Assembly (NCBI GenBank): GCA_010015585.1
Contig: ML975165.1
DNA from: Eremomyces bilateralis CBS 781.70
Lineage: Eukaryota
Strand: one strand, 5' to 3'
DNA: 64,000 nt
The position numbers and the translations under genes were made by a program. This document shows, piece by piece, positions 1-64,000 of the stretch. How positions within the stretch are numbered: the stretch's first letter is position 1; each line of letters begins with the position of its first letter. The notes under the pieces are model-generated. The model did not search any database and had not been told where the DNA came from. It worked only from the letters and a program-made list of their open reading frames with translations.

Positions 1-443
1 AGGAGTTCGCTCCGTCCAGCAAATATACCAACAGCACCGACATCCCCCTCGTCATCTGCGGCGACTTCAACTCCGAGCCCACATCCGCCGTCTATGATCT
101 CGTGGCGCGCGGCTCCCTCCCCGCGCACCACGACGACCTCGACGGACGCGACTACGGGCCCTTCTCGACGGCCGGCATGTCGCATCCACTCACCCTAAAA
201 TCCGCATACGGCGCCGTCGGCGAGTTGCCGTTCACGAACTACACGCCGGACTACCAAGGGGTGCTCGACTATATCTGGTACAGCAGCAACACGGTGCGGG
301 TGAAGGGGCTGCTGGGCGAGGTGGATCGGGAGTATCTGAGGAAGGTGCCCGGGTTTCCAGACTGGAACTTTCCTAGCGATCATTTGCCGTTGGTGGCGGA
401 GTTTGCGGTGACGCCGCGGCGGAAGGGCGCGGGGAAGATGTAG
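1..443 (+). CDS. CCR4: CCR4 deadenylase, C-terminal EEP domain (5'-truncated by window)
   Basis: ICGDFNS at the window start, FTNYTPDYQGVLDYIWYS, and terminal FPSDH motif typical of fungal Ccr4. Confidence 0.9.
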   Translation, partial: EFAPSSKYTNSTDIPLVICGDFNSEPTSAVYDLVARGSLPAHHDDLDGRDYGPFSTAGMSHPLTLKSAYGAVGELPFTNYTPDYQGVLDYIWYSSNTVRVKGLLGEVDREYLRKVPGFPDWNFPSDHLPLVAEFAVTPRRKGAGKM

Positions 444-850
444 TGAGCGGGCGTAGGGTGCTTTCTTGCCCTCCTTTGGGATTGTTTTGTCATTTAGCTG
501 TGCCTGAGTGCGGTCGTTTGGGGTTTGGGGTTTGAACTTGATGAAGGGACTTATGTATGGATTAGCGTTTCTTTCCTATGACTCAGATATTGTATCACAA
601 CCGCGTTTCTTGATAGAATGCAATGTATATGCTCTACAAGCTCGTTAATTCTTTGTATTTGGTAGGAGAACGAAGTTTGGTAATATCTGCATACGCCCTG
701 TCGCTTCAAGCCTGGAGTTCACGCGCGAATGCACAATATTTAGCATATACCATTCGCCTTTTCAAACTATAACCCCTATCACGCAACTACAATCCGGCCC
801 ACATTATCTCCCCCATCTCCTTTCAGCATCTTCAAAACAATCCAAAATCC

Positions 851-3386
851 CTATGCCCCAGCCTCCGCCCCAGTCTCCTTCCCCTTCCCCCTGCTAGCCA
901 CACCCTGCGCGTTCGCGGACGAATAGTGCCTCGCCATCGCCTTCTCCCTCCTCGCCTTCTCCGCAACATGTCGTTCCCTCGCGCGATCCATCGCACTCTT
1001 CGGCTTCCCCTGCCCTGCCTGCGCACCGGCGGGCCCCTTCGCAAACTTCGCGTCACGCTGCCCATGCCCCGACGCACCAGGTGCACGCTGCGGCCACTGT
1101 TGCTCCTCCTTCCCTACCTCCGCACCACTCTTCCGCTCACCGCCATCCGGCCACCCAACAAACCCAACCGCCTCGACCTCTTCCTTCATCCGCCTAGTCC
1201 ACTCTCTTCTGTCCCGCTTATACAGCTCCATCTTCCAGTTCTTCCACACCCACCGCCCGATCCGATGGCCGCGGAACTGTTCCTCGGCCTCCACGAGCTC
1301 CTCGGCGACGCGGTCACGCATGAACGCGAGGCCGGCAGTCCCGGTCCAGATGGCGTCGACGACGCGGCTGGCGGAGGGGTCGAGGGCCATGGGGGCGAGG
1401 TGGCCGTAAAAGGTGGCGATGAGCTTGCGGCGGGTGACGACGGACGCGTGGGGAACGGTGAGGGCGGAGACGAGGAGGGGGGAGAAGTAGGGGGAGTAGG
1501 CGAGAGAGAGGGTGGAAGGAGGGGGGAGGGTGGAGAGAGAGGTGAGGAGGAGGGTGCTGAGGGGGGAGGGGTGGGAGGTGATGGTTTGGGAGAGTTTCGA
1601 GACGTGGGGGTGCGGCTTTGGGGTGTCGGGTGGTGGACCGAAGTTGGTTGGGTTGGCGGCATCGGTGGAGGTTGGGTCGGAGGGTAGGTCAGAGAGGTGG
1701 AGGAATTGGGCGATGTCGAAGCTATCGTTTTCGGCATGGTAGATTGATTGGAGTTCCGAGGCGATGGGGCCCGTGTCTACTTCTCGAGCATAGCATCGTT
1801 CGATGAGGGTTCCCACGACTTGGTAACGATTCCGTCGAAACAAGTCGCCCATGGCTGGAACGATTTCGTTTCGGGCCTCCTCGAGGTCGTTCTTCCCGAA
1901 CCGTTCTAGGACGCGAGACACGACATACATCGCGACTTCGTTCCGTGCTAGTGTCGCTAGCTTTCCCTGGAACAAATCCCTGGAGATGGCTTTGAATGCT
2001 TTGCTCGGCGCATGGGTAATGATGGTTTCCAGCAGCCGTGCGCCGACTGTCTCGTACATCAGCCCATTGATAAATTGTCCGCTGCCGCTTTCTGGTGTCA
2101 TGGGGTCGTCAGGCAGTAGGCGGTAAATAATGGACGCCGAATCCTTGGCGACATTCTTCCCGAAGTTGGTCAATTCAATTTTGAGCAATAATTGAAGCGT
2201 CGGGTTCGCAACGGGATGTGTCGCAAGCGCTCGCAGCGCATTGGTGTCAAGCTGCTCGACCATGCCATACATCAGCTCCTCCATTGCCTTTTTGAACTCT
2301 TTGGACACTTCACGGGGAGCCAAGAGTTCGTCATTCTTCTGATTCTCCAATCCGTAGACCACGTTGTTCTCCTTCTTCTTGCTACGGATGAGCGACCTCG
2401 ATGTGGACGGATTGACTGATGGGGATGCGTCGGATAGAGGTGATCCAGAAAGCACTAATAGTAGTACTCGGAGTGCATGCGACGCAAATCGATGAGACAT
2501 GAAGAACCCGACATGTGGGCGCAATTCTGCCGCGGTATTGAGAAAGTACGTTCCCATGGATACGAATTTGTCGCCGCTAGGATCCATATCAATCTCGACT
2601 TCCGTTGACTTGGCGTCACCGACGGGGACATGCAGCTCTTGCGTTACCACAGTAGCGGCATGGATGAAAAGGGCCTCGCAACAATGAGATGCGAAGCGAT
2701 GTCGGACCAGGTGTGAGAAACTGAAATTTGAAACAAGAACGATTAGCTTGAGACTCCATATTTTGACGCCAGCTGTGGTTCAGCGACTTTGGCAAGGACA
2801 GGGCAGACCAAATCATGGTAAGAACGAAATGGAGGAATACATACTTTCCACTGAACGCTCGAAACAAGGCTTTCAACTGATCCGAACTTGACAGCAAGAT
2901 CATACGCTCCAACAGCCGGGAAACACCCTGGCTTGACGCAATCTTGATTTCCTTCCCTTTGGCTTCACGAAAGACATTGGTCAGGAACACTGCTCGCTCT
3001 TCGGGATCGGCAAATGTGTTGGCCTCAAGCTGCTCATCCGCGCTCTTGAAGTATGCCTGTTCAGATTCGTCTAATAGGCCATAGAAGGGCATGGCACCAA
3101 GGTCTGCTGGAACTCCAGATTCTTCTAAAGCATCTCCAGTCAGGTCCACGCGCATGAAGTCTTGTCCCATATCGTCCTTGATGGGAGCATTGTGCTTTTC
3201 AGGGTCGTATTTATGCTTTTCGGGGGCATTTTTCTTTTCACGGTCGGGTTTATGTCGTTTAACAGCCGGAACGTATTCCTGGACTTCTTGTGTGGAAAAT
3301 TCTTCTTGCTGCAGCTCGGATTCTTCTTCGAGCTTCCTCTTTTTGTTCTCGGCGCGACGGCCACGCTTCTTGTTTTCGCGAGGCAT
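851..3386 (-). CDS. NOP9: Nucleolar protein 9 (Pumilio-like repeat rRNA processing factor), 2 exons
   Basis: MPRENKKRGRR start, FYGLLDESEQAYF, ASSQGVSRLLERMI, HRFASHCCE; intron about 2721-2844 (GTATGT...CAG). Confidence 0.88.
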
Positions 3387-4580
3387 GATGGATATGCGGA
3401 GGGAGTCGAGTGTGGATCCAACAGCTAAAGAAAGACAAGAAGAGTAGAGAGGGTCGTGGAAAATCTGCGCAGCAGTATCAGAAGAGGAAGAAGTGTTTTG
3501 AACAGTCTGACAATCTCCGCACTTCGTATATCAGATGTTGACAGGGATCGGGAATACGAAAGTGTCTAGCAGGAACAGCTGAAGACCATAAATGTTATAT
3601 AACGGCGATACAGCAGTGTTTAAAATCGTAGTTGATTGGAGACACAGCAGCCAGAGCACGCTACGCCAGCGGCAATATTGCAATAATTCACTTCGACCTC
3701 GTCGTCGCAGCACGAATGGATCAGGCAATGGAGCTTGAACGGTGCAGCGATGTCAAATGATATACGACCGAAGATGGAACCAACCGCAAGAACAAGGTTA
3801 GGAGATTGGTTGTTCTACGCGTGGTGCGTTGTATAGTGTACGGAAGGTGTTTCACCAAATGTTCATTGATATCGTGAAGGAAAATTTTAGCGGGCCGATC
3901 TGAGGAGTGGAGCAGGGATGTCATCGATCAGTTCGAATGCAACCAGCAGTTCAACAGTTGAGGTTTCACTCCTTTTCGGCTGCAGGCGGGTGGCATCCGT
4001 ATCTAGAAATAATCCCAAAATCCCAAGTTACTCTACAGTGTATAACCAAAGTTCAAAGTGTTAAGCTGCCGCCCTTGTAGAGTATCAAGATGTTGGATAT
4101 TCACCTTGGAAGTTGGAACGCGTCGCGGTATCTTCCAGCCCTCTGATTGGCTGGATGTCCTGAAGCGACCTCACCTCATGCTCCTACTGTAACTACAAGG
4201 AGAAAGATCAGATGTATCCTAAACCTCCAAGACTCAATAATTCCTCTGTCTTTCCTTCAGACTAAAATATAGTGGCAGAAGTGGTCTAGGATCGTGGTGT
4301 TCATTGTCTTGATTTCTTTTATTGCGTGTCGTGCTACTGTCATCTATCGACAGGTTTCTTGCTGTGGGGCAGATATCGTGTCCACTTCGCCTGATTCATT
4401 GCAACATTGAGCCACTCCAAGGCCATTCAATTTGGTTAAAGTTACTGGGCAAAGCCATCTTATTCTCTCCCCAAAGGACTGCACTAGCGATATATCCGAA
4501 AACCAACCATCGACGGTATTGGGCTCCTGCGTCATTCGCTGAACACGCCAGCGGCGGCATCTACTACTCACCCTTCCGCC

Positions 4581-7500
4581 ATGCCATCCACTGTCCAGTC
4601 CTCCATCCCATCATTCCCACGCGAGAATACGGATGACCGGACCTCTCGTGTAGCGGACTATGTGGATGACAAGCTGCAAACTTTAGCCGATTTGGAAGAT
4701 CTAGATGCGCTGCTCTCAAATGTCCGCCAACAGCATGAGCTGCTCAAGCAACAGGTATGTCATCCGATCTGGTCATGGCCTCTTTAGTACGATATTCTAT
4801 AAACCCATTGAAGAGTTGTCTCTCCATTTGCGGTTACTAGCGCTGCCACTATATCTTGACCATACCTCGTCTGGGAATGGCATTATTCCATCTCTGCGTC
4901 TCCAAGCCCTTAGATCCATCTACGGGCAACATCGGCGTCTCTGCTAACTCTCGATTCAGCTCGTTTCCGCCGAATCAAGCCTCCAAGAGACCCAATCGGC
5001 CTCCCAGAGTGGCTCCGATGATCTGATCCATCGCGGGGCGAACCTCACCGCCCGGCTTGGCAAGCTGGATCAGGACCTCCTCACTGTGACGGGTTCATCG
5101 GTTAGCGACGATGCCATGCAAAAGTTTGAGAATAGCATGGGCAAGTTACGGCAACTTGACATAGCCGATGGATATTTCCGACTGCTGAAAGACGTAGATG
5201 AACTGAGGTGAGTCCGGGATCATTCTGGAGATATTCACGCGATCCGCTCCCCGTTGTCTTCAACGCCTCGCGTACATGGACGAATGAACGGAAAATCTGA
5301 CTATGGTTATAGTTCGCAATGCCCGAAAGAACTTGAGAAGTCTCACCGGTCTGCACTCGACACTTTCCGCCGTCTGCAAACTCTCAACGCAGCTCTTGGG
5401 CCTCTGCAAGTGGACGCAGAAGGCGCCGCGCCACACCTGCTCGATCATGTTGCGGACATCACCAGCTCAGTGCGTGGGACGATAAAGGAAACGCTTGCCA
5501 AAGAACTCCGCAGTATCCTGTCTGAGTGTGGCTGGCCGAGCAAGGAAGCCATGGTTCCAAATAATCTGCGCGACCAGTTCGACGAGTCCGTGCGGAAACT
5601 ATTGGATCTTCAGCTTCCTGAGCTAGGGAGCGAAGATGGGATGTCGAGAAGCATGGCAGCGAGCATGCAAAGAGGCAAAGGGAAGCAGGCAGCGGTGTTG
5701 CTGCCGATCGAGGTCCTGGCCGCCCCGCTTGAATTGCGTTTCCGGTACCACTTTACGACGGGACGTGCAACGGATAGAATTGACCAGCCGCAAATGTTCC
5801 TATCCGCAGTTTTGGACATGCTGAGCACGCACGAGACATTTGTGATGGAGCATGTGCAGCCGATCTTATCCGCATACTTCGGTGAGCTTTCCACCAAGAA
5901 CAACACGTTACTCAAAACATATGGCGATGCGATCTCGGCGTTCATAACCACCCTCTTACCCATGGTGAGAAAGAAAGTCAACGGAATGCTACCAGGCATC
6001 GACAAGGCTCCCCCTCAGCTGCTGAGTCACCTTGTCGACGAGCTTTTGACGTTCGACACTGCGCTCAGGGATGACTGGCAATATGACGAACCCGGGAACG
6101 GAAATGCCAATGAAAACGGGTGGTGCGGATTGGCTTGGGAATTGTTGGTGCTCAAAGGCTATTTCCCGAAATGGTTACAGATTGAGAATGATTTCGCTCT
6201 TGCGAGATACGAGGAGATTGTCAATACCTCAGGAAGTTTCGAAATCGATTACGAGGGGGTGGACGCGAACGCTACAAAGCCAACCAAGGCAGCAATCCGA
6301 TTACATGACCTCCTGGAGAACACCACAGGTAAGAAACCATCTATATCACATCTACAACAGCTCTAACCCCTTCTTAGACAGGTACAGCCGCCTCCCCTCT
6401 TTCTCCCACCGTCTCCGCTTCCTCATCGACATTCAAATCCAAATGCTCGACCTCTTCCACAGCCGGCTCCACTCCTCTCTCGAAGCCTACCTCTCCATGA
6501 CCTCCGGTGTCCTCGGCCGCAGCGTCCAAGGCATCAGCCGAGAAGAGCAAGCCCACCTTATGGGCCTCGGCGGCCTCGACCGCCTATGCCGCGTATACGG
6601 GTCTGCTTCCTTCCTCGAGGCCGCGATGCGTGATTGGAGCGACGAGCCGCTTTTCCTAGACATGTACCGCACGTTACAAGAGCGCGTCCGCGGCCGCGCC
6701 CCCTCGCCCTCGCCCCTTGCGAACGACACTAACGACAATGACGAGCCGAATCCGACCGCCGAGACCGACGCCGCCATGACCTCCAGTAACCCCGCAATCG
6801 CAGGTACCATGACCGCCTCCGACATCGCCGCCCGCACCTCTACCGCCGTACTCGCCGCCGCAGACGACGACCTCGCCCCCAGCACCGCCCCCCAGTCCCC
6901 CACCGCCTCCGTCTTCGACGAGACCGCCGGCGCCTATAACCGCCTGTGCGCCCGCACCGAGGGCATCCTCACCGACGCGGTGCTGCGGAACGTGCGGGAG
7001 GCACTGACCCCTTACCTCCGGACCGCGGGGGCGTCGTTCGCGTCGTTGTCGAGCAGTGGCGCCGTTTCGGGTCCGGCTCATTCACCGGCGGGGTTCGATC
7101 GGAATAGCCCCGGGTCCCCCGACGTGCAGCCCGTTCTCGCGGCCATTCGCTCGCAGCTTGGGTTCCTTGCGAGAGGGCTGGCGCCCGGTCCGGTGAGGCG
7201 GATCGCGAGGCGGGTGGTGGCGACGGTGGACACGGCGATGTGGAGTGCGTTGGTGGGATGGCGGATCAGTGGGGGAGGGGCGGCGGTGTTGATGGGAGAT
7301 ATTGGGGCGTTAGCGGGGACGATGGAAGGGCGGGGAGCTGGGGGGGTGGCGGGGACGGTGTTGAAGGGGGTGAGTGTGGAGTTGTTTTTGGAGGGGAAGA
7401 GTGGGGAGGCGGCGAGGGTGTTGGGTGTGAGGGTCAAGGGACGGGGGCTGATGGAGGGGGAGAAGGAGGAGGAGGAGAGGAAGGGATGGAAGGGGGAAGA

Positions 7501-7642
7501 GTTGGGGCTGTGGGAGGTGGAGAGGAGGTTGTTTGCGGATAATGAGAGTGCCAGAAGGGTGTTGGAGGAGATGGAGATTGTGAAGTTGAGCGTGGCTCAG
7601 GCAAGGCAGGCGTTGAGGTGTCGAGTGGAATTGGGTAGTTGA
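4581..7642 (+). CDS. TIP20: RINT1/Tip20 family Dsl1 tethering complex subunit, about 4 exons
   Basis: RVADYVDDKLQT N-terminus, LELRFRYHF, RLRFLIDIQI, GLDRLCRVYGS; introns about 4754-4959, 5208-5271 and 6329-6381. Confidence 0.85.
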
Positions 7643-7994
7643 TGGAATTGATCCTTATGATCTATTAAATTCTTACTAATATATGCAATTGTTTATATCT
7701 CCAATTTCGATATCAATGCCTCGTACCTGTATTTATGTAGACGTCACTGTCGATGCCCCTCTCGCTGATTGGTGGGGAGGGGGGAAGCTCCTCTGTGAAT
7801 TTCCATCGTCACTCAGTGTGTTGATCCCGAAATCCAGTAAAGAACAAATATAGCCGTGATTTTGGCTCGCTTGAAGTTCAACTGCTTTATGTGCGTTAGT
7901 GCTTTTCACCTTCTGCTGCCCAAATCTTAGAGACCGTTCATATTCTTATGGATGTCCGCGAACCAGCCGACCATCAACATTCTGAGGAGGAAGC

Positions 7995-10900
7995 ATGTCG
8001 TCCATCAAAGCTGCGCTGAAGGCAGCTAAAGGTGCCCTAGATGCTCAACAATATGATGAGGCCATTGAGAAAGCAAACGAGGTGCTCAAGTCCGATGGCA
8101 AGAACTATTTTGCGTATGTGTCAACCTGTGGCCTACCCTACTTAAAGACTCTGAGCTAAAATCCTCTCAAGGCGACTGTTCCTCGGACGCGCTCTCGACC
8201 GAAAAGGTCAGAAGCAGGAAGCCGCTCAAGCATATCAGGCTGCCGCGAAGCTCAAACCCGACGATGACCAAGCGTGGATTGGTTTACGGAGTGTTTATGA
8301 GACACAAGGGCCGAATAAACTGAAGGAGTACATCTCGGTAACCAGGAAGCTTACCGAGATATATGCCAATTCGTAAGGAACTGAGGTGTCTTTGAGACGG
8401 ATAGATCTGACAATGGAGCGATAGGGATGATAAAGACCGCTGTTTCGCTGCACTCGACAAGGTCATCCAATTCGCGAAGAATCATGGAAGCAAGCTCCAA
8501 TACGCGGCGGCGCTGGAGCTGCAACTTCCGGATTCGCCCGCGTACGATTGCCTCGAAGGACGGATACCGCGACCAGCCTATACGTACATCACGATCGCCG
8601 ATGTACTCGAGGCGGAGGAGAAGTCACGAATCAACCGCGAGATCGGCGAACGAAGAACTAGAATCGGTGCCCGCATCGCACAAGTCACCGTGGAAGTCAA
8701 ACTCGAAGTGCTTGGGACCAGCAAGCTGGAGGAGATTTACCAGAACATCATCGATTGGACAAGCGACGACGAGACACGGCGACAATACGAAGAAAGGCTG
8801 CTTCAACGAGCGGTCGAGGTTCTCGAGGTGCTGCCGCCACAGGAAAAAGGCACAAAGTTGGTGCAGGTACAGAAGCTGGCGCATGATATGGTGATCATCG
8901 AGCATCCGTTCGAGCCAGCTTGGAATATCGAGATCGAGTGGCAGGACGGCGACAGCCTAGCTGAATGGGACCAATTGACACTGCGCCAGTACATTGCGTT
9001 CTTCCCGGATAGTGGACTCTCCAAGGTGCTCAACGGTTTCTTGGAGTCCGAAATCAGCCCGTTTCCAGCCAAGGCCGCCGAAAAGAAGGAGGATACTGCA
9101 GATACTGAAGCTGAAGAAGAGACGCTCGCACCTGAAGATAGGCTGGTTATGATGATGGACGGACTTACGGAAGCCAAGCACTCGGCACTCGCGCACAGGA
9201 TCATGGCGACTTTCTACTCACATTTAGAAGAGCACCAACTGGCCGTGGATATCGCCAGAGACGGAATTTCACTCACACAAGCCATCGCTGACGGGTGTGG
9301 GCTGTCAGTGCAGAAGAACTTGGACGATTTACGATGCATCCTTGCGTATGCTTTTGTCCATTACCAATCCCCGAGGAACCACCCACAAGCCAAAGCCATC
9401 TTCCACGAGATCCTAAGACGACGGCAAGATCTCACTCCCGCCCTTCTCGGCATTGGTCTCATCCTACAAGAAGAGCAGGACTATACCTCCGCAATCTCCT
9501 TCCTCGCCAAAGCTCACGAACGGGATCCCTACAACGCCCAGATCTTCAGCGAACTCGCCTGGTCCAAAGCCCTCAACGGCGACTACCAATCCGCCCTCCC
9601 CGATCTCCTACAAGCTCTCTCCGCCCTCTCCCCCACCGAACCCCGCCTTCGCGACCTCCGCGCCCAAATCCTCCACCGCATCGGCGCCTGCCAATGGGAA
9701 CTCAACCCCACCCGCCTCGCCCGCAAAGACCGCTCCGGCGCCTACACAAACTTCCTCGCCTCCATCAAAGCGAACATCAACCACGCCCCTCCCTACACCG
9801 CCCTCGGCATCTACTACGCCGACTACGCCCGCGACCGCAAGCGCGCCCGCCAATGCTTCCAGAAGGCCTTCGAGCTATCCGCCGCTGAAACGTTAGCGGC
9901 GGAGCGCCTCGCGAAGGACTACGCCGATCTGCGCGACTGGGACGTCGTCGAGATGATCGCGCGGCGGGTCATCGACTCGGGCTACGCGAAGCCGGCGCCA
10001 GGGTCGCGGCGGAAGGGGCTCAGCTGGCCATTCGCAGCGCTCGGGGTGGTGCAGATCAACCGGGCGGATTACCCCGGTGCGATTGTGAGCTTCCTTGCGT
10101 CCGTGCGGATCGACCCAGGCGAGTATCATTCGTATGTGGGGTTGGGTGAGGCGTATCATAACTCGGGGAGGTATAACTCGGCGGCGCGGACGTTGCGGTA
10201 TGCGGAAAGTCCGGATGATGGGGTCGAGATGCGAAAGCCGGAGGAGACGTGGTTCGCGGAGTATATGTTGGCGAATGTGAATCGGGAGTTGGGGTTGTTC
10301 GATGAGGCGATTGAGATGTATGAGGCGGTATTGAAGGGACGGCCGGAAGAGTTTGGGATTCAGATTGCATTGCTGCAGACGCTTGTTGACCGAGCTTGGA
10401 GGAATATTGAGGTTGGTTTCTTTGGACGCGCGTTTGATAGCGCCGTTGGAGCTTTGGCTGTCGCAGCGAGGATTGCGAAAACGAAACCGGATGCCTTCAA
10501 TCTCTGGAAATCGGTTGGGGATGCTTGCTCAGTCTTTACCTACACTCAGGCGCGATTGTCTGAAGTGCCGTTTGAGAACATCATCGCGTTGCTCAAGAAA
10601 GGCGTTGAAGTGAGCCAGTACGAGTTCTTTGCGGACGTTGACGGAGTTGATGGCTCGTGCCTTGAAATGCCGAAAGAAGAGGACGGAGTTTCGATTACCA
10701 TCATTCAATTGAGACGATGCGTCGAAGCTGCGATACTTGCACAGAAACGCGGTATCATGCACACATTGCAAGACATTCACGCGCAAGCGGTCGCCTGGTA
10801 CAATCTAGGGTGGACGGAGTACCGAGCACATACGTTGCTCGAGCGATATTCTTCTGCTGAACCCCGCCTGAAGAAATCACTCCGTGCCGCCATGCGCTGC

Positions 10901-12391
10901 TTCAAGCGTGCCATCGAGCTCGAAGCCTCCAACTCGGAGTTCTGGTGTTCCCTAGGAGTCGTGACCACGACATTGAACGCCAAAGTCGCGCAGCACGCCC
11001 TTGTCCGATCGATCAACATCAACGAGCGCAATGTCCGAGCCTGGACGAACCTGGGGGCTTTGTACCTTATCCATAAGGACTATGAACTCGCCCATCAGGC
11101 GTTCACTCGTGCTCAGAGCACCGATCCGGACTACGCAAATGCCTGGGTGGGAGAGGGCATTTTGGCTGGCCTTTGTGGCGATAGGAAGGAGGCCTTACAG
11201 CATTTCACCCACGCGTTCGAACTCGCGGAGTCGTCATCGAAGCTCACGAAGGAGATGTTCTCGGTCACCAGCTTCGATGCGGTTGTTGACGAAGCGCATA
11301 AGAGCGTACAACCCAACGCCACGCAAGACGTCGTTCGCCCGCTGTTTGCGCTGCGCCAGCTAGGCCTCCAAGTCGCGGACGACGCTGTCTTCTCCCACCT
11401 CCGCACCCTCTACCTCGAACGCGTCCAAGACCACGAGCACGCAGCCCTAGACCTCGACATCCTCTCTTCCCGCTTCGAGGAAGAATACGAGGCCACCGAA
11501 TCCACACAATCCATGCTCCGTTTCGCCCAAGCGAAAGCGGACGCAGCCCGCAACAAGCTCGCGCTGAGGGACTTTGAATCCGCGATTGACGACGCCGATC
11601 TCGCCACGCAGCTCGCGGAAGGAGACGAGGAAGACGAAGACGAATCCTCGAAAGGAACAGAAACCGCCAAAGACATGCAGCGCATCCGCCTCTCTGCCCG
11701 CCTCACCCAAGGTCTTGCCCGCTACTATCAATCCGACATGGACGGTGCTCTCGCCGCCTTCCGCGCCGCGCTGCACGACAGCGCCAGCTCCCCAGACGTC
11801 GTGTGCCTCCTCGCGGAGGTGCTCTGGGCAAAAGGCGGCCCAGGCAGCGACGAGCGCACGGTGGCGAAGGAGCAGCTGTTCGCGGCGATCGAGCGGGTGC
11901 CGGAGCACGTCGGCACGGTGGTGCGGCTGGGGGTGATGGCGGCGATCGAGGCGGATGAGGCGGCAGCGGAGGCGGTGCAGGTGGAGTTGCTGGGAATGCG
12001 GATGCGGGAGGACTTGGACGAGGGGACGCGGGCGAGGGTGGAGCGGGTGTTGGATGCGTTGGTGGAATTAGTGGGTGGTGGGGAGGCGGGGGCGGAGCGG
12101 AGGAGCGCGGTGTTGACGAGCGTGATGATTTCGCCGGGGATGCCGCATGGGTGGATGGAGGTGGCAGAGTTGGGGGAGGAGGCGGGGATGGAGGGAGAGA
12201 CGCGGTTCGCGAGGGAGATGGCGGTCACGACGGCGTGGAGGGCGGTGCCGCCGAGGGGGACGCTGGGGCCGGAGGAGTTGGCGAGGGCGCTGGCGGATGA
12301 AGGGACGGTGGCGAGTGCGCAGAGGGCGGTGATGGCGGCGCCGTGGGATGTCGCGGGATGGACGGCGCTGAGTCGGAGGGTTGTCGCATGA
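7995..12391 (+). CDS. SKI3: Superkiller complex TPR protein Ski3
   Basis: ATG at 7995 (MSSIKAALKAAK), introns about 8114-8171 and 8373-8424, long TPR-rich ORF containing ARQCFQKAFEL and GEAYHNSGRY. Confidence 0.88.
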
Positions 12392-12706
12392 GATCGCTAC
12401 TACGGACGACGGACTACGATATATGATATGAAGCGCATCAACCACTGTAGGCATAGGATTGGACAGGCGATTAATTGTATATATGATGGGAAGAGTGGAA
12501 TGTCCGCCTGCTGGCATTAGATGATAACATGCTCTATGATCATTAACTGGAATAGAAGATTGCACATGACTCATCCTTTCCCTCTGAAGACCTGCCTGCC
12601 TTGACGGAGGGAACTGTTACTAGTAGAATTTCACGCGCTTCAAAGAACAAAACTACCTCACCTGGGCGAATTTGACGCTGGATATAACATCGTGCTAGCT
12701 GCAATG

Positions 12707-14884
12707 CTAACGACTCGTTGCTCGCCCCAGGGTGAACACCCCCACAACAATTACCGCCAGCGCAAGGGCCGCCCCTGGCACCAGCATATCATTAGGGACC
12801 CCCGCGACGAGTTGTTGTTCTTCTTGCGTGGCCTGAACCGCAGTTTGTTTCCCCTTCCGCTTCCTCTCCACGTACTCCTCTTCATCCTCGTCCGCATCCT
12901 CGCCGTCATATCTCCTGCTACGCTCCCTGATGGTCGTCGACGGTGGCGGCGTAACCTGTTTCGGCAGCGCCGGCTGCGGCTCCACCGTCGCAGGGATCGC
13001 CGGCGCAGACGGATCGTGCACGAACAAGTCGACCTTATCCAGACGACCTTGCCGAGCGAGCGTGATGGCTTCAAGTAGGTCGTGGTCCGTCGTGATGGAA
13101 ACGCTATCGCCTTCGTTATCGAGGTAGCTGAGCGCGAACCCGGAGGCGGACACGTGGCCGTCCTCGACTGTGGGAACGCCTCCGATGCCGTCGACTTCGC
13201 TGCCAAGTTTTTGGCCTACTTGCGAGATGAGCTCGGTCATTCCCGCGGATGCAATCACTTGCAAGCGGTGCATGCGCCCGCTGGGTGCCTTGAACTTGAA
13301 AGGGAAGGGAGAGTTCTCGAACGACGGGGACGCGGGGCCGGCGGCGGAATGGTCAGGCGATTCGGCGCCGTTGTGGGAGGCGGATTCGTGGGGCATAACG
13401 CTGTCGCCTCGGTCGACGCTGGGGCGGCTGAGATCGGGGGAGATGAGGGAGCGATGATCGGGGGTGTGGGGGGCACGGCTGCCGCCATCGCCGGACATCA
13501 TGGATTCGGTATCGGCGTCGAGGGAGAGCCAGAACTTGTTCCATGCGGGCCCTTCGGCGTCGCCGGCGGACATGCTGTTGATCTAGGATCATGTCAGTAG
13601 AGTGTCATGGATGGGTATCTTAAGACGGACCTGATCAAGTGTTGCATAAGTTAACTTCAGCACATCAACCATTCCGACGATTTCGCCGCTATCACCCATG
13701 ACCGGCAGGTTGAGGTAATGTCCATCTTAACAAAGTCAGCGAAATTCCACCCAAATTTCAAGGCGCCAAACACTCACCATGCATTTTCCTGAGAGCTGCT
13801 TGGATGCTCATGTCCATGGGAGCAAAATCCGGATGCGGTGTCATCACACGGACAACGCTACATGTTGATGGGTCAAGCCCAGCCGCAATCACTCGAAGGA
13901 CGACGTCCTTGCTAGTGAAGATTCCAGTAATCGACCCCTGATCTTGAACCAGAACGGCAGTTGTGTGATTCTCTTTCATCAGCATAGCCGCTTCCTTTAC
14001 CGACGTCCGGACCGACACCGTTGTTGGTGGCAATCCAGTCAAGACAGATTCAAGGGTCGGGCCAGACATCTTGCTCCGGATCGCCTCGACGTAGGAAATG
14101 ATCTGAGCAGGCTGACTAGATCCAAGCTCGGCCTGGACACCCTCTAGTGCATCATAGAGTTTCCTTGACGAACTGTATGCACGCTCCAATTTTTCCATGG
14201 CGTCGTAAAAGCATTTCGTGATATCCAAAATCCCTGAAATGTCGTGGTTTTCATCCATGACGGGGAGATGCCTAAAGCCTTTCCGCACCATCAGATCCAA
14301 GGCATCGGTGGCACTGGTGTCTGTCTTCGCGCAGAGTGGATTCTTGGTCATGATCTCTGCTATCGTGACATCGCGGGCATGGACGCCTGTTCCGACAACT
14401 CGAAAAGCCAGATCCTTGGCCGTAAAGATGCCGGCAATACGCTCGTCATCATCTGTGACGAGGACGCAGTCTTCCCTCTTCGCTGCCATCAATTGGGCCG
14501 CCTCGGCAACTGTGGTGTTCGGTTTGATTTGGAGAGCAGGACTCGGCTTCAACGAGAGAACGGAGCCAGGGGGAGCTTTTCGAGATTGCCGGACACGGGC
14601 AGTAGGGTTCTTTCGCTTGTTCATGTCGGTTTCGATGCGTCTTCGGATAGCCTGTTATTGCGTGAGCAACATTCGCCGACCACAGTCCATGTTATATAGC
14701 ACACCTCATCTTTCTTCGACTGCTTCGCTCTACTAGCACTGAGAGTCGACGTCCCGAGATCGCTGCCCCCCCCATAGCTACTTTGGGTCTCAGGAGCCGG
14801 ACGAGGGATGTTGGAGGGGCTGTTCGCGAACGGGACTTGCCCTCTCGCCTTAGGCGTCCCACGAAATGTTCCTGTAGCCGACAT
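12707..14884 (-). CDS. CBS-domain and PB1-domain protein with C-terminal transmembrane anchor (Mug70-like)
   Basis: Four CBS repeats (GIFTAKDLAFRV, FRHLPV), PB1 motif (FKFKAPSG...LSYLDNEGDSVSIT), hydrophobic C-terminus; several introns. Confidence 0.85.
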
Positions 14885-15536
14885 TCTGATGATTCGAAGG
14901 CGTCAATACACCGTTATCAACTCTATCAGAAGCGGAGTTGAACGGCAGACGGGTGATCGGCCAATGACGGGAGAGGGATAGAGACAGCTTCTAGCAAACA
15001 ACCAATTGTTTACCCCAGGTCCTCGGGGTAAGCAACGGGTCCGTAGGAAGAGATTCCCGTTTATGGGCCGTATGCTATTGAATGGAAATTCAATAGAACG
15101 AACTCGGCTCCTCAAAAGGGACAATAGCAAACTGTGAAATCCGCGGCAACGTCCTACGAAAAGAAGAGAGAGAGATTCATACGCCCGCACGGCCCGTCAG
15201 GCCTTTCGGCGAGGCCCATGTAGGGAACTACCTAAGCTGACTAATTACATACATTGGTGCCTCGTGGCCTTGTGCCCCCATTTTCTATCTTCGGTCTTCG
15301 AACTAGCTTCTATATCTGCGGCTAACATAGGGAAATATTATAACTGTGTTAAGGGAATAAGATAGTCAGTTTGCTGAGTGCCTCTGTTCCTCTAGGTTCT
15401 GATCTAGAGTGACGCTGCTCTTACTCGGGCACAGCGTCGGGTTGGAGGGTTGAGACCATATAGTTAGTATAAGGGAATGTATAACTAGGAGAGAAGTGTA
15501 AGAGAGAAGGTGTGGGAGAGAAGGTGTAGAGGGATG

Positions 15537-18500
15537 TCATGTTCCTGGGTCTAGTCTTCCAGTGTCCTGGATAAACTGTATCGTTGCCGTAACTACTTCC
15601 ATGTTCGGAGACCATCGTTTGATCGGGCCGTCCTTTGGTTCTGATTCGTACGCTCCAAGGAGGAAAGGTAGGTCTCTTGCTCGGGCTCCCGCCACTGTCT
15701 TCTCAAGGGATTTCAGATTGATGTGCTGGAAAAGGTGGGCTGTAGCTTCGAGTGGGGATGTGAATGTCTTGGCTTTAAACAGGCATTTGATAAGTCTCCA
15801 TCCGTAGTGATTCTGCGGTTTTGTATGCATCTTGATCCAGTGTTTTCGGGTGAGTTCGTAGAGTCTTTCCTAGACAGTTTCGACTCCTACTTCCGCGGTT
15901 GCGACCTCGCTTGCTGCCGATCTGAATATAGCCGTGATTGCGCTCGCACCTAGTTTGGTGGCTCTCTCGATATGGCGGGCTACTGTCCCTGCAGAGCCCG
16001 GGAACCATACCTGAGTGTTACGGCACGGTAGCTGGATGCACACAACATACACGTAGTCAAAGATATTCTAGATTAAGCTAAAGAAGAGAACAAGAAAGGG
16101 AAGCTTTCTTGTTTACATCGGAGAGGTTGGATGAACCAAGGGTTTCAACCCATAACACTGAGCCCCATAATCGGTGGTCGGTGTGATTGTCGCCGTGAAG
16201 ATCTGTCTCGCTGTTTTTGGGCTGAGTCTTTTGAGTCTCTGGAGCGCCATTGCTGCGATTTCTCCTCGTTTCGCTGTTCTTCTCGCGTGGGTCTGGAAAT
16301 TGAGTTTTTGGTCTAGCATAACTCCAAGGAGTTTAATCTCTGATACTGGGGCTACCTCGTTATCCATAAATACCAGTGGCAGGAGCTCGTTCTCGTCCTG
16401 TTTCCTGCGTCTGGTAAAGTAAATGAGTTGGGTCTTATCCGGTTCGAATATCGCGCCGCTTTCTTGGCTCCACTTTTCGGTGTTCGGTAGGACTTGTTCC
16501 TGGATTCGCTGGATATTGCTCTTGATATCTGGACCTGTTACCCAGGCTGTGAAGTCGTCTACAAACGCCATCGTTCCCATATGGTCTGTTACCTTTCCTG
16601 CGACGAGGTTTGCGTTGTAGAAGAGGAAGAGGATAGGGGAGAGTGGCGACCCTTGTGGCAGACCAGCATGGGCGATGTCTATAACCGCTGATTCGGTGCC
16701 ATTAACCATGATTGACGCCTTCCGATTTCCGCAGAATTCGTATACCCATCTCACAATCTCTGGTGGGATTCCTCTTTCCTTGAGTCTTTGGTATAGTACT
16801 CCCTTGTTCACTCCGTTGAAGGCGCCTTTAACGTCGAAGGTAACTAGCGATAGTATCTTCTTCTGTTTCCATGCTTGGTAGATTTGCTCTGTAACTAGCT
16901 GGAGGGCATCGGTCGTCGATCTCTGCTTTCTTGCTCCGTAGTGGGCCTTTGGGAGTATCCCGTACATTTCGTCTAGAAAAGACAAGCGTTCTGCGAGCAC
17001 CGATTCTAGCGCCTTGCTCAGGGTGGTAAGCAGGGAGATAGGCCTATACGCCTTCGCAAGAGTGTAGTCTGGTTTGCCTTGCTTTCTAAGCGGGACGATC
17101 CGCGCGATTTTCCATTGCTCTGGGAGGTATGATTCTCTGGCCGACGCTTGTAGGAGGGCATGTACGTGGTCTCCTACTTCTGGCCACAGCTTCTGCCAGG
17201 CTACTGGTGGAAGTCCGTCTGGTCCTGGTGCCTTAAAGGGTTTTGCTCTATGGACCGCCTCTCGTACTTCCTCCTTGGTGATCTCCTCCCACGGGTGTTG
17301 GTGTCTTTCTCTAGTTTGGGGCGGTTCTGGGGCGTCTGCCGGTTCGCTGAAGAACTGGGTAAGGAGTTCCTTTGATATTGCCTGGTCTGTTTTCGCTAAC
17401 CCTTCGTTTATCTTTAGGACTGATATCCTCCCAAACGCGCTTGATTGGGCTGGGTGGAGGAATTTTGCGGCTTTCCAGATGTTGTTGTTGTCGCTAAGGA
17501 ATTCCTTCCAACATGTTCTTCGTTGTCTCCGTATCGCATCGTGGAAGGTTTTCCTAGCTACTCTGGCTTTCTCTTCTAGGCGGTTATTGGGGGTTCCTGC
17601 TCTTCGCGTTGAGGCTGCTTCGTTTCTTGCCCTTGTATACGCGATTTTAAGGTCTGTGAGATCCATTGTCCACCATCTCTTTGAGAATGCCGATGGCCTA
17701 GCAACTGGGGTGTCTTGGAGGACCGCATTTGTAACGATCTGGATTAGCTGGGTGCTGAACTCGTCGATTTTCTCTTCGGGATCTTCTTGTCCGGTGGGAT
17801 TTGTAGGTTCTTTATCCCTTCCTTGGTGGTTTTTGCTACCCTCTTCCAGTTAGTCTTCCGGAAGAGCCTTCTTGGCTCGTTCGTGCAGTCGTATAGGTCT
17901 AGGTCAAATTGGGACTCGATTGCGTTATGGTCAGAGCCATATTCGATAGGCCAGATTGTACATCGGAGTATGTCTTCGAATAGCCGGCTTGATGCCATGC
18001 AGAGGTCGATCGTGGTTCCTGAGTTATGTGTAGAAGTACCCCTAGGGAAGGCAAGTTGTAATCCTTGCTTATGCATGAATGGGATAATATCCTCCCCATG
18101 GTTGTCTCTGACCCTGTCTCCTCCCCATAGCTGATCGTGACGGTTGAAGTCCCCAGCAATTAGTAGATCATGGGACGGGAATCTTACGGTCGTGTTCTCA
18201 ATCAAGTCTAGTATCTCTCTAACCTGGGCTTGGCTCTCCGCGACTGTTGCTGCCTGTATTGGTACGTAAACTGATATGATAATCATCTCTCGTCCATTGA
18301 TCTCCACTTCGATTGCTGTGATGTCTGGTGACCCTACGTCTATTTGCCTGGGTCGCAGTTGGTGGCTTGCATAGATCAGTGACCGCACTGGGTATCGTAG
18401 TGTCTTATGGGTTTCGTTTGGGATGAACTGTTGGAAATATGAGTGTGTAGATGGTGCTGCGACCACTCGATCGTCGTCTGTCAGGAAGCAAGATGGTTCC

Positions 18501-18613
18501 TGAATCAGGATAACGCTGATATCCTGTAGTGATTCGTCATTCATCAGTACGTGCTGTGCTTCTGGCATTTTCCTCATGTTGGCCTGTAGTATTCTCAGAG
18601 GTTTACTACGCAT
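15537..18613 (-). pseudogene. LINE ORF2 (APE endonuclease plus reverse transcriptase), disrupted
   Basis: ILIQEP, GDFNRH and GSDH (APE); APGPDG, YRPISLL, GLPQGSPLSPILF and FVDD (RT). Frameshift near 17790, solo-LTR insertion at 16016-16157, in-frame TAG at 15870-15872. Confidence 0.9.
16016..16157. mobile_element. Solo LTR (142 bp) nested in LINE ORF2
   Basis: Starts TGTTA and ends TAACA; flanked by 5-bp TSD CTGAG (16011-16015 and 16158-16162); removal restores the reading DYGAQ-VWFPG. Confidence 0.9.
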
Positions 18614-20006
18614 TAGATAATTCCTGGGGGACGTTTCTAGACCATGCGTCTACTACCCGGAGGGGGTCTTCTACCTGGGGGGCGTTTCTAGTCCTTGCGC
18701 CTTCTATACAGTCCGCTGCGTTATGGTTGGGACATTGGCACTTGAAGCATCGTCTGCTTCGTGGTGTTTCGAAGAACTCTTTAATTCTCACGTATGATCC
18801 CTGGATAGAGATCGATCCTTCGTTGAGTAGTCTATCTTTTTCTGCTTGCGATCTACAGAAGACCACTAACTCGATTCTTAGGTGGGCTGATGGCCGGCTG
18901 AGTAGTCGCATGCCGCGGATCTGGGCATCGTTCTCGATGCAGATGTCCTTAACAATATCTTCATCGATCCGTCGACCTGTCTCTGGGTTGCCTACTCCTG
19001 TTGCTTTGACTTTGAAATCCTCGCGGATATTCAATTTTATGTCCTGGAGCGTTGGATCGTTGGCCCACGGTAGTGCTGTCTCTATAGTTTCGACTTCCTG
19101 TTGTGATCGAAAGACGAAGCCTATGCTCTCTGGTCGGCGGTTTAGTACGGCAGTGCACTTGCAATTCTTCGTTTCGTCGGTTGCCTGTAGGGTCTTGTTC
19201 ATCATTTCCTTAAGCTCCTTATTACCAGCTGAACTATATCGAGAAGCCGAAAGGTTGAGGTTAACCGTCGGTGGCCTATGGTTTTCCCTCCTTATCTGGC
19301 CGTTTCCTGGAGAGGGAATACGTGTCACGACGGGGTCGGAGACGGAACGAAGATCTGGGATGGTGTCTGGTGGTGTAATGGCGATCGATGGTGAGAGCAT
19401 CGTCGAGGAAGGGACTGTCAGGCTGTTCGATCCTGCCGCGGCAATTGCGGCGTATGACCCCGTTCGCGCGCTTCCCAAGGGGCTAGCTATACTAGGCTGG
19501 CTAACCACGGTTTGTTCTACTCTCTCTAGAGTTTGTCTCAAAGTATCGATCAGCTTCTCCATATCCTGGAATTTGTTCGTGACGTTCTCAAATTTGTTGG
19601 TCATGCTGTTTAGTTCGCCTTTCAGCCTTTCGTTCTCGGTTTTCAGTTCCATTGTCTGTGCTTTGATTCCTTGTTCTAACGCGATGCCGTCTCGGAACAT
19701 CTTGGTAATCGCGTCACTCGAGCCGTGATCCTTCTTTTGGCTAGCCACCATCTCTTGTTGCAGTCGTTCGTTTAGCTCCCGGGCTCTGGCCTTTGCCATC
19801 CCTTGGGTTACCTTTCCTGCTCTCGTTGTGACTCCTAACGCCATAGGGGTCGATCCTGTGCTTGGCGGCCCTGGGGATGTCGGTGTTACTGTGCCCCTTC
19901 TTCCTGGAGGCGCCCTCGTGGGGGGGGGGGGGCATTCCTGGTAGTCCTTTCTATTGCCCGGGTTCCTACGTGTAGTATGGTATAGGGCTTCAGTGGTCGT
20001 TACCAC
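18606..20006 (-). CDS. LINE ORF1 (gag-like; coiled coil plus CCHC knuckle)
   Basis: Heptad-like coiled coil and CFKCQCPNHNAADC knuckle; first in-frame ATG about 19844; stop overlaps the ORF2 ATG (ATGCGTAG). Confidence 0.8.
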   Translation of the reverse strand: MVTTTEALYHTTRRNPGNRKDYQECPPPPTRAPPGRRGTVTPTSPGPPSTGSTPMALGVTTRAGKVTQGMAKARARELNERLQQEMVASQKKDHGSSDAITKMFRDGIALEQGIKAQTMELKTENERLKGELNSMTNKFENVTNKFQDMEKLIDTLRQTLERVEQTVVSQPSIASPLGSARTGSYAAIAAAGSNSLTVPSSTMLSPSIAITPPDTIPDLRSVSDPVVTRIPSPGNGQIRRENHRPPTVNLNLSASRYSSAGNKELKEMMNKTLQATDETKNCKCTAVLNRRPESIGFVFRSQQEVETIETALPWANDPTLQDIKLNIREDFKVKATGVGNPETGRRIDEDIVKDICIENDAQIRGMRLLSRPSAHLRIELVVFCRSQAEKDRLLNEGSISIQGSYVRIKEFFETPRSRRCFKCQCPNHNAADCIEGARTRNAPQVEDPLRVVDAWSRNVPQELSNA

Positions 20007-20246
20007 AGATGATGGCCACTAGTCGTGTAGGTTCGTGATGCTCGCCTGTTGCTGGTTGTGTGCGCTCTTGACGCGTCGCGACGCGTTTATTTGGTTGCCG
20101 ATCACCTTACCTTCTCACGCGTATTACGATACAGAATTTCTAGTGCTTGCTATTACAGACTATAATAACTAGTCACGCAGGGAGTTCTCCCTACGAAAAG
20201 AAACAGGAAACTCGGATTCGACGTTGCAGTGGAAATTGAGAGCGAA

Positions 20247-20346
20247 TCACATGACAGGGATCCTGGCGTGCCTGGTGGGCCTGGTGTAAACAATCTGGAC
20301 CCTGGTCATGTGACAAAAAAAGTGTTGTAATTTCCAGTCATGTGAC
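20247..20346. promoter_or_regulatory. Three TCACATGAC/GTCATGTGA E-box-like motifs upstream of RPS26
   Basis: Copies at 20247-20255, 20305-20314 and 20337-20346. Confidence 0.5.
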
Positions 20347-20565
20347 TCACAGGAACCTCGGAAGCAATATTTTTCCGAAGGACCGACTCAACTCTTGGCA
20401 CACATGCAACTTCAATATTGAGGAAGTCGAAAGCGATACACCATCACTAGCAGTTCTGACATCTTAAGAGCCTGACATTTCGAGCTCTTAGGTATCAACA
20501 GTGAGTGTCTCTGATTTCCCCATAGCGACTCAATTCCTATGCTGACCGCGCCATAGTCCGCCATC

Positions 20566-21180
20566 ATGGTCAAGAAGCGAGCGTCCAAGTATGCAGAACC
20601 TATCTCCCCGACTATCAGCACCCGAAACAGGGCCTAACAGGATCGCAGCGGACGTAACAAGAAGGGCCGCGGCCACGTCAAGCCGATCCGATGCTCCAAC
20701 TGCGCCCGATGCACACCCAAAGATAAGGCCATCAAGAGATTCACGATCCGAAACATGGTCGAATCCGCCGCCATTCGTAAGCCTGCTCATCCCCGGACGA
20801 CCGCGTAGCGAACGTCGCTGGGATTTTTGATCACGAGGAGGAATCGGCGCTAACCACCGTGCGAAATATAGGGGATATCTCCGATGCCTCCGTCTTCCCC
20901 GAATACACCGTCCCCAAGATGTACCTGAAGCTTCAGTACTGCGTCTCCTGCGCCATCCACGGCAAGATCGTCCGGTATGTTCGCACTGAAATCCGCCGAC
21001 AAGGCACGATTCCACCCAGGAACGTTAAACTAATGAATTGGCTCCAGTGTCCGCTCCCGGGAAGGTCGCCGCAACCGTGCTCCCCCGCCACGAGTCCGAT
21101 ACAACAAGGACGGAAAGAAGGTCACCCCGACGCAGGCTGCAAAGGCTGCCGGTGGTGTCCCGGGTGCTGTCGGTGCGTAA
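20566..21180 (+). CDS. RPS26: 40S ribosomal protein S26 (eS26), 4 coding exons
   Basis: [29 protein letters not shown]...[16 protein letters not shown]; introns about 20590-20648, 20777-20871 and 20975-21047; probable 5' UTR intron about 20492-20556. Confidence 0.97.
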
Positions 21181-21538
21181 ATGAGGGTGGAGAGGGAATG
21201 ACGGATCATTCATCATTGAGGCGTTGGGTCTCCCATGTCTGTGTGGGGTTTACAAAATCTGATATTGCACGGCATGGTTCCTTCAAAAATGAATGAGGGA
21301 TGGACATTGCATGGTTAGCACTGAATATGTAAATTCATCGCAACTGGCTCATGCTTGATGAACCTATCCATGTGTGAGTGATTATTGGGATGTGTTGGAG
21401 ACGCATTTTGTGAAGCCCATACCGGAATCCCGTCTCCCCATGCACGAATAACCAGCCGATTATGAGCCAGAACATACAAGAAAAACATAACCGTAACATC
21501 CATTCGATTTATCATACAGGAAGACACATATCCCATCA

Positions 21539-22440
21539 TCAATCACTCCTCTTCTGCGGCAGCGCTCCACCCTCATCCGCCGCGCCCGCCAGAGTCTCCC
21601 CTGTCACATGCTCATCCTCCTCCCAATCCTCCGCATTCTCATCCCAATTATCCACCTCCTCCTCCAGCGTCGGGGCGCGCGGTGCTGCCGGCGATCCGAC
21701 GCGCTCCCCAAGCTCGAGGTCTTCTTCCTCGCCGGGCGCGGGCTGGTAGCCTTTCGCTTGGCGTTTCCGCTCGAGCATGCGCAGGTGGTACCAGGTGCTC
21801 AGGGCGATGGCGAGGCCAGAGCCGAGGATGTTGGCGACAATATCGTAGAGGTCGAAGGTGCGGCCATTCTGGAGGGGTTGGGGTTTAGTTTCACGATGCA
21901 GAGAGGTAGGGTGTGGGGGCTTACAGGAAGGGCGGCCTGGATGAATTCGGATCCGATGCCAAGCAGGGCGGGGCATACGGCGATGGTGAGCTGCAATGTG
22001 CGCCGGCGATTTGTTTCGATGGTCCAATAGAAGCATAGCTGAGTGACAGGTAAGTTTTCGGCTCGCGGGGGGTTTAACTCGGAGGGAACAGCGTACTGTT
22101 AATATGAAGAAGGTGAGGAAATGGAGGACTTTGTCGCTGCCCTTATACTCGGGGATCTGATTCGGTGCGAGGCCTAAGTAGCCCGCGATGAAGAGCAAGA
22201 CGACGAATCCGACTATGCATGGACGGTTAGCAACTGGCTAGTATGGTATTGTGCAGGTTATCGTGAGGCTGAAGGACGGGAGTGAATGTAACGATATATA
22301 TCCCATGGACACGCAAAAGGTACAATAGCGCTTCGGAGAATTGACACCGGATTCATGCTCGACCATAGCGAATCGACGGATTGTCACGGGAGGAATTGAA
22401 TCCTTGAATGCATACCGGCTGGCTGAGTCCGTATCCGCAT
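21539..22440 (-). CDS. VanZ-like small membrane protein, spliced
   Basis: MRIRTQPA|VGFVVLLFIAGYLGL, DKVLHF, GSEFIQ, RTFDLYDIVANILG and an acidic tail. Confidence 0.8.
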
Positions 22441-23042
22441 GGTGGCCGGGTGGAGGTGCGGGTGCCTATAACTGCATAATAGATAGGAACGGATTGAGTT
22501 AAGGGCGTAGGAGTGGGAGAGACGAGGGATGACAGGAGACTATAGAGGAGCAGGAGATCCGACAAGAATACTAAGGGCTAAGAGTTGAGAGGAGAGGAGC
22601 TAGCAGGAGGATAGGACGATGCCACACGACAAGAGATCCAGGTGTGATGTGGTGATGAGCTGCACGACGTATGACCACATTGACCAGACATTCAGCCTTG
22701 TGCCTTGGAGCCTGACGTGGCTGAGTGTGGCGTTGTGGCACAACCAATCAAAACGCTCCTTCAGCGCTGGTGTGTGCTCTCAGTCAGTCACTCACCCTCC
22801 GCCGACTTCATCCAACATCACCCATAGTTCCCCATACCCCGATCCCCCAATTATTCCATCGCGAATCCACCCTTATCCATCGATTTTCCTCTCCGAATCC
22901 TGCTGGCTCATCACTGCGACCCATGACCCTTCAATGCTGAGCCTTTTTTCCGCCCGGCGCTCGCTAGAATCGCCTTTGGAGCGCCGCCCTTTGTCGGGCC
23001 CTGCACCTCCGCGAGGGGTGTGCCAAGCACTGCGTCGGGAGC

Positions 23043-26000
23043 ATGTACACCGCGAATAATCCCCTCTCGCAATCGCTTGCATCGCGCCAACCCCATTATT
23101 CCGCCGTGAGAAAGTCGGGCTCCTTCTCCGGACCCCCCAGAATTCGGACGCCGATCCTGAACGATGCGATCATCCATTCGGGCCCGGGCTCCACCAGTGC
23201 CGGCACGGGGGCAGAGGGATTAGGGGAAGAGGACCCCCGGTATGCGCAGTTCCGGGACCGATATGCGCAATCCGAAGCGCGTTTGTTCGCACTGTGTCGC
23301 GGCGAGACGGTCGTGTCGAAAAAGCGAAGTGCGGACGAAATGGAGGGAAGTTTACCGAATGGACAGAATGGACATGCGGAGGCATCATCAAGACCCGCGA
23401 AGAAGGCCGCACGGACAATTGATGAGGACGACTATGGAGACGACGAGGAGGACGAAGAGGGCGAGTCAATCAAGAAATCCCCCTTATCGCCGCTGCATAC
23501 GAAAGGGAAACTGCCCAACAACGTCTTCCACGGGTTCGGTTCGCCAATGGTTCGAGTTGCGTCATCGTCGAGTGCGGCTGCGGAGCAGGCTGTGCAAGAT
23601 CAGAGCAAGCTACAAGATGAACTACGCAAGCGGTTAGAGCAAGATAAGAAGAAGGCGGAGGAGGCGGCGAAGCGGAGTTGTTTCACTTTATACTACACCC
23701 TGGAAACCGACCGAGATGCGATGCTGGAACAACAGAAGCTGGATGAGCTGGATCGGCAGATCGAGAAAGAGATGTCGGGACAGCAGGCGGGAGCTGGCGC
23801 ATCCGGAGACAATGCCGCGCACCAAGGCGGGTCCTTGAGTAGCTCAAACCTGGGCGCTTCTAGTTTGACCCTGAAGCATCTCATCAAAAGGATCGATGCC
23901 AAGCGGGGGATCGTCCGAGCAAACGACGCCCAACTGCGAACCCTCATCAACGAAGTGCGGAAAAACAGGAGTAAGTGGGCGAACGAGGATAAGGTCGGCC
24001 AGGAAGAGCTATACGAGGCGGCGGAGCGGGTCCTCATCGAGCTCAAAGCACAGACCGAGCATGCCGCCCCTTTCCTGCAGCGCGTGAATAAGCGCGATGC
24101 ACCGGACTACTACAACATCATTAAAACTCCGATGGACGTCGGGACGATGTTGAAGAAGTTGAAGCAGCTTCAGTACAAGTCCAAGAAAGAGTTTGTGGAT
24201 GACCTGTACCTCATCTGGTCCAACTGCTTGAAATACAACCAAGATCCGAACCACTTCCTGCGGAAGAAGGCCACCTACATGCGCAAGCAGACCGATAATC
24301 TCGTCAGGCTCATCCCGGACATCACGATCCGCGATCGTGCCGAAGTCGAAGCTGAGGAGCGGCGGCAGCAGAACGGTGATGTGGATATCGATGGCGTTGA
24401 GGATAGCGACGACGGTACTTTTCACATGCTCTGATATATCTCTGACCCGTGTTGCTGACACCGTAATTCCAGAGGAACCCATCATGGCGTCACGCGGCAG
24501 AAAAGCGCCCAGTAAAGGCAAAAAGGGAAGCACTGCTGCGCGAAAAGCCCCTCCAGGTGGAAGCGAAGAGACTCCAGCGACTGAGACCAAGCCATCCGTT
24601 CCACCTACTCTAAAGAACGAATTCCTTCGAGCAGATTCCGATGCACCAGTGGAGAACGGGTTCACCACGCCGCCTCCTGGGACACTGACCCCATTAGGCC
24701 CCCATGGCGTAACCGGTAGCCAGGTTGATGGTTCCGATGCCGACGGCGGGGCGAGCTCCTTCAACGATGTGCAAACCGGTCATATCGATGACGCTGACAT
24801 TGATGATGCCGAGTATAAGACATGGAAGCAAGTGACCAAGAAGGCGCGAGCCTTGGCTGCAGCCGAGAGGAACCGTCTTTTTCGCGGGAATGAAATTAAC
24901 CCTGAGGAACCAGCGCTCCTCCGTAGCAGGGCCGGAATGAGAAGGTGGCTGCGCGGTCGTAAGATTGCAAGCCAAGAGGGTGAGCCGACCGATCTCAGCG
25001 TGCAAGCGGAAGCAAAAGAGTCCACGCCGGGAATGTCGGGCGAAACGCTCGCCGAAGGCATCGAAGAGGAGGAAGAGCTCGCTCTCCCGGACTATTACGA
25101 CGTCGTTTCCGCAATCCCGGATCTCGACGATCGACTAAAGTGGGAAGTTGACGCGGATGGCCAAGTCGTTGACCAAGCTGAAGAATGCCTTCGTGTTGTA
25201 CCTCCGGGCACGTTTACCGCTCCCGAAAGCGCACTGACCAAGAAAATGGATGCCAATATGAAGCAGATTCAAGACACTCGGAGGGTGTGCGCTAAGATCG
25301 GCATCGTGAAGCAGATGCAACAACAGGCCCAGGTATGTTCGGCTCAGTAAAATACTATCTTCAGCTGCTCGAAATTGAAGTAGTTGCTGATGACATCACA
25401 GATCTATCAAAATCAGTTCCAGAAATATGATCCGATTCCTTTCCGCGAGGCGGACATCGGGACTCACGTTGTATCTGATGATGGGCCGGTCATGAGCCCC
25501 GAAGTATGCCGTGCCGCCATGCAACGGAGCGTCGCCAAGATCTTCTTCCATGCCGGATTCGAAGATTATCAGCCCTCCGCGCTCGATGCTGTGACCGATC
25601 TAGCCGGGGACTATTTCAAGAACCTCGTCAAAACCCTCAATGTCTACAAAGAGACTCCTCAAGTCAAAGTCCCAGCACCTGCTGGATCGGAAAGCGAACT
25701 GATCGCTCAACCCCGGTTCACGGATGAAGAAATCCTTCTGCACACGTTGGATGTAAATGGCATGGATGTCGGTCAACTTGACACCTATGCGAAGGACGAG
25801 ATGGAGCGGCTTGGTGTCAAATTGGGAGTGAGCCACGAGCGAATGAAGGCGCATCTTGCGGAGCTTCTCGTAAGTTACGGTGAATATTCAAAAACGGCAA
25901 CAACTAACATATGCAGCGTCCTGCAATCGACCCCACGCATGGACCCGACGGCGCAGGAGCCTTTAACGATGGCAGTGAACAGTTCGTCGGTGGAGATTTC

Positions 26001-26649
26001 GCCGAGGACATCGGCGAAGACTTCTTCGGGTTTAAGGAGCTTGGACTCGATCGCGAGTTCGGTCTCAGCACTCTTTCGGTTCCTTTGCATCTTCTCAGCA
26101 GTCGTCTTCACCAGGGTTACCAGAGCCAAAACGCAACGTACGTGTCAATTCCTACGATACCGCCATCAACTCTATCTAACGCCCACCCGCAGCACAACCC
26201 CAATGACCGGCGAAACCTTACCCCAACCCGACGCCTTCAAGCCCATCACCGCCGAAAATATCACCGACGAAATCGGCCTCATCCACGGCTTCTTCCAAGA
26301 CAAGCTGCGCGCCAACGGCAACCAGTCGCTCATCGAAGACGACGACCTACCCCCCAAGCAGCGCTTCCCCAAACCCCGACTGCCGCCCACGGGCAAGATC
26401 ACCAGTCCGCGGAAGCGCCCGATCCGCGAGCAACAGCAGCTAGCGAAGAAAAAGCGCAAGCTCGAAGAAGGCAAGGACGATGCCGGTGGGGGCGCGGGCG
26501 CGCAGCCGTCCACCAACGGGATCACCAAGACGGCGAATAAGGTGGCGGGCCGGATGCAGTTGAAGATGCCGGAGCCGAAGGAGCCGGCGGTGGACTCGGC
26601 GCACGATGATGGGAGTGTTATGGGCATGATGAGCCCGGAGAGCATGTGA
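23043..26649 (+). CDS. SPT7: SAGA subunit Spt7 (bromodomain plus histone-fold), multi-exon; exact start uncertain
   Basis: [18 protein letters not shown], bromodomain [15 protein letters not shown]...[22 protein letters not shown]. Confidence 0.9.
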
Positions 26650-27294
26650 TGAGGCGGTCGAATCGGACCCGCGGCGTTCTGCGATGTGCGGATTTCTTGT
26701 GCGATGTTTCCGTTGGCTACGTGAGAGAGGGACCCAGGCCTTCCGGTCCCTCGTGGGCGTGATGGTTTTTTTCAATATCCTGCATTGGGTTGGGCATTTT
26801 CATCGGACGGTTCGCATCCCCGCATGGCGTCGCTCGAGACCTCTTGGTCGTCGACATCTCCTGGTGTTTGAGCACCGTCGCGCTCCGATTTGCGTTTCTG
26901 GGGTTGGATGGATCATGAACGGTCGATCGACACGGCATGGGCGAGAAGATTTTGGGGACGTTTCCCCTGCGGCGTTGGGCGAACAAGCGGATATTCTGAA
27001 TCGGCGGCTTTTTGCGATATTCCGTCGTCCTTGATGGCGAGCGAGTTTACGCGCGCTTTATCGATGGTAGACGATCCTGGATTGATTTACGATGCTTTTC
27101 ATGCTCGGAGATGCACGAACAAGTGAGGAGAGGGATCCTTGGCTTGGTAGTCAATGCATCGCGAGTCAGTGGGCTGTACATAAACAAAGCAATGCGAATC
27201 GATCAGTGTATTATATATTGGGTCTCTTGAGGTGACCTACACTTTGGTATCCAAGAAGTGGCAATATATATACGGTATGGTCCAATCTACACGT

Positions 27295-29091
27295 CTAGAT
27301 CTCTACATCCTTCGCCACAACCTCTATTGCCTTCACCAGCCCTTCCACTGTTCCCCTTCTAGTATCTCTAGCGACCACCACTCTAATAAACTTGCCGTTA
27401 GGCCCCGGCGCATAATCCACCATGAAGCCTCGCTCAACTAGCCTTCTCACAATCTCCGCGCTAAGCCGTCCGTTATAGTCCTCATCCGCACTGAGCTCTC
27501 CGTCTTTCGCCCAGTAGAAGCACACCTGCAGACACGGCAGCGGCTTCTGCGAGATCAGGACAAAATTCTTCCGTTCGGACAGGAGCTCGTATAAGTGGCC
27601 AGCAACGTCGAAGGCGTCCTCGAGGAGTTTCGCGTATCCGGACGTGCCGTAGTAATTCCAGCCGAGGAAGAGTTTCAGGGCGTCGCCTTTTCGTCCGCAT
27701 TGGGGCGTTAGGTCTGCTAGATCGTAGAACTCGCCGGACTCTTCTTCCTCGTTGTGGAATAAGCTGTGATGAGTTAGGGGAGGTGGTCCCATGGACGGAC
27801 ACTGTTCAGACTTACTATCCTGCCTTGAGCGTGCTTGCAGCCTTGAATAACCTCAAGTCCCTGCCAACCAGGAAACTACAGGTAACCGGTACTCCGAGCA
27901 TCTTATGAGGCGTGATAGCCATGCTATCCACATCCTCTATCCCATCAAGTCTTCCCTTTCGCAACTTCTCCGAAAACAGCACTGGACCACCCCACGACCC
28001 ATCAACATGGCACCACAATCCCTCTCTCCGCGCGACCTTCGCGATCTCCCCGATAGGATCAAAACTCCCCAACACCGTCGTCCCAGCTGTCGCATTCACG
28101 AAAAACGGCAGTTCTCCCCTCTCCTTCGCCGCAGCAATCTCCTTCTCCAACTCCTCCACAATAATCCTCCCCCGCTCATCCACCTTCACCGTCCGAACGG
28201 CCCCAGACCCCAACCCCGCCATCACACACGCCTTCTCCACACTATAATGCCCATGCTCGCTCGTCAATACCACCAACCTCTTCCCCCCCGGCACCGCGCC
28301 GTTCCCCCCCTCCTTCGTCTCCGGAAACATCGTCACCTTCGCAATCAACATCGCCAACTGATTGCTCGCACTGCCACCATTCTGCGCGACCCCGCCAGCG
28401 AACCGAAAGGGGCGGTTCCCCTCCGCATCCACGGCATCGCGGTCCCAGCCGACGAGCTTCGCGAGCGCGAAGCTAGTCGTCCGCTCGACTTCGGTGAGCG
28501 CGGGCGACACGTGGGCGACGTGCAGGTTGGTGTTGAGGGTAGCGAGGAGGAGCTCGGCGGCGAGGCCCGGGGCGTTGGTGGCAGCGTAGAGCTTGTCGAG
28601 GAAGCCGGGGCTGAAGGTGTTGACAGAGTAGGAGAGGAGGAGGCGTGCTAGGGAGGTGAGGCCGGGGGGGCCGGTGCCAGTGGTGGGGAGGGAGAGGTTG
28701 AGGAGGGAGGTGATGGAGGGGGAGGGGTGGGGTTCGACGAGGGTAGTACGGTGGGAGATGGGGGTGTTTGTGTCAGTAATGCCGTTCGTGACGCCGTTAC
28801 GAGACGGGGCCAGGTCCGGGTCCTCGAGGCTATAGCGGAGGGAGCCGGGAGTGGAGACTGGTATTGTCAGGCCTTGACCGGATGGGATGACTTTGGTATC
28901 CTCGTCCGCCGTTTGAATGAATGGAATTATCAGTTGTTGCAGTCGCGTCAAGACCTGGTAACTTGTTAGCAATGCGATATCAATATAAATTATCGACCAC
29001 AGACTGAATAAGGCCTCGGTACTTCGTTCAGAAATTTATTCACCGAAGTACACAGTCCTTTGATCTTGACTGGGACGATTGGGGCATTCAT
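27295..29091 (-). CDS. Group II PLP-dependent decarboxylase (glutamate/cysteine-sulfinate decarboxylase-like)
   Basis: GFLDKLY, HYSVEKA, ATAGTTVLGSFD, HVDGSWGG, PLP-lysine TPHKM, QCGRKGDALK; introns about 27767-27818 and 28957-29022. Confidence 0.87.
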
Positions 29092-30130
29092 TGTACCTCT
29101 GCTACCTCATCCGCTCGACTTGGACTAATCTGCTCCTTGGACAACATTCTACGCCGCTGAAACAACTTTGGTATTGTATGCGAATCTCATATATACCCTA
29201 GGACTTTTTGAAAATATTTGACAATAGAAAACCGCAAGACTTGGGATAAATAATAAATCGGTAAACGAGATGTTCGAACAAAAATACCACCCCAAGAGTT
29301 GTATTGACTTAATTTAATTAGCTTGCCCCCCAATTGTGCGCAGTCTCTATTTATATTGGGGGAAAAGTCGATGATAGTGCTTGGTATTCGCCGCATCATC
29401 CATCACGGTATGGTACGCTACCATCACATCACACCATTTTATGCCACTTGCACCCACGTGGAATCCCGGGAAATCTGGGGATTCGGACCTGTTTAGCCGA
29501 GCTCAAGAGATGTGAGCGGCAAATACTACGTACTATTAGGTAGCAATATCACTGGGATAGTTGGTCATGGAGTCATGTACCCCGTTGGAAAGGTCTCTAG
29601 CATATATGATGACCAATTTTTTCCTATCCGAAGTCTCGAATAAATAAATTCGCCACACGACTAAGTTCAGCCCTACGAAGAACTTGGGGAATACGGATAT
29701 AGAGAACCGGAGCCGTGGACCTCCTGGGCTTTGAACGCTGACCAATTTACCATTCCTCCGATTGCTACTATTCAATTACCGGCATTTCTCCATAATGCTC
29801 TGGGGATGAAGAACGATACCAGTATTAACAAGAAACATCCGGGAGCAATCCCGATCTCCAAAAGCAAAGAGAGCGATACCAAGTCCATGTTATAATGACT
29901 GTTGAAAAATGGAAGAATACCTAGGTCGAATACTCTATGTGATGTTACATGGCACGTCGAATCCCGAATCCTCCTTGCGTGGGCCCAACCCAATGCGTAT
30001 GCCTCTCCTCGGGGTGTACATCCTAATAAACCTTGGATCATAGCCCCCCATCGCGCATCGCGGACACAGGTATGAGGCCTTCGGGGGTCCACCGAGCGAG
30101 TGCACGCGGATCGTGTTGGTGGGCCAAAAT

Positions 30131-30979
30131 TTAGGGCAGCTTATCAGATCCAGGCCTCGGGCGCAGGAACTCTGGATCGATAGCCACTGATGGCCACATA
30201 TACGTGAAGAAATTCGTTCTACGACACACATCTCCGTATGTACCGTACGGTTGCTCTGCTTCGACGGCGGTTCTCGGTTGTATTGGAGCCGGATCCTCGG
30301 TTTTGGAATCGTATATGGTTAGCCGTGGTACCACTAAAAAATTCGCAGGTCGCCAAGGGAGTTCGATGGTGTTCCGCTCAGATGCGTCCAGGGCGCGGCA
30401 ATGTGGACCGTCCGGATCGAGGATCGGCTGATATCTTGCCCAGTATGACAACAATTCACCTCGAGCGTCCGGGGATAGGAAGAATATGTGATCGCCTTGT
30501 ATCGCTACGTTGTCGGCGGACTTCCAGAGAAAATCGCCGATACCCGTCCTCCACAACTGACCGCTGATGAAGAGATGGATCTTGCACACGTGGTGATGCC
30601 CATCCACTGGATGGATGGGAATGCGAAGGGGACCAATCCAGAGTCCTGATACCCAATGAAGTTGTTCGAATGTTTCAGCTTCGGCACAGCGTGGACAAAC
30701 TTCGATGCTACACCAACATGCTGGGGGCACGGATCGGAATATCGAAATCGGAGAGCGCAACTCGACCTTAGGAGGGCCTCTTTTATACGCAAGGTTGAGT
30801 TTTTGGCCGATGAATGGATGGCGTATGTTTGTAGGGAGCGTCGCTATCTTCCTAGCTCGGGGTTCGACGTTGGCCGTGCATCGTATTACTTTCGGTGACT
30901 GTATGAGTCTTCCCCTCGTCGAATAGTTGTCAGTCCGTGACCTGCGCAGCCGGGTGCGAAACGATCGTAATCCTGGCAT
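30131..30979 (-). CDS. Hypothetical 282-aa protein with Cys/His cluster
   Basis: Uninterrupted ATG-initiated ORF; CWCSIEVCPRC and HHHVC; no family recognised. Confidence 0.45.
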   Translation of the reverse strand: MPGLRSFRTRLRRSRTDNYSTRGRLIQSPKVIRCTANVEPRARKIATLPTNIRHPFIGQKLNLAYKRGPPKVELRSPISIFRSVPPACWCSIEVCPRCAEAETFEQLHWVSGLWIGPLRIPIHPVDGHHHVCKIHLFISGQLWRTGIGDFLWKSADNVAIQGDHIFFLSPDARGELLSYWARYQPILDPDGPHCRALDASERNTIELPWRPANFLVVPRLTIYDSKTEDPAPIQPRTAVEAEQPYGTYGDVCRRTNFFTYMWPSVAIDPEFLRPRPGSDKLP

Positions 30980-31006
30980 GGTAACGATAGGCTTGGTGAT
31001 GATAGT

Positions 31007-31528
31007 TCACTTCGATTCGGTGCCTGAACTATTGTCATCGGGTGAAGGGTTGTGGATCGTCTGCATGAGGTCGTAGAGCTGAACAAGTTGCTCGTCTACG
31101 TATCCTGTGTCAGTACAAGAAAGAACGCCTTTCGATGGCTTGGGTGGTAAGGCCGACTCACCACTCATCTTCGCCATTTTCCCCTGATCTAATTTCTCTT
31201 CTCGCCAGGACTCTCCTTCGAGGGCTTGGGCATATTGCTGCCATTCGGAGAGGAACCCGATCTTGCCAAGGTCAGCAAACACTTAGGGAGTATTCATGGA
31301 CAGGTGACCAACTATATGCACGGGGTTTTCGACGGTTTTGTGAGCCCGAAACTCGCTTTTGACATACTGATCTCCCAGCATCCGCATGTCTGGATGTAGC
31401 TTCCGGCGATGAGCCCGAAGAATCCGTCGGTATAAGGGGATCGGTGGCAGCAGCGCTACAGAGGATCTTGCAGTGGCCAATTGAGCAGCCGATGCTGCGG
31501 TGGCCATCGTCTTCAGACTTGGTCTCAT
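31007..31528 (-). CDS. SDH7: Succinate dehydrogenase assembly factor 3 (Acn9/Sdh7, LYR family)
   Basis: [42 protein letters not shown]; intron about 31262-31312. Confidence 0.92.
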
Positions 31529-31653
31529 GGTTCACGATTGACTTGTCCAAGAAGGTGAATTTTCTCTTTTATTATTAAGATGATTCATGATTCCAACAAC
31601 TTTTCATCAGGAATACATGAAGCAATGCACCGAGGTTGGGGGAAGCACCGAGT

Positions 31654-31663
31654 ATCACGTGAT
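31654..31663. promoter_or_regulatory. Palindromic E-box ATCACGTGAT in the SDH7/MTQ2 divergent promoter
   Basis: Perfect 10-bp palindrome containing CACGTG within a divergent intergenic region of about 425 bp. Confidence 0.4.
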
Positions 31664-31953
31664 TATAGAATTGCTGAGATCCGATTGGTCCAATCTGTGG
31701 CTCCCTTCACGGCATTTAATTATCAAATATTAACATCCTTCAACGACATCCATCATCTCCACAAGCTTACCAGTGCCTACCATACCAACCTACCTATTCA
31801 AGTTGTTTCTACACAGATATATTAGTAGGATTCAGCGTTGCCCCACATCTACATATTTTCCTCTGATGCCACTAAGGAGTCGACATCCAATCCTAAAGCC
31901 AACAATAATAGGACATCTGTTTGCCGGACATTTCTTTGTTCAATCTCGAGACA

Positions 31954-32715
31954 ATGCTTCCTACTCCCTCTACGAGTCATGTCAATTTCAATCGAGTCTA
32001 TGAGCCAGCTGAAGATTCATTCTTGCTACTTGATACTCTATCAGCAAGCTCGGAGATAAAGTTTCTCTCTGAAAGATTCAAGACATCCCCTCCACCTCTG
32101 ATTATGGAGGTCGGTAGCGGATCAGGCGTTGTGCTTGCCTTTGTGGCTGCACATGCCAATCATATTTTCGGTCGTTCAGACTCCATGTTTCTAAGTTCCG
32201 ATCTCAATGTTTTCGCTTGTCATTCAACCTCGAACACGGTTCTGAAGGCCATTGATTCCGCAAGCAGCCTTGGGGAGAAACGTTCTTTGTTCCTCAACTC
32301 CCTCAACGCGGATCTTTTGTCATGCCTCAAAGCGAATAGCGTGGACGTTCTGATTTTCAATCCGCCATACGTGCCCACTTCCGAGGTGCCGGAGCGTAAA
32401 GCTAGTCTATTTCCAGATCCGGTAAATGAAGCCCCGGTATCGTTTGATGATGAATCGCATTTCCTTTCCTTATCATATGCTGGCGGGGTAGATGGAATGG
32501 AGGTCACGAACCGTCTCCTTGAAGATCTCCCCCGGGTCCTCCACAGAGCTCATGGAGTGGCATATATACTATTGTGCGCCCAGAATCGACCAAGAGAGGT
32601 ACAATCCCATGTGAAGGCATGGGGCCCTTCCTGGGAAGTGGAGATCGTCTCCTCCAGCGGCAAGAAAGCAGGATGGGAAAAACTGGTTGTTCTGCGAGTT
32701 AGTAGGGCTGGATGA
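31954..32715 (+). CDS. MTQ2: eRF1 glutamine methyltransferase (HemK2/N6AMT1/Mtq2)
   Basis: MLPTPSTSHV, VYEPAEDSFLLLD, EVGSGSG, NPPY, AGGVDG. Confidence 0.92.
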   Translation: MLPTPSTSHVNFNRVYEPAEDSFLLLDTLSASSEIKFLSERFKTSPPPLIMEVGSGSGVVLAFVAAHANHIFGRSDSMFLSSDLNVFACHSTSNTVLKAIDSASSLGEKRSLFLNSLNADLLSCLKANSVDVLIFNPPYVPTSEVPERKASLFPDPVNEAPVSFDDESHFLSLSYAGGVDGMEVTNRLLEDLPRVLHRAHGVAYILLCAQNRPREVQSHVKAWGPSWEVEIVSSSGKKAGWEKLVVLRVSRAG

Positions 32716-32823
32716 GCTAAATGGAGATCGCAAGGGGATTTTCGGACGGTGCACACTCTCATATTCATTGCGTGGGGCAGTCCACGGAGACGTGTCGCTG
32801 GATGCGGCAATGCCAGAGTGCTA

Positions 32824-34617
32824 ATGGAAATCATTCCGAGTAACAGTCTTTCATACTGTTTAGTATGGCTTGGCTTCGACTGTCAAAGAAGCATTGATGC
32901 GATGCAGGACATTGTCAAGCCCATATTATGCAAAGAGCAGCCGGCAAGCACTCTCAAGCTACAGCGAGGAACATACGCTTCCCACGAACGGTGTACTCAT
33001 CCTCTGGTTGAATGGCCCCGACCTCCAATCTCGATCATGAATAATATTACTTACATGTCCCCCCCCGTCCCGCCGCTGAGACCATGGAATATGGGGCAAC
33101 GGAGGACAGCAGAAAACCTGAGGAGTTTTCGATCCGATCGAAAGGTCGGAAGTGGTGGATTTGGAGAAGTGTGGACCTATATCGAGAACAGACCGAAACG
33201 AAACGAAGAAAATGTTATCGCGGTGAAATTCGTCAAGTTTAGCCGCGCCGCACGCCAAGAGGCGAAGGCCCTGAGACATGCCAATAAAATAAATCGACGC
33301 GACGAAGAGCGGCATGCACTGGTACTCGAATTCTTCGGGCATTGCACACATCAACCGCACCCTGACACGAGGAATCCCCCATCGAGTGTTATAGTCACAG
33401 AATATTGCAACCTTGGGAGTTGTGCTGATTGGCTGGATGTGCAGTGCCGATCAAAGGGATTAGCTATCCCGGAATTCGAACTCATGTTTTTCGTTTACCA
33501 TGTAACCTCAGCTCTTGCATGGCTCCACGAAGGCGATCGCGGCGATCATGGGAGGGAAACTGAATGGAAGCCTATGGTGCATTGCGACATCAAACCAGGC
33601 AATATACTGATCAGACGCGATAGTCGGAGTCCTCTAGGCAAAAGTTTCGTCTTGGCAGACTTTGGATTAGCAACGTTTTTGGCTGAAGGAGAATCCACTG
33701 TCAGGAGCGGGGGCACCGATCGTTATATGGCTCCAGAGATGGTCGACTATGCCGAAAACGGGTCACGGACCATACGCAATTCACTATTATCAGATGTGTG
33801 GGCAGTCGGAGCGTGCCTACAAGAGCTCGCTAGAAGAGAGACGCCGTACAGAACGAATCATCTCACAGATGAGCAGCTGGCGGATCGAACGCAGATTCGA
33901 CGACATGCTGATAGGGTTGGCGGAATTTTAAGACTAGATCAGGATCCAATCGGGAACGGACAACCTCTGGACCCATCCCAGCCCAACATCGACGTCTGGT
34001 TTCGCCGGTACGGGTGTCGCTTATTTGCGTACTCGAACAGGCTGGAAATAGTCAAGAACCTTTGTCTCCAGCCAAATGTCGTACTTCGAGGCAGTGCAAG
34101 GAACGTCCGAGACTTCGCCGGCCGTGTGGTCAAGGGTTCGCAAGCGCACTATCTCAAAGCAAAGGAGATGGGCGACGACTACTGGACTGTGGCTGAATTC
34201 AGCTGGACAATGAAGAAGGCTTGGTGGGTCCATGCTTACGCGCACAAACGAAAGCCCTGGACAAAGGCTGACGGATCCTTTTCTTCGGAATCCATGACAT
34301 TTCTGAACTACTTGCGAAGGGAAGTTCACCAACGGCAGTTTTGTATCGACATGAGGCCGATAGATTTCGACAACCTTCGATCTCAATTTAGTAACGACGA
34401 GCATCAAGGAGTTCCCCTTCGTGATCCAATTGCAGAGAAAGCGCTATTGGCTCGAGCACAGGAGCTATTCAACGAACTCGTTCCCATGATCAAAAACGGA
34501 ACCGACAATGATAAAAATACTCGATGGATGGAAATTATGCTTGAACTGTGTACTACAACTTTCCCAATTGTTGACTGGATTGAGACCACTCATGATGAGA
34601 ATGGGAACCCACGTTGA
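32824..34617 (+). CDS. Divergent intronless Ser/Thr protein kinase (start uncertain: ATG at 32824, 32902 or 33037)
   Basis: GSGGFGEV, IAVK, HCDIKPGN, DFG, GTDRYMAPE, DVWAVG. Confidence 0.82.
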   Translation: MEIIPSNSLSYCLVWLGFDCQRSIDAMQDIVKPILCKEQPASTLKLQRGTYASHERCTHPLVEWPRPPISIMNNITYMSPPVPPLRPWNMGQRRTAENLRSFRSDRKVGSGGFGEVWTYIENRPKRNEENVIAVKFVKFSRAARQEAKALRHANKINRRDEERHALVLEFFGHCTHQPHPDTRNPPSSVIVTEYCNLGSCADWLDVQCRSKGLAIPEFELMFFVYHVTSALAWLHEGDRGDHGRETEWKPMVHCDIKPGNILIRRDSRSPLGKSFVLADFGLATFLAEGESTVRSGGTDRYMAPEMVDYAENGSRTIRNSLLSDVWAVGACLQELARRETPYRTNHLTDEQLADRTQIRRHADRVGGILRLDQDPIGNGQPLDPSQPNIDVWFRRYGCRLFAYSNRLEIVKNLCLQPNVVLRGSARNVRDFAGRVVKGSQAHYLKAKEMGDDYWTVAEFSWTMKKAWWVHAYAHKRKPWTKADGSFSSESMTFLNYLRREVHQRQFCIDMRPIDFDNLRSQFSNDEHQGVPLRDPIAEKALLARAQELFNELVPMIKNGTDNDKNTRWMEIMLELCTTTFPIVDWIETTHDENGNPR

Positions 34618-34992
34618 AGGGTGTCTTGAGACAGAATTGGTTTTCCTAATATCGTTGTAAATCTTCTGAAAATTGGGTATCGTAACTCTATACAGGTGGA
34701 AGCCTCATGGATGATCGAGATATCAAAACAACCCCTTTCGTGCACAAGAGCCTAGTTGATGACACGAAGGGCTCGACCCTTACACACGTATATACTGATA
34801 CCGGCAGTGTACGATACTGCTCCTGCATACAGACCTCCCTCTTTATGTTAATGGGCCCCTCTTTTGAATATAGTTGAAGTTAGCTCAATCAGACTGGTCG
34901 AATTTGAATTGGATCTCTATTGGTGCCGAGATATAGTCAGCTGGCGGCACCAGCATTGAATTGCCTATGATTGCCTTGTTCTTCCGAAACCC

Positions 34993-35030
34993 CTCGTCGC
35001 ATCTCGTCGCATCTCGTCGCATCTCCTCGC
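34993..35030. repeat. Short tandem repeat (CTCGTCGCAT) x about 3.8
   Basis: Directly visible between the converging kinase and AMO1 3' ends. Confidence 0.7.
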
Positions 35031-35253
35031 GATGTCTTAAACAACTATCAAATTTGCGCTTGCGGGAGCAGGGCCCCAGCCATTCTAGCTGAATCTATCA
35101 TCCGCGCCGTGCTGGACAAAATGGCCTTCCAATTTCGAAATCAGACTGGTTCCTCCGTTCCTAAAACACCCGCACCATGCCGTGCCAACTTTCTGGCACT
35201 GCCATGAATCCCAATTTTGCACTCCATGTGCATCATCACGTTTCCTAGCACGC

Positions 35254-36965
35254 TCAAGCATTCCAACCAGACCACTCAGGTTTTGGGGGCATCTCAGGGA
35301 CAAGGATCCTCCCCTGGTCGTTCACCCATCCTCCCCCTTGGATGGCTTGTTGATAGATTGCCCCCAGCTTCTCTATGCCTCCGGCATTCGCGATCTCTTC
35401 TTCTGTGGGAGCCGCATATTGATTGAACGCAGCAGGGGTTCCATTCGGGTGGAAGACGTGAGTGATTTTGCCCGTCGCTGGATCAAGGTAGTAGGGCTGA
35501 CCATTTTCCCATCTCACCGGTTGGCCGTGCCAAGTGTGGAGCTGGCCAGCTGCGTTGTATGTGGCGTTTGAATTCCGCTGGCCTCCCTGGAATTGTTCCG
35601 CCGTGGGTGTAGGTTGGGCGAGTGCGTTGGTATGATGGTTGATTATAGGCTGACCGAAGCCGCTGGGGGTTGGGCTAATCGCAGGTTGTGCGAAAGGAGC
35701 AGCTGGGCTAGGAACTGGTTGGCCGAAGGCATTTTGATTCGGATCTGCGGCTGGAGTCACGAATGGAGCGGGGAGTCCGAAACCGGTTGCGGGTGGTTGT
35801 GGTTGTGGTTGAGGTTGAGGTTGGAATTGTGATGGGGCGTTATCCATCGCCGTGTTTGCGAAAGGGCTAGACTGTTGTTGCTGTTGTTGCTGTTGACCGA
35901 AAGGCCCCTGTGGGAGTCCACCGGCATTTTGACCGAATGCAGGTTGCCCGAAAGAGTTCCCGGAGACTTGAGGCTGATTGAAACCGCCGGTTTGTCCTGC
36001 TGGTGCTTGTCCGAATGGGCTGGGATTCTGCTGACCGAAAGGACTAGGAGAAGGCTGCCCGAACGGTGTCGCCCCGGGAGTAGGCTGATTAGATGCTCCG
36101 AACTGGGATCGGCGACCTTTTGCGAAAGGTTGATCGGTGCTCGTGTTTTTGTTACAGATATCAATCCGGTTAGGGTGGACGTCTTTCCCACCAAGTACGT
36201 ACTCTGCAGCCGCTTTCAAATTGCCCAAAATGTTTTGAACTTGTTCGTTAACGGCGGCAGCGAGCTGCTTCTCTTCGGCGTCCTGATGAATCAATTAGCA
36301 CCTGCACATCTTCTACGAGAGAAATACCAACCCCTGCCTGTGGGTTCCCGGCTGCCTGAGCCATATAGAAGCGCACTCTTAGCTCTTCGGGACTCTGTTC
36401 GGCAGGCAACCCATCGATAAGTTGCCTGGTTGAGCTTTTCCCTTCGGGGTCGTAGCAAGAGCAGATCCACTCAGGACGATTTGATTTTAGATCATCTTGA
36501 ATTGCATCCATAATGGTCCTGTGCATGATTCCTGGTTAGAATGCGGTGATGGTATCGAGGGTGATGGTTCGGATATACTGGAGCTCTTTGTTCGCTTGAT
36601 AAGCCGCATGTCCCCTGCCTATAGATTTATTAGAGTTTCATTCAAGACAAAAAAGGCATATCTCTCATCTATGCGTGGGAATGCACGCCGAGCTCAATAT
36701 TCGTGAAGACAGGAAATATGCATACCACTGGGACCCTGTCCACTTTGCCCACCTCGTCCACCTCGTCCGCCTCTTCCACCCCGTCCCCCTGAGGAAGGAC
36801 CTTGGCCATAACCTTGGTTTTGATTCGAGCCTCCTTGACCTACGGGATGCTCAAACCTACAATTATCTAGATATATTTGAGTACAAGTGTTTCGCTTTGA
36901 ATGGGACTGGCAGTCTTACTCCCGTTCCTGCAATTGCCTTGGAGGAAGAACTTGCAGACAGCCAT
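35254..36965 (-). CDS. AMO1: CCCH zinc-finger FG nucleoporin Amo1/Nup42, multi-exon
   Basis: MAVCKFFLQGNCRNG CCCH start, RG-rich segment, EQSPEELRVRFY, PFGQ repeats, terminal PEMPPKPEW. Confidence 0.82.
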
Positions 36966-37638
36966 TGGGATTTGGGGCGACTGATGACCCTAGAGAGGAA
37001 TTTGCACGTCGAAGCTTACACTGTCGGTTGATTGTGTCTAATCAAGTCTAAGGGATAACGCGTTGGAATACGTGAACTTGGTGATATCCAGGGAACCGGA
37101 AGTGATGGTTGTTGTTTGGTTCGGGTTGCAGTGTCGCGTCGCTCGTCCAAAGAGACGAACGTCTTATCGTAAAACGAAGGATATTAATAGAGAATGATGG
37201 TGGAAGAATCTAAAATTGAAAGAGTCAAAGTGGGGTGAAAGATGAAAGATATGGTGAATTTGGTTCAAGTCATTTGACTCAGACAACTGGTCGCAGTAAA
37301 TGAATGACCTCAAGGCAGTCACCACCCAATCAAGTTAGCCCATTACCGTGCGGATTATAAATACACTATCTAATTGGTCAAATTATGCCTTAGTCAGAAG
37401 CACTATACCTAAAGTATACATATATAGTACAGTGATGGACAACATCCCAAGTTCCTACCAGGGCCCGACGATATTGACCACCACGATACGGACCCTATCG
37501 GCGCTGTTACCTTCTTCCAGATCTCTCAGAATGCCTAGGAACAACTGCAGAAGGCGTGACGGTGCCCCATTACAGGCAAGGAATGAAATCTAGCTTTCTG
37601 CATCCTTTGCGCTACCCTCCATCGCTCGCGACGGATTC

Positions 37639-38018
37639 ATGCACCCCTTCTCCATCCTGACCTTGGGGATCTTTGTCGCCGGATACATTACCGCCCGCTG
37701 GGACCTTGTAACTCGCCTGTATGAGCTTGCTATCTTTGCCTGGGATCACGGTGTTATTGTGAGATCAGAGACCACCCTTCTGTCGTGTCTGGTGAAGCTA
37801 ACTGCAACGATAGACACGTGCAGCTAAAGGATTCACGGCCCTCTCGATCATCTTCCTCGTCATAGTCATCCCGGTCAATCGGATCGCAGCTCGAGAAAGC
37901 GAACTGGTACTTCCCACACCTCCAAGTGATCGATTCCTACTGACATATCCAGCAACCGCGAATCGGTGGCCGAGGTATTTCAGCTCGCGAGCAGCTTCAG
38001 CGGCGCGGCTCGTTCTAA
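37639..38018 (+). CDS. Small 92-aa predicted membrane protein, 3 exons, immediately upstream of GPI1
   Basis: Exons 37639-37758, 37814-37906 and 37953-38018 join in frame; both introns are GT-AG with branch sites; two hydrophobic segments. Confidence 0.75.
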
Positions 38019-38048
38019 GCATTCGGGGCCCGGCATGTCGATACAATC

Positions 38049-40299
38049 ATGAGCAATGGGTTGATGCGGGTGTTTTGGCCTTCGGATGCACCCTCCGGGG
38101 TGAACCCGGGGGTATTGGTCGGATTTCGCAATTCGGAACTGGACTGTATTGTGGTAGCAATTCTGCAGGACGTTGAGGTACAAACTCCATCATTGGAAAG
38201 GTGCTAGATTGCTAAGATATTGCAGATCAAGAGCGTGGACATCGCCTTGAAGCTCGGCATCTTGTTCCGTAATAGCGAGTTTCCCATCGACCAGCTGTTT
38301 GAGCGTTGCGGAGGATCTCCTTTGCAGGTTTTGGGAGTCCTGAATACAACCAAGGAAACGTATGCTTTCGATCCGCACACTATAGTCGCCAATACCGCAG
38401 CCAAGTCTCATTTTCCAGCAATTACCTGTCCGGGGCTGTCGAACTTCACGCTCCAGGTGATCGTATTCGACCGTCCACATCCCAGGCGCATGCAGTATCT
38501 TTCGTTGTCGCCAATATCCTTGGAACTTGGTGATGACAATGAGAAAGCGAGCAGCGAACCAGCACTATTCGATCCAATCAACGCAAAAGAGGAGGCTGAG
38601 TGGGAACGGAAGGCAACGCTAGTGGAGAAATTGAAGCTCCATACCATCATCTCTCACCCGAGCACGCAGCAGGAAAAGTCTTTGCCAACGATCGTTGAGC
38701 AGATCAACTGCTCATATGAGATTTCGGCTTTGCTGCAGGGAAATATCCACCTAGTTGGAAGGACTCGAAGCAAACGCTCCTTGAGTGTCGGCGAGAGGGT
38801 TGTTGAGTCAGCGACAAATCTTTGGGACTCGATTCTACAGGTTCTCTACAACGTCTTCACAGCATACATTGTTCCTATCTGTCTCCGCCTCCTGGTTCTG
38901 GTGTTTATGGGCCATCGGATTGCAGGCGAGGTTACTCTCCTACTACTGGAGTGGAGACCGCTTGCGAATTCCCTTGCTCTCAAAGATGTTTCAGCCACGG
39001 CCCAGCAGGTCGATATTCGATTGCAGCAGTTCTGCTATTGGCCCGACCAATACATGACGCTTCAAGCCCGAAAGCAGAGCTGGAAGAGCATCACGACGAG
39101 CCATCCGGAATACATTCGGTTCTATAACAGCCTTTGGCTGGTTGCCAATGATGTGATCATCGGCATGGCCCTCGGAAGTTACATTATCGAAAACGCAGAT
39201 TTTGTTGCGGCTCAGCTTGATTATGTCCTGATGACATGGACAATCACCGGGCTCCAGGGCATGATTGTATGGCTGATGGGATGGCCTGCTGGGTTGAAGC
39301 TTAACACGGAGCTTGCTACTTTCCTTGGAGATCTCTTCCTCTGGGTAATCGACTACTGGGCCGGCTATATGTCTCTCCTGCGGCCATATCTCCCGAACAT
39401 CATCTCCTTCATCGGCTTGTCTTCATTCGCAGGCGCGACCATGCCCATAAGTCTCTTCTCCGATCTCCTATCTATCCTCACTCTCCACATCTACTGTTTT
39501 TACGTCGCCAGCGCCAAGATCTACAACTGGCAGCTCACCATCTTATCCTCCCTCTTCCACCTCTTCCGCGGCAAGAAAAATAACGTCCTCCGCAATCGGA
39601 TCGACTCCTGCGATTACGATCTGGACCAGCTTCTCCTCGGAACTATATTGTTCGCGATTCTTGCATTTTTGCTTCCGACCGTCATGGTCTACTACGCAAC
39701 GTTTGCAGGGGCAAGGATGGGCATCATATCACTAAAAGCGCTCCTTGAAATGGGCCTTGCTTGCCTTAACCACTTCCCTCTCTTCGCGCTCATGTTGCGG
39801 ATCAAGGACTCGCAGCGCCTTCCAGGTATGTCTAATCCTATTTATCCCGTGAGCTTTACTCTTGGCTAACGTTTCACCAGGCGGAATCCGCTTCCGTAAC
39901 CTCCCAAATCCACGAACTGAACCTACCGCTCACATTTATCTAAACCCCGTCCCTCTGCCCATCCACCTATGTTTCCATTCCTACCTTTACCTCTATTCCC
40001 GATTACGAGCGCACTACGCTTCGTTCTCGGTGTTTTTCTGTCTATTAACTGGTCAATTCGTCCCTCCAATCGCCCGGAAAGATTTGTATGGCCTGCAGTA
40101 TGGCATGCTTCCCAAGATTCGGGTTAGCGTAGGCGATCTGTGGAGGAGGTTCCGGTTCGATGAGTTGGGGAAGGGCAAAGGTAGCGGACTGGGTTCGAAG
40201 GTGACTCCTCGCGGCTTAAGGCCCCCAACACCGCGCGAGGGGATCGCTGGGTCTAATGGTTCGGTCAGGACGAACGGGATACCCAGAAGGTCTCATTGA
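38049..40299 (+). CDS. GPI1: GPI-GlcNAc transferase subunit Gpi1 (PIG-Q)
   Basis: MRVFWP, GWPAGLKLNTELATFLG, LFRGKKNNVLRNRIDSCDYDLDQLLLGT; introns about 38178-38225 and 39826-39880. Confidence 0.93.
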
Positions 40300-41310
40300 G
40301 TGTATACGTACTCTATGAATGAATGTAGAGCTGTGATTTTCCATGTCATACCTTGGGACGCTCTATGCCACGTCTCAATGATGTAATTGGATCGATATTT
40401 TCCAAGTGATAGGTATTTACAAAATATTTCTCTATCCCGTTGCTTAATAGAGATGCTAGACAGCTCTATTCCGACATCGGCGTTCACAATATTGTTGATG
40501 ATATCTGCTGCTGGTTCTTGTCGTCCAAAGGACGACCCACAGTTGATTTATCCATCGCATCTCCAGGATCTCTTCCATCTCCATTTCACGGCAATCTGAA
40601 CCTTTGCCAGCCAGCGACTCCTTGTCCTCGACAATTGGATTCCAATGATCTTCAAGCTACTGATTCGTCATAATGATAGCTTCCATGTAAATCCTGCTAA
40701 CCGGTTGAAATTGCCGGCAGTACCCTAACAAGCATTATTGATTGGAGAGAAGCTCCGCGCTTTGTGTCCCGAAGCAGAGGGCAGCATTGATTTTTATTGT
40801 TTCCGAACTTCTCGCCATTCCTCTTCAAGCCGCATATGAAATTCATCTACTTTTTGTCTAAGTTCTCAATGCGCTCGCATCAGTCTGCCCAAAGTCCCCA
40901 ATCGGGTGCAGCGGGCCATTATTCCTACCGAGGACTATTTCCCTCCAGGTTGCAAAAGGGATCGCCATGGTAGGTATTATGTGTGATGTGTCCAGTTTAG
41001 CCTTTATGTGCCCCAGAGTCTGGCTCTGTTCGAGACTTCGTACTTCGTAGCCGAAATCCCCAGGATTTAGAGCTTGTATTCTCCAAGTTGGAGGTTAAGG
41101 AGGGACCGGGATTCCCCATGCTCTTGAGTCAAGCATTGTAGGTATCGCGGTCTTTCCCCACAGGTGTAATACATAAGACAGCAGAAGGAACAGAAAATCG
41201 GCAGATGAGATCCCTGGACATCGGTGGTCCATATCTGGTCTAATGTCCACCTTTGGAATCATCGCGATGGCTGGAGTAGTCTTTAACATTACGCACACGA
41301 AGTCGACGCA

Positions 41311-43083
41311 ATGGGAGACGTTGAGAAGCCGGCCGATATCACGCAGGTTGTGTCTAAGGAGACAGTCTCTTCCGGGGAGCAACCGTTCATTGATCCAGCC
41401 GCAGAGAGGAGATTACTATGGAAGCTCGACTATCGGATAGTTCCCATCCTCTGGCTGCTCTTCTTGTTGGCATTCCTTGATAGGTCGAACATCGGTATGT
41501 GTCGTCCCCGAGAGTTTCAACCATCACTAATGGGCTTGGATAGGGAATGCGAAGATCCAAGGGCTTACCAAGGACTTGAATATGAAAGGAAATGACTATA
41601 ACATTGCTCTGTTCATCTTCTTTCCTCCGTATATCATCTTCGAAGGTCGATCAACTTGCTTCCCCCCAGAGGATGTAGCTTACAGCCTCTAGTGCCGGCC
41701 AATCTTGTGCTCCGCAAAATGGCACCCTCGACATGGCTCAGCGCGATCATGGTCGGATGGGGTGGGTTATCATTGCTTGACTTACGATTGGCTTGTAGCT
41801 GACGCCTTTTTAGGTATTTGCACGGTGGGACAAGGACTCGTCAACAACCTTGCCGGGCTTGCTAGCTTGCGCTTTTTGATCGGCATTTTCGAAGCTGGTC
41901 TCTTTCCAGGTATGGCTGGAATCTTCAAGCACGGCCTGAAAGATATTAACAATTGACAGGTTGTATATACCTGATATCGATGTATTATAAACGATACGAG
42001 ACCCAGTGGCGCTTTTCAGTCTTCTTCAGTGCTGGTATAATTGCGCCCGCGTTTGGTGGTGTAAGGCCTGCCGTTTCAGTGAATTCAGAACTCATTGTTA
42101 ACTAACTAACTACCGATTAGTTATTCGCATACGCTATTGCCAAAATGGAGGGATTGGGTGGCTACAGTGGCTGGCGATGGGTACCACTCCCGAACCATCG
42201 CAACCAACGTGGACGCTAACATCCCTTATAGATATTCATTATAGAAGGCCTGATCACGATTATCATTGGCGTCGCTTCCAAATGGCTCATCGTTGACTGG
42301 CCCGAGAAGGCGACGTTCCTCACCGAGGAGGAGCGCCGGATCCTGCTCGCGCGAATCCAAGCCGACACTGGCGACGCCAGAATGGACCGCCTCGACCGTC
42401 GTTCCGCCAAGCGCATCTTCACCGACTGGAAGATCTATTGCGGGATCCTCATGTACATCACCGTCGTCAACACGAGCTACTCCACCGCCTTCTTCACACC
42501 GTCCATCATCAAGGACATGGGATACACGTCCTCGGCGGCTCAAATTCGATCCATCCCTCCGTGGATCGTGGCGTTCGTCGTGTCGTTGGGCACCGCGCTG
42601 GTCACTGACCGACTCCGCCATCGATATTCATTCACGATCTTTGGCCTCATGCTTTGCATTATCGGCTACGGCATCCTGCTTGTCCCTTACGGCTCCACTT
42701 CTGTCGGTGTTAAATACACGGCGCTGTTCTTCGTCATTACCGGCTGCATGACCGCTCAGCCTATCATTGTCGCATGGCTTTCCAATTGTGCGTCGGGGCA
42801 TTATAAGAGGGCAGTCACAAGCGCGGCGGTGGTGGGCTTCGGCAACTGTGGTGGTCTCATTGCGAGCAATGTGTTCTTTGAAAAAGAAGCGCCGGCATAT
42901 CGGACGGGATATAGGGTTAATACGACTCTCATATGTCTGTGTCTGGTGTTCTGCACGGCCATGTTCATTGGCGTCCGGTGGGAGAACAGGAAGCGGGATC
43001 GGGGGGAGAGAGACTATCGGTTGCAGAAAGAGGACGCAGACAACCTTGGAGACGACCATCCTAGCTGGCGGCTCTCGCATTAA
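41311..43083 (+). CDS. MFS transporter, anion:cation symporter (Tna1/Dal5-like), about 7 exons
   Basis: ERRLLWKLDYRIVP, AFLDRSNIGNAK, EAGLFPG, GWRWIFIIEG, WENRKRD, LGDDHPSW. Confidence 0.9.
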
Positions 43084-43249
43084 GCACCTTCGACCCCAAA
43101 GGCATCAATGGTCACTGAAGTTGGGTGGATTAGCAACGTTATATCGCTTGTGTATATAGCTCGAGTTTCTCACAGCGACAAATCAACCACAAGGAGCTTT
43201 TATAATGCTTAAGAGTATCAGTCTATAATCCATGCCCATCAGTCCGCAG

Positions 43250-43915
43250 TTATAATATAGCAGCGGGCAACAATCCCGCCAACACCAACAAGCCCGACAA
43301 CACGCCCGCTCTGCTTGCTCCACCCGTCTGCTGCGGCGATGCTGCGCTTCCCAACCCAGTCTGCGAAGGTGCCGTCGGCTTCGGAGAGCTCCCCGTGGCG
43401 GCTCCCGACGTGCTCGCCGCCGGACCACTTTCCGTCGCCCCCGTCGCGCTCGCCAGCTTCTCCAACCCCTCCGTGATGGTGACCGGCAGGAAGGTAACCT
43501 CCGACGGCTTCATCAAGGTCTCCATCGACCCGGCGTCCGACTCCGAATAGTCGCTGAGAAGGGAAGTCTCGGCGCCAAGTTCGCTGGCGATGCCCACGGT
43601 GCCGGTGCACGTCGCGCCGGTCACAGTGTCCGCGACGCATTGCCACGAGCCGGTCATTGAATCCTCCGCGTATGACACGCTCATAGCGTAGGTGGAGCCG
43701 ATGTGGGTGAAGGTGGCGGTGCCGGGGATGCCGCAGTCGTCGTCGTTGACCTCGGCGTCGCACGCGATGGCGTAGGTGGTGGCGGTGGAGTCGGCGGCGA
43801 CGACGGAGGCGGCGAGGGGTTGAGAGTCGGCGTTGACGAGGAAGAGGGAGACAATGGAGGAGGATTGGGCGAGGGCGGAGGCGCCGAAGAGGAGGATGTG
43901 GAAGATACGGGCCAT
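43250..43915 (-). CDS. Secreted, probably GPI-anchored Ser/Thr-rich cell wall protein
   Basis: N-terminal signal peptide, four Cys, S/T-rich linker, hydrophobic C-terminal GPI-like signal. Confidence 0.8.
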   Translation of the reverse strand: MARIFHILLFGASALAQSSSIVSLFLVNADSQPLAASVVAADSTATTYAIACDAEVNDDDCGIPGTATFTHIGSTYAMSVSYAEDSMTGSWQCVADTVTGATCTGTVGIASELGAETSLLSDYSESDAGSMETLMKPSEVTFLPVTITEGLEKLASATGATESGPAASTSGAATGSSPKPTAPSQTGLGSAASPQQTGGASRAGVLSGLLVLAGLLPAAIL

Positions 43916-45011
43916 TGTTGGTTGAGGTGCTTGTGGTAGATATACAGGCGTTGGTGAAGTTGGACCTGACTTGGACGCGAGTGGGGGAATTTATTCAGGA
44001 TTGACTTGACTTTTGTGTACAGCGGCTCCCATGCTCTTTAATTTAAAGGCCGTCTTCCATCTCGTCATGGCCTGTTTCGTGCTTAGCGTTATCATGACAG
44101 AAAAGTATGGAGGCGGAAGCCCAGAATATAGGGTTTGGTTGAGGAAAGGGGGCGGTTTTAACAAGTATGAGCTCTAATTAACCGCAAAAGGCCTACATAG
44201 TAAAGTAACAACAGCCAATGGCAGTCTGTGCTATGCCACTCCTTAAACTGCTAATGGTCCGACCGCCAGGGCTAGATTCTTTCGACCGGAGTTAAAACTA
44301 ATTCCGGATTCTCAGGATGGGCTAGTGTTGGCACTTAGCAGCGACGGATTTTTGGACAACATCACGGATCCATTGCAAACTTACAACCGGGGGCACGCGA
44401 GACCGACTCGAACTCAAAAGTCAAAACAGAGCCGGGACGATATTGAATATGGAATATCTACCGCTTCCGCCTCTTAATCTAATGAGTGGGAAGGAAGGGT
44501 ATTCAATTTCGTTCTCCCCGAAGAGGACCTTTGATAGTTGATTCCTTGACCCTCCACAGATCTGAATAATAAACCATAACGGAGTACGGAATAGTATTGG
44601 GAGGTTTTGAGGTTGAACGACATGGAGAAACGAGAAACCGACAATGATTCTGCCGTAGAAAATAACCATTGTGGGTACGGAGTACCGCTGTCTAGATACC
44701 ACCACCATCTGCTCCTCCTCCTATCATATCAAGTCGCCTTCTCTCCATTTTCCAGCCAACCTGAAACCCAAAGGACCCAGACCAGACATCACCACGATCC
44801 GCCGTCATCGAGACCTCGACGCAACCCAGCCGATCGGGGTTCACAAAAAACCGCCCATAAAAAACGCCGTAAACGCATGCTCGATCCAATCCCGAGTGAA
44901 CAATATCGTAGCACGTCCACCACCAACGCACGAAACCAGGGAATTAATATGTGCCGTGTGCCTCATTCCTCATCCCTCCCGCCCCATCCCTTTCGCGTCT
45001 CGCTCCCTCGC

Positions 45012-46570
45012 TCATGAATAAAACTGCCCCTTCTGAAAGCTCTCCACCCCAATATCCCCCATCTTCCCCGCCGGCACCGGCCCCGCCGCCGTCTCCTCCG
45101 CCCCCTTCCCCGTCATCATCGCCGCCATCTCCCCTTCGCTCCCCGTCATCGTCTGCAGCCGACTCCCCGCGGGACTCCCCGGCCCCATTGTCAACTCCCT
45201 CGGCTTCTCTCGCCGCTGAATCGCCTCCAGGTACGGCGCCGGCAGATACCCCATGCGGCCGTCCCGCGCCCGGCACCGCCACCACTCGCTCGCCTGGCCC
45301 AGCGGATCCGTCTTGCTCAGCACGGCGACGAGGTCGTTCTTCCGGACTGCGAGGTCCACCCCCGCGACGCTCTGCGCGTTCGCCTCGGGTGTGAAGTCGT
45401 ACAGCACGCGGCAGAACTCGAGCTTGCTGGGGTCGAGCACGGGGACGCCCTGCTCGTTCACGACCATGGCGCCGTCGACGCCGCCGGCGGCCTCGAGGCG
45501 GCGGCGCTCGGCTTCCTCGTGGCCGCGCGCGAGGGCGCGGATGAGCTTGCCGATGAGGTAGGGGAGGCCGAAGGCGGCGAGGGCGAAGAAGATGAGGGGT
45601 TTTTTGGAGGGTTTGGAAGGGGCGGGGGAGCCATCGGGGAGGGTTGCGGCGCCGGAGAAGGCGGCAAAGGAGGCGGGGGTGAGGTCGGAGGGGGAGGCGG
45701 GGGGAGGGCGGCCGGTGAGGCGGGCGAAGAGGGTGCGGATCCAGCGCATGACGGTGAAGATTCCGAGGACGGAGCCAAGGGTTTGGCGGAGGTTGCCGAA
45801 CTGTTCGGCGACGGAGACCATAGCTAGCAGGTATTAGAAGATTGCGAAGAGGTGAAGAGGACAGAATACTTACCAAAGAAACTCGAATGCGTCGCCATGT
45901 ACGTGCTCTCCAACATCTGCGCGAAACCCCCGAACGCCCCCACAATACTCTCAATCAACTGAAACGTCGCCTGCGTGCTCTGCGAGAAGCTCTGCGTCAG
46001 CGACGGATTATTCGGATCCATCTGCCCGTTCATCCCGTTCATGCCGTACATGCCCCCCATCCCCCCCATGCCCCCCATGCCGCCCATCCCGCCGTACATG
46101 CCGCCCCCCATGCCGCCGTAGCCACCGCCGTAGCCGCCGCCGTATCCGCCCATACCACCGCCGTACATGCTCGTGCCGAGGCGGTTGTAGGGGGAGGAGT
46201 AGGAGCTCATGCCGCCGTAGCCGCCGGCGCCGTAGGGGGAGGAGTTATAGGGGGAGCGGTTGATGCCGGAGTAGTTGGAAGCGGTTTGGTTGACGACGGA
46301 GGAGAGGGTGGAGGGGCGGGCGGGAAGAGCGGGAGTGGATGCGGAGGTGGGCGTCGCGGCTGTTGTTGTTGAGGGTGTTGCAGTTGTTGTGGGCATTGCT
46401 GTATGTGCGTTAGTATTGTTTTCATTGTTGATGACCCATCGTTTCAATGGAAAACGATGACTGTAAGGCACATCGTCTCCGCATCACCCATCAAATAAAG
46501 AAATAAACTACCTACCCGTCGAAACTCCTCCTGCGCCCGCGCGTTCCCACGGTTTTGGTGGCGACGCCAT
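45012..46570 (-). CDS. PEX13: Peroxin Pex13
   Basis: MASPPKPWE start, YG/GM-rich region, TFQLIESIVGAFGGFAQMLESTYMATHSSFF, SH3 domain (LYDF...WW...GYLPAPYL). Confidence 0.95.
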
Positions 46571-47938
46571 CTTCTCGATCCCGTCCTCGAACCAAGTTTC
46601 GTCACTGTCCAACCCTTGGCCGAAAAACGCGAACCGTCAAAAGTGTATCAACGACCGTCGTCGGATTAGGAATGCAGTCGAGATCTTGCGGGCAGGAACG
46701 CGATGTAAAAGTCTGGACTCTGGACGTAGACCACCAAGTGCTCGAAGGCGGGGAAATCCGACGCTCGTGATCGTGCTGCAGGAATCCCGTGGGCCGGTCG
46801 GTACGAGGGATCTGAGGCCGTCGAGTGGCGAAGTGCGTGCGGTTCACTGGTGTCAGTCGGTCGGTTCAGCCACCTCACGAACAGCGCAGTTTGAGAAAGT
46901 TGAGGGAAGTGAGTGGTAAAGGAGAGAAACAGAAGAATCGAACGGTGGATGAATTCTTTCGGATGTGAAGGAGGGCGACGGGCCGAGCGTTGATGAGTCG
47001 TGGAGGCAGAAATCTTTGGGTGTCACATTGGCATCTGGGACGCTTGAGCAGGCAGTTGAGCGCGGTTCGGCCGATGGAGCGGCTGGTCGGGATCGCTCTG
47101 GGGACTGGTGCGGGCGTGTGAAGGCGGTTCAACCCCGGCTTACCTCGGCATGAGAGTGGAAGTGGGTTGGGATGGGGAGATGTGGTCTTCGGCGAAGGGG
47201 CGGAGAGGTAGGGGAGGAGGGCGTAGATGAAGTTTGATTGCTAATTCATTGTTCCATGGGTTGGAGATAGAGAATGTCATTGGGGGGGGATTTCTATACG
47301 TCGGTCGCAAATTGAATGGAGAGGAAAGAGATCAATTCACGATACAAAGGAACAGTCAGTGAATTGGAAAATAAGGCACCAATGGATTTGGGGGGTAGTG
47401 CCTGAGGCATTAACATGTGTCACAACCAACATTTGCTCGTGCTTGCTTGGTGGGAGAGGCAAATGACATCAGATATGGCGAACACCACAAGCACTTTCAA
47501 TACGATAAGCATCACATGGTTAATAAAAAGAAGGTGAAGCAGGTTAGAAATGTCACGTTCACATCACAGCACAATAATGCAAGCCAAAAAGAACTCATTT
47601 CAACTAACCACCACATCCTGCACCACTGCAAAACATTAGGATATGTACAGGAACATCATCGATCCATCCAATCCAGTCTCGGGAACATCCTCCTGCCAAA
47701 CCAGATCGACCTAGATGTCAAAAGAAGATCGAGAGCTCCACCCAAACGGCTTCCTGTCCCCATCTTCATAGATCAAATAGATGGTATCAAGATCAGAATG
47801 GAAGTGCAACCGTTTCGTATCCCTCCCCTTTCGTCCTCAAGGCCGGATATTCACAGAGGCCAAGAAGGGGAGGGGGAGGGGACAACACACTACGCTGAAG
47901 AACAATCGATTGGAAAACACCTTCACCGTTCATCCTGC

Positions 47939-49258
47939 TCAGGTGAACAGGTTGAAGACGGACGTCTCGTCAGACTCTTCGCAGTACTTGCCGACTTCGG
48001 AGCTGCTCAACGACCCGGGGTAGGAGAAGTCGCTGACCTCCTTGATGGTGATGTTGTCATCGTCGTAGACGACAACATAGGTCACGGCGCCAGAGGTCGG
48101 GCGCTCAAAGTAGTCTGAGTTGCCACCGCTCTTGAACCCATGGAGGGTGCTCTTGCAGCGGTTGTTGCCCGAGTCAAGGACCTCCGCAACGTCGAACTCA
48201 CCGCATTTGGGCCAGCATGAGCAGCCGTTGTATTGCGCGGTACGGGAGATCTTGGCGTTCAAGTGCCAGTAAGCGGGCATGTTCATGTTGAAGCCGGAGG
48301 AGCCGTCATCGGGCATGTCGAATTCCGCGACGAAAATCTTGCTGGCTCCACCCCAGCCGTGGTAAGCAACGGTGCCTTCTCGCACGAACCCGCAGTCGCC
48401 ATTGCATTCCTTGTCTGACATGAGGACGACCTCCTGGTTGGACTTGAGGGCCTTGGTCAAGGTCTGGGAATCGGACGAGCCGCCAGTGGCATCGGAGTTG
48501 GCATAGGATAGAGAGTTTCCGAAGACGGTGTCGAAGACGCCGGATCCTTGGCCTCCCATGTTGTTGAGGAAGGTAATTCCCTCAGATTGGCCATCATCCA
48601 TGTTGAAGTACGCAACACGCTCGAAATCACCCCCGCTGGAGGGAGTGTAAGGCTTCTTGACCTGCGGGACCTTGGAGAGGGTAGGGACCTTGGTGCCAGC
48701 CGGAGCGACGTTCGCATCGGCGGCTGGGGCGGCTGGAGCGGGGGTCGGGGCCGCAGCCGCTCCACCGTCGTACTCGTTGATCCAAGAGACGGCTTGACCG
48801 TCGATGGTTGCAACAACCACATCACCAACGGCGCGCTTCTCCGCCGCCTCCTCCGCCGCGGCGCGGGCGGCGTTGCGCTTATGGAAGCGCTGGTGTCCAC
48901 GGTGGTGGGCAGCGGCAGTATCAACCGCATCACGCTTGGTCTTGGCGCCACCGGGTAGGTAGACGGCGAAGTTCTTAAGCGTCAAGGGTCCACGGAAGAC
49001 GGCAGCCAGCTCCTCGTCGAAGGGGGCCAGAGGTCCGGAGAAAGCCTTGTCGTTCTTCTCGCAGTTGCCGGAACTATCCATGCCGACGACATCCGGGTAG
49101 GAGCCGCTGGTGCCAACGCCGGAGTACTTGATGCTCTTGACAGCCTGGCAGTAGAAGTTTCCAAGGATGTTCTCCGATCCTTTGTCGCAGAAGTCGGCGG
49201 AGACGGTGCTAACGGTCGCGACCGTCGCCACGAGGGCGGCAGCGAAGTGTGAACGCAT
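47939..49258 (-). CDS. TOS1: Tos1/Pga52-like secreted putative glycosidase
   Basis: Signal peptide, FSGPLAPFDEE, FRGPLTLKNFAVY, NMPAYWHLNAKISRTAQY, CGEFDVAEVL. Confidence 0.82.
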   Translation of the reverse strand: MRSHFAAALVATVATVSTVSADFCDKGSENILGNFYCQAVKSIKYSGVGTSGSYPDVVGMDSSGNCEKNDKAFSGPLAPFDEELAAVFRGPLTLKNFAVYLPGGAKTKRDAVDTAAAHHRGHQRFHKRNAARAAAEEAAEKRAVGDVVVATIDGQAVSWINEYDGGAAAAPTPAPAAPAADANVAPAGTKVPTLSKVPQVKKPYTPSSGGDFERVAYFNMDDGQSEGITFLNNMGGQGSGVFDTVFGNSLSYANSDATGGSSDSQTLTKALKSNQEVVLMSDKECNGDCGFVREGTVAYHGWGGASKIFVAEFDMPDDGSSGFNMNMPAYWHLNAKISRTAQYNGCSCWPKCGEFDVAEVLDSGNNRCKSTLHGFKSGGNSDYFERPTSGAVTYVVVYDDDNITIKEVSDFSYPGSLSSSEVGKYCEESDETSVFNLFT

Positions 49259-51773
49259 CGTGTGAGAGGTTCGAAACTGTTATAGCTTCGCTAGGTTTGA
49301 TGTCGAATGCTGGTGAGCGTAATGTGAGCCAACGGTCGACGCGGCGAAAAGGGGCACGAGCAAGACTCGAGGGATTCGTACTCGGTGCTCGAAGTCGATT
49401 CGGCTGCAGTTAGACTTCAGTCCTGAACAGTAGGTCGAAATACGTTCGTGGGTTGGATGTAAGGGAGATTCGGTGGATTGGAGTGGTGCTCAAGTGACAA
49501 TATGGGTTGTACAATGGGCAAAGTGGCGAAGGATTGAAGCGACTGTGCAGCGGTGAACTCGATCAGCGAGGGTAGCAAGCAATATATAGCGAATGGAATA
49601 AATGAGTGACTGGGCTGTAAAAGCTCGCAATGGGACTGGGCGAAAGACTCGAAGTTTTTTCACATTCGCTGGGAAGGAGATGAAGGCGAGGGAGATGATG
49701 GGATGATAATAGAAGAAAGAGGAAGAGAGAAGGCAAAGCGGGAGGGAAAGGAGTGGCAATGGGGAACGGCAGGCACGAACCAGCCTGGAGTGCTCTGAAC
49801 AAACCCCCCAGAATAACTAGGACGCCAGGAACAGGAGGAGCAAGCCAACAACAGGAAAAGCGACAGGCACAATTGCCCGAGAAGCACAGCATTCCTGCGC
49901 ATTCCTGCTGGGGCCCACGAATCCGTCAATCCGGCGGATCCACTTTGGCAGGAACAATCCACCCTGCAGGGTCTTCAGGCAAATCAGAAGCGTCTCTGGT
50001 TCCGGGTACCTGACGCTTGGCCCGATCAGCACTAGCCTCGAGCTTGGCCAATTTCCTGGGAGCCGCCCCCTCCTCGTTAGCTTCTCCACGGGCAGCCAAC
50101 CATCCAATCATTCCAATGGTCCTACCGTTCCCAGGGCGTTTCATCTGCCTCCCACCGCAGCGACCACCGCTTTTTCTTAGAACCAGAACCGGATTTGGCT
50201 CTCACAAATTGTTGGACAGACGGGATCATATTGTTCTCATTCCCGTGACCCCCGATATCCATTGTCTTTGCATCCTGTAGCGCTGTCCAGAACCCGGGAA
50301 TTAGGTGAATGTCGAATGACGTGGTTGAGCAGACAGGTCACAGCATCTGCGCGAAATCGTGATGCATTGTATCGTGGCTGACTCCAAATTATCCCAAGGC
50401 CTCTGGGCTCTGCCAGATAAGGTGAGCGTCCAACCCCAGATTATTGCGTGGTCATTTCGCCTCTCCCGTAGTCCGTCCAGTCCGTGGCGGCCAAGTGGAC
50501 CATGCCAGTTCATGCCATGTTGTCCTCCTCGCAACGCACGCTTGTTTCTGACTTCTGGCCATCTTTGGTACGGCTAAAACGGTCTGGGAAATTCCCTAAT
50601 AGCGCAAATGCGTGTTTGGATCATTCGTGGACGCATCAAGCATGGAGATTGGAGAGCCGAGAATTTGGCTCAGTCCCATGAAGTCGCTCTGGTGCACTTG
50701 AATCACGCTTCATCCATTGGCTCACCATCAGATACGTACCACCTTTGGGCACGCATAAATTGACCCTGATGGCAAACTTGTCATCCATATCGTGGGGTAA
50801 GAAGAATGGGTCAATTGGAATTATTTACTTCTTGTTCCCAACTTCGCGTCTGGACTGCCATACTGCCACATGTACTCAACCGAAGTCGAGCGAGCGCTGT
50901 TGTCTCGGTGAGATTAAGAGCGTGCTGATCGACAATTTGCAACGCCCAAGTTCCTCGATCCACCGTCGGTCGGTTGCAGGGTTTCAGACACCATCACCGA
51001 TTCGCTGGTCGGTCGCACGGTTCCAGAACTCACTTCTGCATCAGCACGATCTCCGGCCGGCTCCCCACAATGTCCAGCATCCGTCAATGAGATAAGCAGA
51101 CCTCATGCAAGAATCTGATTGCTAAAGTGCATTATTTGACGCGATAACGCTAATCCGCCATCATATTTCTAAATCATGAACGTCATGTTTACAACCTCGA
51201 GATATTAAACTCATCGCGCGTGTAAAATAAACTGACCACGGTCATTCGGCGATTATTACCTATCATTGTGAACATCCCCGACTTACTGGCGGTGGGTATG
51301 CAGATGAAATGCTGATCTGCGCATCTCCAAAAACTAGAAGGGAGCAGCCGAAACTATTGAGTATTGGCAAGCCATCAATGACCTGTTAAGTCAATGTGAT
51401 AACGGTATTGGATGGTAATAGGACACGATATTTCATACCCCAGGAGGATCGCCTTCCGTATGGAGTCACCTTCACTCTTGACTCTTCACTCACTCTTCAA
51501 GGACGACTGCAATCGACAGATGCAGGATTTTTGGATAAGGAGAACACGAGCTAGAGCGACTAGTTGCATAGCTGCGGGTCTCATATATTTGTATTTTGCA
51601 CTTTGAAGTGTCCTAGACTCCTAGTGTTGCTCGGGAAAGGGGCATTCTGCAGACCCAGGAGAGATATCGGTAGGCATCGCGCAAAAACGTTGTGCTCCTA
51701 GAGTAGGTATGCATATCATGGCATGCCAGAGAGAGATACATCCGCCAAACTTTTCTAAAGGTAATAGACGAGA

Positions 51774-53312
51774 TCAGACATTCAGCTCAGCCGTGGTGGC
51801 CTTCTCGAGGAATCCCTTGTAGTCCTTCAACCGCTGGTCCAACACCCCTCCTTCACCACAGAACCGCTCGACAATCTCGACGCTCCGCCCGGTATACAAC
51901 CCCGATTCCAACATGGTATCCAGCTCCTCCCAGATCGGCTTGAAGAACTCTGTCGCCTTAATCCTCGCCACTAGGTCATTCGGCTTTCCCTCATCCTTCA
52001 CCGCGCTGCCCGCCTGGTGCGATAGCACGCGGATCTCCTCATGCGCCTCCTGCCGCGACACGCCCTTCGCCACCAGCTTCATAATGATGCTCTCGGTGAT
52101 CATGAACGGCAGCTCTTCCTGCACCCGCGCGTCGATCCGCTTCGGATAGACCACCAACCCGCTGCTCACGTTATCTAGGCCCATGAGGATCGCGTCCGCG
52201 AGAAGGAACATCTCGGGAATGTCCATGCGGCGGATCGCGCTGTCGTCCAGCGTGCGCTCCATCCACTGGTCCGCGAACGTGTTGGCGAAGTTGACCGGCT
52301 TCGACATCAGCTCGCGACTCAGGCTGCAGATCCGCTCCGAGCGCATCGGGTTGCGCTTGTACGCCATGGCCGAGGAGCCGATCTGGTCTTTCTCGAACGG
52401 CTCTTCGATCTCTTTCCAATTCGCGAGGTGGCGGATGTCCTGCGCGATCTTCTGCGCCGAGGAGGCGATTCCCGAGACGGCGTTGGAGATCACCAGGTCG
52501 ACTTTGCGGGTGTAGGTTTGCGTCGAAATGTCGTAGCAGCTGGGGAACCCGGTCTTCTTGCAAAGCAGTTTGTTGAGCTCATCGCATTTCGCGCCGTCGC
52601 CTCCGAAAATTTCTAAAAATGAGGCGTGCGTTCCAGTGGTCCCTTGCGCACCTCGGAATTTGAGGGCATTCCGCTCATACTCGATGCGCTCGAGGTCCAT
52701 CTGCAGGTTGTGCGCCCACTCCGCGGCGCGCTTGCCGACCGTGATCAACTGCGCGGGCTGCAGATGCGTATATGCCAGCGTGGGCAGATCCTTCCACTGC
52801 GTCGCGAACTTCGAGATGTTCCAGATGACCTTAGCGAGTTTCCGGAGTAGCAAATCCATCGCATCTTTCATGAGGATCAGCTCCGTGTTGTCCGTAACGT
52901 AGCAGCTCGTCGCCCCATAATGAATGATGCCCGCCGCCGCCGGCGCCACTTCGCCAAAGGCATGGACGTGAGCCATCACATCATGTCGTCTCCGCTTCTC
53001 CTCGACGCGGGCGACCTCGAAGTCCTCGTCCGTCACCTCTAGGTGGCTCCGCATCTGCTCCAACGCCTCCGACGTGATGGTGTCGATGCCCAACTCTTTC
53101 TCGGACTCAGCCAGAATCAGCCACAGCTTCCGCCACGTGGAGTGACGAGACCGTTGGCTGAACAGCTTGGACATCTCGGGGCTGCAGTACCGAGACGTCA
53201 GGGTGGTCTGGTAGGAGTCATATACCGAAGGGCCCCGGTTGGCCTTCATTTGCTCCAGCTGCTGCTGCAGCTCTTGGATTTGGAGCTCGAGCTCTTTTTG
53301 GTTGTCTGCCAT
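51774..53312 (-). CDS. ADE13: Adenylosuccinate lyase, intronless
   Basis: RRRHDVMAHVH, YTHLQPAQ, signature GSSAMAYKRNPMRSE. Confidence 0.96.
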   Translation of the reverse strand: MADNQKELELQIQELQQQLEQMKANRGPSVYDSYQTTLTSRYCSPEMSKLFSQRSRHSTWRKLWLILAESEKELGIDTITSEALEQMRSHLEVTDEDFEVARVEEKRRRHDVMAHVHAFGEVAPAAAGIIHYGATSCYVTDNTELILMKDAMDLLLRKLAKVIWNISKFATQWKDLPTLAYTHLQPAQLITVGKRAAEWAHNLQMDLERIEYERNALKFRGAQGTTGTHASFLEIFGGDGAKCDELNKLLCKKTGFPSCYDISTQTYTRKVDLVISNAVSGIASSAQKIAQDIRHLANWKEIEEPFEKDQIGSSAMAYKRNPMRSERICSLSRELMSKPVNFANTFADQWMERTLDDSAIRRMDIPEMFLLADAILMGLDNVSSGLVVYPKRIDARVQEELPFMITESIIMKLVAKGVSRQEAHEEIRVLSHQAGSAVKDEGKPNDLVARIKATEFFKPIWEELDTMLESGLYTGRSVEIVERFCGEGGVLDQRLKDYKGFLEKATTAELNV

Positions 53313-54272
53313 CTTAAATTGATTGACTGAGAATATAATAAGCCACTGTTCTGAAGAGCGAAATCGGTGCAGCAGGGATACACACCTTAAGCGGAATTCT
53401 ACGAAGAAAAGTGGAATACCAGACTCAAGATCTCAAGGTCAGAAATGAGAAATAGTCTCGTGAACGTTTCCTACCCCAGCAAAGATAATCGGCCTTTTAT
53501 ATGTTGAGACTTATACATAGAATCTGGAGCTACAGATATAAATATCGGATCGGGTAGTGGGATGATGTTCGGGCCTATCCGGGGGAAAAATTTCCAGACC
53601 ATACGTCCGCCGATCCGTGACTGATATCCTTGGCGCAGCTTCCCAACTTTAATGATCGCGAGGACGGCAAGGTTTCTAGCGTTCTTATAATAGGATTGTC
53701 TTATGGTAGAGCTTAAATTGAGAAGCGTGGAATGTCTAACAATTTACAATTCACCACTGACCGAGTTTTGACTCGCTTGAAGTTTGGAGCGTTGTGTCAA
53801 CCATCAACACAATTCCGACCCAAATTATCACATCAAGCCATTCTATTGCAACCGCAGAAAGCTATAAACCTGTTCTTCAGCTTAAATGGGTCAATTGCTA
53901 TCTTAAGGGTTACAGTAAGCTCCTGGCTTTCTCAAGCATGACGTCCATTTGCCTGGCACCCGGTCGATATTGATGCCTTACATGTGAAGCCAGTTGGCCT
54001 TATCTCTAAGGCATCCACATTTGATGTATTCCGTATCGACACGGCCGCAAATGTTAGACATCAATCATCCAACGCGCAACGTCAGCTTCGACCACGAATT
54101 CGTTGAACTTCTAGTTGATACTTTGATTGCTTTCAATTTCTTCATCTGTAGCCTCGGAGCGTCCAAAATCCATGAGCCTCATGACCGTGTTCTGATCATT
54201 ACGAAACGCGACAACGTGCTGTGATCATACTGCGACTCCCTGGGTAGTCCGTTGCGGAACCTTTTATTCACA

Positions 54273-55613
54273 ATGGCGTCTTACGTTATGGATATGTTAT
54301 ATTCGTTGAGCAGTTGTATGGTGTGTTTCCCGGGCTCGCCGCAGTTGAAGATCAACAACAGAAGCTTTAAGATCCTCCGATTACTAGGCGAGGTAAGCAG
54401 CCCGTATCCGACCTGCCTGCGTTTCAAGATTGCTGACGTTGTCGGACGTGATTAGGGCGGATTCTCCTACGTATACCTCGTACAAGATACCGGCAACCAG
54501 AAACTGTTCGCGCTCAAGAAAATCCGATGCCCCTTCGGCGAAGAGTCCGTCAGCCGAGCACTGAAAGAAGTCGAGGCGTATGCGCTCTTTACTCCCCACC
54601 CGAACATCATCTACTCCATCGACCACACCGTCATTGCAGACAGGTCCGACCCCGGCGCAAAGACCGTGTATATATTACTTCCGTATTATCGAAGGGGGAA
54701 TCTTCAGGACCTAATCAACGCGAACCTCGTCAACCATACCCGGTTTCCTGAGAAGCAGCTCATGGAGCTCTTCCTTGGCGTCTGCTATGCGCTCAAAACA
54801 ATGCATCAATATCGAGTGCAAGGTGGCCCCGGCGGCCAGAAGAGCCAGGGCAAGGCAAGACGGGTAAGGGAGGAGGCAGCGCGGGCTGACGCAAGTGCGG
54901 CGGCAGATGCCAGGGGGAAGGGCAGGGCCGTGGACCGGGATGGGGACGACGATGACGTGGAGCAGCAGCCATTGATGGAGGACGAAGTCACGCGGAGCCA
55001 AGAGGGGGTCGCACCCGGAGAACAGAGGGCGTATGCACATAGGGACATCAAGCCAGGTACGAGTTCAATGCTGGTTGGGGTGGACAAAGCAACTAATTCC
55101 GCGACAGGCAACGTTATGATCGACGATGATGGCAAAACGCCTATCCTGATGGACCTAGGCTCACTCTCTCCTACCCCAACCTCCATTACCTCCCGCTCCC
55201 TTGCCATCGCCGTCCAAGACACCGCCGCCGAACACAGCACGATGCCTTACCGCGCTCCTGAGCTGTTCGACGTCAAGACCGGCAGCACCATTGATGCCAA
55301 AGTCGACATTTGGTCACTCGGGTGTACGTTATACGCCTGCCTTGTCGGCAAATCACCATTTGAGGCACGATCGGAGGAGACAGGGGGCAGCCTCAGCCTG
55401 TGTGTCTTGGGAGGCGACTGGAGATTTCCGGACGAAGGCCTTCAAAAAGGCAAGCAGAAGGCGGCCGCAGAAGAGTTGACGATCAGTGAACCGGTTAAAG
55501 AGGTTGTCCGACGGTGTTTGAAGGTCGAACCAAGCGAGCGGCCAGACATTGATGAGCTGATCACTTTGGTGGAGCATGTGATGGACGACTTGCCAGATGA
55601 TAGGGGGGATTAA
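54273..55613 (+). CDS. ENV7: Env7/STK16-like kinase, 3 exons
   Basis: N-terminal CMVCFP, LLGEGGFSYVYL, LKKIRCPFG, HRDIKPGN, MDLGS, TMPYRAPELFDV; introns about 54393-54454 and 55057-55107. Confidence 0.88.
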
Positions 55614-55762
55614 TTGTCTCTTTGTTTCTCTATTGGGTTATATGGCATTATACCCTAATTTTGGCGTCTGGCGCAGTGAATAGTATCCGCCACAGCGCCG
55701 GAAAAGTTCATCTATTCAGTCGATCTTTCTTCTACTCCAGCTTCAGTTCTCTGAACCGTCTA

Positions 55763-56362
55763 TCATGTTCCCCACCATCTCTCTCCAACCTTTCTCCAAG
55801 CCTCTCTGCTCTTGCGATCTTCCCTCTTCACGTCTTCCAATTGCTCCTCTAACCTCTCCACCATCCATGATAACCGCTTCTGAACTTCGTCGACAGGGGT
55901 GTCGCATCCTCTCATCCCTATGAACCTTCCGAACCTCCGTCGCTTCACCCAGACTCGTCGGCTCTCACGGAAACATTTTCCCTCGCCGAAGTACTCGTCG
56001 TAATATGACGCATCCCAATCCATGCTCTTGCCGTACGACGCCGTCGTCTCGTCTTGACAGCATTGGCTGTAATAGTGTGCTAGCTCATCTAATTGCGCTT
56101 CAGTGAGGAGGTTGAAGTGGAGGAGGGTGGCGGGGAACTCCGGCGCGCTTCGACCCGTGTGAAGGGAAAGGATGGGATGGATTTTGAGGCGGAGTTTGGC
56201 CAGCTTGCGCTGGAATTCGGGGTTAGTCCGTCCGGCGGACATTGACGGGATGTGAGGGATTTTATTGCTCATACTTTTGATTGCACGGCGATCAAGTTTG
56301 ATGTTTCCGCGCAGCTTGTGGTGAAAAGGTTTGGATGGGTTCGATTGCGAAAGGGAGTCCAT
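55763..56362 (-). CDS. Fungal hypothetical protein
   Basis: 199-aa ORF; FPATLLHFNLLTEAQLDELAHYY and RFGRFIGMRGCDTP resemble an uncharacterised ascomycete family (from memory, unverified). Confidence 0.65.
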   Translation of the reverse strand: MDSLSQSNPSKPFHHKLRGNIKLDRRAIKSMSNKIPHIPSMSAGRTNPEFQRKLAKLRLKIHPILSLHTGRSAPEFPATLLHFNLLTEAQLDELAHYYSQCCQDETTASYGKSMDWDASYYDEYFGEGKCFRESRRVWVKRRRFGRFIGMRGCDTPVDEVQKRLSWMVERLEEQLEDVKREDRKSREAWRKVGERWWGT

Positions 56363-57991
56363 CTAAGATTTATATTTCCAAGTGGTTTTGTCCGCAATTT
56401 CTATCCTTCCACGAGATATTTTAAATTCACTTTGGGTCTCATTTAGCTAATTGTTCAATTTTAGGCAACTCTTTGTTTGTCCGTCTTATTATATTCGCTG
56501 CATGTCTGTCTATTATTGGTTCCGAACAAAGGATTAAACACACTAGTGACTGGTTCGGCGTTGAATACGAGTGATGCGTCTGAAGTGTTTGTTCATTATT
56601 ACAGGACGAGCGAGGGATTAAGGTCTAGATGCTTCCTTTCCTCATTGACCAATGTCCGTGCCTTTCTTACTTTGACTATCAATGTCTATTGTCCGAGCAT
56701 GGTCTTGTCCTTATAGATCCAGCGGGTTGCTTGATATGGTGGCGAATTTTGGACTCTAATGACTTAATCGACTGGTTAAAAGGTCCCCGTACATTTGGAG
56801 AACTTGCAATCAGCCGTTCCTGAGCAGCACAGAATCACCCTATCTTCATGGTATTCGCCAAAAACAGCATCGCTGAATCGCCTCGCTGGTTATGGTGCTG
56901 ATCCGCTACCCAGCTTCTGTAAGTATTTTGTTTCACCAAAGCACATCAGAGACTTCTTCCACAGTGTCTGATATACCAGCTAAACGCGGTCAAGACGTGT
57001 TGAATGGGGTAACTGGAACGAAATGAAATCCTTCCAGGCCTTCTCTATCAGGGAGGCTGGGAGCACTCGAGTAACGGACTTCAAGCAACACCGAATTAAA
57101 CTGGTGTCCAAGGTCCATAATGATGTTCGGTCGATGAATGGCTGAGTGCCACTGAATTTAGAAAACTTGGAAAACAGTCGGCTGCGCATTCTACATCGTA
57201 GTTCTTGACGGCTGAGACCCAAGACGCTGCAAAAGACGGAATGGCAAACGCAGCGGAATACTGGCCGAGTTCCATCGTGAGGAACACAGGCCGAATCCAT
57301 GCCAGCGATTTGCCAAGGGTCCTGACCCAGCACGGGCGATCCTGTCCATGTTCTGGGCCGTGTTCAGTGCCGAGATGTTATCCGCTTGCACCGCTGAAAG
57401 CGACGTTGGAGCAGGCACCGGTGAAGGCAACTGGTCAACGACGTCCGGAGGGAGATTGTTTCTGTGCGCCCATGGCAGCTCTTATCATATATCTTTTTAG
57501 TGGTTCTTAACAAATTCCATTCATTGACGTAAGGTCATCGACGGGACCTTCGAGGTCGATCTGCAGGACAGTTCGACGATGCATAGAAAACCAGGTACGA
57601 TCAGACTCTAAATATACGGATAACGATCGAGTGTGGTATAGCCATACCTAGTCAAAAGCATGAGTGACGGGAAACTTTGGTTGAAAGATCCTCTTGAGGG
57701 GCGTGGGACGCTCTATAAATATAAGACGTTAGACGGTTCATGCCGCGAGAAAGTATGTTTGTGCCGGGAGCTTATTGTTCTCCGTTTGACCCATGACGCC
57801 TCCTACAGACGTTAGATATGACTGGAATAAAGGGATCGTGACACGGGGAGTCATTGGCTACCGTTGAGATCATAATTGGTTCGTATTCTAAGCACAAGAA
57901 CAAGAGAAGTGTCCTTCCGAAATCTCCCAGGTCCCAGCTAGAGGATATCATACAAACGTCTTCAACAGCCATGTCAGTCACAGCACCTCCT

Positions 57992-60900
57992 TCAATGATT
58001 CCACGGCCTCCATTTCCCGACCTGCACATCCCCCCGATCCGTAATACCCTCCACAAACATCGTAATCCCCACCCGCTCCTCCGGCCCCCCGCGTGTCTCC
58101 CTCTCTCCATCACCCCCCAACCGCTCCACCACCATCCACACCACCCCCTGCCGATACAAATCCGGCCATAGATCAAAATCTTCGCTGCGGACTCCCCGCT
58201 CCGAATCGCCGAACTCGCCGTTGTTCGTGCAGGCGAGCACGCGGGAATCGGGCTCGCGGCCAAGGGTGATGGAGAGGCGGATTAGGGGGCTTGGCGTTGG
58301 GCGCAGTTCGTAGAGTCGTGTTGGCTCGAGGGCGGGTATGCTCTTCATTGGGGATGGGGGGCCATCAATGCTTTCAGAGGCAATCGAATCGAATGGGTCG
58401 GCCTCTGAAAGGGATCCGGGTCGTTGAGACAGCGGGGGTGTACTTGGACCACTTGAACCCGATAAACGCAGGAACTTGGCTCCAATGCTGAGTCTCATGT
58501 AGCGGCGGGGGAGGATCGGACATGCGACTTTATTGACGGTACGCGAAGCTCCGACATTATTGAAACTCGCCGGATAGAGGCGAATAGGAAGACGACCAGC
58601 ATTTTCTTGTGGTAGGAGCTGTAGAGATGTTTTGTGTGTACTATCGACACGGAGAGTGAAGGGTGCCAAAACACCTTGGTCGAATGTGCTGACAATAATC
58701 GTGTAGTCTTTGCATTCGAGGTCCTGGAACTCAGCCACGCAGCATCCTTTGGCATATTCGCCAGAGTCTGCGACGATATCTCGCCGACTAACCGACGTGA
58801 GTCTCTTTCCAGCGCTATGGAGCAGTTTGACGTTGATATGGGCGTTAGCGGGAGGAGTCTCGAGATACAGAACAAGAGAAGCGGAGGCTGGGGAGGGGTT
58901 TTCAGGGAAACTCAGACGATATTGGGGGTTGGTGGTAAACGACTGAAGATTCGCGTTTCCACCAGCACAAGGCTTCGACCACTCAGAAGAAACATTGCTG
59001 GTGTGTGCGTATTTGCTTACGGCGTGTCTAAGAGTGAGTGGGCTGTGGCTAAACGCGGACATAGAGAAGGAATGCTGCCTCGCCGCGAGATTTTGTTCAG
59101 AAACCACCACAGTGTACGCGGATTTCGAGTGGGAAGCAGGCAAGTCAAGCTTAAGGAGGCACTGTGGAGAATCCACATATTTTCCTCGAGCAAATGGCGA
59201 GGGTTCCCCACTGATATAGACGGGAGTTCCATCCTTGTCGTAGACGTAGATGTTGATGTGGCCGGACAGCTCGTGCTCGGTGGTGGACTCATCGAGTAGA
59301 AGATCGTCGTCGGATGATGTGAGCAAGTTCTGGAAGTATCGGCACAACAGAAGCCACACCGTTCCCCCCTCGCAGGTAAGCGAGAATTGCGGATTTTCGA
59401 TGAAACTTACCGAAAAGCGGCATGGGCGATTATCGAGGTTCCATGAGAAGTGAATATCCTGGCGATGCTGGAACAGCCCGGGGTTCCAGTTGAGGTAGAT
59501 GGATTCAAAGTGCTGAATAACCTCATTCAAGGTCATCCAAAATAGGCCAGGCGTGTCTTTGTAGCTGGCTAACGTGGAAGAGCCGGCCATGGGAGACGCA
59601 TCTCCAGATGAAGACGCTTCCGCTGATGGCTGCTTGATTCGCGAACCTTTCCACGCTACGCCGTCGACCCAGGGGTTCTTAAGTAAGATGAATTTCTCAC
59701 TGTCCTTTTCTTTCATGTCGAGGACAGCGTAATCATGCTGGCCGGCAAGGCCGAGTTCCCGCTCAACTCTGTGGTCCATCTTCCCTGTCCCCATGGTAAC
59801 CAGGATATCACCATACTGAAAAGCATTGAACATTCGTTTCCACAGGGTGGCCGGAATGGTGTCGTCATCCTGAAGCCAAACCTGCTCCGGAATCCAACCA
59901 GTCATTATCCACAGATCGGTTCCGGAATTGCTGCCCGGAAAGTTGTATCCGCCCCTCAATTTGAGGTATGCCTTCTCCATAATCGCGGGCCATAGAAGGC
60001 TAGGGTTCTTGCGATCAATGACATGCAGTGTGCGGCTTGAATCTGAGACAGGTAGCCGGTCATCCACTTCACAACGTCGGTAGCCACCGTTGAAGTTGAG
60101 ACGGATGACATATTTCCCGGATCCTGAAAGCGCAGGACGATCGTTCTTCTCGTCCCATGGATAGAAGAAATTCTTAAGAATCTGGCAAGTCAGCTTGGTG
60201 AAGAACATTTAGAGTTGAGAAAGGTATTACCTTTGCATGTCCGCGTTCTGCCCGGGAGGTTAAGGCGCATAAACTGGCCACGACTGAACAGTCTGACGCG
60301 GCGTCCTGGACCAGATCGATGGGCCGTGCATTCTGCATCGTGGGCCCTAAGTGGAGTCGATCTTTGAACATATAGGGAGGAGGTAAGGCATCATTGGCTC
60401 GGCGGAAACCGACGAAGAATTCGGTCTGATGGGGCGACAATTTCAGGTCGGGGACATCGCTAGTAATGTAAGTTAGCAATACATGACAAAGTCAAACATA
60501 GGACATACGTAAACTGCGTCTTCCCTCCCTCCAGGACAAACTCGCTTGCAGACGGTGGCTTCATCCATAGATGAAACTTAACCCCATTGAGTGCCCCAGC
60601 CTTTAAGACCAGCATCTGCTCCGCTTTCGATCGCTCTCTCGTTGATACCGGCTCTACGAGCTTCTTCGGCTTCTTCGCTTGGGCCTTCTGGTCAGCATCA
60701 CCATCAGCGACACCAGACACTGATCCACTTGGAATTTTCTTGAGCTCTTCGGCTTGTCGCAGCATGCTTTTGCACTTGACCTTCAGCTGAGCCTTGTCGC
60801 CGGGGTCTGATGCAAGATCCATGTCTTTCATGATGACCTGGATCGCCGCGATGAGGTGTTTCAGAGCCTCGTCTTTGTTATTTGCAGACATAGTGTGCTG

Positions 60901-61051
60901 TTCAGGCACCTTTCAATCGTGTTAGTTCACCATAACAAAGGCATACAACGACCATTTTCTCCACCCTTGGAGACCAATGTAGAAAGCTATAGCTTACCTT
61001 CGAGGAGCTCGGGGCAGTGACCGGGGCATTGGAAGAAGGTGGGCCGGCCAT
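57992..61051 (-). CDS. palB: Calpain-like protease PalB/Rim13, multi-exon
   Basis: MIT-like N-terminus, catalytic QDAASDCSVVAS, HDYAV and LKNPW, C-terminal calpain III domains. Confidence 0.92.
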
Positions 61052-61860
61052 TATTTGCTCGCAATTGAGGGCTGACTAGGAGAAAGCGAAATTCAGAAGA
61101 AATGCGAGCAACAGGAAGGGCTCGGGCGCATTGCGCCGACAACAATGGTAAAAGCTTAGAGGTGTAATAAAAGGAAGATGTAGGCAGGCGCTTGAACGGA
61201 TTATCCGGAAGTGAAGTGAACGGAAACCAATTGTCAGTAAGTATCTAGTGTTACGATAAGCTAGACGGTAGGTAGGTGAATATAATTATTGTAATAATAG
61301 TTGTTGTAGCAGTGGAGGCATTGAAGCATCGCAGGAACCTGAAATGAACCTAAGTCGCCCTTGCCACATTAGGTAGCCAGGCCAAAATGAATGAATGCAT
61401 GTGTGATTATTTCATGTGATTATTTGAACCTTGCACATACATCACATGAGGATATTGTGGTATCATTGTGGATAGAGTATGAAAGCTTAATGATACTATC
61501 ATCTCTTAAGTGAGATCTTAAGTGAGATGGATGTTCGAAGTTGGAGGTCAGAGGTAGGAAAATATACTAGTCTCAAGATGGCTAGCGTGAGTATATCCAT
61601 CGGATGAGATATCCCCAGCGTGTCCCAGCAAAGGCTCTGCCCATGCACTTTCTACTTTTGGCACCCAGCCACTCTGAGGGTGATGGGGTGAGCCATCAAC
61701 ATTCACACCTAATTACATGGACCAAATGCCACCCCGATTCCAACTCTATTTTCAATAACCATTGCGTGGGCATGGACCTGTCCACAAACTCGCAACGGTA
61801 TCCCGCCGTCAGGTTTTTACCCTTCATATCCTCACTCCTTCCAGGCCCACGTGACAAGGC

Positions 61861-64000
61861 TCATCCTCTGTCAACGAGGTTCTCTCCCAACGTTATGCAT
61901 TCCCATGAACGGTGCGAAGATAAAGAAGATTGCAGCAGCTTCACCACCGCCTCATGCCCATTCTGGGTGGCCCTTAACAGCGGCGTCCGGCCGGAGCTGT
62001 CCTTCGAGTTGACGTCAGCTTGGCCCGTCTCGAGCAGCAGTTTGACGATGGCCTCGTGCCCGTTCTCAGCGGCCCACGATAGCGGTGTCCAGCCGGACCA
62101 GTCCTTCGAGTCGACGTCGACTTGACCCGTCTCAAGCAGCAGCTTGATGATGGCCTCGTGCCCGTTCTTAGCGGCCCACCACAGCGGCGTCTGGCCGGAG
62201 CTGTCCCTCGAGTCAACGTCGACTTGACCCGTCTCGAGCAGCAGTTTGACGATGGCCTCGTGCCCATTCTCAGCGGCCCATGACAGTGACGTCTGGCCAG
62301 AGCGGTTCTCCGAGTCAATGTCGACTTGGCCCGTCTCGAGCAGCAGCTTGNNNNNNNNNNNNNNNNNNNNNNNNNNNNNNNNNNNNNNNNNNNNNNNNNN
62401 NNNNNNNNNNNNNNNNNNNNNNNNNNNNNNNNNNNNNNNNNNNNNNNNNNNNNNNNNNNNNNNNNNNNNNNNNNNNNNNNNNNNNNNNNNNNNNNNNNNN
62501 NNNNNNNNNNNNNNNNNNNNNNNNNNNNNNNNNNNNNNNNNNNNNNNNNNNNNNNNNNNNNNNNNNNNNNNNNNNNNNNNNNNNNNNNNNNNNNNNNNNN
62601 NNNNNNNNNNNNNNNNNNNNNNNNNNNNNNNNNNNNNNNNNNNNNNNNNNNNNNNNNNNNNNNNNNNNNNNNNNNNNNNNNNNNNNNNNNNNNNNNNNNN
62701 NNNNNNNNNNNNNNNNNNNNNNNNNNNNNNNNNNNNNNNNNNNNNNNNNNNNNNNNNNNNNNNNNNNNNNNNNNNNNNNNNNNNNNNNNNNNNNNNNNNN
62801 NNNNNNNNNNNNNNNNNNNNNNNNNNNNNNNNNNNNNNNNNNNNNNNNNNNNNNNNNNNNNNNNNNNNNNNNNNNNNNNNNNNNNNNNNNNNNNNNNNNN
62901 NNNNNNNNNNNNNNNNNNNNNNNNNNNNNNNNNNNNNNNNNNNNNNNNNNNNNNNNNNNNNNNNNNNNNNNNNNNNNNNNNNNNNNNNNNNNNNNNNNNN
63001 NNNNNNNNNNNNNNNNNNNNNNNNNNNNNNNNNNNNNNNNNNNNNNNNNNNNNNNNNNNNNNNNNNNNNNNNNNNNNNNNNNNNNNNNNNNNNNNNNNNN
63101 NNNNNNNNNNNNNNNNNNNNNNNNNNNNNNNGAGTCGACGTCGACTTGGCCCGTCTCGAGCAGCAGCTTTACGATGGCCACGTGCCCGTTCTCAGCGGCC
63201 CACCACACCGGTGTCTGGCCGGAGCGGTCCTTCGAGTCGACGTCGACTTGGCCCGTCTCAAGCAGCAGCATTATGACGGCCTCGTGTCCGTTCTCAGCGG
63301 CCCACCACAGCGGTGTCTGGCCTGAGCCGTCCTTCGAGTCGACATCGACTTGGCCCGTCTCGAGCAGCAGCTTGACGGTGGCCTCGTGCCCGTTCTCAGC
63401 CGCCCACGATAGCGGCGTCCGGCCGGACCAGTCCTTCGAGTCGATGTCGACTTGGCCCGTCTCGAGCAGCAGCTTGACGATGGCCTCGTGACCGTTCTCA
63501 GCGGCCCACCACAGCGGCGTCCGGCCGGAGCGGGTTTTCAAGTCGACGTCGACTTGACCCGTCTCGAGCAGCAGCTTGACGATGGCCTCGTGCCCGTTCT
63601 CAGCGGCCCACCACAGCGGCGTCTGGCCGGAGCTGTCCCTCGAGTCAACGTCGACCTGACCCGTCTCGAGCAGCAGTTTGACGATGGCCTCGTGTCCGTT
63701 CTCAGCGGCCCACGACAGCGGCGTCTGGCCGGATCCGTCCTTCGAGTCGACATTGACCTTGCCAGTATCGAGTAGCAGCTTGATGATGGCCTTATGCCCG
63801 TTTTTAGAGGCCCATGACAGCGGCGTCTGGCCGGAGCTGTCCTCCGAGTCAACGTCGACTTGGGCCGTCTCGAGCAACAATTTGACGATGGCCTCGTGCC
63901 CGCTCTCAGTAGCCCACGACAGCGGCGTCCGGGCAGAGCTGTCCCTCGAGTCGACGTCGACTTGGCCCGTCTCGAGCAGCATCTTGACGATACCATCGTG
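61861..64000 (-). CDS. Ankyrin-repeat C-terminus of a large protein (probably a fungal NLR); 5' part outside the window
   Basis: About 12 visible 34-aa repeats ETGQVDVDSKDxSGxTPLxWAAENGHEAIVKLLL; stop at 61861. Confidence 0.85.
62351..63131. other. Assembly gap (781 N) inside the ankyrin array
   Basis: Run of N flanked by near-identical 102-bp repeats. Confidence 0.99.

Follow-up and report, generated by a model that had tools for sequence, protein, structure and literature searches.

A conserved small protein with a predicted membrane hairpin, encoded directly upstream of GPI1 in Pezizomycotina, as part of a probable dicistronic unit

Organisation of the locus

The window is the whole stretch of 64,000 nucleotides of Eremomyces bilateralis CBS 781.70 that was analysed. 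On its plus strand a small spliced open reading frame (ORF) lies directly upstream of the three-exon gene GPI1, and the following features were located.

37568..40358, + strand: spliced RNA-type contig with a leader, the small ORF, the spacer, the entire GPI1 and about 59 nt of 3' UTR; minimum extent of the transcription unit
37583..37660, + strand: out-of-frame ORF of 25 codons, opened by an upstream ATG (uATG) in the leader and overlapping the small-ORF ATG; its ATG is at mRNA position 16, in the context GGAATGA
37639..37758, + strand: small ORF exon 1, codons 1-40, with the first hydrophobic helix and a near-invariant amphipathic stretch
37759..37813, + strand: small ORF intron 1, 55 nt, GT..AG, phase 0, after codon 40; contig joint 37758 to 37814
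37814..37906, + strand: small ORF exon 2, codons 41-71 (31 residues), with the second hydrophobic helix
37907..37952, + strand: small ORF intron 2, 46 nt, GT..AG, after codon 71; contig joint 37905 to 37952 (cut +1)
37953..38018, + strand: small ORF exon 3, codons 72-92 and TAA, with the C-terminal family motif SAREQL-x-RRGSF
38019..38048, + strand: spacer of 30 nt between the small-ORF stop and the GPI1 ATG
38035..38052, + strand: mini-ORF of five codons in the spacer, whose TGA overlaps the GPI1 ATG (ATGA)
38049..38177, + strand: GPI1 exon 1, 43 codons, with A at -3 of the ATG
38226..39825, + strand: GPI1 exon 2, containing the Pfam Gpi1 domain PF05024 (E 8.2e-113)
39881..40299, + strand: GPI1 exon 3, with the stop codon at its end

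A preliminary description of this DNA had proposed a spliced protein of 92 aa in three exons, and this model proved exact to the base, with 40, 31 and 21 residues followed by TAA; the ORF map of the contig from run X1 also gave a spliced small ORF of 92 aa. The distance of 30 nt (38019-38048) between the TAA, which ends at 38018, and the GPI1 ATG at 38049 was likewise confirmed. In the window protein the variable position x of the C-terminal motif is Q, and the small-ORF ATG has a weak context with T at -3 and C at +4. The spacer of the window is in frame and has no stop codon, and both properties are unconserved among relatives. The whole Gpi1 protein of the window has 715 aa. The leader uATG at 37583 is relevant only if transcription starts upstream of it. 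Overlapping uATGs were also observed on the RNA-type contigs L014, L021, L025 and L009, the 5' ends of which are unverified.

Spliced contigs spanning both ORFs

A contig of 2589 nt from run X1 aligned to the window in five pieces (37568-37758, 37814-37905, 37952-38175, 38224-39821 and 39877-40358), with no differing letter and no gap. It lacks all four introns, two from the small ORF and two from GPI1, and it keeps the TAA and the spacer. The in-frame splicing of the small ORF to Gpi1, an outcome that the preliminary description had named as contrary to its proposal, was thus not seen. Run X1 has no recorded RNA type and its RNA nature was deduced from six intron-less joints; 0.74 of the sampled words were present. 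The cover of the window by X1 has zero depth in two bins (37255-37556), with pieces that end at 37242, resume at 37568, end at 40358 and resume at 40478, and these uncovered stretches around 37568-40358 carry no evidential weight.

Comparable contigs were found for two pairs of related loci, giving bridging spliced contigs from three organisms. L031 is a spliced copy of the genomic L046 (99.4-100% identical) and contains, in this order, a leader of 177 nt, the small ORF, a spacer of 20 nt and a complete Gpi1 of 711 aa. L054 is a spliced copy of L036 and covers the small ORF from codon 15 onwards, followed by Gpi1. An alternative first exon that skips the small-ORF ATG was considered for the odd 5' end of L054 and rejected, as no match for its first 114 nt was found in the genomic copies up to 4 kb upstream. 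Read by eye, these 114 nt look like the start of a chloroplast psbA message, and the 5' end of L054 is regarded as an assembly chimera.

Linkage to GPI1

The conserved adjacency to GPI1 that had been suggested as a check was found across Pezizomycotina: GPI1 is the next gene downstream, on the same strand, in each of the 73 related loci whose sequence continues for more than 80 nt past the small ORF. Among 80 metagenome loci, Gpi1 was on the opposite strand in none, and the remaining 7 loci end 2-80 nt past the small ORF. The consecutive locus tags W97_04337/04338 and WHR41_04334/04335 agree with this adjacency. The spacer measures 6-32 nt in 48 of 49 unique loci and 63 nt in one, which bears out the earlier argument that there is no room for a separate terminator and promoter; a start inside the small ORF is still conceivable.

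The small ORF is closed by its own stop codon in 49/49 unique loci (TAG in 36, TGA in 11, TAA in 2). As expected of a dicistron, it does not overlap GPI1, lies on the same strand, and each of the two ORFs is independently conserved with its own stop. The small ORF is in frame with GPI1 in 16 of the 49 unique loci, about the chance level of one in three, and some of the in-frame spacers contain stops. Over-long Gpi1 models in named species included the N-terminus of the small protein in 25 of 28 cases and are therefore considered to be fused mis-models; they join the two proteins at differing, invented junctions.

Conservation and predicted structure of the small protein

With exon 1 as the query, 1019 proteins were matched at E <= 0.01, and the 120 listed among them were 90-98% identical. 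Many annotated proteins of 92 aa match all three exons, and family members are almost always 92 aa long. Judged from these sequence comparisons, the match of the window to a protein family is far beyond chance. The family was found in Eurotio-, Dothideo-, Sordario-, Leotio-, Orbilio- and Pezizomycetes, which is every sampled class of Pezizomycotina, including Orbilia and Morchella. The intron positions after codons 40 and 71 are common to relatives, and some lineages have an intronless small ORF. A representative profile search gave 252 matches at E <= 0.001, the best 150 of which all appear to be members of this family or mis-models of them. All these sequences are phylogenetically related, so that the locus counts given here are not independent events.

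The mean pairwise identity at codon positions 1, 2 and 3 was 0.757, 0.904 and 0.423 (48 unique coding sequences), and synonymous codons vary freely among relatives. At the protein level the coding sequence is 76% identical across the subphylum. Conservation is strongest in the N-terminal 40 residues (the 90-98% identity among the listed matches), and in the second helix the hydrophobic character is kept and the sequence varies. For the last 12 codons the corresponding identities were 0.831, 0.957 and 0.369; conservation of this segment at the RNA level, as in a TURBS-like element, was considered and rejected, with third positions only 0.37 identical. On this codon pattern the small protein is judged to be a real gene product under strong purifying selection at the amino-acid level.

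The three exons of the window and the read-through ORF had no Pfam match at E <= 1, and no Pfam family was found for 22 full-length relatives even at E <= 10. In the protein atlas we found the family's own clusters only and no named cluster, with a bacterial cluster at 0.82 below the lead threshold. No relative was found by sequence search of the PDB with the small protein, where one junk match had an E of 1.4. An AlphaFold2 model (pLDDT 84) contained helices at residues 3-36, 39-71 and 82-88, of which the first two had a pLDDT of at least 90 over most of their length, and hydropathy peaks were located near residues 10-12 and 50-60. The small protein is accordingly predicted to be a helical-hairpin membrane protein. 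A Foldseek search of the PDB with this model gave 0 matches at E <= 10. The Gpi1 profile also gave 0 matches in the PDB, which holds no solved structure of Gpi1/PIG-Q.

Our literature search found no paper on the small ORF or on a GPI1 dicistron; the supplements of two bioRxiv preprints lie outside this search and might list the locus. In the available part of a preprint with Iso-Seq data on Fusarium graminearum the minimum ORF length is 100 aa, so that an ORF of 92 aa would be missed.

Translation signals

The nucleotide at -3 of the small-ORF ATG is a pyrimidine in 55/55 unique loci (T in 47, C in 8), and the neighbouring positions vary. At -3 of the GPI1 ATG a purine was found in 44 of 49 unique loci (G in 33, A in 11). 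None of 53 unique coding sequences of the small ORF contained an internal Met codon, and ATGs were found at 0.94 per coding sequence, against 3.35 expected from base composition. At the synonymous level the avoidance of ATG is weak (50 observed against 60.9 +/- 6.1; 18 of 500 resamplings gave no more than the observed number), which indicates that most of the ATG poverty stems from the protein sequence itself.

The asymmetry of the two start contexts, together with the absence of Met codons, is the pattern expected of leaky scanning, and extensive leaky scanning past weak AUGs is described for Neurospora in the available text of one paper (PMC7049704). The three features of leaky-scanning bicistrons, a weak context of ORF1, a strong context of ORF2 and few AUGs between them, are all present, though 23 of 43 unique spacers contain an extra, out-of-frame ATG. 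In most cases this ATG itself has a purine at -3; it is usually located exactly 8 nt before the GPI1 ATG, and in 14 of the 23 spacers it opens an ORF that runs into GPI1. An ATG between the ORFs lowers the output of ORF2 in green algae, as stated in the part of the source at hand (PMC11291117); with such an ATG in about half of the spacers, leaky scanning alone does not fit the data cleanly. Ribosomes may also reinitiate across the short spacer, and a spacer of 9 bp is described as supporting reinitiation in yeasts and Aspergillus nidulans in the accessible text of a further study (PMC10352335).

Discussion

Taken together, the small ORF and GPI1 probably form one dicistronic transcription unit, which would date from the common ancestor of the Pezizomycotina. 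A single promoter upstream of about 37568 would drive an mRNA of about 2.6 kb, and the RNA that bridges the two ORFs is presumably a single molecule. Its first cistron would encode the 92-aa helical-hairpin membrane protein and its second, 30 nt further on, Gpi1, the PIG-Q-type subunit of the GPI N-acetylglucosaminyltransferase (GPI-GnT). As the small-ORF AUG keeps the weakest type of context, with a pyrimidine at -3 and C at +4, many scanning 40S subunits would pass it, cross about 300 nt that have no Met codon and on average less than one out-of-frame AUG, and initiate at the GPI1 AUG with its purine at -3. Ribosomes that translate the small ORF would terminate at a distance of 6-32 nt from the GPI1 AUG, where they may reinitiate. 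The dicistronic unit put forward in the preliminary description is thus well supported: spliced contigs bridge both ORFs, their adjacency is kept across the subphylum and a weak start context is followed by a strong one. Its further claim of one shared molecule goes beyond the contigs, which are assemblies.

It seems unlikely that the locus produces two independent overlapping mRNAs instead, with the small gene polyadenylated inside the 5' part of GPI1, a GPI1 start inside the small ORF and contigs that are merges of the two. A contig that covers two genes is no proof of one transcript, and the available part of an Iso-Seq preprint on Zymoseptoria tritici describes that short-read assemblies often merge overlapping neighbouring mRNAs (10.1101/2023.04.26.537486). 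Moreover, many of the database contigs with the small protein have a length of just about 1 kb, though they are perhaps mere fragments. Against this, two overlapping mRNAs need a promoter or start of GPI1 inside a coding sequence that is 76% identical across the subphylum, even in the intronless lineages, and they need neither the spacer of 6-32 nt (48/49 loci) nor the pyrimidine at -3 (55/55). In addition, bridging spliced contigs were found in three organisms.

The small ORF could also be mainly a cis-acting regulatory uORF, the C-terminal SAREQL-x-RRGSF motif of which acts in the exit tunnel and gates the GPI1 AUG, leaving the released peptide without a job; we regard this as improbable. 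The fungal arginine attenuator peptide is a conserved-peptide uORF of this kind and acts in the ribosome exit tunnel at termination. With that peptide the small ORF shares its place upstream on the same mRNA, a conserved C-terminal peptide and a stop near the main AUG; its last 12 residues are conserved as amino acids with varying codons, and a ribosome that pauses on the stop codon, only 6-32 nt short of the GPI1 AUG, would sit on or beside this AUG. The small ORF is, however, about four times longer than the arginine attenuator peptide, it is spliced, it encodes two hydrophobic helices, and it is most conserved at the N-terminus, whose 40 residues would sit outside the ribosome at termination. 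Both helices are maintained, the second by its character and not its sequence, as for a membrane protein, and 92 codons with two conserved introns are long for a regulatory uORF. The regulatory and the protein roles can coexist.

A single fusion protein, in which Gpi1 is extended at its N-terminus by read-through of the stop codon or by alternative splicing, would agree with the shared frame and the 10 stop-free spacer codons of the window and with the 25/28 long database models that join both proteins, but is very improbable because the frame relation is not conserved (16/49 loci), the stop is present in 49/49 loci, some in-frame spacers contain further stops, the fused models use differing, invented junctions and the RNA contigs keep the stop and the spacer.

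Under the dicistronic reading that we prefer, the small protein may act with Gpi1 or GPI-GnT in the ER membrane. GPI-GnT includes small subunits with two transmembrane segments, Eri1/PIG-Y and Gpi19/PIG-P. We tentatively raise the possibility that the 92-aa protein is an unrecognised subunit or regulator of GPI-GnT throughout the Pezizomycotina, which replaces or adds to the Eri1/PIG-Y class and has its dosage tied to Gpi1 by co-transcription and by the split of ribosomes between the two ORFs. Such a role would echo the cross-talk between Eri1 and Ras/PKA that is described in yeasts. The small protein resembles Eri1/PIG-Y, PIG-P/Gpi19 and DPM2 in its size class, its predicted pair of membrane helices and a gene tied to that of a GPI-GnT subunit. 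A sequence-profile match to these three families was not found in Pfam (22 members at E <= 10, window exons at E <= 1), which is weak counter-evidence, as these families are poorly conserved. An identity of only 14-22% between the Eri1/PIG-Y proteins of yeast, Candida and human is given in the accessible part of one preprint (10.1101/2024.02.28.582498), so that an absent sequence match does not exclude equivalence. In contrast to Eri1/PIG-Y, the family of the small protein is extremely conserved. In the published AlphaFold3 model of the human complex, as far as described in the part of the source at hand, PIGY, PIGP and DPM2 are placed on PIGA and not on PIGQ (PMC12182360).

Several known systems resemble the present locus. 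Human PIGY is reportedly made from a bicistronic mRNA that also carries the PreY ORF (Murakami et al. 2005). In both cases the mRNA of a GPI-GnT pathway gene also contains a second, small ORF, and a small two-helix membrane protein is encoded. In human, PIGY is the downstream cistron and its partner ORF is unrelated to GPI, whereas in the fungal locus the downstream cistron encodes the known subunit, Gpi1, and the upstream one the small protein; a sequence relationship between the small protein and PIGY was not detected in Pfam, the PDB or the protein atlas. The leaky-scanning loci of green algae, as described in the available text of two papers, have two conserved ORFs per capped mRNA, and ORF1 is often a tiny membrane protein (PMC7896298, PMC11291117); the loci tested in PMC11291117 are TOM22 and OST4. 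As in the fungal locus, ORF1 starts in a sub-optimal context and ORF2 in a strong one, AUGs are scarce ahead of ORF2 and the inter-ORF is short (PMC11291117). Differences are that many algal inter-ORFs exceed 100 bp (PMC11291117), in comparison to 6-32 nt in the fungi, that the fungal case is one locus found subphylum-wide, and that about half of the fungal spacers have an extra out-of-frame ATG. The bicistrons of Glarea lozoyensis and the 9-bp IGG6, according to the accessible text, are also a case of a filamentous-ascomycete mRNA with a very short intergenic region and a separate protein as the downstream cistron, but concern lineage-specific secondary-metabolite genes or engineered constructs, and not an ancient housekeeping locus (PMC10352335). 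Reinitiation needs no weak context of ORF1, whereas the conserved weak context here points to leaky scanning.

For the fungal cell wall, the synthesis of GPI anchors is essential. The first enzyme of this pathway serves as an antifungal target, with jawsamycin described to act on Spt14/Gpi3 (PMC7341893, in the part available), and a new component of GPI-GnT, ARV1, was reported as late as 2025 (PMC12182360, likewise in part). A protein of 92 aa that is near invariant from Morchella to Aspergillus and Fusarium and has no Pfam family is a candidate for a missing, fungal-specific component of GPI-GnT. In public genomes many Gpi1 models are over-long fused mis-models (25/28 of the long models), or the small protein is labelled 'PIG-Q'. 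The locus also offers a natural test bed for the sharing of ribosomes by leaky scanning versus reinitiation. If the dicistronic reading is true, this mRNA would be among the most deeply conserved dicistronic mRNAs of fungi, whatever the function of the small protein.

Gene model and RNA across both reading frames

The preliminary description had placed a spliced small ORF just upstream of GPI1, and its coordinates proved exact, with the exon translations and the GPI1 start in agreement.

Features of the small ORF and GPI1 in the window
37639-37758, plus strand, small-ORF exon 1, translating into the 40 residues described before
37814-37906, plus strand, small-ORF exon 2, 31 residues
37953-38018, plus strand, small-ORF exon 3, 21 residues, then TAA
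38049, plus strand, GPI1 start; the large exon matches Pfam Gpi1 (E 8.2e-113)

Joined by coordinate, the exons make an mRNA in which 30 nt separate a 92-codon ORF from a 715-codon GPI1. The small-ORF introns have GT..AG ends, as seen in the window sequence and in the contig joints of the public sequencing run X1, and CTAAC and CTGAC branch-like motifs were read from the window sequence. X1 was the sole public run found with this stretch, and its type is unrecorded. Compared with 36500-41000, its contigs showed 0 differences and skipped six intron-like segments with GT..AG ends (CT..AC for the minus-strand neighbour), and X1 was therefore read as RNA-derived. A 2589-nt contig spans 37568-40358 with the two small-ORF and two GPI1 introns removed, and keeps the TAA and the 30-nt gap noted in the preliminary description. 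This confirms the gene model and the continuity of RNA over both ORFs in X1. The shared transcript proposed earlier is thus supported as far as continuous spliced RNA goes; a contig is an assembly, and RNA bridging two ORFs in it is not proof of one molecule.

The divergent neighbour gene (36248-37242, minus strand) is spanned from 36725 to 37242 by a spliced contig of depth 210 with CT..AC joints, and one exon has a CCCH zinc-finger match just below the Pfam cut-off (PF18044, E 3.6e-05, 23.8 vs 24.6 bits). The next downstream gene (plus strand, 40478-41000 and 41287-41595) starts on a separate contig with a depth of only 7.9, and its first large ORF gave no Pfam match at E <= 0.01.

Among the metagenome loci, L031 is an intron-less copy of genomic L046 (99.4-100% identical) in which a leader and the small ORF are followed by the spacer and a full-length 711-aa Gpi1 with 99% identity to an Alternaria protein. 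L054 is a spliced copy of L036, chimeric over its first 114 nt: this stretch has no match in the 4 kb of upstream sequence of the genomic copies and its coding content resembles what we take to be the N-terminus of the chloroplast psbA product, so that an assembly chimera was concluded. L021 lacks introns found in L049 (87-93% identical), which is only suggestive of bridging RNA, and the uninterrupted ORFs of L014, L024 and L025 could derive from either RNA or intron-poor DNA.

A conserved protein linked to GPI1

Exon 1 alone gave 1019 protein matches at E <= 0.01, with 90-98% identity among the 120 listed. Many of these are 92 aa long in the annotation and are called 'hypothetical' or 'phosphatidylinositol glycan, class Q', the latter a misleading name for the small protein. 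Per-column identity was 85% in an alignment of 22 annotated 92-aa proteins and 81% in a wider one of 49. Named members come from Aspergillus, Penicillium, Histoplasma and Exophiala, many Dothideomycetes, Fusarium, Colletotrichum, Podospora and Xylaria, Botrytis and Erysiphe, and also Orbilia javanica (Orbiliomycetes) and Morchella importuna (Pezizomycetes). In 53 unique spliced CDS, derived from 73 loci, the only intron sites are those following codons 40 and 71, of which one, both or neither may be occupied. Averaged over pairs of 48 unique CDS, identity at the first, second and third codon positions was 0.757/0.904/0.423. Third-position identity is just 0.369 over the invariant C-terminal dozen residues, SAREQL-x-RRGSF; as third positions are free even here, selection acts on the peptide and not on an RNA element. 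From this conservation, the small ORF is judged to be a real, ancient protein.

AlphaFold2 modelled the protein with confidence as a helical hairpin (pLDDT 84; helices 3-36, 39-71 and 82-88), and hydropathy peaks around residues 10-12 and 50-60. Profile, sequence, fold and protein-cluster searches returned no Pfam family, solved structure or named look-alike cluster. Two divergent 91-aa database members from short contigs, P0248 and P0270, share 63% identity with each other and 45-56% with the rest; they retain SAREQLRRRGS at the C-terminus, differ at the N-terminus and could mark the family's edge beyond the sampled classes.

A metagenome scan for the small protein confirmed 225 loci, and 80 of these were retained. 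Gpi1 lies directly downstream on the same strand in 73/80 and on the opposite strand in 0/80; in the remaining seven the sequence ends 2-80 nt past the small ORF. Among 49 unique loci, the spacer measures 6-32 nt in all but one, where it is 63 nt; the stop codon before it is TAG (36), TGA (11) or TAA (2). In named genomes consecutive locus tags put the small ORF beside GPI1, and 25/28 over-long Gpi1 models open with the small protein, skipping its stop via invented junctions; the database proteins P0161, P0147 and P0169 are further fused models. The conserved adjacency that the preliminary description had looked to is hence found in metagenomes and named genomes alike, and the linkage is universal. 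P0169, a 719-aa Beauveria thailandica gene model, comprises a UPF0203 domain (PF05254, E 1.1e-25), the small protein from residue 14 and Gpi1; its N-terminal UPF0203 indicates a third same-strand gene just upstream in that genome.

Translation of GPI1

Position -3 of the small-ORF ATG is T (47) or C (8) in all 55 unique loci and +4 is C in 54/55; the neighbouring positions, -12 through -4 as well as -2 and -1, are variable, and T is elsewhere in this stretch the least frequent base. At the GPI1 ATG, 44/49 unique loci show a purine, G or A, at -3. Internal Met codons are absent from the 53 unique CDS, which hold 0.94 ATG per CDS in any frame vs 3.35 expected from composition. T-ATG-AG at Tyr28-Glu29 makes up 36 of the 50 observed ATGs and, inferred from codons, usually also has T at -3, because the Leu27 codon supplies that base from its second position.

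From this layout, GPI1 is likely translated by leaky scanning, in which ribosomes would leak past the weak small-ORF ATG, cross the ATG-poor stretch and initiate at the strong-context GPI1 ATG. The same design of weak start, few ATGs and strong start is reported for green-algal leaky-scanning bicistrons (excerpts of PMC11291117), and the layout fits the extensive leaky scanning described for Neurospora (in part of PMC7049704). The short spacer is tightly held although leaky scanning would have no need of it, which suggests an added route of termination at the small-ORF stop and reinitiation over the spacer; reinitiation is reported to work when the spacer is 9 bp long, both in yeasts and in A. 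nidulans (PMC10352335, PMC11952965).

Two observations point against a clean picture. Synonymous ATG avoidance is marginal (in 18/500 resamplings the count was no higher than that observed), and 23/43 unique spacers contain an out-of-frame ATG, which in 20/23 sits precisely at -8 relative to the GPI1 ATG. These mostly have a purine at their own -3; nine of the mini-ORFs have their stop at the GPI1 ATG or overlapping it, and 14 extend 5-48 codons into GPI1.

Additional short ORFs in the window
38035-38052, plus strand, spacer mini-ORF, ATG at -14, TGA overlapping the GPI1 ATG
37583-37660, plus strand, leader uATG ORF of 25 codons overlapping the small-ORF ATG (contig 5' ends need not be true starts)

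The leaders of L014, L021, L025 and L009 likewise contain overlapping uATGs, and contig 5' ends there are possibly not true starts. Ribosomes on leader uATGs could bypass the small ORF and reinitiate at GPI1.

Two overlapping mRNAs, one per ORF, are improbable and would leave the spacer and start-context constraints without explanation. A purely regulatory uORF was rejected, as the conserved N-terminal 40 residues and two predicted membrane helices would be superfluous for a tunnel-acting peptide. Read-through fusion was dismissed: in the window the two ORFs share a frame and the spacer has no stop, yet just 16/49 unique loci are in frame.

Function and novelty

That the small protein acts with GPI-GnT is a tentative proposal, based on guilt by association kept since the Pezizomycotina root. 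Eri1/PIG-Y is the least conserved GPI-GnT subunit, with 14-22% identity among yeast, Candida and human (part of 10.1101/2024.02.28.582498), and conservation this poor means that a missing profile match leaves a functional counterpart possible. In a published AlphaFold3 model the mini-subunits touch PIGA rather than PIGQ (according to sections of PMC12182360); no solved structure of Gpi1/PIG-Q was found.

The small ORF already has database entries, as a 92-aa protein with no name or a wrong one. Full-text literature searches turned up no publication about it or about a dicistronic GPI1; GPI is unmentioned in main-text passages of fungal polycistron surveys, one of which excluded ORFs <100 aa. 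Eukaryotic dicistronic mRNAs read by leaky scanning or reinitiation are of a known kind, and small ORF-GPI1 would be a new and unusually deeply conserved case, a unit that brings with it an uncharacterised protein family.
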